In this document: piece after piece, positions 1 to 64,000 of the stretch
Layout of the letters: the number at the start of each line of letters is the position of its first letter
How positions within the stretch are numbered: the first letter of the stretch is position 1
DNA from: Verrucomicrobiota bacterium
Lineage (GTDB): Bacteria; Verrucomicrobiota; Verrucomicrobiia; Opitutales; Coraliomargaritaceae
Assembly (NCBI GenBank): GCA_039815375.1
Contig: JBCBZJ010000008.1
Location: 1-64,000 of the forward strand
DNA: 64,000 nt
Direction: 5' to 3'
The notes under the pieces: generated by a model
Database searches by the model: none
Seen by the model: only the letters and a program-made list of their open reading frames with translations
What the model was told of the DNA's origin: nothing
Translations under genes and position numbers: made by a program

Positions 1-81
1 CATTGATTTACAAAACTCAGGAGACAGAAGTTAGAACTCCGCATTGGCAAGATGGTTTTACACGATCACCAGTGATGATGG

Positions 82-1167
82 CTACCGTATAGTGATGTAT
101 GGCTCGATCGGACGATTGGTATTTGCCGTGCAAACAAAGGTATCGCGGTCTTCAGTGTTTTCGAAAAGGTAGAGGGCATAGCCGCCCCAACCACCACCGG
201 CGTATTTACGGGCAATGCAGCCTTCGGCCTCAGGCAACTCACGCATACCTTCCTTAATCTGCATCTCGTAACTCATGGCGACGCCTTGACCAAGCTTCGA
301 AAGCGAAGCCTCGAAGACGGCCTGCTTGGCAATCTTACCAGCTGCTTCGATCATATTATAGTCGCGATCATTGTCAGCATTGGCAGGGGTATCGTGCGGT
401 ATGTCCGTATAATGAAGTGCCATATGACCACGGAGAAAGTCGCCGTTGCGCTTAAAATGAAGGACAGGCTTTTCACCACTGCGCCAGACACAGAGGCCTG
501 TTTCGCGAATGATTGCAGGATCCTGCCAGCCCACGCCCAGGGCGAGCTCGCTCTCGACACCGTCGTTCCCATTCAACAGGGCCCATGCCCCGCTGCCACC
601 AAGGCCGGACTTCTGCTCATAGTCCCAATTTGTGAGGGAAACCAAAGGCGAGATCGCACAGTTTACGATGAACGCACCTTCGCGCGCATAGCGCGGCACA
701 TCCAACCAGCCACCTGCAAAATCAACTCGTAACGGCGCGTATGCAGGTGTGCGGATATTGCGCACGATCGAACTCGTTGAAACCGGTGTGAACTGCGGCG
801 GTGTCTTTGGCAGCTTTACATATTCTGCCCCGACCTGTTCACAAAGGGAACGTTTCACCTCCTCATACTGGTCGTCTTCTGTGACCGCAAGGATGTCAGG
901 CTTCACCGTCAGAAAGTGGTCCTTGAAGTCGAGGCCGAGCTCACCGCAATCACCGATGACGACCTGGTCTACAATATCCAAGGCAGTGATCAAAGCCAAC
1001 TTGTGGTCCTGAGGGATTGATGTGCGACGGTGCTTGTGGTCCCAAAGGACTTTATCAGAAGCGAAACTGACGGTAAGGTGATCGCCGAGCGCCCGGGCTT
1101 CTTTAAAAAACTGAATATGTCCGCCGTGGAGGATGTCGTAACATCCGGAAATAAAGACTTTTTTCAT
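82..1167 (-). CDS. Cytidylyltransferase-like domain fused to a compact GHMP-kinase-like domain
   Basis: N-terminal GCYDILHGGH (HxGH nucleotidyltransferase motif); C-half has APLRVDFAGGWLD, SGLGGSGA and YAGGGWGG (GHMP motifs). Start trimmed to ATG 1167 (MKKVFISG). Confidence 0.8.
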   Translation of the reverse strand: MKKVFISGCYDILHGGHIQFFKEARALGDHLTVSFASDKVLWDHKHRRTSIPQDHKLALITALDIVDQVVIGDCGELGLDFKDHFLTVKPDILAVTEDDQYEEVKRSLCEQVGAEYVKLPKTPPQFTPVSTSSIVRNIRTPAYAPLRVDFAGGWLDVPRYAREGAFIVNCAISPLVSLTNWDYEQKSGLGGSGAWALLNGNDGVESELALGVGWQDPAIIRETGLCVWRSGEKPVLHFKRNGDFLRGHMALHYTDIPHDTPANADNDRDYNMIEAAGKIAKQAVFEASLSKLGQGVAMSYEMQIKEGMRELPEAEGCIARKYAGGGWGGYALYLFENTEDRDTFVCTANTNRPIEPYITIR

Positions 1168-1189
1168 AGGGTAGAAGACCGTTAAACAA

Positions 1190-1714
1190 TCAGGGGATTT
1201 CCAAGGCAACTGCAATGCCATGAAGGACTGAAGCAATACGAACCGCATCGTGGACATTGTCTTCATTAAGACCGCCCTTTTTGACCGCGGCTTCGTGCGC
1301 CTTGAGGCAAAGCTCGCAGCCTGCAAGCGCAGCCGGTCCGATAGAGTAGAGCTCAAAATGTGTTTGATCGGTCGCAACTTGCTTCATCCGCATCATACGA
1401 AGGTTGAAAGCCTTCTGGTTGTAGGCCTCCGTATTCATGATATGCCGGAAACGAAAATACACTGTGTTCATCCCCATGAGTGAGGCAGCCCCCTTGGCAT
1501 CAGACAGGTCGTCGTCACTGAAGCCGGCTGCTTTAGCATCAGCAAGAACCGCCGAAATCAAATCCGAATGGCGAATGAAATAAGCTGTAGCCAAGGCTGT
1601 GCCCCATGTCTGGATTGAGTTCAGGGACTCGCCGCCAAGAACACGTTGTGCGTTCGCCTTAAGGTCACTTGCTTCTTCGGGCAGACGTTCCAGAAGCGCT
1701 GTAGTATTTTGCAT
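1190..1714 (-). CDS. ahpD: Alkyl hydroperoxide reductase D (carboxymuconolactone decarboxylase family)
   Basis: AAxLMGMN segment and GCELCLKAH (CxxC+H motif), ~175 aa. Confidence 0.8.
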   Translation of the reverse strand: MQNTTALLERLPEEASDLKANAQRVLGGESLNSIQTWGTALATAYFIRHSDLISAVLADAKAAGFSDDDLSDAKGAASLMGMNTVYFRFRHIMNTEAYNQKAFNLRMMRMKQVATDQTHFELYSIGPAALAGCELCLKAHEAAVKKGGLNEDNVHDAVRIASVLHGIAVALEIP

Positions 1715-1764
1715 GGAGGCATCCAAGCTATTCGTCGCAGGCCGTCAACCCGGAGAAATGCCGG

Positions 1765-2337
1765 TCACATTTTTGAGTCGATCCCGCAAAGCTTTTCCGC
1801 AGCATCCAACGCATCATCGAGAGGCCAACTGGCTTTCAGATTCTGTGCTTCTGTCATCGCGCCAGAGAAGAGGAGAAAGACCGCAGCACCGAGCCGGGGC
1901 GCCTCTCTTTCGGGAACTATAGTTCCGACCAGCTCAATAAAAAAGGCCCTCTGCGATCGTTTGTATCTGTCGATGAGCTCGGTCAGTTCGGGTTCGCTTT
2001 CTTCGTCGATTCCGGCTGCGGTGTTTGCAAATTGGCAGGATCGGTAGCCATTTGTCTCCAGCCAGTTGCGCATCGACAAAAAATACTTTCGTAACCGACG
2101 TGTCTTTTCTCCGGGACGTTCCATGAAATTCTCATGCATCATCGACATACCTTTCATGATGCGCATCAACCAGGCGCATCCAAGATTCGACTTATCTGAA
2201 AAGTGTCGGTGCAGTTCGGCTTTCGAGACCCCCGCATCAGCTATGATTTCGTCCAAACTCACGCCCGCAAATCCACGTTTGTGGAAGAGCTCTCCCGAAG
2301 CGGCAAGGATGCGGTCACGTCCCGTAGGTCCAGACAT
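1765..2337 (-). CDS. TetR/AcrR family transcriptional regulator
   Basis: RDRILAASGELFHKRGFAGVSLDEIIADAGVSK..HF..K HTH; start trimmed to ATG 2337. Confidence 0.9.
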   Translation of the reverse strand: MSGPTGRDRILAASGELFHKRGFAGVSLDEIIADAGVSKAELHRHFSDKSNLGCAWLMRIMKGMSMMHENFMERPGEKTRRLRKYFLSMRNWLETNGYRSCQFANTAAGIDEESEPELTELIDRYKRSQRAFFIELVGTIVPEREAPRLGAAVFLLFSGAMTEAQNLKASWPLDDALDAAEKLCGIDSKM

Positions 2338-2454
2338 AAATTCGAAAACATCCAAAAAAAAGTCCGGGGGCAAGCGCGGTCGACACAAGAATGGATTTTT
2401 AAGAATTTTTCTACATTTACACAGGGCCGTGTTGCCACATCCTCCACAATCCGC

Positions 2455-3840
2455 ATGAACCGGGTTTACATCAAGACCTACGGGTGCCAGATGAATGAAC
2501 GCGACTCCGAAGCCGTGGCAGCTATGCTGCGCAATAAAGGCTACGCGCTGGTGGAAGACGAGCACAGCGCCGACGTCATCCTGCTCAACACCTGTAGCGT
2601 TCGGGAGCAAGCTGAGCAAAAAGCGATTGGCAAGGCCGGGCATGTTGCTGCCCGTAAGAAAAAGAATCCAAACCTGATCGTCGGCATCATGGGCTGTATG
2701 GCCCAGAATCGTGGCGACGAGCTGGTCGACCGGCTGCCGGACCTCGATCTGGTCGTCGGCACACAGAAATTTCATCGGGTGCCCGATCATCTCGACAACA
2801 TGATCGCTACACTCCAGGGACAAGGCCCGCGACCTGATACGGTTGTCGATCTTGAGGAGGAAGACGGCTCGCAAAACACCATCCGCACCCACGTCGAGGA
2901 CAAACGTCAGGTCTCGGCCTTTGTCAGTATTATGCAGGGCTGCAACATGAAATGCTCTTACTGTATTGTGCCGAAAACCCGTGGCACCGAGCGTGGTCGA
3001 CCGATGGAATCAATTCTCGAGGAAATTCGCGAACTTGCCTCGAAAGGGACGCGTGAAGTCACCTTGCTGGGACAGATCGTCAACCAATACGGGGTGCGGG
3101 AATTTCCCTTCGTCGACAGGAAGAGCCCCTTCGTGCAACTTCTCGAACAAGTTAACGAGATTGATGGAATCGAGCGTATCCGATTTACCAGTCCGCATCC
3201 GGTCGGTTTCAAGGACGATCTGATCGAATGCTACGGTCGCCTTCCTAAACTCTGCGAATACATTCATTTCCCCATGCAGAGCGGCAGCAACCGAATCCTC
3301 AAAGCCATGCGACGCCCCTACTCGATCGAGAAGTTTCGCAGCATTATTGAGAAGCTTCGAGCAATCCGGCCTGACATCTATATTTCGACTGACGTTATTG
3401 TCGGATTCCCCGGAGAGACGGAGGAAGACTTCGAGCTGACCCGCCAAAATTTCGAAGAAATCGGCTTCGATATGGCCTTCCTTTTCAAATACAGCGTGCG
3501 CCCCGGCACCAAGGCGGAACCTCTTGGCGATCCGGTACCGACCGAAGTCAAAGAACAGCGTAACCAAGTGCTGCTTGATCTGCTCGGTAAAAGTTCGCTC
3601 GCACGAAACGAATCGCTGGTCGGAACAATTGAAGAAGTCCTGCTCGAAGGACCGGCAAAACGTGGCGAAGGCATGTTCATGGGACGCACTCGAGGGCACC
3701 GCAAAGTGATCGTCCCCGCTACCGAACGCCTTATCGGCGAACTGGTTCCTGTCCAAATCCAGAGCGCGAAATCCAGTACATTGATGGGTGAGCTGCTGCT
3801 GGAAGGCGTAAGTGCCGAAAAATCATTTGCACTTTCCTGA
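2455..3840 (+). CDS. miaB: tRNA methylthiotransferase MiaB
   Basis: KTYGCQMNERDS, NTCSVRE, radical-SAM CNMKCSYC, C-terminal TRAM domain; ATG at 2455. Confidence 0.95.
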   Translation: MNRVYIKTYGCQMNERDSEAVAAMLRNKGYALVEDEHSADVILLNTCSVREQAEQKAIGKAGHVAARKKKNPNLIVGIMGCMAQNRGDELVDRLPDLDLVVGTQKFHRVPDHLDNMIATLQGQGPRPDTVVDLEEEDGSQNTIRTHVEDKRQVSAFVSIMQGCNMKCSYCIVPKTRGTERGRPMESILEEIRELASKGTREVTLLGQIVNQYGVREFPFVDRKSPFVQLLEQVNEIDGIERIRFTSPHPVGFKDDLIECYGRLPKLCEYIHFPMQSGSNRILKAMRRPYSIEKFRSIIEKLRAIRPDIYISTDVIVGFPGETEEDFELTRQNFEEIGFDMAFLFKYSVRPGTKAEPLGDPVPTEVKEQRNQVLLDLLGKSSLARNESLVGTIEEVLLEGPAKRGEGMFMGRTRGHRKVIVPATERLIGELVPVQIQSAKSSTLMGELLLEGVSAEKSFALS

Positions 3841-3928
3841 GCAAAACAGTTTGAATCACCGTGGTTTAAACCAATCCGAATGAAGCTTGCATGAACAAAA
3901 GCGGGTATTCAGACATTCTTGTGCGACC

Positions 3929-5647
3929 ATGACAGCTAGAAGTATTTTCACACTTTCAATCCTTAACGCCCAACTTTGCTTCGGCGTTACAATACATGTC
4001 GATTCGAACGCAAATGGATCTGAAAATGGGAGCAGCTGGACAAATGCATATACGACTCTGCAAGCGGCTCTAGCCAGCGCCAACGCAGGCGATGAAATTT
4101 GGATCGCTCAGGGGGTCTACTACCCGGATGAAGGGCCCGGACAACTGGAGAATGCTCGCTCGTCGACTTTCTCTTTAGTTGAGGGTGTTAGCATCTATGG
4201 AGGCTTTGCAGGTGACGAGGTCAATTTGAACGAGCGAGACATCGAAGCGAATGCCACAGTCTTCTCTGGTGATCTGGCTCAGAACGATGGCCCGGATTTC
4301 AAAAATAACAGTGACAACGCTTATCATGTTATCCGAGCTGACGAAACCATAACGCAAGCTACCATTATCGATGGCGTCCAAATCACTGCTGGCAACGCAG
4401 ATCTGAACGGTATTTTCCCTGACCAAACAGGCGGTGGAGCCTATATCTTTACCGGTGCACCTTCATTCATCGATTGTACCTTCCATGGTAATGCCGCCGA
4501 ATTTGGTGGAGCCGTATTAGTAGACAATGCCAATCCGACATTCACCGACTGCATTTTTGAAAATAACCTTGGTGAATTCGGAGGAGCGATTTACGTCTAC
4601 AACATGTCCAGCCCGGTACTCGAGCGTATCACTGTTACAGGAAATGATGCAGAGCTGGGAGGTGGCATTTATAGCACCCAATCGACACCAACTATCATCA
4701 ACTCCATCTTTAGGGGAAATACCGCAACTTTAGGGGGAGCCGCCTACGACTCGAACGAAGCTGCTCCTGAATACACCAACTGTATTTTCCAAGGGAACTC
4801 GGCCGAACTCGGAGGTGCTTTCTATTGCAATACCACTTCGACGGGAGCAGTCATCAACTGTTCCATTCAGGGTAACTTGGCTTCAGTCGAAGGCGGAGGG
4901 GTCTACAACAATCTGGATGCGACACCTGTTTTCACGAATTGCATCGTCTGGAACAATGCAGCTGACGGCGAAACTGATACGCTTTCCGCCTCACTGTTCA
5001 ATAACGGCACACTCGCAGGCTTTAATTTCAGTCTTGTTGAAAATTGGACGATTGAAAACCTCCTGGGCACTGGAAATTTTAATGGCGCAGAGGCTCTAAA
5101 TGATCCTCGGTTTGTTGATCCAATTGATCCGCTCACAGCCCCTAGTTTGAATGGGGACCTGAATCTACAGGACGGCACACCAGTCTCAGGATCAGGCGAT
5201 AATGCTGCAAATTTAGAACCAACCGACCTCGCTGGAAATGCAAGAATTCAAAATACAGTTATCGATCTGGGCCCTTACGAATATAATTTCGATACGACTT
5301 TCGAAACCAGATATCCTGCTTTACAGCCAGAAGATGACGAAAACGGCAACGGACTATCAAACTTTCTCGAATACGCACTCGGCCTGGACCCGACCGTAGA
5401 CAACACTCTGACTGACTATAACCAAGTCATCAGCGGAACGCAGTTGTCTTACAGAGTCCGTGCGGTTGGAAATGATGTCAGCGTCGATTTCGAAAAATCT
5501 TCAGACTTATCGAACTGGTCCGACATGATTTTAGGGGTAGATTACAACCTAATCGACGAGACGATCAGTGGTGTTCAAAAGACGGTAACAGTTGATTTAC
5601 TCACTCAGGATACAGAACCGGTCTTGTTTTTCCGCCAGGTTTTTTAA
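3929..5647 (+). CDS. Secreted parallel beta-helix protein (Pmp-like GGAx/FxxN repeats, choice-of-anchor-Q-like region)
   Basis: Signal-like N-terminus, GSSWTNAY, repeated FxGNxAxxGGA, DLAGNARI..IDLGPYE, C-terminal DDENGNGLSNFLEYALGLDP...FFR tail. Confidence 0.75.
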   Translation: MTARSIFTLSILNAQLCFGVTIHVDSNANGSENGSSWTNAYTTLQAALASANAGDEIWIAQGVYYPDEGPGQLENARSSTFSLVEGVSIYGGFAGDEVNLNERDIEANATVFSGDLAQNDGPDFKNNSDNAYHVIRADETITQATIIDGVQITAGNADLNGIFPDQTGGGAYIFTGAPSFIDCTFHGNAAEFGGAVLVDNANPTFTDCIFENNLGEFGGAIYVYNMSSPVLERITVTGNDAELGGGIYSTQSTPTIINSIFRGNTATLGGAAYDSNEAAPEYTNCIFQGNSAELGGAFYCNTTSTGAVINCSIQGNLASVEGGGVYNNLDATPVFTNCIVWNNAADGETDTLSASLFNNGTLAGFNFSLVENWTIENLLGTGNFNGAEALNDPRFVDPIDPLTAPSLNGDLNLQDGTPVSGSGDNAANLEPTDLAGNARIQNTVIDLGPYEYNFDTTFETRYPALQPEDDENGNGLSNFLEYALGLDPTVDNTLTDYNQVISGTQLSYRVRAVGNDVSVDFEKSSDLSNWSDMILGVDYNLIDETISGVQKTVTVDLLTQDTEPVLFFRQVF

Positions 5648-5880
5648 CCCGAAAGAGGCAAACAGGTTTTTCGAGAATTCTACTGGGTAGAGGAGTATCT
5701 TTTTTTAAGGCACATTTCTAATTCATCGCATTAAAAACGTGCTCACCTGAATGGTGTTCGCCAGATTCCTGGATGACCAAATAGAGCTGCCTGTCAGACT
5801 AGCAGTCACTTATTTTCATACTCTCCTCGGCTCTTAGTAGCACGGCAGATTGCTCATTTTATCGAATAATCCAGATTCAA
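5645..5880. mobile_element. MITE-like dispersed repeat, copy 1
   Basis: Colinear similarity to 19690-19936 and 43731-44020 (TAACCC..GCAAAC start, CACATTTCTAAT, TGCCTGTCAG, CAGTCAC core, ATAATCCAG end). Confidence 0.65.
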
Positions 5881-5933
5881 ATGAGTATATCCGCCGCTTC
5901 CAGGGCTTTGGTTGATATCACATAAAAGAAAAA

Positions 5934-6272
5934 TCAATCGATCATCAGGTAGCGACCGTCCTTAAAACCACGAAAATAGGAGGCCAAACGTGGGTGCGAA
6001 ATTGGTTCGCCTGAAGTATCTATTTCAAGGTTGGATTGTGCCACATAGGTGCTGAGTCCTCCGCTGTCGTGAACAAGCACATGGTACCAGGGCTGATTAC
6101 GAGGCGGTTGCGTCTTGTTCGCAAAATACCAAGGGTCACCAGCCATACAGCGTGGATCGCAGGAGACGATAACACCTCGATAACTGTAAAGGCGATGCCG
6201 GACCAGTCCACCAAGCTCATGATAGACGCCGGGCGAGGTACCACCCTCAAAATCTGTAAGTCCTATTAACAA
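5934..6272 (-). CDS. hspQ: Heat shock protein HspQ / YccV-like
   Basis: VRHRLYSYRGVIV..DP, QPWYHVLV, TYVAQSNL, HP..YF..F.DGRY. Confidence 0.85.
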   Translation of the reverse strand: MLIGLTDFEGGTSPGVYHELGGLVRHRLYSYRGVIVSCDPRCMAGDPWYFANKTQPPRNQPWYHVLVHDSGGLSTYVAQSNLEIDTSGEPISHPRLASYFRGFKDGRYLMID

Positions 6273-6303
6273 TAGACTAAAGCTAAACTGAAATCCTGAT
6301 TCC

Positions 6304-7992
6304 TCAACCTACAGGATCAAAAGCTTCAAGAATCTCTCCGACAGGCCGCAACTGGTCCGGAGGGAAGAAGCTGTTGATCCGGTGTATGACCTGTTGAATG
6401 ATCCCATCCGGGCAGGACGCTCCGCCTGTAAGCAGGATGCGGGCTGAGCGATTAACGTCAGGTAGGAAAGGGCGCTCCATCTCGGTCCTCTCCGGCAATT
6501 CGCTGAGGTTGTAAGGAAAGATGTAGTGACGGATGGTTTCGAGAGAAAGTATGTTGTTCTCGGATTGGATGTAATGAGCATTCGCCCCGAATCTTTGTTC
6601 GCAGACGCGGAAGAGTTGAAAGGTATTTGAGCTGTTTTTTCCACCGACCACGAGAGCAGCATCGACAGGTTCGGCAATAGCTTTTTGCAATGCGTCCTGA
6701 TTTACCTGTGTGGCATAACAGAGGGTATCACCCTTTCCTTTCGACCAGAGATGATCGGCAACTTTTGCCTCACCGTGTAGTTCAATAATAACGTTTCGAA
6801 TAAAATCGATAATACGGAGCGTCTCGTTACGTAAAAGCGTGGTCTGGTTGACCACAGCAATTTTGTCCAGTTGGGTATCCGGATCGAAACCCGATGAATA
6901 GAGCCCGGCAAATGATGCTTCAAAGAGCTGTCGACGTTCCTCACCGCTCGCCCGAAGCACCTCCCCGAGCCGCTCTGCGTGCTCCATGTTTCTCAACATC
7001 AGGGCAGGTCCATAACTTGAAGCATTCGAAAAGGTCGCCTTAGTTTCTTCATGCTCAGACTTACCATGGATTAATACAGTAAAACCTTCCTCAGCATATC
7101 GGCGGGCAGCTTTCCATACTTTTTCTACGAGCATACAAGTCGCGTCATTTTCACGAATTGAAATACCACATTTGACCAAACGAGCCTTGTCTTCATTGGT
7201 TGCGCCAAAGGCTGGAATAATAACTATATCATCCTGAGTCAGTTGATTCCACAAGGCCTCTGGGTCGTCGGGGCCATAGGCGGGTCCGCCATCTGCTCGA
7301 AGCGGCAGACCTTTGTCGGTTTGTAGGTAACGTAAGCCTCGCGCCAAGAGGTCCTCGTTCACAAATGGATTGTGGATTAGTTCACTGAGCATGTATATGC
7401 GCTTATCCGGATAGGAGGCAACCGTCTCGTAAGCTCGCTCGATCGCGTTCTGCACACCAAGACAGAATCCGAAATGACTCGGTATAACATAACGCACAGC
7501 ACCAAAATCCAGTTCGGCCGGTTCACCGGATTTTTTCTCCTTTCTGCGTCGGGCCGCTTTGATCACAGCGCATAACTTACTCTGGTAAAGTGATTCAGAC
7601 TGAGGGTCGATGTAGATTGAGCGGTTGCGTTCTTTGGCCGTTCTAAATCGATAGATATATTCGTTTTCCCCTAAATCAAGATACGGGAGGCGCGACCAAT
7701 GATCATCAAATTGCGGAACCAGTTCTGATAAGTCGGGAGTGAGTGTGAAGTTACTGTTGGACAAACCAGCTTCAATCTCTTGCCAACTCATATAACTGCC
7801 GACGTTTTCGTTTTCGGAATATCTCACCGCAACTGATATCTCGCCATTTGGTCCAGCGTATTCAAACCAAGGATACGCTTCCTCATCGGAAAGCGTTAAG
7901 TAGTCCAGAACACCATCAAGTAGTTGTGTTAAAAGGCGGTGCTGCGCATCAAACGTCAGGACGATGCGGCGTGACTCTTCAGCGGTAACCAT
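6304..7992 (-). CDS. ispH: 4-hydroxy-3-methylbut-2-enyl diphosphate reductase with N-terminal extension
   Basis: FGFCLGV, ELIHNP, DATC, HEET, NQTT, DTLCYAT, VGGKNSSNT, TGGASCPD motifs. Confidence 0.92.
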   Translation of the reverse strand: MVTAEESRRIVLTFDAQHRLLTQLLDGVLDYLTLSDEEAYPWFEYAGPNGEISVAVRYSENENVGSYMSWQEIEAGLSNSNFTLTPDLSELVPQFDDHWSRLPYLDLGENEYIYRFRTAKERNRSIYIDPQSESLYQSKLCAVIKAARRRKEKKSGEPAELDFGAVRYVIPSHFGFCLGVQNAIERAYETVASYPDKRIYMLSELIHNPFVNEDLLARGLRYLQTDKGLPLRADGGPAYGPDDPEALWNQLTQDDIVIIPAFGATNEDKARLVKCGISIRENDATCMLVEKVWKAARRYAEEGFTVLIHGKSEHEETKATFSNASSYGPALMLRNMEHAERLGEVLRASGEERRQLFEASFAGLYSSGFDPDTQLDKIAVVNQTTLLRNETLRIIDFIRNVIIELHGEAKVADHLWSKGKGDTLCYATQVNQDALQKAIAEPVDAALVVGGKNSSNTFQLFRVCEQRFGANAHYIQSENNILSLETIRHYIFPYNLSELPERTEMERPFLPDVNRSARILLTGGASCPDGIIQQVIHRINSFFPPDQLRPVGEILEAFDPVG

Positions 7993-8399
7993 TACTTCCA
8001 GTGAAAGACGACAGGTTTATCAATTTCAGAGTTTAGACTGTGATGCACGGGGCAATTCTTGACTGCCATTTCCAATCTTCGCTTCTGCGACGTATCCAGC
8101 GAAACCGGCACCCAGATCTCCGTCGCTAGCCGACTGATTCGCCGAGGTGGATAATTTGACATTTCCTTGGTTACTTCGATACGCATCCCAGTCATGTCGA
8201 GGTCAAGTTTTTCCATCTGAATACCCACAATCGTGCCCATGCAGGATCCTAGGGCAGACGCGCATAAGTCTGTCGGCGAGAAACTCTCACCTTTCCCATG
8301 ATTGTCCACGGGAGCATCCGTGCAAAACTGCGCTCCCGACATCTCATGACGGACCGCACAACGCAAGTCGCCCTCGTATTCGATACTGACTTTAACCAT
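7992..8399 (-). CDS. OsmC family protein
   Basis: TDAPVDNHGKGESFSPTDL..ALGSC ... CPVHHSL. Confidence 0.9.
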   Translation of the reverse strand: MVKVSIEYEGDLRCAVRHEMSGAQFCTDAPVDNHGKGESFSPTDLCASALGSCMGTIVGIQMEKLDLDMTGMRIEVTKEMSNYPPRRISRLATEIWVPVSLDTSQKRRLEMAVKNCPVHHSLNSEIDKPVVFHWK

Positions 8400-8506
8400 C
8401 TCCGATAAACTATTGCAGCATCAGGTTTGGTCAACCAAACAGCCCGCTACGGTGGGCATTCCGCGATTGCACCCAGTAGCAAAGGTGTCATCAATACGAA
8501 TCAGTT

Positions 8507-8878
8507 ATGTTCCAAGTCAATTTCAGCGAGCAAAGTATGCACGAGCTCAACCAGCTCGATACCCGATCACAAATGATGCTGGTCGAGGTCGTAAGCACGC
8601 TAACGCAAGAACAGCTCGACCATCCAAATGAAGAGCTGGGCCGCTTTCACCGAAGTAGTAAGACCTTCTACCGAGTCCGGGCTGGTGAGTTTCGTATCTA
8701 TTTTGAACAAGACGGTGACGCACTTTTCGCACACTACATCCTCCACAAAAATACCCTGGCTGACTTCATCTTTCGCTCAAAGCTTCCGGTTACCGAGGAG
8801 TTTCTTGCAGAACAGGACGACTCTTTTTGGAAATACCTGGAATCGCTGCGTCATAAGAATGACGAACCTGCAGATTAG
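8507..8878 (+). CDS. RelE/ParE-like protein (no adjacent antitoxin)
   Basis: F.V.FS..S..EL..L N-terminus and FYRVRAGEFRIYF, typical of the RelE fold. Confidence 0.65.
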   Translation: MFQVNFSEQSMHELNQLDTRSQMMLVEVVSTLTQEQLDHPNEELGRFHRSSKTFYRVRAGEFRIYFEQDGDALFAHYILHKNTLADFIFRSKLPVTEEFLAEQDDSFWKYLESLRHKNDEPAD

Positions 8879-8891
8879 CGATTAACACTCT

Positions 8892-9737
8892 ATGACAGAG
8901 CCCGAAGAAAGCGATAAGGCCCGGCACCAATACGCAGATTCTGCTGAAGCGAGCCATATCTATTTACTGCCCAATAGTCTTACGGCTGGTAATCTTTTCT
9001 TTGGCTTTCTTGCTATCCTTCGCTGCATACAGGCAAATAACGCGACTGATCCAGAGATTATTTCCGGGCATTTCACTCAAGCTGTTTGGTTCATTCTCTT
9101 CGCCGTGATATGCGATGCCCTTGATGGACGTGTTGCACGACTAGGAGGACGCGAATCCCTTTTCGGCAAGGAGTTCGATTCGCTGGCCGATATAATTTCA
9201 TTCGGAGTCGCTCCTGCATTAATGACGATCTTCCTTATCCTTTCGCCCACCGAAAAATATCCCTTTTTCCTCCAGATTGGTTGGCTGATTGCATTTGTGT
9301 ATCTGCTTTGTGCAGGCGTCCGCCTCGCTCGTTTTAATGTGCTCACTCACCCGATGCTCACACCCGCACAACAACTCAAGCGCACCAAAGATTTTCTTGG
9401 TCTCCCGGTTCCGGCAGCAGCCGGTATGATTGCATCGCTAGTTCTCGTGCTCAACAGCTTCGAACTACGTTCTCTCGCCATCCTCTTGCCAGCCCTGCTT
9501 CTCGCTATTGCTGTGCTCATGGTCAGCAACATTCCCTACCCAAGCTTTAAAGAAATCGACTGGCAAACGAGCACCCGTTTTCGCACCTTTATCTATCTGA
9601 TCTTCGGGCTAGCCATCGCATTTACTATGAAAGAGCTGGCTTTTGCACTGCTTTTCCTGGTCTACATCGCTTATGGCCCAATACGCTATTTCTACCTCAT
9701 CTCCCGTGACCGAAAAAAGCTCCGACATAAACCATAA
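8892..9737 (+). CDS. pssA: CDP-diacylglycerol--serine O-phosphatidyltransferase
   Basis: LPNSLTAGNL, DALDGRVAR...FGKEFDSLADIISFGVAP, RLARFN, FLGLPVP. Confidence 0.9.
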   Translation: MTEPEESDKARHQYADSAEASHIYLLPNSLTAGNLFFGFLAILRCIQANNATDPEIISGHFTQAVWFILFAVICDALDGRVARLGGRESLFGKEFDSLADIISFGVAPALMTIFLILSPTEKYPFFLQIGWLIAFVYLLCAGVRLARFNVLTHPMLTPAQQLKRTKDFLGLPVPAAAGMIASLVLVLNSFELRSLAILLPALLLAIAVLMVSNIPYPSFKEIDWQTSTRFRTFIYLIFGLAIAFTMKELAFALLFLVYIAYGPIRYFYLISRDRKKLRHKP

Positions 9738-9776
9738 GGTAGATGGTGAGATCACTGCGAAAAACGGTGAAGTCTT

Positions 9777-9945
9777 TGTGAAATAAAAAAAACTTTTCCA
9801 CTTTGTTCACGAAATTGAAAAATCACTCACACCGTTCTTCACATAAAAAATCTGCCGTAAATACCTTGCCCACAGTATGTTGATGAGTTTTTCTCATCGC
9901 TCACCACATATACTGTTACGAAGAGATTAAGATTAAGAAAAAGAA
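9777..9945. promoter_or_regulatory. Cluster of DnaA-box-like 9-mers plus AT-rich tract (candidate oriC)
   Basis: TGTGAAATA 9777, TTTTCCACT 9794, TTGTTCACG 9803, TCACTCACA 9823, TTCTTCACA 9835, TTGCCCACA 9866 (1-2 mismatches to TTWTNCACA), then an A/T-rich tract before dnaN. Confidence 0.55.
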
Positions 9946-9996
9946 CTCTTACATAAGCATTGCCAGTAAGTCCGAAAACACAGACAAATTTCCATC

Positions 9997-11124
9997 ATGA
10001 AGTTCCAGATCAACCAGGATCACTTTAGCAACGGTCTACAACAAGTTCTGAATGTCGTCGCCACTCGTTCGACTATGCCGATCCTCAGCAACGTGCTGAT
10101 TGAAGCTGCCGAAGGTCACATTTCTCTAACCACGACAAACCTAGATCTCGGTATCCGTTGCCGCATTAAAGCGGATGTTTCTGAAAATGGTAGCATCACC
10201 CTCCCCGTCCGTAAACTGGCCACCATCGTCCGCGAGCTACCACAAGCTGATGTTTTTGTTGAGTCCGGCGACAACAACCAAGCTAGAATCACCTCAGGTG
10301 GCTCCCTGTTCAAGATTATGGGGATCGGAGCTGACGAGTTTCCGCCGCTCCCCAATTTCGAGAATCGCAAGGTATTCGAGCTCTCGCAGGATGAAATCGT
10401 AGTCATGCTCAAAAGCGTCTCCTACGCTCAATCGACCGACGAAAACCGCTACATTCTCAACGGCGTCTACTTCAATTTTGCTGACGAAAAACTCACTTTG
10501 GTGGCAACTGACGGTCGTCGCCTCGGTTTGACTGCTCTCGAAACTGAAATTAGTGATGAGAATGTTGGAAGCTTGATTCTCCCGGCCAAAACCGTCGCTG
10601 AACTCGAACGTCTCATGGGTAAAGGCGAAAAGGTTAAGATCGCTTTCAATGACCGCCAGGCTGCTTTCGAAATCGATATCGACGAAGCGGGCGACTCCGG
10701 CCTAACAGATCACCTCTACCTCGTTTCCAAGGTTGTTGAGGGCAACTACCCAAATTACCGCCAAGTGATTCCCAAGGAGACTGAACACCGCGTGAAAATT
10801 GAACGTGAGCTTATGCTTGAGTGCGTTCATCGCGCTGCACTTGTTACCTCCGACAAGAGCAACTCCGTGAAGCTAAAGATGAGCAAAAACCTTCTCGAGA
10901 TTTCCGGTGCTTCCAGCGAGTACGGCGAGTCCCACGAATCGATGGCAATCGCCTACGATGGCCCTGAAGTGCAAGTCGCTTTCAACCCTCAGTTCCTGAT
11001 GGAACCACTGAAGGCACTGACCAAGGACGAAGTATTTTTTGAATTCAAAGATGAGCTAAGCCCCGGTCTTTTCAAGACGCTTGAAAACTTCATCTGCGTC
11101 ATCATGCCGCTACGCCTGAACTAG
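9997..11124 (+). CDS. dnaN: DNA polymerase III beta sliding clamp
   Basis: [51 protein letters not shown]. Confidence 0.97.
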
Positions 11125-11160
11125 AGTAGGGAACTTTCCGTCTAATTCATCTTACCTATC

Positions 11161-11184
11161 AGGGCGGCCGTGGGTCGCCCTTTT
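11161..11184 (+). terminator. Probable intrinsic terminator after dnaN
   Basis: AGGGCGGCC-GTG-GGTCGCCCT followed by TTT. Confidence 0.55.
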
Positions 11185-11193
11185 GATTTTTCC

Positions 11194-12078
11194 ATGCTCT
11201 ACAAACTTACAGTCGAATATCTACTTTTCGGTCTTGCTGTTGTCTCTGTGATACTTCCTCTGCTCGCAGGGCGGACGGGTTTACCGATTCTTAATGTATT
11301 TGGAAGATGGATACGGTGGTTCCTGTTTGGAGCGTTACTGGCCTTTTTTCTGCATGTTTTTGAGTTATCGTTCCGGCCCGCATGGGTGCATTTTCTCACA
11401 GGATTGGCTGTCTGGTTTATGATTGAGACCGGTTACAACTGGATCGCAATAAAGACGCTCAGTCGTAGTGAACTTCCCCTTTTTCCAACTTTTCAGGAAA
11501 ATACCGATGGCGATGAGTGGCCGGCCGACAAACAGTTCATAGATTTAAAGGATTGGCTTAAGTCCGAAGGTTTCAAGCGGCGTGGCGCGCTGAAGGCCGA
11601 ACTTTTTGAAGGAACCTATCTTCGTGCTTCGGTTTATGAAAGCACGGACCAACTTACACGTATCCAAATACTTTTCCTTCCCAAGCGCCAGGGTGGTGCT
11701 TCAGCGTGTTTCATGATCCAAACCTGTGGCAGCGACGGGAAGCGCTTGATTACAGACAATCAGTTTCTTCCTTACGGCGGCTATTACCCTGAAAGTTGGC
11801 ATCTTGTCCGTAAGCCTATGGTAGGTTCATTGAAGCGTTTGCTGGCACTGCACCATCAGCGCGTCCTCGAAACCAGTCTGGATCCGGTTGTGATCGATAG
11901 CACAGCACTCGAAGAGTTAAACGAACAACAGCGTATCCTGGAGCGACTCAACACCGACATCGGCTTCTTGGTGCCGCGAGCACAGCAAGAGGAGGAAGGC
12001 AAAATTACTGCCGAAGGTTGCTATCGACTCTGGAAGGAAATGTGGCTCTTGGCTTATCTAGGCAGGTCGGTGAGTTGA
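11194..12078 (+). CDS. Hypothetical membrane protein
   Basis: ~295 aa ORF, three N-terminal hydrophobic segments plus a soluble domain. Confidence 0.75.
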   Translation: MLYKLTVEYLLFGLAVVSVILPLLAGRTGLPILNVFGRWIRWFLFGALLAFFLHVFELSFRPAWVHFLTGLAVWFMIETGYNWIAIKTLSRSELPLFPTFQENTDGDEWPADKQFIDLKDWLKSEGFKRRGALKAELFEGTYLRASVYESTDQLTRIQILFLPKRQGGASACFMIQTCGSDGKRLITDNQFLPYGGYYPESWHLVRKPMVGSLKRLLALHHQRVLETSLDPVVIDSTALEELNEQQRILERLNTDIGFLVPRAQQEEEGKITAEGCYRLWKEMWLLAYLGRSVS

Positions 12079-12248
12079 TTGGTTTGCCATTCGGCAATTC
12101 GACAATCAGTCGCATCGCCTACGACGAAAGTCGCTTTGCCGGAAATTCCATGGCTTGGAGAAACTTTTTCTTTTCGTCCTGAAATGAATCCGGATCTTTC
12201 GGGGTTGAACGCCTTGGGAACGAAGACTAAAGGACCCGATGAATCGAT

Positions 12249-13667
12249 TTATGCATTGATATGGTCCTCCGTGAACTTTATCGATTGGTTCGTCTCAGCG
12301 GCTTGATTGACCCAGTAGATGGGGGCTTCAGATTCAAATGCGTGGCGAGCGTCACAAGTGAGCTTGGCTTTGCCACGAATTGCATCAAAAAAGTTTTTGA
12401 TGTGCGGTTGATGGATTGGATTGTTGATTAATTTACCCGCTCTATCTTCAGTGAAGCCTAATCCACCGGGAATTGCATATTTTTCGGGCGGTGCAGATTC
12501 ATAGGAAGGAATCACATCAGATCCACCACTTTGTGAAACTGCGGAAACTTTCTTAAGGTAACCTCTCGAAACGAGATCATCCCACTTTTGCGGATTGGCT
12601 CCTGATTCTTTGTAGATGTTAGTGTAAGCCTCCCGTTCAGAGATGGCGATGGTCCCCTCGGTTCCCATAAACGACTCATAGTAGCCACCACCGGCGCTTG
12701 TTGTCGTGAGGACCTGATAGAAGGCCCGTGCGTTTCCCTTCGGAGTATCGTAGTCAAATAGGCACATGACGTTATCGAAATGTTCTCGATCTGTGAAATG
12801 ACTCCGTCCACCAGATGCGTGGACTGAATTTGGCCTTGCATCCAGGAACCAGTTGAAAACATCGATCTGGTGAGCACCCAGATCGGAGATGGGCCCTCCG
12901 GAAAGATCTTTAAAGAACCTCCAGTTTTCGAAACGTCTGCGCAGCTCAGTTTCATGGAGGCTGCGCTTTGCGCCACGTTCAAAGCCGTATTTTCGAAGAG
13001 TTGCGGCATTTGGAAGGATGTTTTTTTTCGGATGGGATTTTTCGTTGGAACCGGCCAATGAACGGTTCCATTGCCCGTTCACATTAACAATTTGTCCGCA
13101 TATCTGCTGCTTGCGAATCAGTTCGTTAAGAACAAAAAGGTAACGCGGATTACTTCGCCGCTGATGCCCAATTTGGCAGAGTTTTCCAGTTCGATCCATG
13201 GCTTCTACCATCGCGCGAGCACCTTCGATGGTGTTAGACATCATTTTTTCGCAGTAGACGTGACAACCAGCTTCCAAAGCCATAATTGTGTGTAGTGCAT
13301 GCCAGAAGTCTGGTGTCGCAACAAAAACGGCGTCCATATTCTTGCCCTCTTTTGCCAACATTTCCTCCGCGTCCATATAGGTCGCGATTTTGTAGTCGAA
13401 GGCCCCGCGTATTCTATTGAAGGTTTTGTTAAGGCGATCGGTTGTCATTATATCGCAGGCAGCGACAAAGCGAATCCCCGGAAGGTTGATCATCGCTTGG
13501 TAGAGCACGTCATGCTGGGCACCACAACCGACAAAGCCGATGCGAATTTCATCGGATGGAGCTCGTAGCGTTTCGGCTTTTATAATGGAGGGAACGCCAA
13601 GTGTTAGCCCTGCAGCGGCTGTGGTTTTGAGAAAGTGACGGCGCGGAATGGAATATGAGTTTTTCAT
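12249..13667 (-). CDS. Tat-exported Gfo/Idh/MocA family oxidoreductase
   Basis: RRHFLK Tat motif, IRIGFVGCG, ATPDFWH, HVYCEK, QIGHQRRS, NWR, DLGAHQID. Confidence 0.92.
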   Translation of the reverse strand: MKNSYSIPRRHFLKTTAAAGLTLGVPSIIKAETLRAPSDEIRIGFVGCGAQHDVLYQAMINLPGIRFVAACDIMTTDRLNKTFNRIRGAFDYKIATYMDAEEMLAKEGKNMDAVFVATPDFWHALHTIMALEAGCHVYCEKMMSNTIEGARAMVEAMDRTGKLCQIGHQRRSNPRYLFVLNELIRKQQICGQIVNVNGQWNRSLAGSNEKSHPKKNILPNAATLRKYGFERGAKRSLHETELRRRFENWRFFKDLSGGPISDLGAHQIDVFNWFLDARPNSVHASGGRSHFTDREHFDNVMCLFDYDTPKGNARAFYQVLTTTSAGGGYYESFMGTEGTIAISEREAYTNIYKESGANPQKWDDLVSRGYLKKVSAVSQSGGSDVIPSYESAPPEKYAIPGGLGFTEDRAGKLINNPIHQPHIKNFFDAIRGKAKLTCDARHAFESEAPIYWVNQAAETNQSIKFTEDHINA

Positions 13668-13687
13668 TTTGGAAGTGTGTTTCAGAG

Positions 13688-14305
13688 TTATTTATTGATG
13701 AGCCAATTTGCGCCGGTCCATTTTGCTAAAGGATTTCCTAGCTCAAGTCGGTTGTAGTTCGCTAAGACCAGAGCAAGGCAGACCAAAACAATATGTGTTC
13801 CTAGCCAGGCGACACCGGATGCTTGATTAAGGAGAATTAGTCCAAATGTAAGACTAGTGTAGACCAGTCCCATCGCCAGAAGTGAGAGTCGGGTCGCGAG
13901 TCCACAGAGAACGCATATTCCAAGTGCGATAAAAATTGGTCCAAGGGAGTAGTCGTAGACTTTTAAGGACCAATCCATTAGGAGCGGCTCTTTCTGCAGT
14001 TTATCGCCTAAAGTTGGAGGAATTCCTTTGTAGTTTCCCCAAGCATAGAATTTCTCGCTGATTGTCGTTTGTGTGCCGTTCGTGTCGGCCTTGCCATCAA
14101 CGATGGTAGGAACTGAGATCAGTTTGGCACCGGCGAATTTTTCTATTCCAGCTTGGAGGCTTCGCATGCCGAGCCATAGCCTGAGAAGTAAAATTGCGCA
14201 AGAAGCGCCAAGTTGATCGATAGTGAATGTATGTGCTTGAGGTATATTTTTTGATGGTTCCATGAGCGTTTGGATTAGGTCATTATTGACTCCTTTAAGG
14301 CTCAT
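13688..14305 (-). CDS. DoxX-like membrane protein
   Basis: LLLRLWLG...AGIEKF, GLATR, several TM helices. Confidence 0.7.
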   Translation of the reverse strand: MSLKGVNNDLIQTLMEPSKNIPQAHTFTIDQLGASCAILLLRLWLGMRSLQAGIEKFAGAKLISVPTIVDGKADTNGTQTTISEKFYAWGNYKGIPPTLGDKLQKEPLLMDWSLKVYDYSLGPIFIALGICVLCGLATRLSLLAMGLVYTSLTFGLILLNQASGVAWLGTHIVLVCLALVLANYNRLELGNPLAKWTGANWLINK

Positions 14306-14334
14306 GAACCCGATCTGAATTTCAATTCAGAAAG

Positions 14335-14482
14335 GTCTATTATAGACTATTTTAATAAACGTTTGTAATTTTATAAATATATTTAAAACAGATACTTATG
14401 TTATCAATATTTATATCTATTAGGACGAAATAGGACACCTAAGACTACTAGAAATCCCTCTTTTTAGGGGTATATATCCCTA
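14335..14482. promoter_or_regulatory. AT-rich promoter region with direct and inverted repeats (candidate regulator sites)
   Basis: GTCTATTATAGAC palindrome at ~14335; TAGGAC 14421, TAGGAC 14431, TAAGAC 14440. Confidence 0.35.
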
Positions 14483-14522
14483 GTTATTCTGCATGCTAAA
14501 TAGGAAATTTAACCGATAGCTC

Positions 14523-15170
14523 CTAGATAAGACCTTTTCGAATAGCAGTCGCCACGGCAGCAGCCACGTTTGTTACCTGCAGTTTCTTGTAAAGGTTTTC
14601 GGAATAGCGATTGATCGTGTGGATGCTCAACTCGAGATTCTCTGCAATTTCTTTTTTGACGAAGCCCATCGCAAGTTGTTCGAGAACTTGTTGTTCCCGC
14701 TCGCTGAGAGGGTTCTCTTCCGGTGCTTCACTCGAAGTAAGAACTTTGAGGACAAGTCGTGACAATCGTGGATCAATCACGTTTCCGCCTTCGTTGACTT
14801 CACGAATTGCGTTCCATATCTCATTTATAGAAACGCTTTTCAAAAGGTAGCCAGCGACTCCGAGTCTAATTGCTTCCAGCGTTCTTAGATAATTGTCATC
14901 CTGAGTTAGAACAATAATTTCCACATTTGGAACGATCTGTTTGAGAACTGGAATAAAGTCTACTCCGTTTCGACCGGGCAATTGAAGGTCAAGGAGTATG
15001 ATATGAGGACGTAGGGTAGAGTACCCCTCCCTGAGCGCTTCTACTGCCTCTTCACCTCGTCCAAAATTTGCAGCAAGTAGCATATCAGGTGCGGCCTCAA
15101 TTGTATCCTGCAGTGATTGGCGGTAGGCTATATTATCTTCAATTGTTATAATGCGAATAACTCTGTGCAC
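14523..15170 (-). CDS. NarL/LuxR family response regulator
   Basis: REC domain (IEDN, LLDLQLPG, GYLLK) plus LSEREQQVL..LA.G...KEIA HTH. Confidence 0.93.
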   Translation of the reverse strand: MHRVIRIITIEDNIAYRQSLQDTIEAAPDMLLAANFGRGEEAVEALREGYSTLRPHIILLDLQLPGRNGVDFIPVLKQIVPNVEIIVLTQDDNYLRTLEAIRLGVAGYLLKSVSINEIWNAIREVNEGGNVIDPRLSRLVLKVLTSSEAPEENPLSEREQQVLEQLAMGFVKKEIAENLELSIHTINRYSENLYKKLQVTNVAAAVATAIRKGLI

Positions 15171-15193
15171 GGTGCTTAACTCGGGTATTTAGA

Positions 15194-17149
15194 TTAAAGC
15201 TTCAATCGAATCCGTACACCGTCCTCGGGTGCCGTGTCTAATTCAAAAACTGCCGACAATCTGCGGGCTCTCATTTCCAAATGCTTGAGTGGAAGACGAT
15301 GGGCGGGAATGCCGACTCCGTTGTCTTCGATAAGGATGTTGAGTTCACCGGGCATAGAGAGGAGTGAAATCTTAGCTGAGTCTGCTTGAGAGTGTTTACT
15401 GGTATTATTGAGAGCCTCTTTGATAAATAGCATCATGTCCCATTGGCGAGTTGGGCTCATTTGATTAAAACGTTTTGTTTCCTTAAAGTCGAACTCGAGA
15501 TTGATTTCACCAACTATTAGGGTCGCTGTGTCACGGACTTGTTCTACCCAACTATGTCCGCTGTTTTCGTGTTCCAGAAAGTGGACAATTTGTCTGGCAT
15601 CTTGTGCGCTTTGGCGTGCTGTTTGAATAGCTCCTTTGTAGAGCTCAGCCTGTTTCGAACTCACTTTTTCCTGTGAGTGCTCCAAAAGCTGTAGAGAGTG
15701 AGCAACGCTCATCATATTTGCACCCAAGTGATCATGGATATCGCAGGCAATATTTTCGCGTATGTTTGCCCAACGACGCTCCAGCATGAGGTAGCCGAGC
15801 CAAAAAAGGAGCAGCAGAAATATAATGAATCCGATAGCAGCTAGAGTTAAATAGGATGCGCGTTCTTTCTCTACCTCGCGGGCAACAAGTAGCTCCCTTC
15901 GGAGACTGGACAGAATTCTCTCGATTCGCTTTCTCTCGGTAAAATCTTCAACCCATCTGCGCAGCCGAAGAATCTTGCCCTCAGCTGTGATACCATCTGT
16001 TACGGCATGAACAGCATAACTAGTTTCCTGCATACCGATTAGCTTCGGGATAATTCCTCCAGATATAAGCCTACCTGCAGAAAAAATTTCTATTTCATCA
16101 ATTGTTAGCTCATTGATCCCGAATCTGTAATCAGGAACTATGTTCTGCATTTCGATCCTGACGTAACGAGCCCGAGTGGGTTGAACTCGCAACATCAAAG
16201 GATTTGATCCCGTCCGTGGGTAAATCTCTGTTTGATCAATGAGGGTTTCCGATCGTTCGAATAGCCGATCTCGCGATGCGATGATCTTAATTCCCCTTGG
16301 AAATCCTATACCGCTTGAAGAAGTATAGTTGAACTGGATTGTGTGTGCCAGAGGCCAGAACCGGAATTCGTCGATAGTCCTTCTGCTTCCAAGGTCAAAA
16401 TCCATTACGGTTCTTTCAATTCCCCGCATTCGTAAAGGCACGCGATTTGGATTCTTCGGGTTTCGATCTACATTAGAGTGAAGAGAAAAACCGTCTGTTA
16501 ATGCGTCAGGGGTCCAAATGTATGAGTCAAATTCTGCCGAATTGGTTTTAACTCTGTGATTGAGGGCAACATTGTTTGGGCCTGCGAAAGCCATCATCTC
16601 TGCCAAGGCTGCCCTGTATTCTCCAGTGACCCATGTCCGATTCTCGCTTAGTTTAAAGATATTTAGCCGGAGGCCAGTGGTCGCTTTTACCTCCTCCACT
16701 TGGAAGAGCTGGGGTTCGATTCCTTCGATAATGTAATCCTGATCCCTGAAGTCGAAGAGAAGTTCGTATTCTCCTGAGTCAGTGAGACGCTCAATTGTGA
16801 AGCGTGTAGGAAAACAGAATGGTTCAAGCTGTTCTCCATCTTCTGTGTAGATCGCCGGCATAAGGGCTATAAGATCTATCGAGAAAGCGCTTCCGAAGTT
16901 TGTCTCAATGCTGATCTCGACCTCTGGCTGATCGAAATCTTTCGAAAGGTAGCCTAGAGTCCATGGAGTAAGATTCAGGCTTTCTTTTGGAAGTTCAGCG
17001 AGTTCTTTCTCAAGCGATTGAATTTGTAGTTGAATGCTCTCGGAGTTACGAGTCGTCTCTGAGAATCCAGCTAACACCGGTGCTGTTGCAAAAGAGACAA
17101 GGATAGAAAGTCTGGATAGACCTTTCAATGGGTTACCCGCGAAAAGCAT
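15194..17149 (-). CDS. Sensor histidine kinase (HisKA_3 type) with periplasmic discoidin/galactose-binding-like domains
   Basis: Signal peptide, NVAL..., ALTDG, DFDLG..., ARYVRI; TM helix; IACDIHDHLGA, EALNN..KHS, EDNGVGI. Confidence 0.88.
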   Translation of the reverse strand: MLFAGNPLKGLSRLSILVSFATAPVLAGFSETTRNSESIQLQIQSLEKELAELPKESLNLTPWTLGYLSKDFDQPEVEISIETNFGSAFSIDLIALMPAIYTEDGEQLEPFCFPTRFTIERLTDSGEYELLFDFRDQDYIIEGIEPQLFQVEEVKATTGLRLNIFKLSENRTWVTGEYRAALAEMMAFAGPNNVALNHRVKTNSAEFDSYIWTPDALTDGFSLHSNVDRNPKNPNRVPLRMRGIERTVMDFDLGSRRTIDEFRFWPLAHTIQFNYTSSSGIGFPRGIKIIASRDRLFERSETLIDQTEIYPRTGSNPLMLRVQPTRARYVRIEMQNIVPDYRFGINELTIDEIEIFSAGRLISGGIIPKLIGMQETSYAVHAVTDGITAEGKILRLRRWVEDFTERKRIERILSSLRRELLVAREVEKERASYLTLAAIGFIIFLLLLFWLGYLMLERRWANIRENIACDIHDHLGANMMSVAHSLQLLEHSQEKVSSKQAELYKGAIQTARQSAQDARQIVHFLEHENSGHSWVEQVRDTATLIVGEINLEFDFKETKRFNQMSPTRQWDMMLFIKEALNNTSKHSQADSAKISLLSMPGELNILIEDNGVGIPAHRLPLKHLEMRARRLSAVFELDTAPEDGVRIRLKL

Positions 17150-17273
17150 ATCGTGAGTGTGTTTGGATTTAGTTAAATCGGAAAGCGAATTTTGTAGTTT
17201 TGGACCTGCCTTGGCTTAAGATTGTCACTCTTTGAGGTAACCCGGATCACAAATATGCCTAAATTTGACCATC

Positions 17274-17303
17274 AAAAAAGCCCCCCGTGTTGGGAGGCTT
17301 TTG
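17274..17303 (-). terminator. Intrinsic terminator after gnd
   Basis: AAAAAAGCCCCCC-GTGTT-GGGAGGCTTTT hairpin with U-tract on the minus strand. Confidence 0.75.
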
Positions 17304-17323
17304 AGAGTGTATCCAGACCTTGA

Positions 17324-18832
<1,509 letters not shown>

Positions 18833-19071
18833 AGTTCGAAACGAATGTTAGTGTTAGATAAAATAAGTGCACAGCATCCCCGACAGGGGCGAATATGCAA
18901 GCCGGCCAAACTACAATCGACCGACTTGTAACAAAAATGCATAATCGCAAATTTTTTTGCATAAATACGCAATCTGTAGTGAGTGCACCCCTTTGCCCGG
19001 CTAAGACATTGTTAAAACTGTAACGAGCTATTGAGTTGAAATGAAAGACGAATGCATCAATTACTGCATTT

Positions 19072-19692
19072 ATGGAGGTAGTTGCTAAAATCTCAAAAGA
19101 ATGGCGTCGGCGGATGCTATTCATGTTCTGCATGATCTTCGGTATCGCGGCATGGTTTATGTCAGACGGTTACTACTTCTGGCCGAATGAAGCCCAGCGC
19201 TATGTGGAGTTCTCGCAGGTTCGTGATGAGCTTGAGGCAGCCGGCAAACCGGTCGAAGACGATAGCCAAGAGCTGCGTGTAGCTTGGGAGCGATATGCCC
19301 GTGAAGTCGGCTACTCCGCAAAAAAGCCCAAGGAGCGCACCGATGCATCGATTCAGGAGCAACGCGTTATCGGATGGGTCATGATCGTGGGTTCGCTGGG
19401 TTTTCTTGGATGGATCGCGTGGAACCACAAACTGACTATTGAAGCACACGGCGAAATGATCACCGGAGCGTCCGGCCAGAAGGTCGAGATCGATTCGATT
19501 GTCGCAACCGATCGCAAAAAGTGGAAGAACAAGGGCATAGCTTACGGCATTTACCAAGAAGGCGGTAAAGAAAAGCGGCTTTGCCTTGATGATCATAAGT
19601 TCGCCGGCTGCGAAGCCATTCTACTTGAAGCAGAGGCGCGTATCAAAGCGCGCAGCGACGAGACGGAAGAAAGCGATACGGAAGAGAGTTAA
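19072..19692 (+). CDS. Hypothetical membrane protein (2 TM)
   Basis: 206 aa ORF with two hydrophobic segments. Confidence 0.75.
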   Translation: MEVVAKISKEWRRRMLFMFCMIFGIAAWFMSDGYYFWPNEAQRYVEFSQVRDELEAAGKPVEDDSQELRVAWERYAREVGYSAKKPKERTDASIQEQRVIGWVMIVGSLGFLGWIAWNHKLTIEAHGEMITGASGQKVEIDSIVATDRKKWKNKGIAYGIYQEGGKEKRLCLDDHKFAGCEAILLEAEARIKARSDETEESDTEES

Positions 19693-19936
19693 ACCCAAAT
19701 GATGCAAACGGACATTGCGGCCATTCTAGTTGGTCGTGTAAGTGTCTTTTCCATTAGGCATGTTTCCAATGCATAGCACGAAAGACGTGCCCACCGAAAA
19801 ATAGTATCCGTAAATTCCTTAGACGACCAAGATAGATAGCTGCCTGTCAGGTCGATGGTCATTTATGGTTATATATGCTCCCTCGGTTTTCAGCTGCACA
19901 GCACCCTTGCTCAGTCTACGGCATAATCCAGGTTAA
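19690..19936. mobile_element. MITE-like dispersed repeat, copy 2
   Basis: Starts TAAACCCAAATGATGCAAAC, contains TGCCTGTCAG (19841), ends GCATAATCCAGGTTAA; right half is a long imperfect palindrome. Confidence 0.65.
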
Positions 19937-19938
19937 AC

Positions 19939-19967
19939 AAAAAAGCCCCCCGTTTCCGGGAGGCTTT
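19939..19967 (-). terminator. Intrinsic terminator after DUF11 gene
   Basis: AAAAAAGCCCCCCG-TTTC-CGGGAGGCTTT. Confidence 0.75.
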
Positions 19968-19988
19968 CGAAAGTCGAGCAGTTGTTTC

Positions 19989-21518
19989 CTAGTAAACGTT
20001 GGTCGCTTCCTGTGAGATAATCGGGTCGCTGAGGAAGTCGGCGCTGAAGTTCATCACTGCACGGCCAGCTCCGATCGTGGAGCCTTCGGCTGTGATACTC
20101 AGATTCGTGTCCTTGCCGGGCTCCAAGGTGGTGCGCGGGAAGGTGACCGTCTGGCCATCGATGGTGCCTTGAGCATCGCCAGCGACTGCGGTTGGCTTGA
20201 TACCATCGCTGAAGATCACTTTGACTTCGCCACTGACCGGTTCGAAGTCCCCTTGGTTACGCACACGAATCGTATAAGTTGTCGGTTCGGCAACACGGAT
20301 CGGGTCCTTACTATCGGTAATGGAGACAGTCACACCTGGAACAGCAAGCCACTCGGTGGTGAAGGAGTCGCTGGCTTCGAGGCCATTCTCGGTGAGGATC
20401 TTGACGGTATTGACCGATTCGCCTTTTCGTGTGGAAGCGATTTCTGTGGTGATGAGCTGATTCGAGCCGGCAGGTAGGTTTGGAATCATCCAGCCGATCG
20501 CATTACCTGCAACGCGGCCGTTGCCGTTATCGGCGACCGATGAGCCTTCCGGAAGAATGTCTGTGATGCGGACATTTTTCAGATCGGTATCCCCCGTGTT
20601 TTCAATTGTTATTTCGAAGATCTCAGGCTTGAAGACATAGGCCTCTTCCGGGCCGGACTTGCGAACACGGATACCAGACTGGACAATCGCGATGGGTGCG
20701 CTGGCCTTAGGGCTGGTCCCTGCGCTACCTCTGCCGTTCGGTCCGCTACCATCATATGAAGCGATGGCTTGATTTTGGAAGTTGCCCTGCTTGACTGCTT
20801 TGGCGGTGTAGGTGACGCTTTCTGTTTGGCCGGGAGCAAGATCGCCAATAGTCTGGCGGAGGTCGCTGGTAGGCGTGAAGGCATCCGGCAGTGTATCGGT
20901 GACGACTACGTTGCTGGCTACAGCGGAGCCGCTGTTGGTTACGGTTACGGTCCAGCTGGCTTCTTCGCCCAGCTCAATGGTTTCCGGACCCTTCTTGACG
21001 ACGTCGAGCTTGGGCTGGCCTGCGAAGAAACTTAGACAGAAGGCATTGTCGACGGTCACCGTAGAGCAAATCGTATGCTCGCCCTCTTCGGTGGGTTTCA
21101 CTGTGACAGTAATCTTCTGCGTTTCGCCCGCACTCATGCTAGGGAAATTCCAACTGGCATTGCCTCCTGCAAGTGATGCTGCAGGGTCCGCAGAACTGAA
21201 GCTGACACCCGGGGGAATCGCCTCTACCACCCGCACATTTTTCACATCGTCGAGCGCCTCGATATTGATGCTGTAAATCAAATCACCCCCTACGGATGCC
21301 TTTTCCAGGACCGTCTTTGTCACCATAATCTGGTTACTCTGAAAAATTACGTCAGCACTTGGCACCAGGGTCGCCGTTGTGGAAGGTGCTTGGATTTCGA
21401 CGGGTTGGGTTGGCTTGGTGTAGCCTGAATCGACTTGAGTGGGGGGTGTTTGGCAACCGGCTAGGACGAGTGCAAGTAGACTGACGGTGGTGGTGGCTAG
21501 TGAGGAGAATCGGTTCAT
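19989..21518 (-). CDS. DUF11-repeat lipoprotein, OmcB-like
   Basis: Lipobox LAGC; repeated V.K.GP....TV.N.G...A.NVVVTDTLP; DSKDPIRV..TTY.I.V.NQG; ends EATNVY. Confidence 0.8.
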   Translation of the reverse strand: MNRFSSLATTTVSLLALVLAGCQTPPTQVDSGYTKPTQPVEIQAPSTTATLVPSADVIFQSNQIMVTKTVLEKASVGGDLIYSINIEALDDVKNVRVVEAIPPGVSFSSADPAASLAGGNASWNFPSMSAGETQKITVTVKPTEEGEHTICSTVTVDNAFCLSFFAGQPKLDVVKKGPETIELGEEASWTVTVTNSGSAVASNVVVTDTLPDAFTPTSDLRQTIGDLAPGQTESVTYTAKAVKQGNFQNQAIASYDGSGPNGRGSAGTSPKASAPIAIVQSGIRVRKSGPEEAYVFKPEIFEITIENTGDTDLKNVRITDILPEGSSVADNGNGRVAGNAIGWMIPNLPAGSNQLITTEIASTRKGESVNTVKILTENGLEASDSFTTEWLAVPGVTVSITDSKDPIRVAEPTTYTIRVRNQGDFEPVSGEVKVIFSDGIKPTAVAGDAQGTIDGQTVTFPRTTLEPGKDTNLSITAEGSTIGAGRAVMNFSADFLSDPIISQEATNVY

Positions 21519-21597
21519 GGTGAATGTTCTAACGTCTGTCCCGGCCATGTAAAGAAATCGCTCGACCGTCTCGTATCTCCAGCGTGTATTGATCTCT

Positions 21598-22335
21598 ATG
21601 GTCTTAAAACCGTTTGTCCCGGCTCCAATCCAGATGGCTATGGATGTCTTCTTTCCCAAAAGCTGCGTTGCTTGCGGGAGCGGCGTCGAGAACTCGGACT
21701 ACGAATATCTTTGTGCCCATTGCGCTCGTGAGCTTTTTCTCGCGGAGAAGCCGAATTGTAGAGTTTGTGGCTATCCATTTCATGGGATACTGGCGGGCCC
21801 CCAGATCTGTCCTCATTGTGCTGAACTCGATCCTGCTTTCGATGAGGGGAAGACGCTCTTTCTTGCGAAGGGACCGGGGCGTGCCTTGATTCATGATCTC
21901 AAATACCACAGTGGGTTCTATGTTTTCAGCGATATCCTGCGGATGATTGAGCGATCCGAAGACTACAAGGCTTACCTGGAAGGTGCCGTCCTGGTACCTG
22001 TTCCATTACATGCGAGCAAGCTCCGCGAAAGAGGTTATAACCAAAGCGAGCGTATTGCCAGAGCACTTGCAGAGGCTACGAAGAGCTCGAAGGTGGCGAA
22101 CTTGCTGGAACGAACGAAATTTACGCAAACCCAGACTCGCTTGAATCGTGAGGCACGCAACCGGAACGTAAAAAATGCCTTTGCCTTAAGACCGGATGCA
22201 GTTGTAATGCCCACTCTTCAATATATTCTCGTCGACGATGTGTTTACCACTGGAGCGACAATCAATGCCTGCGCTTATGCCCTTCGAGATGCAGGTGCCG
22301 AGCAAATCAAAGTGGCTACTCTCGGCCACGGATAA
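21598..22335 (+). CDS. ComF family phosphoribosyltransferase with double zinc ribbon
   Basis: CxxC pairs, VPVPLH...[19 protein letters not shown]; start uncertain. Confidence 0.9.
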
Positions 22336-22364
22336 AACACTTTCACCTTCACTTACACTTCAAG

Positions 22365-23222
22365 ATGGCCCTATTTGGAAAGCCTCAATACTCGACTGTC
22401 ACGGTTAAGAAAAAAGATATCCCCAAGGATCTTTGGACGAAGTGCCCGAAGACTGGAGAGATCATCTACAACCGTGTCTTAAAGGAGAATCTCATGGTCG
22501 TGCCGAGTAGCGGATACCACTTTCCCCTAGATGGTCGCAGCCGCATCGCATCAATGCTCGACGAAGACAGCTTTGAAGAAATGGATATGGGGGTCAGCTC
22601 GCTGGATCCGCTCGAGTTTAACGCAACCGCCTCGTATCCGGAAAAACTTAAGGCAAGTCAGGCCAAAACCAAGGAAACGGATACCGTTATTTCAGGTATG
22701 GGCAATATGGGTGGCATGCCTGTTAGCATTGCGGTGATGGACTTCCGTTTCATGGCAGCCAGCCTCGGTTCTGCGGCAGGTGAAAAACTGACCCGTGCGA
22801 TTGAACGTGGCCTCGAAAAGAAGTGCCCGGTTATTATTGTTTGTGCCTCCGGTGGCGCTCGTATGCAGGAAGGTATTCTCAGCCTCATGCAGATGGCCAA
22901 GACAAGTCAGGCGCTGGCCCGACTTAGCCAAGCCGGTCTTCCCTACATCGCAATTTTGACCAATCCCACAATGGCCGGGGTGATGGCCAGCTTTGCTTCA
23001 CTTGGTGATGTTATTATTGCTGAACCCGAGGCACTCATTGGCTTCGCAGGTCCACGTGTGATCAAGGAAACGACTCAGCAGGATCTTCCTGCTGGATTTC
23101 AGACTTCGGAGTTTCTGCTCGATCGCGGCCTAGTTGATGCGATTATTCCACGCGGTGAAATGCGTGATCGCTTGATTACGATGCTAAAAGCCTTCGGCAG
23201 CAATACCGCAAAAACCGCGTAA
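22365..23222 (+). CDS. accD: Acetyl-CoA carboxylase carboxyltransferase beta subunit
   Basis: [46 protein letters not shown]. Confidence 0.97.
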
Positions 23223-23234
23223 AAGCCGCTCGAG

Positions 23235-24506
23235 ATGGCGGTATATTCGCAGGTCCGAGACTACCTGTATTCGCTGAAAAACCGAGGTTCGAAATACGGC
23301 ATTGATCGTATGCGGCTTTTTGTCGATGCATTAGGCCACCCGGAAAGAAAGTATCCCGTCATCCATGTCGCCGGGACGAATGGCAAAGGGTCCACCTGCG
23401 CGATACTCGAGAGCTTGTATCGATCGAATGGATACAAGACCGGACTATTTTCATCTCCGCATTTGGTGCACCTTGGCGAACGTGCTCAAGTCAACCGTCA
23501 GATTCTCGGTGAAGCACCGATCGCCAGCTACATAGAGCACCTTCGGCCAATCGCGGCCGAGCTGGGCAAGGAGGATCCGGCTCTGCACCCCACATTCTTC
23601 GAGTTTATCGCGGCGATGGCCTTTCTGCATTTCTCTTCCGAAGAAGTCGATATTGCGCTGATCGAAACAGGTCTAGGTGGACGGCTCGATGCGACCAACG
23701 TGGTTGATCCGGCGTTGAGCATCATTACTTCAATCAGCTACGATCATATGGAGCTTCTAGGTGACACGCTTGAAAAAATCGCAACCGAGAAAGCGGGTAT
23801 TATTAAGCCGGGCAAGCCAGTGCTGATTGGATGCTTGCCTGCCGAGGCTGAAGCGGTGATTCGAACCACCGCGAAGGAGCGCGGCTGCGCGCTCTATTCC
23901 GTCAAAGAACGCTTTCGGGCGGACAGTTTGCCAGAAACTAATTTAAGCGGGGCATTCCAGCGTTGGAATGCGGCTGCCGCTGTTTATGCCACTGAGATTC
24001 TGGCCGAATCTTTACCCGTCCAATCGACTGCCGGTCTGACTCAAATCGACTGGCCCGGGCGCTGGCAAGAGCTGGAACTTGACGGTCGCAAACTGATTCT
24101 TGATGCAACCCACAATCCCGAGGGCGCCGAAGCCCTGAAAGATAATCTGGAAAAGCTCGTTCAAGCCAGTGATAAACCGATTATTGTCGCAGGCACGCTG
24201 GGAGAAGAACGCGGTCGTAGCCTAATGGAAGCAGTGAGTCCCTTTGCCTCTGAACTTTTCCTTGTGAAACCTAACCAAGATCGTTCGACACCAACAGACT
24301 TTCTGGAAAGCTGCTTGCCGAAGGACAGGGGATACGAAGTGCATCATTCCAGTTTGATTGAGCTATTTCCCTGCAATACGAGTTGCCGATTAGGTGAACC
24401 GGGCAACGTGATCGTGGTTACTGGCTCGATTTACCTGATCGGTGAATTGCTGGAACGGATACAGGGCGCTTCTGAAAGTGGTAGCGAATTACAGGATAAG
24501 TTATAA
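23235..24506 (+). CDS. folC: Folylpolyglutamate/dihydrofolate synthase
   Basis: [46 protein letters not shown]. Confidence 0.95.
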
Positions 24507-24556
24507 GTTTCCTTGGTGATTGCTTCGTTACTGAATCGTTTTCACAATAGAAAACG

Positions 24557-26194
24557 ATGCATGGGGATGAACTGACACTTCTGCTGGATTTAGGCTTTAT
24601 AGTTACTACGGCGGCAGTTTTTGCCTTTATCGGCAAGCTCATCAGGATGCCTTCGATCATCGCCTACATTGCAGCAGGGATTCTTTTGGGGCCGGCATTC
24701 AATATCGTTGAGATAGATGATTCGTTGAAGCTGATTTCAAAACTGGGTATCGCCCTGCTGCTCTTTTTAGTCGGTCTGGAACTAAGCTTTGAGAAAATTC
24801 GAGACGTGGGACGCGTTGCAATTTTGGCTGGTCTCGGCCAGGTGGTTTTTACTGCGTTTGGCGGTCTGGCTCTTTGTTTAGCCCTCGGGTTTGATTTGAT
24901 TTCATCGATCTTTTTGGCTGTCGGGCTGACTTTTAGCAGCACGGTCGTCGTTGTTAAGTTGCTCGACCAAAAAGGTGAGCTCGGACGGCTTTACGGTCGT
25001 ATCGCTGTTGGCATCTTCCTCGTTCAGGACTTGGTTGTGATTGCGGTGCTTACTCTGCTTACAGGCTTAACGAAGGGTGGTGGTTTTGACGCGCTCAGTA
25101 TTCTCAAAGGCCTTGGTCTCGCGGCAGGTGCGATGGTTATTTTGCTTGCGGTGACTCTGCTGGCTTCGAAATACGTCTTACCCAAGCCCTTTGCATGGGC
25201 TTCTCGAAGTCCGGATACGATCTTTATCTGGGCGCTGTTTTGGTGCTTCCTCATCACCGGACTTGCAGGCGCGATGGGTCTTTCGGTTGAGGTCGGTGCA
25301 TTTCTTGCCGGGATCGCACTGGCGCAGCTTCCGTATCACAATGATCTGCACAAGCGATTGCACCCTTTGATGAATTTCTTTGTTGCGGTTTTCTTTGTTA
25401 CCTTGGGCGTGCAGATTGACCTGGCTGCCGCTTTTCAGAACTGGTGGGCTTCGCTGGTTTTGTCGTTCTTCGTGATTATCGGGAACCCGCTGATTTTCAT
25501 GATCATCATTGCGAAAATGGGTTACAGTGAGATGACTGCATTCCGGGCTAGCGTTACGGTTGCACAGATCAGTGAGTTCTCTTTCATCTTTGCGACCTTG
25601 GGCTTAGCTGCTGGCTTGGTCGGTCAAGAGGTGCTCTCGATCACTGCGCTTGTAGGAATCCTGACGATTGCGATTTCCGCTTATATGATTCTCTACACAG
25701 AGCCGCTGTATCGCTTTATGAAACGGCTTGGGGTATTACGTTTATTCCGTGCCAAACAGGAGCCGGACAAAGAGACTATTTTTGAGCGCTCCGGCCACAT
25801 CATTGTGATCGGCATGAATGCGCTCGGACGGGAAATTGTGAAGCAATTGACTTTACGGAGTGAGCGCGTTCTGGCGATCGATACGGATCCAAGGAAACTG
25901 GAAGGCCTTGGAGCAGCGGATACTGTAATTGGGAGCGTTGAATATGAGTCCGTCGTCGAGGAGATAGGGCTTCCAAGGGCCAAGCTGGTCGTATCTGCTT
26001 TGCAAATCGAAGACGCGAACCATTTGCTGGCTTATCGCTGCCGAGCACTTGGCGTGCGTTGTGCAATACACGCGTTTGATATTTCTGTTGTGGAAGATCT
26101 GCTCGAACTGGAAACGTCTTACCTGTTGATGCCGAGTGTCGATGTTGTCGTGGAGCAACGTGCCCTTATGGAAAAGGAAGGAGTGATCGGCTAG
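24557..26194 (+). CDS. CPA2 (Kef-like) cation:proton antiporter with TrkA_N domain
   Basis: [30 protein letters not shown]-terminal HIIVIG KTN domain. Confidence 0.9.
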
Positions 26195-26198
26195 AGAT

Positions 26199-27782
26199 AT
26201 GACTGAGGTAGCTATCCTACTTTTCGCGGCGGCGATTGCCTTTGGTTTGGCAAAGTGGATGCACTTGCCCGCGATTCCCCTGCTGCTACTTTCCGGGGTC
26301 GGATTACGGCTTATTGCGGATGCTGGCGGTATTGAAATTCCGATCGATCTTCTGAGTGAAATGATCCAAATCGGTCTGGCGGTTTTGGTCTTCACGGCCG
26401 GTGCGGAACTCAGCCCACGCAGGATGCGCGGTCGAACGCGACCAATTGTGATCGTAGCAGTCTCGCAGTTTTTCATGTTGGGTCTGGCAGGTGTGCTTAC
26501 GGCTATGGCGCTGGGCTACGATTTAATGACAGCGTTCTATTTGGGCTGTGCTTTATCGGCAAGCTCAACGCTCGTGGTGGTGCGGCATTTGCAGAAGCGT
26601 AGGCAGATGTTTGAACCTTACGGACGCTTGGTTCTTGGTGTTTTGCTGCTCCAGGACTTATTCATTATTTTGATTATGGTGGCGCTGCTAAAGTCGCCTG
26701 ATGGTCCATGGATTAGTTTGCTTGGTGTTCTGAAAGCAATGGGCCTCGGGGTAGTTGCGCTTGGTATTCACAAGTGGCTCATGCCTTGGATCACCCGTAA
26801 GATTAAGTTGGATGACGAGGAGCTCATGCTTGGGGCACTTGCGATGCTCTTTGTTTTCTCTGGGATGGCCTATTTGTTGGAACTGCCATTTCTGGTTGGT
26901 GCATTACTGGCTGGCTTTGCACTTTCAGCCTTTCCCATGAATGGACTGGTGCGTGGTATGTTAGGATCGCTTTCAGGCTTCTTCCTCGCGCTCTTTTTCA
27001 TTAGTGCGGGTGCGTTTCTTACCATTCCGGACCTAGAAATGATCGGGCACAGTCTGGTCTTTATTGTGGTTCTTATCCTTGTGACGGTGGTTTTTGTCTC
27101 AATCATCGCAGAAGCGGTCGGCTACTCGACACGTGCATCGATTGAAACTGGCATTCTTCTTTCGCAGACAAGCGAGTTCTCCCTTTTACTTGCCTTGACT
27201 GGTGTGGCTTCTGGTCAAATCAGTGCCGAGTTTTTCTCGCTCATTGCCTTGATTACGGTGAGCACGATGACACTTACACCGTTTATCTCGCGGGGGAAGG
27301 TGGCTCGCTTTTTGATGAAGTTGCATCCGCGCTACCGTAAGGGGGAGCAAGCCTGCGAGGCATTGGCGGATCATGCAGTCTTACTTGGTTTCGGTCGAGC
27401 TGGTGCGCGTTTGATGCACTATTTGATGGAGCACGATATCAAGATGGTCGTCGTCGATGATGATGCTGCCGTGATTCGTAGATTGATCGCAAAGGGTATT
27501 CCCTGCATCCAAGCCGATGGCTCGGACGTCCGATCTCTTGAACTTGCTCACTGTAGAAAGGCGCGCGTCGTGATTTGCTCGATGCCGAGGACGCGTGATG
27601 CTCAAGCTGCTCTGGATTACCTCAGGGATTCCCCAGCCAAGGTGTTGGTGCGGACCTTCGAGCCGGAAGATATCAAACTGGTCGAAGACGCTGGAGGTTA
27701 TCCGGTGCAGACGGTGCGCGCCTCGACAAAGACTTTTTTAGAGTGGTTGGATCTGAATCTACAAAAGCCAGAGGCAATCTAG
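26199..27782 (+). CDS. Second CPA2 (Kef-like) cation:proton antiporter with TrkA_N domain
   Basis: [25 protein letters not shown]. Confidence 0.9.
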
Positions 27783-28936
27783 CTGGCGTTTCCGGCAACC
27801 AAATTGTAGAAGTCGACAAAGAGTGGGTCTGCATCATTTGGGCCCGGTGCGGCTTCCGGATGGTATTGCACTGAAAAGACGGGTCTGTCTTTAAGACGCA
27901 GACCTTCGACGGTATCATCGTTGAGATTGAGCTCAGTGACAATCGCGCCGGCATTTTCGAGTTCTTCGCGGGTCGATGCGAAGCCGTGATTTTGGGAAGT
28001 AATAGAGACTTTGCCGGTCTCGAGATTCTTGACTGGCTGGTTGCCGCCACGGTGGCCGAACTTCAGCTTGAAGGTTTCTGCGCCGAGCGCATGCGTGATG
28101 ATTTGATGCCCGAGGCAGATGCCAAAAGTCGGGTAATGCTCGATGAGCTTCTTGACTGTCCTGTGTGCGTAGTCGACGGCGGCGGGATCGCCCGGGCCAT
28201 TGGAAAGGAAGATGCCGTCGGGGGCGAAATCACGGATTTCCTCGGCAGAGGTCGTAGCCGGAAAGACATGCACGTCGAAGCCATGATGCTGGAGTTTGCG
28301 GTAGATCGAATACTTGGCGCCGAAATCAAGAGCAGCTACTTTGTAGCGTTTGTCAGGGGACTCACTATTTGAAAGGTTTGTGCCGACAACGGTGAAGGGA
28401 GTGGATTCCTTTTTCTCGGGGTCCCACTGATAGGGTTCTTTAGCAGTGACTTCCTTAACAAAGTCGACGCCGATCAGGCCGCCGAAGTTCTTGGCCCGCA
28501 TAATCGCGTCCTCGTCTGTGATGTCTTCGGTGCTGATGCAGGCGTTCATCGCACCTGTCACTCGGAGCTTCTTGGTGATGGCACGTGTATCGACGCCTTC
28601 GATTCCCGGGATGCCTGCTTTGGAGAGATAGTCCTGAACTGATTCGCGGCTACGCCAATTGCTGGTGACGGGGCTCACCTCACGCACCACGAAACCTTTG
28701 ACCTTTGGGCCATCCGATTCCACGTCCTCAGGATTAATACCGTAATTACCGATTTGCACGGCGGTCATCGTCACGATTTGGGAAAAGTAGGACGGGTCGG
28801 TGAGAATTTCCTGATAGCCCGTCAGGCTGGTGTTGAAACAGGCTTCACCGACGTCGGTTGTTGTCGCGCCAAATGCGCGTCCGCGGTAAACAGTTCCGTC
28901 TTCCAGTGCGATGATTCCAGCCTTCGTTTTTCCCAT
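27779..28936 (-). CDS. carA: Carbamoyl-phosphate synthase small subunit
   Basis: [48 protein letters not shown]. Confidence 0.97.
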
Positions 28937-28989
28937 GGTTAGCGGAGCAGGAAAGAGGGAATCTTAGGACATGCAACGGGAAAGTGTTT

Positions 28990-29316
28990 TTAGCTGCAAC
29001 CACCGGTTCCGAGCACCTCGCGGAGGCTTTCGCTGACCGTTGAACTGGCCTCCAGATCGATCCAGTAGATCATGTCGCGGCACTTCTTCTCGTTGGTGAT
29101 GATGCCGGCCTGCCGTAAAATCCTCAGATGGTGCGATGTTGCGGGCTGCGAGAGCCCGATGCGCTCTGCTATTTTGGAGACGTTGCAGGCGTTTTCACAG
29201 GTCGGTTCGGTTGGCAGGATGCGTAAAATATCCAGACGAACAGGATCACCGATCGCCCAGAGCTGCTTGGCGAGGGTATCCAGGTCCAAACTTGTTTTTG
29301 CAGGGGACATTGACAT
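28990..29316 (-). CDS. ArsR/SmtB family transcriptional regulator
   Basis: AIGDPVRLDIL..., CNVSKIA..IGLSQPATSHHLRILRQAG. Confidence 0.92.
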   Translation of the reverse strand: MSMSPAKTSLDLDTLAKQLWAIGDPVRLDILRILPTEPTCENACNVSKIAERIGLSQPATSHHLRILRQAGIITNEKKCRDMIYWIDLEASSTVSESLREVLGTGGCS

Positions 29317-29329
29317 ATTTAAATATATG
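29314..29329. promoter_or_regulatory. Palindrome at the ArsR start / divergent promoter (possible operator)
   Basis: Perfect 12-bp palindrome ATATTTAAATAT (29315-29326). Confidence 0.35.
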
Positions 29330-29390
29330 AATACGACTATCCGTCAACTTCTTAAAGACTGTTTCCCGCACTCTCGAACAATCCGTCCAT

Positions 29391-30578
29391 ATGTATCCGA
29401 ACGATTCCCTAGATAACTGGTATCAAGGCCAAGGCCTTTGGGCCGATGTGCCTGCTGAAGATTGGAACAATTGGAAATGGCAGTTGCGACATCGCATCAC
29501 GAAGCTGGAACAACTGGAAGACTTGATCAATCTGACGCCAGATGAACGTGCGGGCTGCACATTCGCCAATAACAAACTGGCTCTGGCAATTACACCCTAC
29601 TTCTTCAACCTCATTGACCGGGAGGACCCCAGCTGCCCGATCCGACGGCAAGTCATCCCGCGTGGCGGCGAAATCCACACCTCGCCCGAAGAACTGCTCG
29701 ATCCGGTAGGTGAAGAAGGCACTATGCCGGTCGAAGGCATCGTCCACCGCTATCCCGACCGCGTGCTCTTTCTCGTGACGGACCGTTGTGCTGCCTATTG
29801 CCGCTATTGCACCCGCAGCCGACTCGTTTCCAACGCGCAGGATTACAACTTTCACTCTGAACTCGAGGCCGGGCTCGAATACATAAAGAAGACGCCACAG
29901 ATTCGTGATGTTCTTCTAAGCGGCGGCGACCCGCTTTTACTTTCTGACAGGAAGCTCGACTACCTGCTCGGCGAGCTACGCAGGATTCCCCATGTCGAGT
30001 TCATTCGCATCGGTTCGCGTATTCCTGTTTTTCTGCCACAGCGGATCACACCGGAATTCTGTGAAATCTTCAAGAAGCACGGGCCCATCTGGATGAGTAT
30101 TCATGTGAATCATCCCCGTGAATGCACTTACGCTCTGCGGCAGGCTTGCGAGACGCTTTCCTTTGCCGGCGTTCCGATCGGAAACCAGTCGGTTTTGCTC
30201 AAGGATGTGAATGACAGCACCGAGACAATGAAGTCATTGATACACCGTCTCCTCATGATGCGTGTGCGTCCATATTACCTCTATCAGTGCGACCTTATTA
30301 CTGGAAGTGCTCATTTGCGCGCCGATCCGCGCAAAGGAATCGAGATTATCAAGAACCTCCGCGGCCACACCACCGGCTATTCGATTCCTCAGTTCGTCAT
30401 TGATGCTCCGGGAGGTGGCGGCAAGGTTCCGATCAACCCGGAATATGTGAAGGAAGTGACCGACGAGGCGATCGTGATGCGAAACTTCAGTGGCGATGAG
30501 TACAGCTATCCGCTTGTAGCCACCGCAACTGCGAAGCTGGACGAAAACGCACCGCAGCTCGAGCCTATCCTCGCTTAA
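29391..30578 (+). CDS. KamA family radical SAM 2,3-aminomutase
   Basis: WNNWKWQ, HRYPDR, CAAYCRYCTR, LSGGDPL, NQSVLL, PYYLYQCD, DAPGGGGK. Confidence 0.92.
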   Translation: MYPNDSLDNWYQGQGLWADVPAEDWNNWKWQLRHRITKLEQLEDLINLTPDERAGCTFANNKLALAITPYFFNLIDREDPSCPIRRQVIPRGGEIHTSPEELLDPVGEEGTMPVEGIVHRYPDRVLFLVTDRCAAYCRYCTRSRLVSNAQDYNFHSELEAGLEYIKKTPQIRDVLLSGGDPLLLSDRKLDYLLGELRRIPHVEFIRIGSRIPVFLPQRITPEFCEIFKKHGPIWMSIHVNHPRECTYALRQACETLSFAGVPIGNQSVLLKDVNDSTETMKSLIHRLLMMRVRPYYLYQCDLITGSAHLRADPRKGIEIIKNLRGHTTGYSIPQFVIDAPGGGGKVPINPEYVKEVTDEAIVMRNFSGDEYSYPLVATATAKLDENAPQLEPILA

Positions 30579-30626
30579 GTCGGGACTCCGGTTTGACAGT
30601 TTCTTCGTAGAGCATAGTGCTATCGC

Positions 30627-31109
30627 ATGCGTAACCAGTTTCTATTCTTCCTAAGTCTGTTTTGCGTGCAGCTTGCCAATATTGAAGCAAGTAAGGCCAA
30701 ACAGATCGACCTGAATTGGGAATCGCTCGCCTTTCGTATTGAAGATACCAGTAGCTTCGTGGGTTTAGTGCCGGTCTACCTTACCGTCAGCGAACTGAAG
30801 TCCGAGGACGGTTACCTTGTCGGCACTTACACAATCAACGTGCCCCTGATGACCTCCAAGAACGATCAGGGGAAGATTGAGCTGCCGCTTAAGGCAAGCA
30901 TCGAGGAGCTTGGCGACAACGGAGGTGTCTTAACGGGCAAAGCCTACAGCGCGAAAGACAAAAGCAAAATCAACAAGATCGTTTGCGAAGTCATCCCCAA
31001 AAAAAAGCAGATGATCAAATTGGCGATCACGACGTCTGACCGCACAATTAAATTCAAATCACATTACACTGTGATTGAGGCTGCCGTTGATTTGGAGAGA
31101 GATGTCTAG
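30627..31109 (+). CDS. Hypothetical secreted protein
   Basis: Signal-peptide-like N-terminus, 160 aa. Confidence 0.7.
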   Translation: MRNQFLFFLSLFCVQLANIEASKAKQIDLNWESLAFRIEDTSSFVGLVPVYLTVSELKSEDGYLVGTYTINVPLMTSKNDQGKIELPLKASIEELGDNGGVLTGKAYSAKDKSKINKIVCEVIPKKKQMIKLAITTSDRTIKFKSHYTVIEAAVDLERDV

Positions 31110-31149
31110 CGCCGCTTGACCTTTAATTTTCGGAGGCTTTGATGCTGCT

Positions 31150-31653
31150 ATGACAGACACCGATCTTGGTCCTACTGGCGAAATTGCCTTCGACCTGCCA
31201 TCCCCCTACGAGCCCCACCCTTGTGGGTTGCTACATTTGCCGCGGTTTATTGCCAAGGCTCGTAAGCATCTGGCGGGTGAACTGCCGAAGTCCTACCAAA
31301 AGAATTTTTGTCGAGGCTTTGATCGTTTCCTTTGCATGCATTTGGGAATCGATCCGCAGCAAGTGGTCGATGCGGTTAAAGCAGCAGCAGCTGATGAAAT
31401 CCTTTTGGACCAGCTGCTTGGCGAGATCTTTCCTGAAGAGCTAAATGTTGCGGCTTGGAATCGAGAGGTGACGCATAAGGGCCAGACTGAGGCTGGCCGC
31501 GAATTTCTAGCGGAGTCGCTCAGAAATATGGGCACTCCTGAGATGATCGGTAAGATCGAAAGCGTGATGGACATGATGGACTTTGATGAAGGGCGCATCC
31601 CAGGTTTTTCCGACGAACGCCGCAGTGAATGGGAAGCTGCGAGAGCCAACTGA
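31150..31653 (+). CDS. DUF5069-like protein
   Basis: LPSPY...GLLHLPRFIAKAR...GELP..Y, WN, DFDEGR. Confidence 0.7.
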   Translation: MTDTDLGPTGEIAFDLPSPYEPHPCGLLHLPRFIAKARKHLAGELPKSYQKNFCRGFDRFLCMHLGIDPQQVVDAVKAAAADEILLDQLLGEIFPEELNVAAWNREVTHKGQTEAGREFLAESLRNMGTPEMIGKIESVMDMMDFDEGRIPGFSDERRSEWEAARAN

Positions 31654-31723
31654 CTGGGAGAAAGCCCATTGAGCCTTGAGTGAATCCTTGTTTCATAGCG
31701 ACGATTTGTTAGTCATAAACCAC

Positions 31724-32143
31724 ATGAAATCGTGGCTCCTTGTTTTCTTTACGATATTGCTTACGGGCTGTGCAAGCTCGACGAACCAGCGTATCTCGCA
31801 GAACGAAGCACTTTTTAATACCTATACACCGGCAGAGAGAAAAATGATTCGTCTGGGACAGGTTGGAGTCGGGTTTGATCAGGACCAGGTTCGAATGGCA
31901 CTGGGTGAGCCGAGTCGTGAGACGACTGTCGAGACGGCCTCGGGTAAAGCGGTGGTTTGGGAATATCGTGAGATACGTCCATCTATGGGTTTATCTATTG
32001 GTGGCGGTATTGGCACCGGTGGACGAGGTGGTGTGGGCGTTGGAAGCGGTGTTGGAGTCAGCCCGAACAAGACCAAGCTACTCAAACGAATTGTTTTCGA
32101 CCGACAGACTGGTTTGGTCAGCAAGGTCGAGTCTTTCAACTAG
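31724..32143 (+). CDS. Lipoprotein, BamE/SmpA-like
   Basis: Lipobox LTGC; G...[12 protein letters not shown]. Confidence 0.7.
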
Positions 32144-32148
32144 GTAAA

Positions 32149-33078
32149 ATGGCTGCCGAACGACGCTATAGCTGTGAATTTTTGAGTAGTCGCCTGAGCT
32201 GGGTGGACTTGGATGCGGATTACCTGCGTCAGTTGGTCGGTCTTGCAAAAATTGAAGATATGGCCGGTGCCGGTCTCAAGCAGCGCCCTACCCGTTTGGG
32301 TGATGTGACTACGGCTCTCATGCCCGAAGGAGCTCATGGCTCGGCCAAGCTGGTGGCGCGTGAGCCGATGGTTCTGAGCGGCATAGGAATGGTCTCGTTG
32401 ACTTTGGAGGCCTATGGCGAGGCTGTTGAGTTCGTGCCGTCGGTTGCAGATGGAGATCTCCTGGCAAGCGGCGACGTGATAGGCACCTTGCAAGGCGAGG
32501 CTGCTTTAATGCTTCAGGCGGAGCGGGTTTTATTGAATTTCCTGCAGCATCTCTCCGGCATTGCTACTGAGACACGGACTTACGTCGACGCTTTGGGAGA
32601 GAGCTCTACGGTGCTGCTCGATACACGTAAGACATTGCCTGGATACCGGGTGCTGCAGAAATATGCCTTTGCATGTGGCGGCGGCGTGAACCACCGCATC
32701 GGCTTGTTCGACCGAGTCATGCTCAAGGATAACCATCTTGAAGTGGCCGGAGCGAATGGTGGCGACCGGCTGACTGAGGCGGTTGCTCGAGCAAGAAGCA
32801 CCTGTGAGGATCTCCCGGTCGAAGTGGAGGTGGATCGTGTCGACCAGATTGTTCCTGTGCTGGAGGCGGGGGCCGACGTCATCTTGTTGGATAATTTTTC
32901 GATCGAAGAACTGAAGACTGCAGTTCGGCTAATTGAGAGGCGTGCCTGCACCGAAGCCAGTGGTGGTATCCGCCTGGATACATTAGGAGATCTGGGGCAA
33001 CTCGGTCTCGACTTTATTTCGACGGGTGCACCCGTTCACCAAAGCACTTGGAAAGATATTGGTCTGGACTGGTCATGA
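32149..33078 (+). CDS. nadC: Nicotinate-nucleotide diphosphorylase (carboxylating)
   Basis: [48 protein letters not shown]. Confidence 0.96.
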
Positions 33079-34097
33079 GTGACAAGGCTTTCGCTTTCCA
33101 AAATCGCGCAATCGACTCAGATAGTGTGTTCATACTCAAAGCTCTCAAGGATGCGGGAGACGATTTCCTCTCAGGTAGTGTTTTGGCAGAGCAGCTCGGC
33201 GTGTCGCGCCCTGCGGTCCATGGAAAACTTGATAAGCTTCGTGAAGAAGGATTTGAAATTGAGGCGGTGCGTAACCGAGGCTACCGCATCACAAAAGAGC
33301 CGGAAGTCCTGCATCCTGCGCTTCTTCGACAAGAGCTCGACGAGTTGGGAAGCTCCATCAGCTTGATTTTCTTTTCCGCGATTGACAGCACAAACAATGA
33401 AGCAGAGCGCCGGATTGCCTCAAGAGAGCCCGCCCCCTTTGCGATTGTTTCCAGTTGCCAGACAAATGGTCGCGGTCGCTTGGGTCGCGAATGGTATAGT
33501 GCTTCTGCTGATAACCTTTATCTATCTGTATTGTTTGAGCCCAACATTCCGCCGCAGCAGCTTCAGCATTTTACGCTTTGGTCGGGTATCTGCATCTGCC
33601 GAAAACTGCAGGCATTGGTTCCGGATGCACCTCTCCAAATAAAGTGGCCGAACGACCTGCACTGCAAAGGGCGAAAAGTTGCAGGCATGCTGACCGAAGC
33701 GAAGATGGATGCCGATTGCATTCGGAGCATCGTTTTCGGGCTGGGACTCAACGTTAACTCGAACCCGAACGATTTCCCGTCTCAAATACGAGCTTTGGCC
33801 ACGAGTTTATATGCGATTTGCGGTATGGAGCTGCCGCTGAATCGTGTTGCCGCCTCTGCTATATCTGCAATTGAGGAGGCATACTCTATATGTATTGAAA
33901 ATACGGATACAAATTCCCTGCCGGAAGCCTGGTCAGCGCTCGATGTGTTAAGGGGCAAGCTGGTTACTGCGGTTATAGACGGAAAAGAGATTTCTGGAAT
34001 TGCTGCAGGGATTGACTCCAGCGGAGCTCTCTTGCTCGCTATGCGCGATGGAAGTGAACGTGCGATCCGGGCGGGTGATGTGACTTTGAAAAAATGA
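33075..34097 (+). CDS. birA: Biotin--[acetyl-CoA carboxylase] ligase / repressor with N-terminal HTH
   Basis: [36 protein letters not shown]. Confidence 0.95.
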
Positions 34098-34861
34098 AGC
34101 AGCTTTGCATAGATGTTGGGAATACGGGCACGCATTATGGCTTGGTCGAAGGCCGCGAGGTCAGTGCTACTGGCCATTTCCCGACAGCTGCGTTCCTCAA
34201 GGGGCCTTCGAAACTGTTTTTCGATACGGTCGCACCTCTTCTGGCTGAGGCAAAAAGGGTTTCGTTCTGCTCTGTCTTCCCGTCGGTAAATGAAAACCTG
34301 CGTGCGAGCCTTTCGTGTGTGACTTTACCCCTCTTCCATCTGACCCACGAGAGCTGTAGGGGCTTGGACTTGGTCTATCCCAAACCGGCCGAGATTGGCC
34401 AGGACCGTATCGCGAACGCCATTGCAGCTCAGGAGTTTTTCGGCACCCCGGCGGTCGTTATCGACATGGGCACTGCAGTGACTCTCGATATCATTTCCTC
34501 TGAGGGGTATGAAGGTGGTATCATTGCTCCCGGAATAGCGGTTATGCGAAAGTATTTGCACGAGCAAACGGCTCTGCTTCCGGAGCTTTCGGAAGATGAT
34601 CTTGTGGATGTGAAAGGTGCGATCGGCAAGTCCACGGTTCACGCCATGCAGATTGGCGTGGCAGTTGGTTTCTCCGGTATGGTTGAAGCTTTATTGCAGC
34701 GAGTCAGAGTCGAAATGCTTCTGAAGAACGATACTGAGCCAGTAGTTCTTTCGACCGGCGGTAGCGCGACCAGTTTAACCGGTGACTGGTCGCAGAAGTG
34801 TGAATTTGTTCCGGACCTGACTCTGGTGGGCCTAGCTGCTGCAGCTCAGCGAGCAGGCTGA
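34094..34861 (+). CDS. coaX: Type III pantothenate kinase
   Basis: [30 protein letters not shown]. Confidence 0.93.
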
Positions 34862-34862
34862 T

Positions 34863-35099
34863 TCAGTCTTCACCGTCTTCGCCAATAGCCTCTACCGGGC
34901 AGCCTTCGAGCGCTTCCATGCAGAGCTCTTCGTCCTCCGGTGTCGTTGGCTGGGTATGAACGAAGGAATATCCGCCGTCTTCGTTCCGTGTGAAAAAGTC
35001 CGGAGCGGTTTCACGGCAAAGATCACAGTCGATGCACTGTTCATCGACGTAAAATTTTCCTTCTTTGTTTTCTGGCCATTTTTCGTCCTTTTCTGCCAT
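34863..35099 (-). CDS. Ferredoxin
   Basis: CIDCDLC...CPVEAIG; start ATG 35099. Confidence 0.92.
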   Translation of the reverse strand: MAEKDEKWPENKEGKFYVDEQCIDCDLCRETAPDFFTRNEDGGYSFVHTQPTTPEDEELCMEALEGCPVEAIGEDGED

Positions 35100-35249
35100 G
35101 TGCGGCAACATCAGGCATTTAGCTACGGAGTCAAGCGGAAGCAGCAATCCAAATCAGAGGAAATCACTCAGCACTTGCGCCAGAGGAACTGCTAGACATA
35201 TTTGGGGTCCTTTTGCGTGCAAGGCACTAGCTTTGCTAAGATTATTGAA

Positions 35250-36185
35250 ATGCCTTTATACGACCGACCATATATGCGCCAGACGCCTGATGAGCCCGAG
35301 AGCGCTAAGGCCAGCATGGTAACCACCCTGTTGGTGATCACGGTAGGCGTTTTTGTTTTACAAGAGGTGCTCGACGTCTTTCTACCGGGTCCCGGTGGTC
35401 GTGGAAACTATTTCCTCGCAGAGTGGTTTGCGCTGAGTGCGGAGCATTTCATGCAGCTGAAAGTCTGGACGATTCTCAGTTATGGCTTTCTCCACAGCGA
35501 TGCCTGGATGACCTTCTTTTTTATCCCGATACCGTTCGCGCACTTGGTCTTCAACATGCTTATGCTCTATTTTATGGGCCGGCATGTCGAAGCAGTGTTG
35601 GGGAGAGAGCAGTTTCTCTTTTTCTACTTAGGCTGCATTTTAGCCGGAGGGTTATTCTTTTTACTCTTTAATTTCAACAATGCTCATCTGGCGATTGGGG
35701 CGTCAGGAGGCATTGCCGGAGTCTTGTCTTACTTCTGCCTACGCTATCCGGAGAGGCAACTCGTCCTGATTCCGATCCCGATTCCGGTCAAGGCGAAGTG
35801 GATTTTCTACTTCGGACTTGGGGTTTCGCTTCTTGGCGCTTTTGGAAAATGGTTCGGATATGTCGACGGTATTGCGCACTCGGCCCACCTTGGCGGCATC
35901 GTTGCTGCGATAGTTTATTACCGCTTTTTGCAAGATGCATCCGGCAGCTTCCGCAATCGTTCCGGGGCGGCTAAGTCCTCTGTTGAACTGCCTGATTGGT
36001 TCAAACGGAAGAACCGACAGACGTCCGTTCGCAAGCCCAACTATACCGTCAATCGCACAAACCGAGACGATCTCCAACAAGAGGTGGATCGTATTCTCGA
36101 CAAGATCAACGCAACAGGATTTGGCTCTCTTTCCGATATTGAGAAGGAGACGCTCGACCGAGCTAAAGATATTCTACGTAACTAA
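35250..36185 (+). CDS. Rhomboid family intramembrane serine protease with C-terminal DUF6576-like tail
   Basis: [27 protein letters not shown]...G..SL. Confidence 0.92.
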
Positions 36186-36186
36186 T

Positions 36187-38592
36187 ATGAGTCGTTCTTT
36201 CCGTTTCTTCGCGCGGGCACTGGTCCCCGCTCTTGCCACTCTCCTGCTCTCCTGTTCTTCGCAAGCCGTCGAGGAGACCGACAAGCTCGAGCCTTCACTC
36301 GAGATGGCTTCGCAAACACGCTGGGTGGTGAATACGATCAACGCCCGTCATTATCTTCGCGAAAGTATGCAAAAGCTTGATGGCGAAGAAATGGTGCAGG
36401 CCTACATCGAATCCTTCGACTATTCGCGAATGTATTTTCTCCAGCCTGAGATCGAGAAATTCAACTTTCGCTTTGCTTCCGCGATGGAGAATTTTCTTGA
36501 GAAAGGTAATCTTTATGCCGCCTTTGAGATTTACGAGACCTTCAAGTCCAAGGCGCTGATGCGGAAGCAATGGACTCTTGCGCGGCTGGACGAGGATTGG
36601 AACTTCACAGTCAACGAAACCTTCCGCCCGGATCGCCGTGAAGAGCCTTGGCCTGCCACAGATGAAGAGGCAGATGCCCTTTGGGAGCGCCGTTTGAAGT
36701 ATGAACTCCTCAACGAGCTCATGTCTCTGGCCTCTGAAGATACCATTTCTTCCGATGCGGAATCTTCGGAAGAGATGCCTAGCGTAATGACCGATTCAGG
36801 CAAGGACGACGATGAAGAGTTCGACCCTGCGAAAATCCAGCGACTTCTCGAAGACAAGGTCTTTTATGCCGAGAAACTTGATGAAGCCCGCGATAAGATA
36901 CGCCGCCGCTACGAAAGAAACCTGAAGCATACCATCGAACGCGAGGCAGCAGAAGTGCAGGAGTCCTTTATTAATGCGATGACTCAGCTCTTCGACCCCC
37001 ACTCTACTTTCCTTTCTTCTGATACGCTCGAGAGCTTTAACTCTTCGGTCCAGAACTCTTTTGTCGGAATCGGTGCGATGCTTCAGGATGTCGACGGAAT
37101 CTGCACGATCAAAGAGCTTCTTCCCGGTGGCCCTGCCGAGGAGTCCCGTCAGCTTGAGCCCGAAGATGAAATTCTTGGCGTCGCTCAGGGGAGCACAGAG
37201 TTCGAAGATGTTATCGACATGGAGCTTCGCTATATTGTCCGAAAAATAAAAGGCGAGAAAGGCACGACAGTGCGCCTCCTTATCCGCCCCGGTGATTCTG
37301 CCGATCCTTCCGTTCGTAAAATCGTTTCTATTACCCGCGATGAGGTAAAGCTCACTGCGAATCTTGCCAGCGCCACTCTGATCACTGTTCCGGTAGACGG
37401 TGAGCGCAGCGTTCCGGTGGGTGTGATCGAGCTGCCCTCGTTCTATGGTAATATTGGTGCAGGCAATACGTTGACTACCACCTCGGACGACGTAACTGAG
37501 CTACTGAACAAACTACGCAAACTCGGTGCCGAAGGTATTATCCTCGACTTGAGAATGAACGGTGGCGGCCTGCTGAGTGAAGCGGTTCGTTTGGCCGGGC
37601 TTTTTATTCCTGTCGGTCCAGTGGTTCAAGTTCGTGACAAAGATGGTCGCACTGATGTCCTTTCCGACCGCGATCCACGCATGCTGTGGGACGGGCCTTT
37701 AATTGTTCTAACGTCTCGCTTCAGCGCCTCCGCTTCGGAGATTGTAGCCGGTGCACTTCAGGATCACGACCGTGCACTCATTGTAGGTAACAGCTCGACC
37801 CACGGTAAAGGAACCGTTCAGGAGGTTTATCACATGAACAACAGATTGCCCTTCTCCTGGTTTAAGACTGCCGAACCGGAAGCACGCCCCGTGGCTTCAA
37901 AGATAACAATCAAGCAATTCTATCTTCCTGACGGGAGCTCGACTCAAGTGAAGGGTGTGCCTTCGGATATCGCGCTACCCTCGGTCAACGAGTTCCTCCC
38001 TATCGGTGAGGACGACCTGCCACATGCTTTGCCCTGGGATCAAATTAAGAAAGTCGATTGGATTACCGACTGGGCTAAATTGAAAGTCGATAGCCCGGAA
38101 GACCCTGCTCTTCTGGAAGCTCTGGGTTCTGCAAGCCAGGCTCGCCAGGACACGCTCGAAGAATTCCAATTTCTCAAACAACAGATCGAATGGAGGCGTG
38201 AACGTTTCGACGAGAAGGAAATTTCCGTTAACCTCGCTGAGCGTATCGACAGAAAAATTGAGGAACAGGCCTACATCGAGGAACTTGATGATACCTTTGA
38301 TGTACTGAAGGAGGAGAATTACCCAATGACCGAGGTCCTGCTGGCTGTCACTGAAGAGCAGAATGCCTTGTCCGAAAAAAACCTTTCTGAACCAATTGAA
38401 GCAGGAGACTACGAAAAGAAGGCAGATACACCACAAGCTGCTTCCGAAGCCGACCAGACGATTGAAATTGCAATGGAGGAAGAAGAAGAGGACGAACCAA
38501 GCTATGATATCTATTTGCGCGAAAGCGCCCGCATCATGGCAGACTGGATACTCGAAGTCGCTCCGGAGCGATTGGTGAGTATCAGCAAGTAG
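36187..38592 (+). CDS. prc: Carboxy-terminal (tail-specific) processing protease, S41 family
   Basis: DPHS, GIGA (PDZ), [34 protein letters not shown]. Confidence 0.92.
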
Positions 38593-38724
38593 TCCATTGA
38601 TCGTGGTTTTGTTTAGGAATTACAACATTCGGGAATCTATTACGGACCTTCGAGCCTTTTGACTTCGACGGCGAGTATCCTGTAGCGCACAAAGCCAGCC
38701 AAGCATCAAGCACCTTTCAGAATA

Positions 38725-38916
38725 ATGGAAGCTGGGAAAAAAGACTTGTGGAAGGCTGCAACTTTTAAAGGTGCACGGAAAGCGCAGAATGCTGAATTTG
38801 CGCAGCGATCTTTAGTTGAACGCCTCCGCTGGTGCTGCGAAATGTCCGAAATGATTCGGTTACGTGACATATCAGAAGGCAAAGCACCGCCCGCTTTTCG
38901 GGACCGCTACAATTGA
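38725..38916 (+). CDS. Small hypothetical protein
   Basis: 63 aa ORF; W..ATF.GAR..Q......S..ERL.W pattern resembles small proteins in TA-like pairs (recollection, unverified). Confidence 0.45.
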
Positions 38917-39749
38917 GCAAAGTAGAATCTGGCGCGGCCGCTCAGGTCTGCACGGCTTTCACCCTTTAGCCCCGCGCTTTTGGAAAGCTCGTCCAGTGCG
39001 CTGTGTTGGGCAATGCCGGTCTCCAGTGCGAGTAGCCCGCCTCCAGCAAGGTAGCCCGGGGCTCCAGTTACAATTTGCCGCAGGTCATCGAGGCCGTCGG
39101 CTCCTGAAACTAAGGCGCTGCTCGGCTCATGTTCTATTACCTCGGCTTCAGCAGTCTGCATTTCTACGTCCGTCAGATATGGTGGGTTGGAAACGATGAG
39201 GTCGAATGCTGCTTCCCCTGAAAGTGCTGACCACCAGTCACCTTTTTTAAAACGTATCCGATTTCCGGATACATACTTTTCTGAGTTGTCTCTGGCCAGT
39301 TGGAGAGCATCCGCACTTTGATCGGTTGCGAGCACCTCAGCCTCTGGAAAGGCTACGGCCAGCGCAATGGCGATGGCTCCACTGCCGGTGCCGAGATCGA
39401 GTATACGGGCCGGTGGTTGACTCATACGGTTGCGAATGTATTCGACGAGTTCTTCCGTTTCCGGACGCGGGATAAGCGCTCGCGTATCGACTTTCAGCTT
39501 CAGCCCCGAGAATTCGACGGTACCCAGAATATATTGGAGCGGCTCGCGCTGGGCGCGTCGTTTAACGAGTGGACGCAGTTCGTTCAACTGGCTTTCGGTC
39601 AGTGGGCGTTCGATATCGAGGTAAAGCTCCAGCCTTTTCAAGCCGAGCACGTGGGCGATCAGGAGGTCGGTGTCCAGTTTCGGATTGGGAACGTCCTTTC
39701 CTACAAAGTAAGCAACGGTCTTTTCCTGGATCTCGCGGATGCTTAACAT
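38907..39749 (-). CDS. prmC: Release factor glutamine methyltransferase
   Basis: [29 protein letters not shown]. Confidence 0.96.
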
Positions 39750-39771
39750 GGATTCATTTGAGCGGATGCTC

Positions 39772-40056
39772 CTACGGGTTGATTAGAGCTATGCCAAGGT
39801 CTTTAAAATCCTTCGTGTGCCGACTCACAAGGGTCAGGCAATGGCACTTCGCCGTTGCTGCAATCCGTGCACCGATTGCAGGCAGTGTGCGGATATTGGA
39901 AAACATCGATCTCGTTTCACAGACTGGAAGAGTACCCGCCAGAATGCTGATCCAGCACGTATGCAAACAATGCCGTGCCTGAGAGGCAAGAATATGAACA
40001 TCGGCCGAGCGTCGTCGAATCTCAGAGATGCCTTTTGTATCCATTAGAAATGGCAC
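39772..40056 (-). pseudogene. Degenerate VapC/PIN toxin remnant
   Basis: FLMDTKGISEIRR (cf. LLDTNVISELRK) and IAATAKCHCLTLVSRHTKDF..LGI.LINP; middle shortened and degenerate. Confidence 0.65.
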
Positions 40057-40124
40057 TGAGAGGGTATCTAATAAGTTACTTCTCATGTCTTGCGAAATCG
40101 AAGCCAGCGAAGCGGGAATCGGCT

Positions 40125-41213
40125 CTAGGCTTCCTGTTTGTTCAGCAGGTTTTCGATCCGGGCTTCGTAGTCGTAGTTCTGCAGCGCATTGATTAGCTCC
40201 TCGAGATCGCCGTCGATGACAGATGGGAGTGAGAGGTTCATTCCGATCCGATGGTCACTAAGACGGCCTTGGGGATAGTTGTAGGTGCGGATACGTTCGG
40301 AGCGGTCGCCGGTTCCAATCTGGCCCTTCCGCTCAGCGGCATACTTTGCATTTTCTTCGTCAATCTTTGCTTGGAGCAGTCGCGAACGCATCACTTCCAT
40401 GGCCTTCGCCCGGTTCTTGATTTGTGAACGTTCATCGGCGCAATAGACACTCACTCCGGTTGGCTTGTGGACCATCATGACAGCTGAGTCTGTGGTGTTG
40501 ACGTGCTGGCCCCCTGCTCCGCTAGCGCGCATGGTCGAGATTTCAAGTTCGTTCGGGTTGATCTCGATATCGACATCTTCCGCTTCCGGCAGCACGGCTA
40601 CGGTTGCGGTCGAGGTGTGGATGCGCCCTTGAGTTTCCGTGGCCGGAACGCGCTGGACACGGTGCACGCCACTTTCGAATTTCAGGTATTTGTAGGCATC
40701 TTCACCAGTCAGTTTGAATATGATTTCTTTAAAGCCGCCGACGTCAGCAGGACTGGAACTCATGGTCTCAATGCGCCAGCCGCGGCTTTCCGCGTAGCGG
40801 CTATACATACGGAAAAGATCTCCCGCGAAGATGTTGGCCTCGTCTCCGCCGGCGCCGCCGCGGATTTCCATTACAGAGTTACGGCTGTCGGTTGCATCAG
40901 GCGGGATCATCGCGACGAGCACTTCCTTGACCAGGCTGTCGCGCTGGTTTTCCAAATCGCCGAGCTCTTCTGCTGCCATCTCACGTAGTTCGGCTTCAAC
41001 CGATTCGTCCTCCGCCATCAGCTTGTTTTCTTCAATCTGCTGAACCGTATTATGGTAAGCTTCGAATTTCTCTACGAGGCTGCTCAGTCGTTGATGTTCA
41101 CGCGAGATTTCGGCTGCTCGTCTTTGGTCTGAGTAGAAATTGGGTTCGGCCATCTGTATGTCGAGCTCGGCGAGCTTTTCTTTGAATGGCCCGATGTCGG
41201 GTATCTTGTGCAT
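40125..41213 (-). CDS. prfA: Peptide chain release factor 1
   Basis: [19 protein letters not shown] (PxT), [18 protein letters not shown]. Confidence 0.97.
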
Positions 41214-41284
41214 GGAGGGTGCGCCTTTCTGAAATATGCGTTGCAGTAAACAAGCTAGCCCACAACTATCAGGAGTTGCCTGCA

Positions 41285-42307
41285 ATGATGAAAAAGAACC
41301 TCCATCGCCAGAACATCGTCGCTTGTGTCTGGGATTTCGACAAGACGCTCATCCCCGGCTACATGCAGGCACCGATTTTTGAGGCTTTCGGAATCGATGA
41401 GGATCACTTTTGGAAGGAGGTCAATGCCCTCCCCGAAATCTATGCGCAACGGGGCACTCGTGTTTCTTACGATACGATTTACCTGAACCATTTGCTCAGC
41501 TATGTGAAGAATGGTTGTCTGAAGGGGTTGACGAATCAACGCCTGCGCGAACTCGGGAGCGAGCTGGTCTTCTATCCCGGTCTGCCTGATCTATTTGAAA
41601 AGCTGAAGGAAGTCGTCGCTTCGCGTGCAGAATACAAGAAACACAACATCACGCTCGAGCATTACGTTATCAGCACCGGGCTGGCAGAGATGATCAAGGG
41701 CAGTGCCATTGCGCCACACGTCGATGGAATCTTTGGCTGCGAGTTTATTGAAGCACCGCTCCCGCCGAACTATTCGAAGCAGGACGAGTTACCACTTCAG
41801 ATCGATTTCGAGCTCAGCCAGATTGGCACGATCGTGGATAACACGATCAAGACCCGCTACATCTTCGAGATTAACAAAGGTAGTAACAAGAATCCCAGTA
41901 TCGATGTGAACGCCTCGATGGACCGGGTGGATCGCAGGATTCCGATCGACCGAATGATCTATACTGCGGATGGCCCGAGCGATGTGCCGGTCTTTTCCGT
42001 GGTCAAGAGTAATGGAGGCAAGACCTACGCGGTTTTCAATCCGGAGAGTGAAGCTGAGTTCGCCCAGAATGATGCCTTACTCCACGCAGGTCGTATTCAC
42101 GCCTATGGTCTGGCCGATTATACGGAGAAAAGCACGACTGCGAAGTGGCTACGTATGCATGTGCGCCAGATTTGTGACGCAATTGTGGCCGAGTGCGAAG
42201 ACGAGCTCTCCAAGAAGGTTCGTCGTGCTCCCCGTCATTTGCATGATGATGAAGAAGAGGATTTGAAAAGAAGCACTCCGGAGCCACAGGAAGAACTTTT
42301 CGGATAA
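41285..42307 (+). CDS. HAD-superfamily hydrolase
   Basis: [23 protein letters not shown]. Confidence 0.85.
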
Positions 42308-42388
42308 GAAGAACTTTCGACTTATCCCGCAGGCTATTTCCTGATCCTGCACTATAGCGTGGAGGTGTCCTAAGCAAAGCGAAGATTG

Positions 42389-42462
42389 ACAAGGATGGGT
42401 GCCCTCAGCCGTCCACCGTGCCTGCCGGATGTGACGGACGCTTGAGGGCAGGCGTCCCTACC
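42389..42462. repeat. REP doublet (GTAG family), left arm degenerate
   Basis: Right arm reverse complement GGTAG-GGACGCCTG-CCCT-CAAGCGTCC, nearly identical to the REP at 62264. Confidence 0.75.
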
Positions 42463-42476
42463 CTGTGGAGAACGCT

Positions 42477-42853
42477 TCATTCGGCAGCCTCTTTATCGGG
42501 CACCCAGAACTGCATCACGAAGGGCTCCGGCTCTTTCGGGTGGGCGGCATCATAGCGCTTCTTTGCCTCAGCTAGGGCGATGCGGCGCTGGTGCTCGATT
42601 TTGAGAGCCGCGAGATGCGTATCGTAATGCGCGAGCAGGGCTTCGAGCCCGGCATTGTCCTCGCCCCCTCCGAAATGACTTCTACTTTTTCCAGTTCTAC
42701 AAGGCGTGCGGCCCCATGTTTCAGCTTTACCGCTTCGCGCGATTCGATGATCACATCCGCTTCGGAAGGGCTGAGAAAATTAGCATCTGTTCCACCGAAC
42801 AGAGCCAACGGGGCCAGGCATAGAAGGAAAATCCGAAGTAAGTAGCGTTTCAT
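42477..42853 (-). pseudogene. Frameshifted/internally deleted secreted protein gene
   Basis: Signal-peptide N-terminus (MKRYLLRIFLL...); at ~42655 a different frame reads GLEALLAHYDTHLAALKIEHQRRIALAEAKKRYDAAHPKEPEPFVMQFWVPDKEAAE*. Confidence 0.6.
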
Positions 42854-43007
42854 AAATTAGTAAAACGAGCGACAGCTTGGAAAGTTTACTTCGGTTTGAA
42901 AGTATCAGATATTCTTTTTGGATATTTTGTAGGTTCCAGAGTGGTATAGGTGCCGTTCAAAGAGCGAATCGAGCACTATTCCTATTAAAAGCCTGTAATG
43001 CCATTAG

Positions 43008-43201
43008 CATGTTCGGCCAAAGAAGTTTCGAGGGCCGGTGTTGCAGTTCAGCTGCTGCAGAAGAAGTTATCCGAGATAGATATCAAGGAGAGTCTTCAGT
43101 GTATTGAGGCCGTGTGATACAGGATCAAGGTGGTGACGCTGACCCGTCTAAGGGAAGCATTAAGTGTGAGTTGGGAAACTCTTTTACCCGGCCTCGATTA
43201 G
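43008..43201 (+). pseudogene. XRE-family HTH regulator remnant
   Basis: MFGQR..., then in another frame QKKLSEIDIKESLQCIEAV*YRIKVVTLTRLREALSVSWETLLPGLD* (HTH_3-like, internal stop). Confidence 0.5.
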
Positions 43202-43274
43202 AGTAAGAGTTGTTTTCATATGCAAAAACGACAATTGACATAAGCGCAGCTAAATATATTATTAAGCACAGCTT

Positions 43275-43733
43275 ATGAGTTTGTGGTTTGTATTTATTTC
43301 AGGCGCATTTTGCGGGTTGGTTGGTGCCTTTGCCATGACCTTTTTTATGGCGTGCGTGAGCTCAGCTTACGGTAAGCGGGTTGATATGACTCTTGCGCTT
43401 GGCAGCTATTTCATTCGGACCACGGATGGAGCGGTTATAGTCGGCCGCTTGATACATGCTGTCTCCGGCTTGGTTTTCGGTGTCGCCTACTTTGCCATCA
43501 TGCATGCGATGGGTGCCTTGGTTTTCCCTTACGCTATTTTTCTTGGTTTGGGCTTCGGCTTTTTCCACGGCTTGCTCATGAGCTACATGCTGATGTTCTA
43601 CGCAAGCGAGCGCCATCCGATCGATGACTACCGTAAAGCGACGCTTGAGGAAGGCTTACTGCACCTTGTAGGCCACTTGATTTTTGGTGGCGTGACGGGT
43701 TTACTCGGGGCGTTGGTGACGTTGATTCTTTAA
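43275..43733 (+). CDS. Hypothetical 4-TM membrane protein
   Basis: Four hydrophobic helices with His residues (IHAVSG, GHLIFG). Confidence 0.8.
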   Translation: MSLWFVFISGAFCGLVGAFAMTFFMACVSSAYGKRVDMTLALGSYFIRTTDGAVIVGRLIHAVSGLVFGVAYFAIMHAMGALVFPYAIFLGLGFGFFHGLLMSYMLMFYASERHPIDDYRKATLEEGLLHLVGHLIFGGVTGLLGALVTLIL

Positions 43734-44020
43734 CCCGCATTACGCAAACGAACTTCTCAAACTGTATTTCGATTGCTGTAAATGTTTATCAATCAACCAC
43801 ATTTCTAATGGCAAAGGATTAGGGATGTATTCACAGAAATGATATTTTCGAATTGTTCCGGTTCCGGCGGCGGCCGGACCGGTCTTGTCGCTTCGCTCGG
43901 AACTTAGGCGACCGAAGCACGTGGTTGCCTGTCAGCTCAGCAGTCACGTATTCTTATATGCTCCTTTGACCTTTAGTTGCCGAGCGCCCCCGCTCATCCT
44001 ATTGCATAAGGTGGGTTTAA
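43731..44020. mobile_element. MITE-like dispersed repeat, copy 3, with nested GC-rich palindrome
   Basis: Starts TAACCCGCATTACGCAAAC, CACATTTCTAAT, TGCCTGTCAG (43926), CAGTCACGTATTCTTATATGCTCC, ends GCATAAGGTGGGTTTAA. Confidence 0.65.
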
Positions 44021-44940
44021 CGCGCCGGAAAGTAGATCGTAGTCTGGATTTCAGATTCGGGTTCGTGATCGGCCTGAGTGTCGTAAACCTCGAAAGGAAA
44101 GCAGGCTTTGCTGGCGGAAAAGACCTTTGCGCGTCCATGGAGCATACCGGCACTCCATGCGTTGCCAAGGTGACGATAAGGTCCTGTGTGGCGGACTGCA
44201 TAAGCTTTGCATGCGGGCAGCTTACCTGAGATCAGATTGTCCGGCATGCTGGCAGGAAGTTGCTCCAGAGGAAGTCCGACGGTGTATTCGACGAGGCCTT
44301 TTGAGAGTTTCCACTTTGAATAAATGCTGAAAGGAGGTGCGGTAGGGGTGAGCTTCGAGTCCTCTGTGCACTGGAAGAGGCGCTTAAAATCAGCCTCCAT
44401 CTGGTTTGGCATCTCCTTGATCGTAGTGCTGCGCTTGAGGCCGATGTATTGGCAGCCTGAGTATTTCTGGTCGGGCATGAATTCAAGATGGCTGGGGACT
44501 CGGCCAAGGGAGGCAAGATCGCTTAGCATATTAAGACCACGGTCATAATCCATTCCGACAAGGGACTCCATCATGCCTTTTAGGAAAAACATAAAGAAAG
44601 GCAGTGTACCATCCATCCGCCAAAGTACTCGTGTGCCGGTGCCTTCTGGAGAGAAGACGAAACGGACATCGGATTTCGACTTCCATGGTTTGGTTATCGT
44701 CAACCTGTAATTGATGGAGCGCTTGTCGTCTTCTTCGATTAACTCCATGCGACCGCTTCCGGTAACCTCACCGTTCCAGGTGTAGCTGCGTCCGTCGGCA
44801 GCGAAGGCGGTTTTGGCCTCCGGTTCGGCAATCAGCCAAGGTGACCATTCGGGCCAGTGTTGGAAATCACGCACGAGTGCATAGACTTGTTCGAGAGGCG
44901 CGGGTATAGTGAGTGAACGTTCAATCAGGAGTTTTGGCAT
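44017..44940 (-). CDS. SRPBCC + GyrI-like domain protein
   Basis: RSLTI.AP...V......W.EWSPW; DYDRGL; HTGPY.HLGNAW, FEVY. Confidence 0.88.
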   Translation of the reverse strand: MPKLLIERSLTIPAPLEQVYALVRDFQHWPEWSPWLIAEPEAKTAFAADGRSYTWNGEVTGSGRMELIEEDDKRSINYRLTITKPWKSKSDVRFVFSPEGTGTRVLWRMDGTLPFFMFFLKGMMESLVGMDYDRGLNMLSDLASLGRVPSHLEFMPDQKYSGCQYIGLKRSTTIKEMPNQMEADFKRLFQCTEDSKLTPTAPPFSIYSKWKLSKGLVEYTVGLPLEQLPASMPDNLISGKLPACKAYAVRHTGPYRHLGNAWSAGMLHGRAKVFSASKACFPFEVYDTQADHEPESEIQTTIYFPAR

Positions 44941-45016
44941 GATGTGTCCTCTCTATAGCGTTTTTGTTTGGGTTGAAGTGAAAGGTAGAGTGATTTCGCG
45001 TTCCTTTTGTCTGCAT

Positions 45017-47863
45017 CTAGCCTCCGGGTGCTTTCAGAACCATGCGGACTGCATCGAGACGGAGGTGGGATTTTGCGATGTGGCGGGTGACATCGGCAAT
45101 GACGTTTTCGGCGATCTGGATTTCTTCTTCGCGGACGTTGGGGTTGACCTTCTGTAGTTCTCTCAAACGTGTAGCTTCGCCATCGAGACGGGCGTGTGCC
45201 ACTTTCATGGCCTCTTCGAGAAGGATGGATTTTGACTCACGCGCATAGTTTCGCGCTGAGCGAAGCATTTCGGGCACCAGAGCCTGCAGAAGTTCGGGGT
45301 TCTGTTTGAGCCTAAAGGCTTCCTCGTCGATACAGTCTTTGTTGATCGTGCTGTGGAGGAAATCCTCGCTCCGGTTTTCACCTGCCATATCGACTAGAAT
45401 ACGAATCGGTGTAGGTGGCAGGAAACGGTCCACATGGAGTCTGGATGGCGCGACACTTTCGAGCACGTAGATGGCTTCGATCAAAATGGGTGGTGCATCA
45501 TGTCTGGCATCTTCCCAGACGACAATGCAGCTGTTTCCCTTCTCCGAGCTGAGCATTAGGTCGATTGCACCCCGCACCATGGGATGGTCCCAGGTCAGGA
45601 AGTCTATGTCCTCACGGCCGAGTGCCTTGGTCCTGTCGCAAGTCACCGTGGTGCCCTCCTCCGGAAGGCCGGGAAAGGCATCGGTAAAGAGTTGCCCGGG
45701 CTCTAAGTGAAAAGTGCGGCTGTCGAGGTCGTCAACTGTTACGCCGAAGTGATCGAAGATGCGGTTCATGAAACCGTCCAGCGACCTTTCGGCATCCTGC
45801 TGCTGAATCTGTGCAACCAACTCCGAGGAGGCTTCTTCACGGAAGGAATTCAGCGCGATCAATCGGTCTTGCCCCTGGCTGAGCCTGTTTTCCAAGTCAT
45901 TGCGAAAACTTCGACTATCCTGGATGAGCTGCTCAATTTCTTGAAGCGTTTCAGGTTCATTGTGATGAATTTCTGCTCCGAGCTGACGGACTTGTTGGCC
46001 AAAACGATCGAGGTAGGCATTGCCGCCTTTGAGTGAGTGCTTCACGCCATCGAGGCCTTCGTGGTGCCAGCGGACGAGCAGTTCCGTCCAACTGTGCGGG
46101 AGCAACGGCAAATGGATCCGAATCGTTTCCGTCTGACCGATACGATCCAGGCGGCCGATACGCTGCTCCAGGAGTTCCGGATTGAGCGGCAGATCGAAGA
46201 GCACGAGGTGGTGGGCGAATTGGAAGTTCCGGCCTTCGCTGCCGATCTCGGAGCACAGTAGAATTCGTGCACCGTCCGGTTCAGCAAACCAGGCGGCATT
46301 GCGGTCGCGCTGAAGAAGCGTCAGTTCCTCATGGAAGAGGCCCGCCTTGACATTGATTTCCTCGAGCAGGGCATCGTAGATGGCTTGGACTTTTTCACGG
46401 GTTCGGCAAATGAGTAGGACTTTCTCATGCTCACCCAGATCCTTCAGGAGTTCCGCGAGCCACTGAATCCGCGGGCCGTGCCGGAAGTTGTAGCTTTCAG
46501 CTTCTTCCCCCACACCTGTTTCATTTTCAAATTCTCGCAGGAGTCGTGCTTCCATGTCTGCCTTGGAAATCTTGGCTCGTGGCTCGAGTTTGGCGGGAAA
46601 AGCCTCGCGTTGAGGGAATCCTTCAAGCGCATCACGCGTATTGCGAAAAATCACCCGGCCTGTTCCGTGGCGATCAACTAACTGATTCAGCAGTGATGCG
46701 GGATTCTTCAGTTCGTTCTGGAACCGGGTATCGTCAAACTCTGCGAAGACCTCTCGCAGGTAGGTGATGTCTGCAGCTTCGAGCTTTTCTCCCGTCACCA
46801 GTTTGTTGGCGACGGCGGCCACTTTCGAGTAGCTGGCTTGCTCCGCTCGGAACTTATCCAGATCAGGATATCGATCCGGGTCGAGTAGGCGCAGGCGGGC
46901 AAAGTGGCCCTCCGCTCCAAGTTGCTCCGGCGTGGCGGTGAGCAGTAAAAGTCCGTGGCTGTTTTTGGTCAGGCCTTCGACGAGTTCGTATTCCAAACTC
47001 GCCCCTTCCGGCGTCCACTCGAGATGGTGTGCTTCATCAACGACCAGCATATCCCACTTGGCCTGAAGTGCGCATTCGGCCCAGCGGGAGTGTTCCAGGA
47101 GGGTCTTGACACTACAGATGACGAGCTGGTCTTCATTGAAGGGATTGGCATCGGGGTCGACTGCAGTGGCCGACTCGCAATGGTCTGCATCAATTAAGGT
47201 GAACCAGAGGTTAAAGCGACGCAGGAGTTCCACAAACCACTGGTGAACAAGGGATTCAGGGAGAACGATGAGGATGCGCTGGGCTCGACCGGTGAGATGT
47301 AGACGGTGTAGAATGAGGCAAGCTTCGATGGTTTTTCCAAGTCCTACCTCGTCGGCCAAGAGCACGCGGGGCATGTAGCGATTGGTGACTTCGGACGCAA
47401 TATACAGTTGATGCGGAATCAAATCGATACGCCCACCGATAAAGCCGGCAACCGGAGACTGACGTGCATGATTCATCCGGCGAATCGTTTCGTAGCGTAG
47501 GTTGAACGATGCTGACTGATCAATTTGTCCTCCAATCAGCCTGTCCTCCGGTTTGCTAAAGCTGATCGTATCCGCCAGATCTGTTTCGGGAACTTCGCTA
47601 CTTCCAGCGATGTAGGTCAGCCGCCCCTCGCTCTCGCGAACCTCTTCGATTACAAGGGTCTCGCCATTTTGAGAGTGAATGGTGTCTCCCTTTCGAAACT
47701 CGACTCGTTTGATTGGTGCGTTGGCAGCAGCATAGATTCGCGCCTCGCTTGATGCTGGAAAACGAATTTCGACCTGATGTCGTGAGGCAGACTCGAGAAT
47801 GCCGAGCCCCAACTCGGGTTCGGTTTCGCTAATCCAACGTTGCCCGGGTGTAAAAACGGTCAT
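45017..47863 (-). CDS. rapA: RNA polymerase-associated SNF2 ATPase RapA
   Basis: GQRWISETEPELGLG, LADEVGLGKT, DEAH, SEIGSEGRNFQFA, EQRIGRLDRIGQ. Confidence 0.96.
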   Translation of the reverse strand: MTVFTPGQRWISETEPELGLGILESASRHQVEIRFPASSEARIYAAANAPIKRVEFRKGDTIHSQNGETLVIEEVRESEGRLTYIAGSSEVPETDLADTISFSKPEDRLIGGQIDQSASFNLRYETIRRMNHARQSPVAGFIGGRIDLIPHQLYIASEVTNRYMPRVLLADEVGLGKTIEACLILHRLHLTGRAQRILIVLPESLVHQWFVELLRRFNLWFTLIDADHCESATAVDPDANPFNEDQLVICSVKTLLEHSRWAECALQAKWDMLVVDEAHHLEWTPEGASLEYELVEGLTKNSHGLLLLTATPEQLGAEGHFARLRLLDPDRYPDLDKFRAEQASYSKVAAVANKLVTGEKLEAADITYLREVFAEFDDTRFQNELKNPASLLNQLVDRHGTGRVIFRNTRDALEGFPQREAFPAKLEPRAKISKADMEARLLREFENETGVGEEAESYNFRHGPRIQWLAELLKDLGEHEKVLLICRTREKVQAIYDALLEEINVKAGLFHEELTLLQRDRNAAWFAEPDGARILLCSEIGSEGRNFQFAHHLVLFDLPLNPELLEQRIGRLDRIGQTETIRIHLPLLPHSWTELLVRWHHEGLDGVKHSLKGGNAYLDRFGQQVRQLGAEIHHNEPETLQEIEQLIQDSRSFRNDLENRLSQGQDRLIALNSFREEASSELVAQIQQQDAERSLDGFMNRIFDHFGVTVDDLDSRTFHLEPGQLFTDAFPGLPEEGTTVTCDRTKALGREDIDFLTWDHPMVRGAIDLMLSSEKGNSCIVVWEDARHDAPPILIEAIYVLESVAPSRLHVDRFLPPTPIRILVDMAGENRSEDFLHSTINKDCIDEEAFRLKQNPELLQALVPEMLRSARNYARESKSILLEEAMKVAHARLDGEATRLRELQKVNPNVREEEIQIAENVIADVTRHIAKSHLRLDAVRMVLKAPGG

Positions 47864-48079
47864 TCCCGGATCGTCGTCTTCGCAACCTCTGAAGTCAAAG
47901 CGAAGTTTCCTGGTAGTTCTAAGGGTGCAGGTGCAGGCCGAAGCGGTATGGCGCAGTTTTCAGACAAGCCACTAGTGCGGCACAGCTTGCCTGAACGCCC
48001 TGCTCCACCAATACTCAAAAGTTTCAAATCACTGCACATCAAAATTGAAACGAGCCTCTCGTTCCCCCACTCTGCTCTG

Positions 48080-48919
48080 ATGGTTCAATCCGGAACAGAT
48101 TGGTTTATCCCCGACGGCGTCAATCAGGCTGAGGCTTTGGCGCGGAGCTCCCACATGGGTATCGGCGCGCATCAGGATGACCTCGAGTTTATGGCCTACC
48201 ATGGAATTAGCTCCTGCTATGAAAGTGAAGGTGCATGGTTTGGTGCTGTGACTTGCACGGATGGCGGTGGTAGTTCACGCGCCGGTCAGTTTGCCGACAA
48301 GAGCGATGACGAGATGAAAGTGATCCGGGCCGAAGAGCAGCGCAACGCGGCTGAGATCGGCGGCTACAGTTTTGTGGCTCAGCTTGGCTTGGCCAGTGCG
48401 CTGATCAAAGATTCTGCCGGACGGCCAAAGTTGGTCGATCTGCTCGAAGACATTTTGCTCAAGAGTCAGCCCGAAGTGCTCTATACGCATAATCCTGCAG
48501 ACCGTCATGCAAGCCATGTGGCGGTTTGTTTAGCGGTAGTCGAGGCAGTTCGTCGCTTGCCGCCCTACTCCCGTCCAAAGAAGATTTACGGCTGCGAGGT
48601 TTGGCGTGATCTCGACTGGCTCGCTCCCGAAGACAAGGTTGCGCTCGATGTCAGTGGACATCGCGAGCTGGCGGAGAAGCTGAACGCCTGCTTTCAGTCG
48701 CAAATTGCCGGTGGTAAAAACTACGGTCAGGCGGTGATGGGTCGGCGACACGCAAACGCAACCTTCCATGAAAGCCATTCCATTGATTTGGTCGATCAGC
48801 TCTGGTATGCAATGGATCTGACTCCGTTGGTTGAAGACGGGAGTCTCAGTGTAACAGAATTTGTTGAAGCCAAGCTGGATCGTTTCCGGCGATCCGTGCT
48901 CGATGAGCTTTTAGACTGA
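48080..48919 (+). CDS. PIG-L/LmbE family deacetylase
   Basis: GAHQDD, R.EEQ..AA, H...D.H..H, F.SQ. Confidence 0.88.
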   Translation: MVQSGTDWFIPDGVNQAEALARSSHMGIGAHQDDLEFMAYHGISSCYESEGAWFGAVTCTDGGGSSRAGQFADKSDDEMKVIRAEEQRNAAEIGGYSFVAQLGLASALIKDSAGRPKLVDLLEDILLKSQPEVLYTHNPADRHASHVAVCLAVVEAVRRLPPYSRPKKIYGCEVWRDLDWLAPEDKVALDVSGHRELAEKLNACFQSQIAGGKNYGQAVMGRRHANATFHESHSIDLVDQLWYAMDLTPLVEDGSLSVTEFVEAKLDRFRRSVLDELLD

Positions 48920-48982
48920 TCCAAGTCCCTGAACTACATTGACTTGACGCCGACGCCCTTTCTGTGAACGTAGCCGGTCCTC

Positions 48983-50341
48983 ATGCCAGCCACTGATACG
49001 ATTGTTGCACTTTCGACGCCACCGGGCGAGTCCGCGATTGCCGTGATTCGTCTCAGCGGTCCCGGCTGTGCAGAGCTCAGTCTGGCTATTTCAGGTAGAA
49101 AATCGCCCCTGGTCATGCGGCATGCCCACTTTTCCAAGTATCTTTCAATCAACGACAAGCAACTTGATGAAGTGGTTTTAACTTTCTACGGGGAGGGTCG
49201 ATCCTTTACCGGTGAGGATACTTTGGAAATCGCCTGTCATGGTAATCCACTCATTATTCAAAATATCCTTGAAGACCTCATGGCGCGTGGCTGTCGTCCC
49301 GCTGAAGCGGGTGAATTCACCCGAACCGCCTTTATGAATGGGAAAATGGACCTCAGTCAGGCCGAGGCGGTATCAGATCTCATCCGGGCTCGCTCTGAGC
49401 GAAGTATTGAGGCAGCGCAGAAGCAGCTTCATGGTTCGGTTGGTCGGAGAATGAGTGAGTTGACTGACCAGCTGCTCAGCGTGATGGCGCAGATTGAGGC
49501 CTATATCGATTTTCCTGAAGAAGATTTACCCGGCGAAGATCAGGCCGGTCCTGCTGCAGACCTTCGTCAATTGGTTCGAGACATCGCTGCATTGATTGAA
49601 ACGCAGCATTACAATGCTTTACTTCATGAAGGAGTAAAGACCTTGATTGTCGGCGAACCAAACGCAGGTAAGAGCAGTCTTATCAATGCACTCGTTGGCT
49701 CTGAAAGGTCTATTGTTAGTGAGATTCCGGGCACTACTCGCGATTATGTTTCAGCTTTTGTCATGCTCGGCGCATGGCGTATCGAAATTTTGGATACGGC
49801 AGGTCTACATACGGCCGGTGACAGAATCGAACGCATTGGAATCGAACATACGATCGAGCAATCCGAGACGGCAGATTTCTTTCTTCTGATGCTTGATTCG
49901 TCAGCGCCCTGCCCTGCCCTGCCGGAACCGTTGCTGGTAAGGATGAATCCTGAGAATACACTGGTTATCGAGAACAAAACGGATCTTTCAGATTCCAGAG
50001 ACCAATCCGATTTTCTAGAGGCTTTTAAGCACGTGCGGCTGTCGCTCCTTAATCGTGATGGTCTTGAGAAATTACGTCAGATTTGGCTCGAAATGATTGA
50101 GTCTGGAGTTCACGTGCCACAGTCAGATGGCGTAATTGTCAATGCGCGTCATGCTACTGAACTTCAGCAAGCCGTTGATAATCTGAAGCTTGCATTGTTA
50201 AAGATGAAAGACGGCGAGCTGTCCGAGTTGATTGCCGCAGACCTCCGTGACGCAGTCGAATCAATTGGCAAGGTTGTGGGTAAAGTCGACAACGAGCGTA
50301 TGTTGGACAGTCTTTTCAAACAATTCTGCATTGGGAAATGA
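48983..50341 (+). CDS. mnmE: tRNA modification GTPase MnmE
   Basis: [48 protein letters not shown]. Confidence 0.97.
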
Positions 50342-52263
50342 GCGCAGGACTAAAACACGGGAAACACCAGCCATACGACGTAATTGTCTGTGGTGCAGGC
50401 CATGCAGGTTGTGAAGCCGCTTTGGCTGCCTCGCGTCTTGGTGCCAGCACCCTACTCCTGACGGGTAATTTGGATACGATTGCCCAGATGAGTTGCAATC
50501 CGGCGATTGGCGGCCAGGCCAAGGGCCATATGGTCCGTGAAATTGATGCCTTGGGCGGCGAAATGGCCATTAATACAGACACAACGGCGATCCAGTTCAG
50601 GTTGCTGAATGCATCCAAGGGGCCGGCAGTTCAGGCCCCTAGAGCGCAATGCGATAAAAAAGCCTACCAATTTCGTATGAAACATATCATCGAGCTGCAA
50701 AACGATCTGGATCTATTCCAGGCCATGGTGCAGGGCTTGATTTTTGATGGAGACCGCGTTGCAGGAGTCCGGACGAATCTGGATATCGAATTCTATGCCA
50801 AAACGGTGGTTGTAACCACCGGGACCTTCCTACGCGGACTTATGCATGTCGGCCAGAACAAGAATGAAGGCGGCCGGATGGGCGATTTTTCGGCAAAGGG
50901 GCTGTCCGGGTCGTTTTTAGAGGCAGGAATTGAGCTCGAACGTCTGAAAACCGGCACGCCGGCTCGAATTTTGGGTAGTAGCATCGATTTTTCGAATTTG
51001 GAGGAGCAAAAGGGCGATCCGGAGCCGACTCTCTTTGCTTTTTACGATACCCGAGGCTTGAGCGATTTGTTCCACGTGGAACAATCGGAAGAAAAGGAGC
51101 GATTAATTCGTGAATTGTTCCACGTGGAACATTTTGGCCAGGAGAAGCTTGGTTGGTTACCGGGTGAAGACCAAGTTTCGTGTTGGATGACCTATACTGG
51201 CGAAAAGACCAAGCAGGTAGTTGAGGGCAACTTGCACCTTTCGGCAATGTATTCAGGTGAGATCGAGGGAACCGGGCCACGTTATTGTCCCAGCATCGAG
51301 GATAAGTTTGTGCGTTTTACCGACAAGGACCGGCATATGCTTTTTTTGGAGCCGGAAGGGCGTAACACAAACGAATGGTATATCAACGGTCTCTCGACCA
51401 GTTTGCCCTTTGAAGTACAGCTGGATATGCTGCGTAGTATCGATGGTCTCGAGAGCGTCCATATGCTGCGCCCGGCCTATGCGGTGGAGTATGATTTTGC
51501 GCCGCCGACACAGCTTTTTCCTACGCTTGAATCGAAGAAGGTGGAAAACTTGTTCTTTGCCGGCCAAATCAATGGAACGAGCGGCTATGAAGAAGCCGCA
51601 GGTCAGGGGCTGATTGCCGGCGTCAATGCGGTGCAGAAGATTAGGGCAGGGGAGCCATTAGTCTTGAAACGCCATGAGGCCTACCTCGGCGTGCTGATTG
51701 ACGACCTTGTTACGAAAGGGACCCAGGAGCCCTATCGGATGTTCTCAAGTCGTGCGGAGCACCGTCTGCTTTTCAATCATCCAAGTGCGGAACTTCGTCT
51801 TCTAGAACATTCCAAAAGATTGCAATTAATTGATAGTCAACGCATTGAGAAGATAGAAGAAAAGTCGAAGTCAATAGATCAATGGTCTGATCGTTTGGAA
51901 AATGAGCGCCTTGACGGAGAGACTTATGCGCTGCATTTGCGCCGTTCGCGTTCACAGGGAGACTTCCCGGATGCACTTAAGGCCGAACCACGTGAAGTCC
52001 GTGACGAAGTGCACTACCGAGTTGTCTTTAAGGGTTATTTGGAGCGTGAGCAAAAGCAGATCGAGAAGATGCGGCACATCGATAAGATTAAGATTCCGGA
52101 GCATTTTGATTTCTCCGAAGTAAAGGGCCTTCGCAATGAGAGCGCGCAAAAACTCAAGGAAATCGCTCCGCAGACTTTGGGGCAGGCCAGCCGCATCAGT
52201 GGGGTCAATCCAGCGGATATCAGTATTTTAATGGTTCATCTGGAAGCTCGCTCAGGTCGATGA
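50338..52263 (+). CDS. mnmG: tRNA uridine-5-carboxymethylaminomethyl modification enzyme MnmG
   Basis: [49 protein letters not shown]. Confidence 0.97.
51068..51083. other. parS centromere-like site 1 (inside mnmG)
   Basis: Perfect palindrome TGTTCCACGTGGAACA matching the parS consensus TGTTNCACGTGAAACA. Confidence 0.88.
51116..51131. other. parS centromere-like site 2 (inside mnmG)
   Basis: Second identical TGTTCCACGTGGAACA, 48 bp after the first. Confidence 0.88.
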
Positions 52264-52288
52264 ATTGTAGGCCTGGGAGCCTCGTCAG

Positions 52289-52306
52289 GTCACAGTTACG
52301 TCACAT
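52289..52306 (+). promoter_or_regulatory. Pho-box-like direct repeat
   Basis: GTCACA at 52289 and 52300 (11-bp period), upstream of a phoB-like gene. Confidence 0.45.
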
Positions 52307-52473
52307 CAAGGTGTCGAACCGGTAAAATCCATTTCTCTTGGCAGGACATGCGGTCTTCTGCGTTGACGGCTCCGCGACCTGAGACCCAATGAGCTTTGTT
52401 ACATTTGCCAGTCTTTCTGCTGGCACATTCACTTTAAAGTCACATATCCACAAAGCCTGCCTGGAGACCATCG

Positions 52474-53175
52474 ATGATGACCTTGTCTAAAACGAATCGT
52501 ATTCTTGTGCTCGATGACGAGCCAGACGTGACCGAATTATTGGAATATAAGCTGGAGCAGGAAGGTTACAAAGTCGAGGTTCTGAATGATCCTTTGGCTT
52601 TCGTGGCAAAGGTCCGTGATTTCGAGCCTGATTTGATGGTGCTCGATATTATGATGCCGGAGTTGAACGGTCTTCAGCTCTGCCGCATCGCACGTTCCGA
52701 TCCAGCGATGAAAGAGATCCCGATCATTTTTCTCACTGCTAAGGGAGAAGCTGAGGATCGGGTCAGGGGCCTTGAAACCGGAGCCGATGACTATATATCT
52801 AAACCGTTCAATACCAAAGAGTTAATGCTTAGGGTAGGGAATGTTCTTAACCGTGGTTTGAAAAGTGAGTCTGCCGGGGTGAAGCGAATAGAGATTGCAG
52901 GTGTTGTCATCGATGAGGAGTTGCATCAGCTCACTGTCGATGCCGAAAACATCCCCTTGACTGCGACTGAGTTTCGTCTGCTTAAGCTCTTGATGGAGCG
53001 GAAGGGAAGGGTGCAGTCGCGTGAGCATTTGCTCGTCAATGTCTGGCATTATGACACGGATATTGAGACGCGCACAGTGGACACCCATGTGCGCCGCGTC
53101 CGTGAAAAGCTCGGCCCTTATGCACATTTGATTGAGACAGTGCGTGGCGTCGGCTACCGTGCCGTCGATATTTGA
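52474..53175 (+). CDS. phoB: OmpR/PhoB family response regulator (PhoB-like)
   Basis: REC domain plus LTATEFRLL, RVQSRE.LL, TRTVDTHVRRVREKL, ETVRGVGY. Confidence 0.75.
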   Translation: MMTLSKTNRILVLDDEPDVTELLEYKLEQEGYKVEVLNDPLAFVAKVRDFEPDLMVLDIMMPELNGLQLCRIARSDPAMKEIPIIFLTAKGEAEDRVRGLETGADDYISKPFNTKELMLRVGNVLNRGLKSESAGVKRIEIAGVVIDEELHQLTVDAENIPLTATEFRLLKLLMERKGRVQSREHLLVNVWHYDTDIETRTVDTHVRRVREKLGPYAHLIETVRGVGYRAVDI

Positions 53176-54467
53176 TGGCTTGGCTTTTTTTCATTATAAC
53201 GCTCATCGTCGCGATTGGGCTGGCCCGGCGCGGTTTGCGGATGCGCCGTCTCATACGAGACTTGGAGGATGCTGCCCGATCGAAGCGCCGTCTTTTGCCC
53301 GAGGAATCCGAACTTACCTTGAAGGCGCTGGGTGTCGACGGTCTGGTTCGGGAGCTTAATGATGCGATCGATCGTTATAACCACCATGAAGCTGAAAATG
53401 CGGGGTATTTGGGACAAGTGGAAGCCATGCTGCGTGCAGTGCAGGAGGTGGTTATCGTATTTAATACAGAGCGTAAGGTGGAGTTTGCCAACCGTGCGGC
53501 GGAGCGTCTCTTTCGCAATGGGCAGTCACTGAAAGGCCTTCGTTTGGAAGGTGTGATGCGTTCGCTGGCGCTGCTGGAGTTTCTCGAATCTCCGGAAGAG
53601 ACGGAGACGGTGGAACCGAAGCAGATTAATATTGGGCAGGACAATGAGACGCTCTGGTTCGAAGCCTCTTGTGCAAGAGTCCGCAGTATTGAAGGCGGCA
53701 ACAATGCAAGTTCCACTTTGCTCGTTTTGCACGATATCACACAGCTTAAGCGGCTGGAAGTGATGCGGCGCGACTTCGTAGCCAATGTTTCCCACGAGCT
53801 GCGAACACCTTTAACCATTATCAAGGGTTTTGCCGAAACCCTGGTCGATGACGATGCCACCTTGAAATCAGACGCGAGACGTCGCTTTCTCGGTAAGATT
53901 GTGGGCAACGCAGAGCGGCTGAATGTGCTGGTTGAGGACTTGCTGACACTCTCGCGTCTGGAGTCGAAGCCGGATCAATTCGATCCTGTTGTTCAGTCGC
54001 TGAAGGGGCTAATGGAGGATACGATCGAGAACTACCGCCCGCGCATTCATATCGGCCAGCAGGTGATGTGTTTATCTTATGACGAGCGAGTGGGGGATTT
54101 CGCATTCGATCAATATCGTATCAACCAGGTCCTTGATAACCTGGTTGAAAACGTCTTTCGCTATGCTCCGGAGTTTACCAGTCTGGTCATGAAGGTCGAG
54201 TATGATGAGGCGGGCAACATGGTCGTCTGTTCGGTCAACGACGATGGCCCCGGCATCCCCGAGAAAGACATCTCGCACATCTTTGAACGCTTTTATCGTG
54301 TCGATAAAGGCCGCTCTCGTGAGGGTGGTGGCACGGGCCTCGGCCTGAGCATTGTGAAGCATATCATTCAACTGCATGGTGGCACCGTCCATGCAGAGAG
54401 TGGTCTGGAGGGGGGCACCTCGATTGTTTTCAAGTTGCCTTATAAGACTGAAGCAGCCCCTGCCTAG
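53175..54467 (+). CDS. phoR: PhoR-like sensor histidine kinase (PAS-HisKA-HATPase)
   Basis: RRDFVANVSHELRTPLT, FERFYRVDKGRSR, GGTGLGLSIVKH. Confidence 0.75.
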   Translation: MAWLFFIITLIVAIGLARRGLRMRRLIRDLEDAARSKRRLLPEESELTLKALGVDGLVRELNDAIDRYNHHEAENAGYLGQVEAMLRAVQEVVIVFNTERKVEFANRAAERLFRNGQSLKGLRLEGVMRSLALLEFLESPEETETVEPKQINIGQDNETLWFEASCARVRSIEGGNNASSTLLVLHDITQLKRLEVMRRDFVANVSHELRTPLTIIKGFAETLVDDDATLKSDARRRFLGKIVGNAERLNVLVEDLLTLSRLESKPDQFDPVVQSLKGLMEDTIENYRPRIHIGQQVMCLSYDERVGDFAFDQYRINQVLDNLVENVFRYAPEFTSLVMKVEYDEAGNMVVCSVNDDGPGIPEKDISHIFERFYRVDKGRSREGGGTGLGLSIVKHIIQLHGGTVHAESGLEGGTSIVFKLPYKTEAAPA

Positions 54468-54509
54468 ACGCTTGACGGCTCCACGGCTCGCCCCGCATAA
54501 ATCGCGGCG

Positions 54510-55106
54510 ATGGAAATTTCAGAAAGTTACGCTCGCGAGTTAGCCAAGCAGGCAGAGCGCAAAGCCGAGCTGCGCGCGGTCCTTGAATCGGATCTTGCTG
54601 GCGTGGAATCAATCCTCTTTGAAGCTGGCTGTGGCCATGGGCACTGGCTGACGGGCTACGCAGAGGCTCATCCCGAGAAGATCTGTGTGGGGGTCGACCT
54701 GATTTCGTGGCGAATCCGTAAAGGTTTGGACAAACGCGAGAAGCGTGGTCTGAGAAACCTTCACTTCTATAAAGCCGAGCTTGTTGAATTCCTGGAAGTG
54801 CTTCCGCCTGAGATTCGCTTTGAACGAACGGTTCTCCTTTTTCCGGATCCCTGGCCCAAAGCCCGCCACCACCGTCGTCGTATGGTGCAGACTGAGCTCT
54901 TGGACCAGGTGGCCAAGCGGACGGGCCGGGGAGGGCAGTTCTGCTTTCGTTCGGATGATCGACCTTATTTCGACTGGACCATTGAGCATTTAGCGGCCCA
55001 TTCGGAATGGCAGATCGACGAATCGGCAGACTGGCCCCATGAGCAAGAGACCTACTTCCAAGACCTGATGGACGAGTATCATTCGGTCGTCGCAGTCAGA
55101 GCCTAG
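54510..55106 (+). CDS. trmB: tRNA (guanine-N7)-methyltransferase
   Basis: [22 protein letters not shown]. Confidence 0.9.
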
Positions 55107-55342
55107 ATCACATCGAGCCAGATGATGAGGGCGAGCTGTGCGACAAGCGCGACCGTGAGCAGCGCATAGACAAAGAGCATGAAGTAGTCGGTGGCAAACT
55201 TGCGCTCGGGCAGTTGTTTTGGCTTCCGAGGCTTCGGGTTTTCCCGAGTATCTCCCCCCCCGACAACCACTGAACTGCCCTTGTGATCACGAAGGTGGGA
55301 AATCCGATCTGTTAGATTAGTCAGCTCAGGCATGCGGGGCAT
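55103..55342 (-). CDS. Small hypothetical membrane protein
   Basis: C-terminal TM helix; start uncertain (55342 or 55333). Confidence 0.55.
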
Positions 55343-55523
55343 AACATTTAAGGGGAGGGAGCATCTGGCAAGTTTAGAACCAGCCACCTGAATAATGGGT
55401 GCCATTAGCAGACCTTATCCTGCTCTACGTCCCGCAAATCGGGTGTTGACGAGGGTAAGAAGCGTCTTCATCACGTTCGGCTTTTCTCGGTCTTGGCCGC
55501 GTCAATCAACCCTCAGGTTCTTT

Positions 55524-56369
55524 GTGAACAAGCTTCTGCCAACAGCCTTCTTATCGATTTTAAGCACCTCTGCACTGCAAGCAGCCGATGGTGGTGTCAG
55601 TCCGTCTCCCTATAAGTTGACCGAGCTCTTCGGGTTGCCTCTAACCAACTCGATTGTAACGACTTGGGTGATTTCTCTTTTTCTTATTGTCGGCGTGCGT
55701 CTTTGGATCGGTAAGCCGCAATTGATTCCAAACAAGGGGCAGGCGGTGATCGAAAGCCTGATTGATGGCCTGCGTGGCCTGCTTGAGCCGATTGTTGGTA
55801 AGAAAGCATTCCCACTCACTTTCCCGCTCCTGATCGGATTGTTCCTATATATAATGGTGCATAACTGGAGCGGACTTTTCCCAGGTGTTGGCGTTTTCGG
55901 ATTCTACGACGACTACGGTAATTTGAAATACTGGATGCGTCCGGCTAATGCCGACCTGAACTCCACTCTTGGCATGGCGCTTATCGCGATGGGAGCTTGG
56001 CTCTTCATTAGTCTCAAAGTTGCCGGGCCAAAGTTCTTCATCTGGGAGCTCTTTGGCAACAAGGCAGACAAGAAGGAAACGCCGAAGCCCATCTACCTGA
56101 TGCTGATTCCCATCTTCCTGGGCGTTGGATTGATCGAAGTCGTTTCTATCGCTTTCCGACCGGTGTCCCTCTCTTTCCGCCTCTACGGTAACGTCTTCGG
56201 CGGAGAAAATCTACTCGCCAGTATGACTGGTATCGCGCCTTACGTCATCCCAGCGATCTTCTACTTCTATGAAGTGCTCGTTGGCGTGGTTCAGGCACTT
56301 ATTTTTACACTACTCGTGGCCATCTATGTTGGCCTCATGACCAACCACGACGAAGACCACGCCCACTAG
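55524..56369 (+). CDS. atpB: ATP synthase F0 subunit a
   Basis: [36 protein letters not shown] start inferred. Confidence 0.95.
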
Positions 56370-56452
56370 ACTTTCCGTGTCCGGGACCATGTAGCAAACC
56401 GTGGACGGCGCAGAAACTAACTAAATACAAAAAAACTCAATACATATATATC

Positions 56453-56665
56453 ATGTTCGGAATCCTTGCACAAATCACTGGCGAACTAAATCTTCACGTA
56501 GCCGCAGCTGCTCTCGCCGTTCCTGTTGGCATCGGTCTTATCGGTTTCAAGGCTTGTGAATCTGTTGGTCGCAATCCAGAAGCATCGACTAAGGTCCTTG
56601 TCCAATCCATCATCGCGATGGCTTTCGCCGAAGCGATTATCTTCTTTGCCATTTTCCTTGGCTAA
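56453..56665 (+). CDS. atpE: ATP synthase F0 subunit c
   Basis: GRNPEA loop, AFAEA with the catalytic Glu. Confidence 0.95.
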   Translation: MFGILAQITGELNLHVAAAALAVPVGIGLIGFKACESVGRNPEASTKVLVQSIIAMAFAEAIIFFAIFLG

Positions 56666-56680
56666 GAAGTCTTAGAATTT

Positions 56681-56711
56681 GCCGACGCCTGGAATAGGGC
56701 GTCGGCCTTTT
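56681..56711 (+). terminator. Intra-operon hairpin with U-tract between atpE and atpF
   Basis: GCCGACGCC...GGCGTCGGC-CTTTT. Confidence 0.5.
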
Positions 56712-56735
56712 CGAATTCCAAACATTCTTTTCTTC

Positions 56736-57347
56736 ATGAAGGCCTTCAACACCGCACTCATCTTTGCTATCCTTCTACCGCTCGGCCTTTTTGCCGCAGC
56801 TCCAGAGGTGTCTGAAGCTGCAGCCGACGTCGGCAAGCTTGAGGCAATCACCGGCAAGTTCGGTGTGACATGGCCCACTCTGATCGCACAAATGATCAAC
56901 TTCGGTCTTGTTGCGGTTGTTCTTTATTTCTTCGCCGTCAAGCCCGTCGCCAAGACACTTGACGAGCGCCAGCAAAAGATCGCCGATGGTCTGCAGTATG
57001 CTGAAGAAATGAAGACCCAGCTGGCTGAAGCCGAGCGCGAGCGTGCCGAAAAGATCAAGGAAGCTGCGCAGGAAGCGCAGCGTATCCTGAGTGAGGCCCG
57101 CGAGCAGTCTAAGGAAATGATCGAGCAGAAGACTCAGGAAGCCGCGGCCCAAGCCGAGGCGATCATCCGTAAGGCCAGCGAAGCGACCGAGCTTGAGCGC
57201 CAGAAGATGCTTTCCGATGTTCGCCAGGAAGTGGCCCGCCTGGTTGTGGCGACGACTTCGACGGTTCTTTCCAAGGAACTTTCCGATGCGGACAAACAAA
57301 GCTTCTCCGACGCAGCGGCCAAAGAGCTGGCTGGTTCTGCAAACTAA
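56736..57347 (+). CDS. atpF: ATP synthase F0 subunit b
   Basis: Q.INF, KP....LDERQ.KI, coiled coil. Confidence 0.93.
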
Positions 57348-57368
57348 TTTCCTGCCGATTCGAAACTC

Positions 57369-57764
57369 ATGACCCGCGACAAGAAAGTCCTTAGCTTTGC
57401 CAAGAAGCTGGTTGAGATGTCCCGCGATGACGGGGTCGTGACTGAAACCAAGGTTTCCGAAGTGCTTGCAGCGATAAAGCAAGTGAAGCCGCGTCGTGAG
57501 TTACTTGTGCTCAAGACCTACCTTCACTATATCCGCAAGGCCGTCGCAGAGCAGACTGCAGTTGTCGCTACCCCAAGTGCTCTTAGCACTGACGCACTCG
57601 CTTCAATCGAGTCCAATTTCTCTTCTGTCTATGGCCGCCCGATCACTGCGGTCACCACGACCGACAACTCTCTTATCGCCGGCGTTCGCGTTCGTGTTGG
57701 CGATGATGTTTACGATGCATCCGTCGCAGGCCGCCTCAAACGCCTCGCCGAGAACGTTCACTGA
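57369..57764 (+). CDS. atpH: ATP synthase F1 subunit delta (short form)
   Basis: D.SLIAGVRVRVGDDVYDASV..RL; operon position. Confidence 0.9.
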   Translation: MTRDKKVLSFAKKLVEMSRDDGVVTETKVSEVLAAIKQVKPRRELLVLKTYLHYIRKAVAEQTAVVATPSALSTDALASIESNFSSVYGRPITAVTTTDNSLIAGVRVRVGDDVYDASVAGRLKRLAENVH

Positions 57765-57797
57765 TCAATTTCAATTTACTTAGTCTATTCTTAAGCA

Positions 57798-59342
57798 ATG
57801 AGCACCATAGTCGAACAGATCGAAAAGGAAATCGCCTCCTTTGAAGCAGGCGCCGTCAAGTCCAACACCGGCAAGATTGTCACCATCGCGGATGGTGTCG
57901 CTAAACTCGAAGGCCTCTCCGGCGTCATGTATAATGAAATGATCGATTTCGGCAGCGGCGTCTACGGTCTTGCGCTCAACCTCGAAGAAGACGAGGTCGG
58001 CTGCGTTATTCTTGGGGACTACTCCAAGCTCAAGGAAGGCGACGAAGCCAGCACCACCGGCAAACTTCTCTCCGTTCCTGTAGGTATGGGTCTGCTCGGC
58101 CGCGTGGTTGATGCCATCGGCCAGCCTGTTGATGGCAAGGGTCCAATCGATTCCAGCGAAACTTATCCGGTCGACCAAATCGCCCCCGGCATCATCCCGC
58201 GTAAGTCTGTCGATCAGCCGCTTCAAACCGGTATCATGGCGATTGATTCAATGATTCCAATCGGCCGTGGCCAGCGTGAGCTTATCATCGGTGACCGTGC
58301 GACGGGTAAGACTACCATCGCGATCGACACCATCATCAACCAGGCCAACATCAATAACCAGCACCGCAACGAAGACGGTAGTTTCGAAGAAGGCTTCCGT
58401 CCGGTTTACTCCATCTACGTCGCGGTTGGACAAAAGAATTCCAATATCGCGCGCACCATCAACGTGCTCGAGAAGGCTGGTGCAATGGAATACACCATCA
58501 TTGTCACTGCTCCGGCTGCGGACAACCCGGCCAACCAATACATTGCCCCATTCTCCGGTGCATCCATGGGTGAGTTCTTCATGAACAACGGCATGGACGC
58601 GCTTATCGTCTATGATGATCTTTCCAAGCAAGCGGTTGCTTATCGTCAAATCTCGCTTGTCCTGAAGCGCCCATCCGGTCGTGAGGCGTATCCGGGTGAC
58701 GTTTTCTACCTGCACAGTCGCCTTCTTGAGCGTTCTGCTCGTGTCAATGAAGACAACGGTAACGGTTCGCTGACAGCGCTTCCGATCATCGAGACTCAAG
58801 CCGGCGACGTGTCCGCTTACATTCCGACCAACGTGATTTCCATTACCGACGGTCAGGTCTTCCTCGAAACCGACCTTTTCAACCAAGGTATTCGCCCCGC
58901 GGTTTCCGTTGGGCTTTCCGTTTCCCGTGTGGGGTCTGCTGCGCAGATCAAGGCGATTAAGAAAGTTGCCGGTAAGGTGAAGCTTCAGCTTGCTCAATAT
59001 CGTGAGCTTGCCGCTTTCGCACAGTTCGGTTCCGACCTCGACGCCAAGACCAAGTCCCAACTCGATCGTGGTGCCCGCGTCGTTGAGCTCTTTAAGCAGA
59101 CTGCTTTTAATCCGATCCCTGTTGAAGTTCAATCCTCTCTCATCTGGGCGGTTCAGAACGGTTACTTCGACTCCGTTGACGTGAAGCAAATTGTTGAAGC
59201 AACCACCAGCCTTCGTGAGTTCTTCGAAACCCGTGGCGCGAAAATCATGGATACGGTCCGTGCAGAAAAGGCATTCAGCGAAGAAACTGAATCAAGCCTG
59301 AAGAGCTCCGTCGAAGAGTGGCAGGCCGGCTTCAGTGCCTAA
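57798..59342 (+). CDS. atpA: ATP synthase F1 subunit alpha
   Basis: [36 protein letters not shown]. Confidence 0.98.
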
Positions 59343-59392
59343 GCACCAGAGTAGTTTCCAACTTCCAACTTCTTTTTTCTAACTTCTAGCAA

Positions 59393-60292
<900 letters not shown>

Positions 60293-60307
60293 GCCCCCTT
60301 TATCTAA

Positions 60308-61756
<1,449 letters not shown>

Positions 61757-61792
61757 ACCTTCCGACCTTCATACCCTTAACCTTCCCACCTG

Positions 61793-62206
61793 ATGTCGCT
61801 CACACTCGAAATCATTACACCTGACGAAAAGGTCTTCTCTGCGGAGGCCGATCAGGTCGTATTGCCCACTGAGTCCGGCGAAACCGGTATCCTTACCGGC
61901 CACGTTCCTTTGGTCACCAAGGTCAAAGCCGGTGAGCTCAAGGTCATCAAGGGTTCCGACACCGAATTCATCGCAGTCGACCACGGCTTCGCCAAGGTGC
62001 TCGGCAACACCGTTTCCGTGCTTACCGAAGCAGCTATTGATGTGAAGGATATCGACCTATCCGAACTCGACTCCGCACAGTCCCGTGCCGAATCCGCGCT
62101 CAAGGAAGCCGAAGCCGAAGGTATCGACCCCTTCGAACTCGAGCGCCTCGAAAAGAACGTCCAGTTCCTTCTCGCGCAAAAGATGGCCAAGGGCCGTCGT
62201 CGGTAA
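61793..62206 (+). CDS. atpC: ATP synthase F1 subunit epsilon
   Basis: LEIITPD, GE.GIL.GH.P, GFA. Confidence 0.96.
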   Translation: MSLTLEIITPDEKVFSAEADQVVLPTESGETGILTGHVPLVTKVKAGELKVIKGSDTEFIAVDHGFAKVLGNTVSVLTEAAIDVKDIDLSELDSAQSRAESALKEAEAEGIDPFELERLEKNVQFLLAQKMAKGRRR

Positions 62207-62260
62207 AACAGGCAGCAACTATTTTCAAAACGCGGTTTCGAAAGACACCGCGTTTTTTTG
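62149..62260 (+). repeat. Direct repeat copy A: atpC 3' end plus terminator
   Basis: Matches 63012-63067 and 63127-63173. Confidence 0.9.
62227..62259 (+). terminator. Intrinsic (likely bidirectional) terminator of the atp operon
   Basis: AAAACGCGGT-TTCGAAAGAC-ACCGCGTTTTTTT. Confidence 0.85.
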
Positions 62261-62263
62261 TGG

Positions 62264-62340
62264 GGTAGGGACGCCTGCCCTCAGGCGTCCGGTTTCGTCA
62301 AACAAGAATCGGCGGACGTGTGAGGGCACACGTCCCTACC
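62264..62340. repeat. REP doublet (GTAG family)
   Basis: GGTAG-GGACGCCTG-CCCT-CAGGCGTCC ... inverted GGTAG-GGACGTGTG-CCCT-CACACGTCC. Confidence 0.8.
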
Positions 62341-62749
62341 TTTCTATCAGCTTCAGGGCCTCCCGCGCATTCACGATTCGAACGCCCCCAACTTCTTTCA
62401 ATTTCAGCAAGTCGTTCTTATCACCCGTCACCAGCAAGTCTGCACCACCTTCGACCGCAGTTGCCAGTATCCAGTTATCATCCGGATCGGATGATTCGGT
62501 CCTCGGCTTAGCGATACCTATAATCTCCGCCATCGCATCGATATTCTCAAGCAGCAGACTCGCTTCCATCGGCTTGATGTAAGGCTTGAGCTTTTCATAG
62601 CCCAACACGCGCCGCAACTCATCGATCTGCCAGCTTGAAGTGACCAATTCAAACTGTCCGGCCTCCCATGCGAGGTAGAGCTGGTCGGGTGGAGTGTCTT
62701 TGGTCAGCAAGGCACTGACCAAGACATTCGTATCAAGCACCAGCTTCAC
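62336..62749 (-). CDS. PIN-domain toxin (putative TA toxin)
   Basis: VLDTNVLVSALL, EL.RVL...K, DPDD..IL..A..G.AD.LVTGDK.DLL. Confidence 0.92.
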   Translation of the reverse strand: MKLVLDTNVLVSALLTKDTPPDQLYLAWEAGQFELVTSSWQIDELRRVLGYEKLKPYIKPMEASLLLENIDAMAEIIGIAKPRTESSDPDDNWILATAVEGGADLLVTGDKNDLLKLKEVGGVRIVNAREALKLIER

Positions 62750-62969
62750 GCGACCATTCGATGGCTTCGCTAATGGCAGCTTCGATCAACTCGGGTGGAG
62801 TGTCTGCATTCCGCTCCTTCACAGTGTCCACCGTTTCCCGGAAAAGCGCCTGCCGCACCGCCTGATCGACGAACTTGGACAAATCGCCCTTCTTCGCCCC
62901 CCGCATCGCGAGATGCGTGCGCACCATCCGGTTCGTCTTTTCAGGAATGACTAAAGTCCATCGGCTCAT
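62733..62969 (-). CDS. Ribbon-helix-helix antitoxin
   Basis: RWTLVI...T...VR.HLA..G.KKGDLSKFV..AV; overlaps the toxin start. Confidence 0.85.
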   Translation of the reverse strand: MSRWTLVIPEKTNRMVRTHLAMRGAKKGDLSKFVDQAVRQALFRETVDTVKERNADTPPELIEAAISEAIEWSREAGA

Positions 62970-63064
62970 ATACGCATAATCATATAAGCATACAAAAGAA
63001 GTCAAGCCTCCCGAAAAGAACGTCCAGTTCCTCCTCGCGCAAAAGCTCGCCAAGGGCCGTCGCA

Positions 63065-63123
63065 GGTCGGGCTCGTTATCCTTAACGAGCCCGAGCGGAT
63101 TGATAAGGATATCAATCCCTACC
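63065..63123. repeat. REP doublet (variant stems)
   Basis: GGTCG-GGCTCGTTA-TCCT-TAACGAGCC and inverted GGTAG-GGATTGATA-TCCT-TATCAATCC. Confidence 0.72.
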
Positions 63124-63138
63124 AGATAAACTCATTTT

Positions 63139-63172
63139 CAAAAACGCGGTTTCGAAGGACACCGCGTTTTTT
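63139..63172. terminator. Second copy of the atp terminator, directly after the stop of the convergent methyltransferase
   Basis: AAAAACGCGGT-TTCGAAGGAC-ACCGCGTTTTTT. Confidence 0.8.
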
Positions 63173-63174
63173 GT

Positions 63175-63984
63175 TTAAGCGATGCAAGCGATTGATCGGA
63201 CCAACAGTTCAGTAGTTTTTCCGCGTCTGGCGGAATCTGAAGCTAAGACAGTTGCTCTAGAGAGTGAATCTTTTATCCAACAGGTATTACCGTATAAATT
63301 TCTTACGGCTGCGTGATCTGCGTTAGATATAACTATTTTTGCCCCAGATTCAGCAAGTTGAGTTAACATGTTTGCTAAGCGTTCTTGATCTTCCCAAGAG
63401 AAAATCCGCTCGTTGTATTTTACGAAAGCGTTGTTATTATGCTTAACTGTGTATGGGGGGTCGACATAGATCACGTCACCTTCTTTGTAATGGGATAGTG
63501 TGACCTCAAAGTCATCGTTGATGAAAGTCACTCCTTTTAATGCTGACGAAATTGCTGAAAAGTCATCATCCGGTAGCAGAACAGTATTTTTAGTTCCTTT
63601 GGGCACATTGAATTCTCCTCGGAGGTTTACTCGGTATAACCCATTAAAGCATGTTCGATTTAAATAAATCATTCGGGCCGCTTGTGAGTAAATGCCTCTT
63701 GGAGCATTAGATCTTACCTGATAATAATAGCTATCTGAGTGTTTCTCGGCATGCGCCTTAAGATGCTTTCTTACCAAAGTTGGATTATTCTTTAGCGCTA
63801 AGTAAGTGTTGATAAGCTCCTGGTTATAATCACCTAGAATACCTTTAGAGGGAAGCACGGTGAAAAAAACAGCCCCACTGCCAACAAAAGGCTCAATGAA
63901 CCGGCCACTAAACTCGGGAATGAGTTCGCGATGGTTCGACATTAACCAGCGCTTTCCCCCTGCCCATTTGAGAAATGGCTTCAC
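63175..63984 (-). CDS. Dam-family (D12 class) N6-adenine DNA methyltransferase
   Basis: KPFLKWAGGK, EPFVGSGAV, YLNRTCFNGLYRVN..G.FNVP, DPPY; visibly AT-richer than the flanking genes. Confidence 0.93.
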   Translation of the reverse strand: MKPFLKWAGGKRWLMSNHRELIPEFSGRFIEPFVGSGAVFFTVLPSKGILGDYNQELINTYLALKNNPTLVRKHLKAHAEKHSDSYYYQVRSNAPRGIYSQAARMIYLNRTCFNGLYRVNLRGEFNVPKGTKNTVLLPDDDFSAISSALKGVTFINDDFEVTLSHYKEGDVIYVDPPYTVKHNNNAFVKYNERIFSWEDQERLANMLTQLAESGAKIVISNADHAAVRNLYGNTCWIKDSLSRATVLASDSARRGKTTELLVRSIACIA

Positions 63985-64000
63985 ACTATAGCTCCTTCAG

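Follow-up and report, generated by a model that had tools for sequence, protein, structure and literature searches.

Insertion with long target duplication was reportedly first described by Nobusato et al. in 2000. The minimal mobile elements of Neisseria represent a related arrangement, in which a slot between conserved genes is variable. As presented in PMC2853133 (Furuta, Abe and Kobayashi, 2010), long target duplications are known for restriction-modification genes, occur mostly in competent species and in some cases have repeats overlapping the 3' ends of genes, their mechanism being untested. In E. coli, re-circularised DNA entering by a single crossover gave gene-end duplications of 109–950 bp around the cargo, and joints formed by homology-facilitated illegitimate recombination (HFIR) measured 3–10 bp in the experiments described in PMC3240628. 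For toxin–antitoxin (TA) pairs, TA-only chromosomal islets without mobility genes that spread by recombination of the flanking core genes have been proposed, as outlined in PMC13617665. How orphan TA pairs reach chromosomal sites without a mobility gene is an open question. Here we describe a locus in a Verrucomicrobiota bacterium where a putative TA pair stands between two copies of the end of atpC, and we compare it with these systems.

Results and Discussion

The window, that is the whole stretch of 64,000 nucleotides that was analysed, is C59:1-64000 of the 3.56-Mb source genome (G000), and the locus is the end of its atp operon (Table 1).

Table 1: Features at the end of the atp operon (positions in the window).
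Feature	Position	Strand	Support or remark
atpC (F1 epsilon subunit, 137 aa), which closes the atp operon	61793..62206	+	PF02823, E 1e-25
Tail A, last 18 codons of the functional atpC	62149..62203	+	
Terminator A, hairpin and T run	62222..62258	+	fold -15.9 kcal/mol
REP doublet of family 1, GGTAG-tagged, native	62264..62340	.	33 hits in genome
Putative toxin of the PIN family, 137 aa	62336..62749	-	PF13470, E 2.9e-19; PIN_3/TIGR00305 over cut-off
Putative RHH_6 antitoxin, 78 aa, overlapping the toxin start	62733..62969	-	PF16762, E 2.7e-16
-35-like box of the TA promoter	63000..63005	-	promoter role presumed
Tail B, second atpC end, 5'-truncated, allele-like	63012..63066	+	21-nt perfect block at 5' edge
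REP doublet of family 2, 60 bp, in frame	63064..63123	.	2 hits in genome
Terminator B	63136..63172	+	fold -16.4 kcal/mol
Dam-family adenine methylase	63175..63984	-	PF02086; TIGR00571; second gene of the block with DGQHR (TIGR03187); 42% GC

The initial annotation had reported that the last 18 codons of atpC and the terminator behind them recur downstream. This is the case: tails A and B are identical at 50 of 55 bp and lie 863 bp apart, and the two terminators are 92% identical at a distance of 914 bp. Using BLAST against the 3.56-Mb genome, the match between the tails reached E 5.5e-16 and the next one E 0.12, and a third copy of the tail was not found. As already recognised, the differences (CTT/CTC, ATG/CTC, CGT/CGC and CGG/AGG) are synonymous or a conservative M/L exchange. 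Three of the four changed codons of tail B are synonymous and the fourth gives leucine, the majority residue among relatives; judged from these codons, both tails look like functional alleles from different lineages.

Between the tails we find, in agreement with the first description, a GTAG-tagged hairpin doublet, which we take to be a REP/REPIN repeat like the one behind tail B, and a reversed RHH-PIN pair. PIN and RHH are the only genes of the 863-bp unit, which contains no mobility gene. Tail B is followed by the REP doublet of family 2, the codons AGA TAA, terminator B and the reversed Dam-family methylase. The joint to tail B is located 6 bp beyond the -35-like box of the TA promoter. 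All five homologous TA loci have the TTGAC of this box, and the similarity between them stops there. GCCTC stands 5' of the repeat in both copies, with an offset of 2 nt, and may be compared with the 3–10 bp microhomology of HFIR. Over 63064-63129, the REP doublet of tail B is in frame and would add 20 residues ahead of AGA TAA. A stop codon may formerly have been supplied here by a GTAG that mutated to the first GTCG of the doublet, and the second tail of a relative (G059, see below) ends with AGG TAG. Searching the locus against Rfam gave two sub-threshold chance matches and nothing else.

The RHH-PIN pair is an overlapping operon with the antitoxin first, which fits the type II RHH-PIN layout. 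Reading the sequence of the PIN protein reveals D6, E44, D91 and D110, presumably the acidic residues with a role in PIN toxins. Its stop codon TAG sits within the GGTAG of REP family 1, as had been noticed before, and PIN homologues end at most one residue from the same length, so the REP appears to have landed at the natural end of the toxin. A homologous TA pair is present in five of 101 family genomes, with G004, G095 and G097 having it at unrelated sites, and the closest homologues are titled Puniceicoccaceae or Verrucomicrobiota. In the protein tree the pair of the source genome groups with that of G004 (93/91, below the starred threshold) and the DNA tree is unresolved, so one or two origins of the two atpC cases described here are both compatible with the trees. 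Near the pair of G004 (L077:2458-2739 / L101:4136-4362) there is a tRNA-Pro with a second copy of its 3' end (42 nt) at a distance of 126 bp. From a screen of 80 PIN-homologue loci for repeats, with inspection of nine of them, gene-tail brackets around distant PIN pairs in other phyla were identified at L154, L112 and L116. Other candidates were set aside: at L110 and L139 repeats bracket the TA genes, yet they are not clear gene ends, at L173 the repeat does not enclose the PIN gene, and at L191 it does not come from a host-gene tail.

Downstream of tail B follow dam, a gene for a 775-aa DGQHR protein, AbrB-PIN, DUF6364-like-PIN, mscS and a phasin-like gene. The reversed cargo that the initial annotation placed behind a further REP doublet is present, but it is a two-gene block of dam and DGQHR (C59:63175-66308) running past the window (C59:63981-66308), and the REP doublet belongs to a family unrelated to the first. 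The serial array of tail, REP and cargo units that had been envisaged from this is not found at atpC, where there are two tails in all and the further TA pairs carry none. These pairs, AbrB-PIN and DUF6364-like-VapC, are also reversed (C59:66561-67879, L001:5062-6380), and the same slot contains a 21-bp tandem repeat (L001:4841-4885). The DGQHR protein (TIGR03187, with a weak match to DpdB) is encoded in an operon with the Dam-family methylase, making the two a candidate restriction-modification-like defence.

The slot that separates atpC from the phasin-like gene is indeed a hotspot of turnover, as had been supposed, and often contains TA genes. It measures 96 bp in another species of the same genus (G005), about 190 bp at L046 and L073, 1.7–2.1 kb in G002, L040, L049 and L054, and 6.8 kb in the source genome. 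According to translations, TA-type genes follow atpC in G012, G014, G017, G023, G065 and G079, and they are also present at L047, L052 and L054. For G012 (L036:1-400, C29), an antitoxin and a PIN gene begin ~50 bp past the atpC stop; this assembly breaks exactly at the atpC tail, which hints at strain variation there. In G065 (L099) the start of the atpC terminator (27 nt, 96%) recurs ~1.6 kb past the atpC stop, after a 494-aa gene and without a coding tail. A literature search found no paper naming atpC as this kind of insertion site.

The search pattern for the tail allowed mismatches, as the tail of G059 has a Pro codon. This sensitive pattern matched 81 of 101 family genomes, and a true second copy was detected in the source genome and in G059 alone. 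G059, which belongs to another genus, shows the order atpC, terminator, PIN-RHH (68% identity), promoter, a decayed tail of ~145 bp and terminator. Its second tail starts ~18 bp from the TA -35 box, compared to 6 bp in the source genome, where the tail is 55 bp long. Over the same L/I-A-Q-K codons an identical block of 12 nt (source genome) and 27 nt (G059) is found. Despite the same anatomy no REP was detected at the atpC locus of G059; this and the natural length of the toxin argue against the role that had been assigned to the REPs. None of 38 metagenome contigs with atpC has a copy of the tail. We also used an HMM that finds both tails in the source genome and in G059 and is weak in distant families. 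Among the 354 matching genomes of the order (401 in total), 17 gave two matches, and no convincing second tail elsewhere in the order was obtained; 14 second matches that were re-searched had E values of 0.007–0.048 and lie away from atpC. Three double matches were discarded: in G392 both lie at contig ends, the second match of G012 is a 55-nt contig overlap instead of a second tail, and the second oxidoreductase match of G004 (for the gene described below) is likewise a contig overlap.

The two REP doublets belong to unrelated families with 33 and 2 hits in the genome, respectively. Family 2 has 14–30 hits in each of G014, G046, G061, G064 and G066, whereas the source genome has this doublet alone, and the dam-DGQHR block behind it has 42% GC versus 51% for the genome. 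With a slight lean, tail B is probably the incoming tail, as its REP family is otherwise absent from the genome; a native family 2 that is old and has since died out would also fit. The opposite polarity implied by the initial annotation, with tail A incoming and tail B displaced, is doubtful in view of this foreign REP family and the cargo of low GC behind it. For G059, the 5' portion of its second tail matches atpC of the source genus at 70 of 111 positions versus 62 of 111 for its own atpC. These comparisons make a foreign origin of the second tail, at least in part, probable for both genomes. Two Y1_Tnp genes of the source genome (C44:6166-7227, C62:25638-26727) are flanked by ~30-bp terminal inverted repeats, which are not REPs.

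In agreement with the initial report of a cassette without integrase, we found no tyrosine recombinase on contig C59 and no serine recombinase (PF00239) in the source genome. The genome has 13 tyrosine-recombinase matches, which could act in trans. A tblastn search with eight tyrosine recombinases against 313 kb behind atpC from 58 loci, 40 of which had at least 3 kb downstream, gave no match, and no recombinase was identified with Pfam among 60 ORFs behind atpC. The downstream search that had been suggested thus returned neither further atpC tails nor an integrase. Moreover, an integrase-bearing element at atpC was found in none of the 81 matching family genomes, the 354 matching genomes of the order and the 38 metagenome contigs. 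Collections of phages, plasmids and viral contigs contained neither the atpC tail nor its junction, the exact junction giving 0 viral matches; two pattern matches in viral contigs lie outside any atpC and are due to chance.

A genome-wide scan for orphan downstream tails showed that the scar is not restricted to atpC, which speaks against the specific targeting of this gene that had been proposed: besides atpC, it identified a phytoene-dehydrogenase-like oxidoreductase, SNF2 and HU. The oxidoreductase tail (54 nt, 91%) stands around a reversed Fic gene, the SNF2 tail (~200 nt, decayed) around the remnant of a reversed nucleotidyltransferase, and the HU tail (102 nt plus terminator) around a Gp49-HTH pair, other ORFs and an IS. 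Read from the alignment, the HU tails differ by six changes, all of them synonymous, and they are thus alleles rather than decayed copies. Control probes from heads, middles and quarters of genes gave one to four orphan matches each and none from recognisable host genes, atpC itself being masked by an overlapping ORF in this control. The tandem copy of the HU tail occurs in the source genome alone among 19 matching genomes, and the oxidoreductase tail is multiplied in seven of 68 matching family genomes, with spacings of 194–6607 bp and 5' edges at about 0, -4, -33, -34, -36, -55 and -59. No site-specific recombinase was found with Pfam in 15 cargo ORFs at the oxidoreductase. In G017 a spare oxidoreductase tail is located on another contig, ahead of the same genes that succeed it in the source genome, indicating that a tail and the block behind it can move together. 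G063 and G064 (L202:800-1380, L203:727-1356) have three tandem units of ~198 bp consisting of the oxidoreductase tail and a hairpin-like repeat, which look like an amplified tail-plus-repeat. Unrelated to the atpC tail, the source genome also contains arrays of short ORFs in one orientation with recurring repeats between them, resembling integron cassettes (C2:6000-10000, C12:143000-145500, C58:8000-11000).

The sequencing runs that match the locus are marine metagenomes. One contig from run X1 spans both tails with 0 differences; X1 is a possible source of the genome and hence not independent. Run X2 bridges tail A to the PIN end. From run X4 we obtained a 301-nt contig (depth 4.4) that comprises the start of the antitoxin, the promoter and the 5' part of tail B with five differences and from there on follows tail A and terminator A with two differences, 12 letters fitting both sides. 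A 30-nt overlap of contig ends suggests that it runs on into REP family 1. The initial annotation had asked for an excised circle of ~860 bp, and the X4 contig has the expected junction of tail and TA unit with the other downstream tail; it may also represent a second atpC tail in the chromosome of a related organism. Since other X4 contigs are 89–97% identical to the region of the locus, the second tail of a relative with recent exchange is favoured over the circle.

Any explanation of the arrangement needs a non-homologous joint, from the TA promoter to the middle of atpC, and recombination between diverged alleles, and host recombination together with one illegitimate joint gives both. We therefore regard it as probable, with moderate confidence, that the locus arose by homologous recombination of the host combined with an illegitimate joint beside the TA promoter. 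Homologous recombination would join two related chromosomes on one side, and the illegitimate joint would form just outside the TA promoter, either from a linear fragment by HFIR or from a fragment that closes into a circle and enters by one crossover; both routes should yield the same product. Addiction would keep only those products that retain the antitoxin promoter, and such selection for antitoxin expression may explain the position of the joint close to the -35 box in both atpC cases. The spare tail could then serve as a short recombination arm, allowing the DNA behind it to be swapped between lineages. Tail B, its REP and the dam-DGQHR block probably arrived by such a swap, and the X4 contig suggests later swaps at the spare tail, while the REPs would be passengers that landed at stop codons and terminators.

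The variable length of the tails, the recurrence at other genes and the absence of an integrase count in favour of host recombination. ComEC and DprA are encoded in the source genome, but 10 and 11 of 14 control genomes, respectively, have them too, and they are hence not diagnostic of competence. Three observations point in the other direction: both atpC cases share the L/I-A-Q-K block, as a fixed site-specific crossover would give; the repeats of atpC and HU are perfect over their first 21 and 12 nt, respectively, and diverge synonymously thereafter, which is att-like; and at the oxidoreductase three edges fall close together, between -33 and -36. Perfect blocks of such length are short for RecA. 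It also counts against our explanation that HFIR, in the work reported in PMC3240628, mostly deletes instead of duplicating.

The principal alternative is a decayed integrative element of the CIME type. An element with an integrase would have replaced the 3' end of atpC, as e14 did at icd/icdC, with the TA pair being kept and the unit perhaps still being excised in trans. The anatomy resembles that described for icd/icdC (PMC13626634) and for the CIMEs at rpmG, rpsI, fda and rplL (PMC7563491), TA pairs outlast their carriers according to PMC13617665, the perfect 5' block precedes synonymous divergence with a crossover window common to both atpC cases, and an attP would be expected to look like the X4 contig. 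We still consider this origin rather unlikely, because no integrase-bearing element at atpC turned up in the family, order, metagenome, phage, plasmid and viral collections searched, the edges are variable and the targets are several and unrelated. In addition, the second tail of G059 extends 5' of the shared block by ~110 bp of atpC-like sequence, which is closer to the source genus (70/111 vs 62/111).

Duplication of the target site or a local tandem duplication within one chromosome, with neutral decay of the second copy, would account for the clearly decayed second tail of G059 and SNF2 copy as well as for the three near-identical 198-bp tandem tail units of G064. It is quite improbable here in view of the three synonymous codons out of four and the leucine common among relatives, the HU copies differing synonymously alone, and the REP family of tail B being otherwise absent from the genome. 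Mobilisation of the cassette by a REP/RAYT system (TnpA-REP) cutting at the REP doublets appears very improbable. A REP doublet does stand behind each tail, the genome has the two Y1_Tnp genes, and in X4 both tails seem to enter REP family 1, as far as contig overlaps suggest. However, G059 has the same anatomy without a REP, the ends of the cassette are not at the REPs, the doublets are of unrelated families, the terminal inverted repeats of both Y1_Tnp genes are unlike either REP, and the other four TA homologue loci have no match to REP family 1. A chimeric assembly, in which two strains or species would have been fused at the atpC tail, is scarcely credible, for although the genome probably derives from a metagenome and tail B, REP 2, dam and DGQHR are covered by none of the independent runs X2-X5, the X1 contig (from the possible source) spans both tails without differences, X2 connects tail A with the PIN end, X4 bridges the junction of promoter and tail, and G059 repeats the anatomy.

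Host recombination with one illegitimate joint also allows a wider and more tentative reading. It is possible that TA modules in this marine family act as recombinase-free homing units, which would acquire the 3' tail of a conserved host gene, use it as a portable second homology arm and insert additively behind that gene in any relative irrespective of the downstream sequence, with addiction fixing the joint at the antitoxin promoter. If true, this would be a general route for orphan TA pairs to colonise chromosomes without transposases or integrases.

Conclusion

The locus is best read as an insertion with long target duplication whose cargo is a TA pair; it is not a dedicated system targeting the ATP synthase. 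It shares with the cases in PMC2853133 a presumably addictive cargo, variable direct repeats of more than 30 bp and a small insert without mobility gene: the repeat (55 bp plus terminator, two copies) is unique in the genome, the insert is below 20 kb, and the repeat length varies. An empty slot of 96 bp occurs in G005, which is another species of the genus rather than a conspecific genome. It differs in that the cargo is a type II-like TA pair instead of a restriction-modification system, the methylase lying outside the repeats, so the link to DNA breaks suggested in PMC2853133 is not directly applicable. Furthermore, each repeat consists of a coding end of a core gene and its terminator, and the two copies have diverged like alleles; this suggests two donor lineages instead of the copying of one target.

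One homologous and one illegitimate joint are also the features of the HFIR and single-crossover products in PMC3240628. Those were formed with engineered plasmids in E. coli, where HFIR deletes, and the tails here are shorter (37–200 bp) and 80–91% identical. With e14 at icd/icdC and the CIMEs as described in PMC13626634 and PMC7563491, the locus has in common a functional gene end, cargo and a truncated allele-like end as well as accretion at the 3' ends of conserved genes, but these elements, or the ones they descend from, possess a site-specific integrase and recombine at a fixed att site. No integrase was found here, and the two atpC cases share a window over the L/I-A-Q-K codons while differing in their 5' edges. 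The doublets are REP/REPIN-like as GTAG-tagged, intergenic, multi-copy hairpins, but here they would be passengers, and no matching RAYT was identified. The variable slot between atpC and the phasin-like gene recalls the Neisseria minimal mobile elements. As a tiny TA unit without mobility genes, the locus resembles the TA islets of PMC13617665, from the description of which it differs by the duplicated host-gene tail as right-hand arm. To these systems it adds a TA cargo, allele-diverged tails and joints that vary across the family, which together favour host recombination and make the idea testable.
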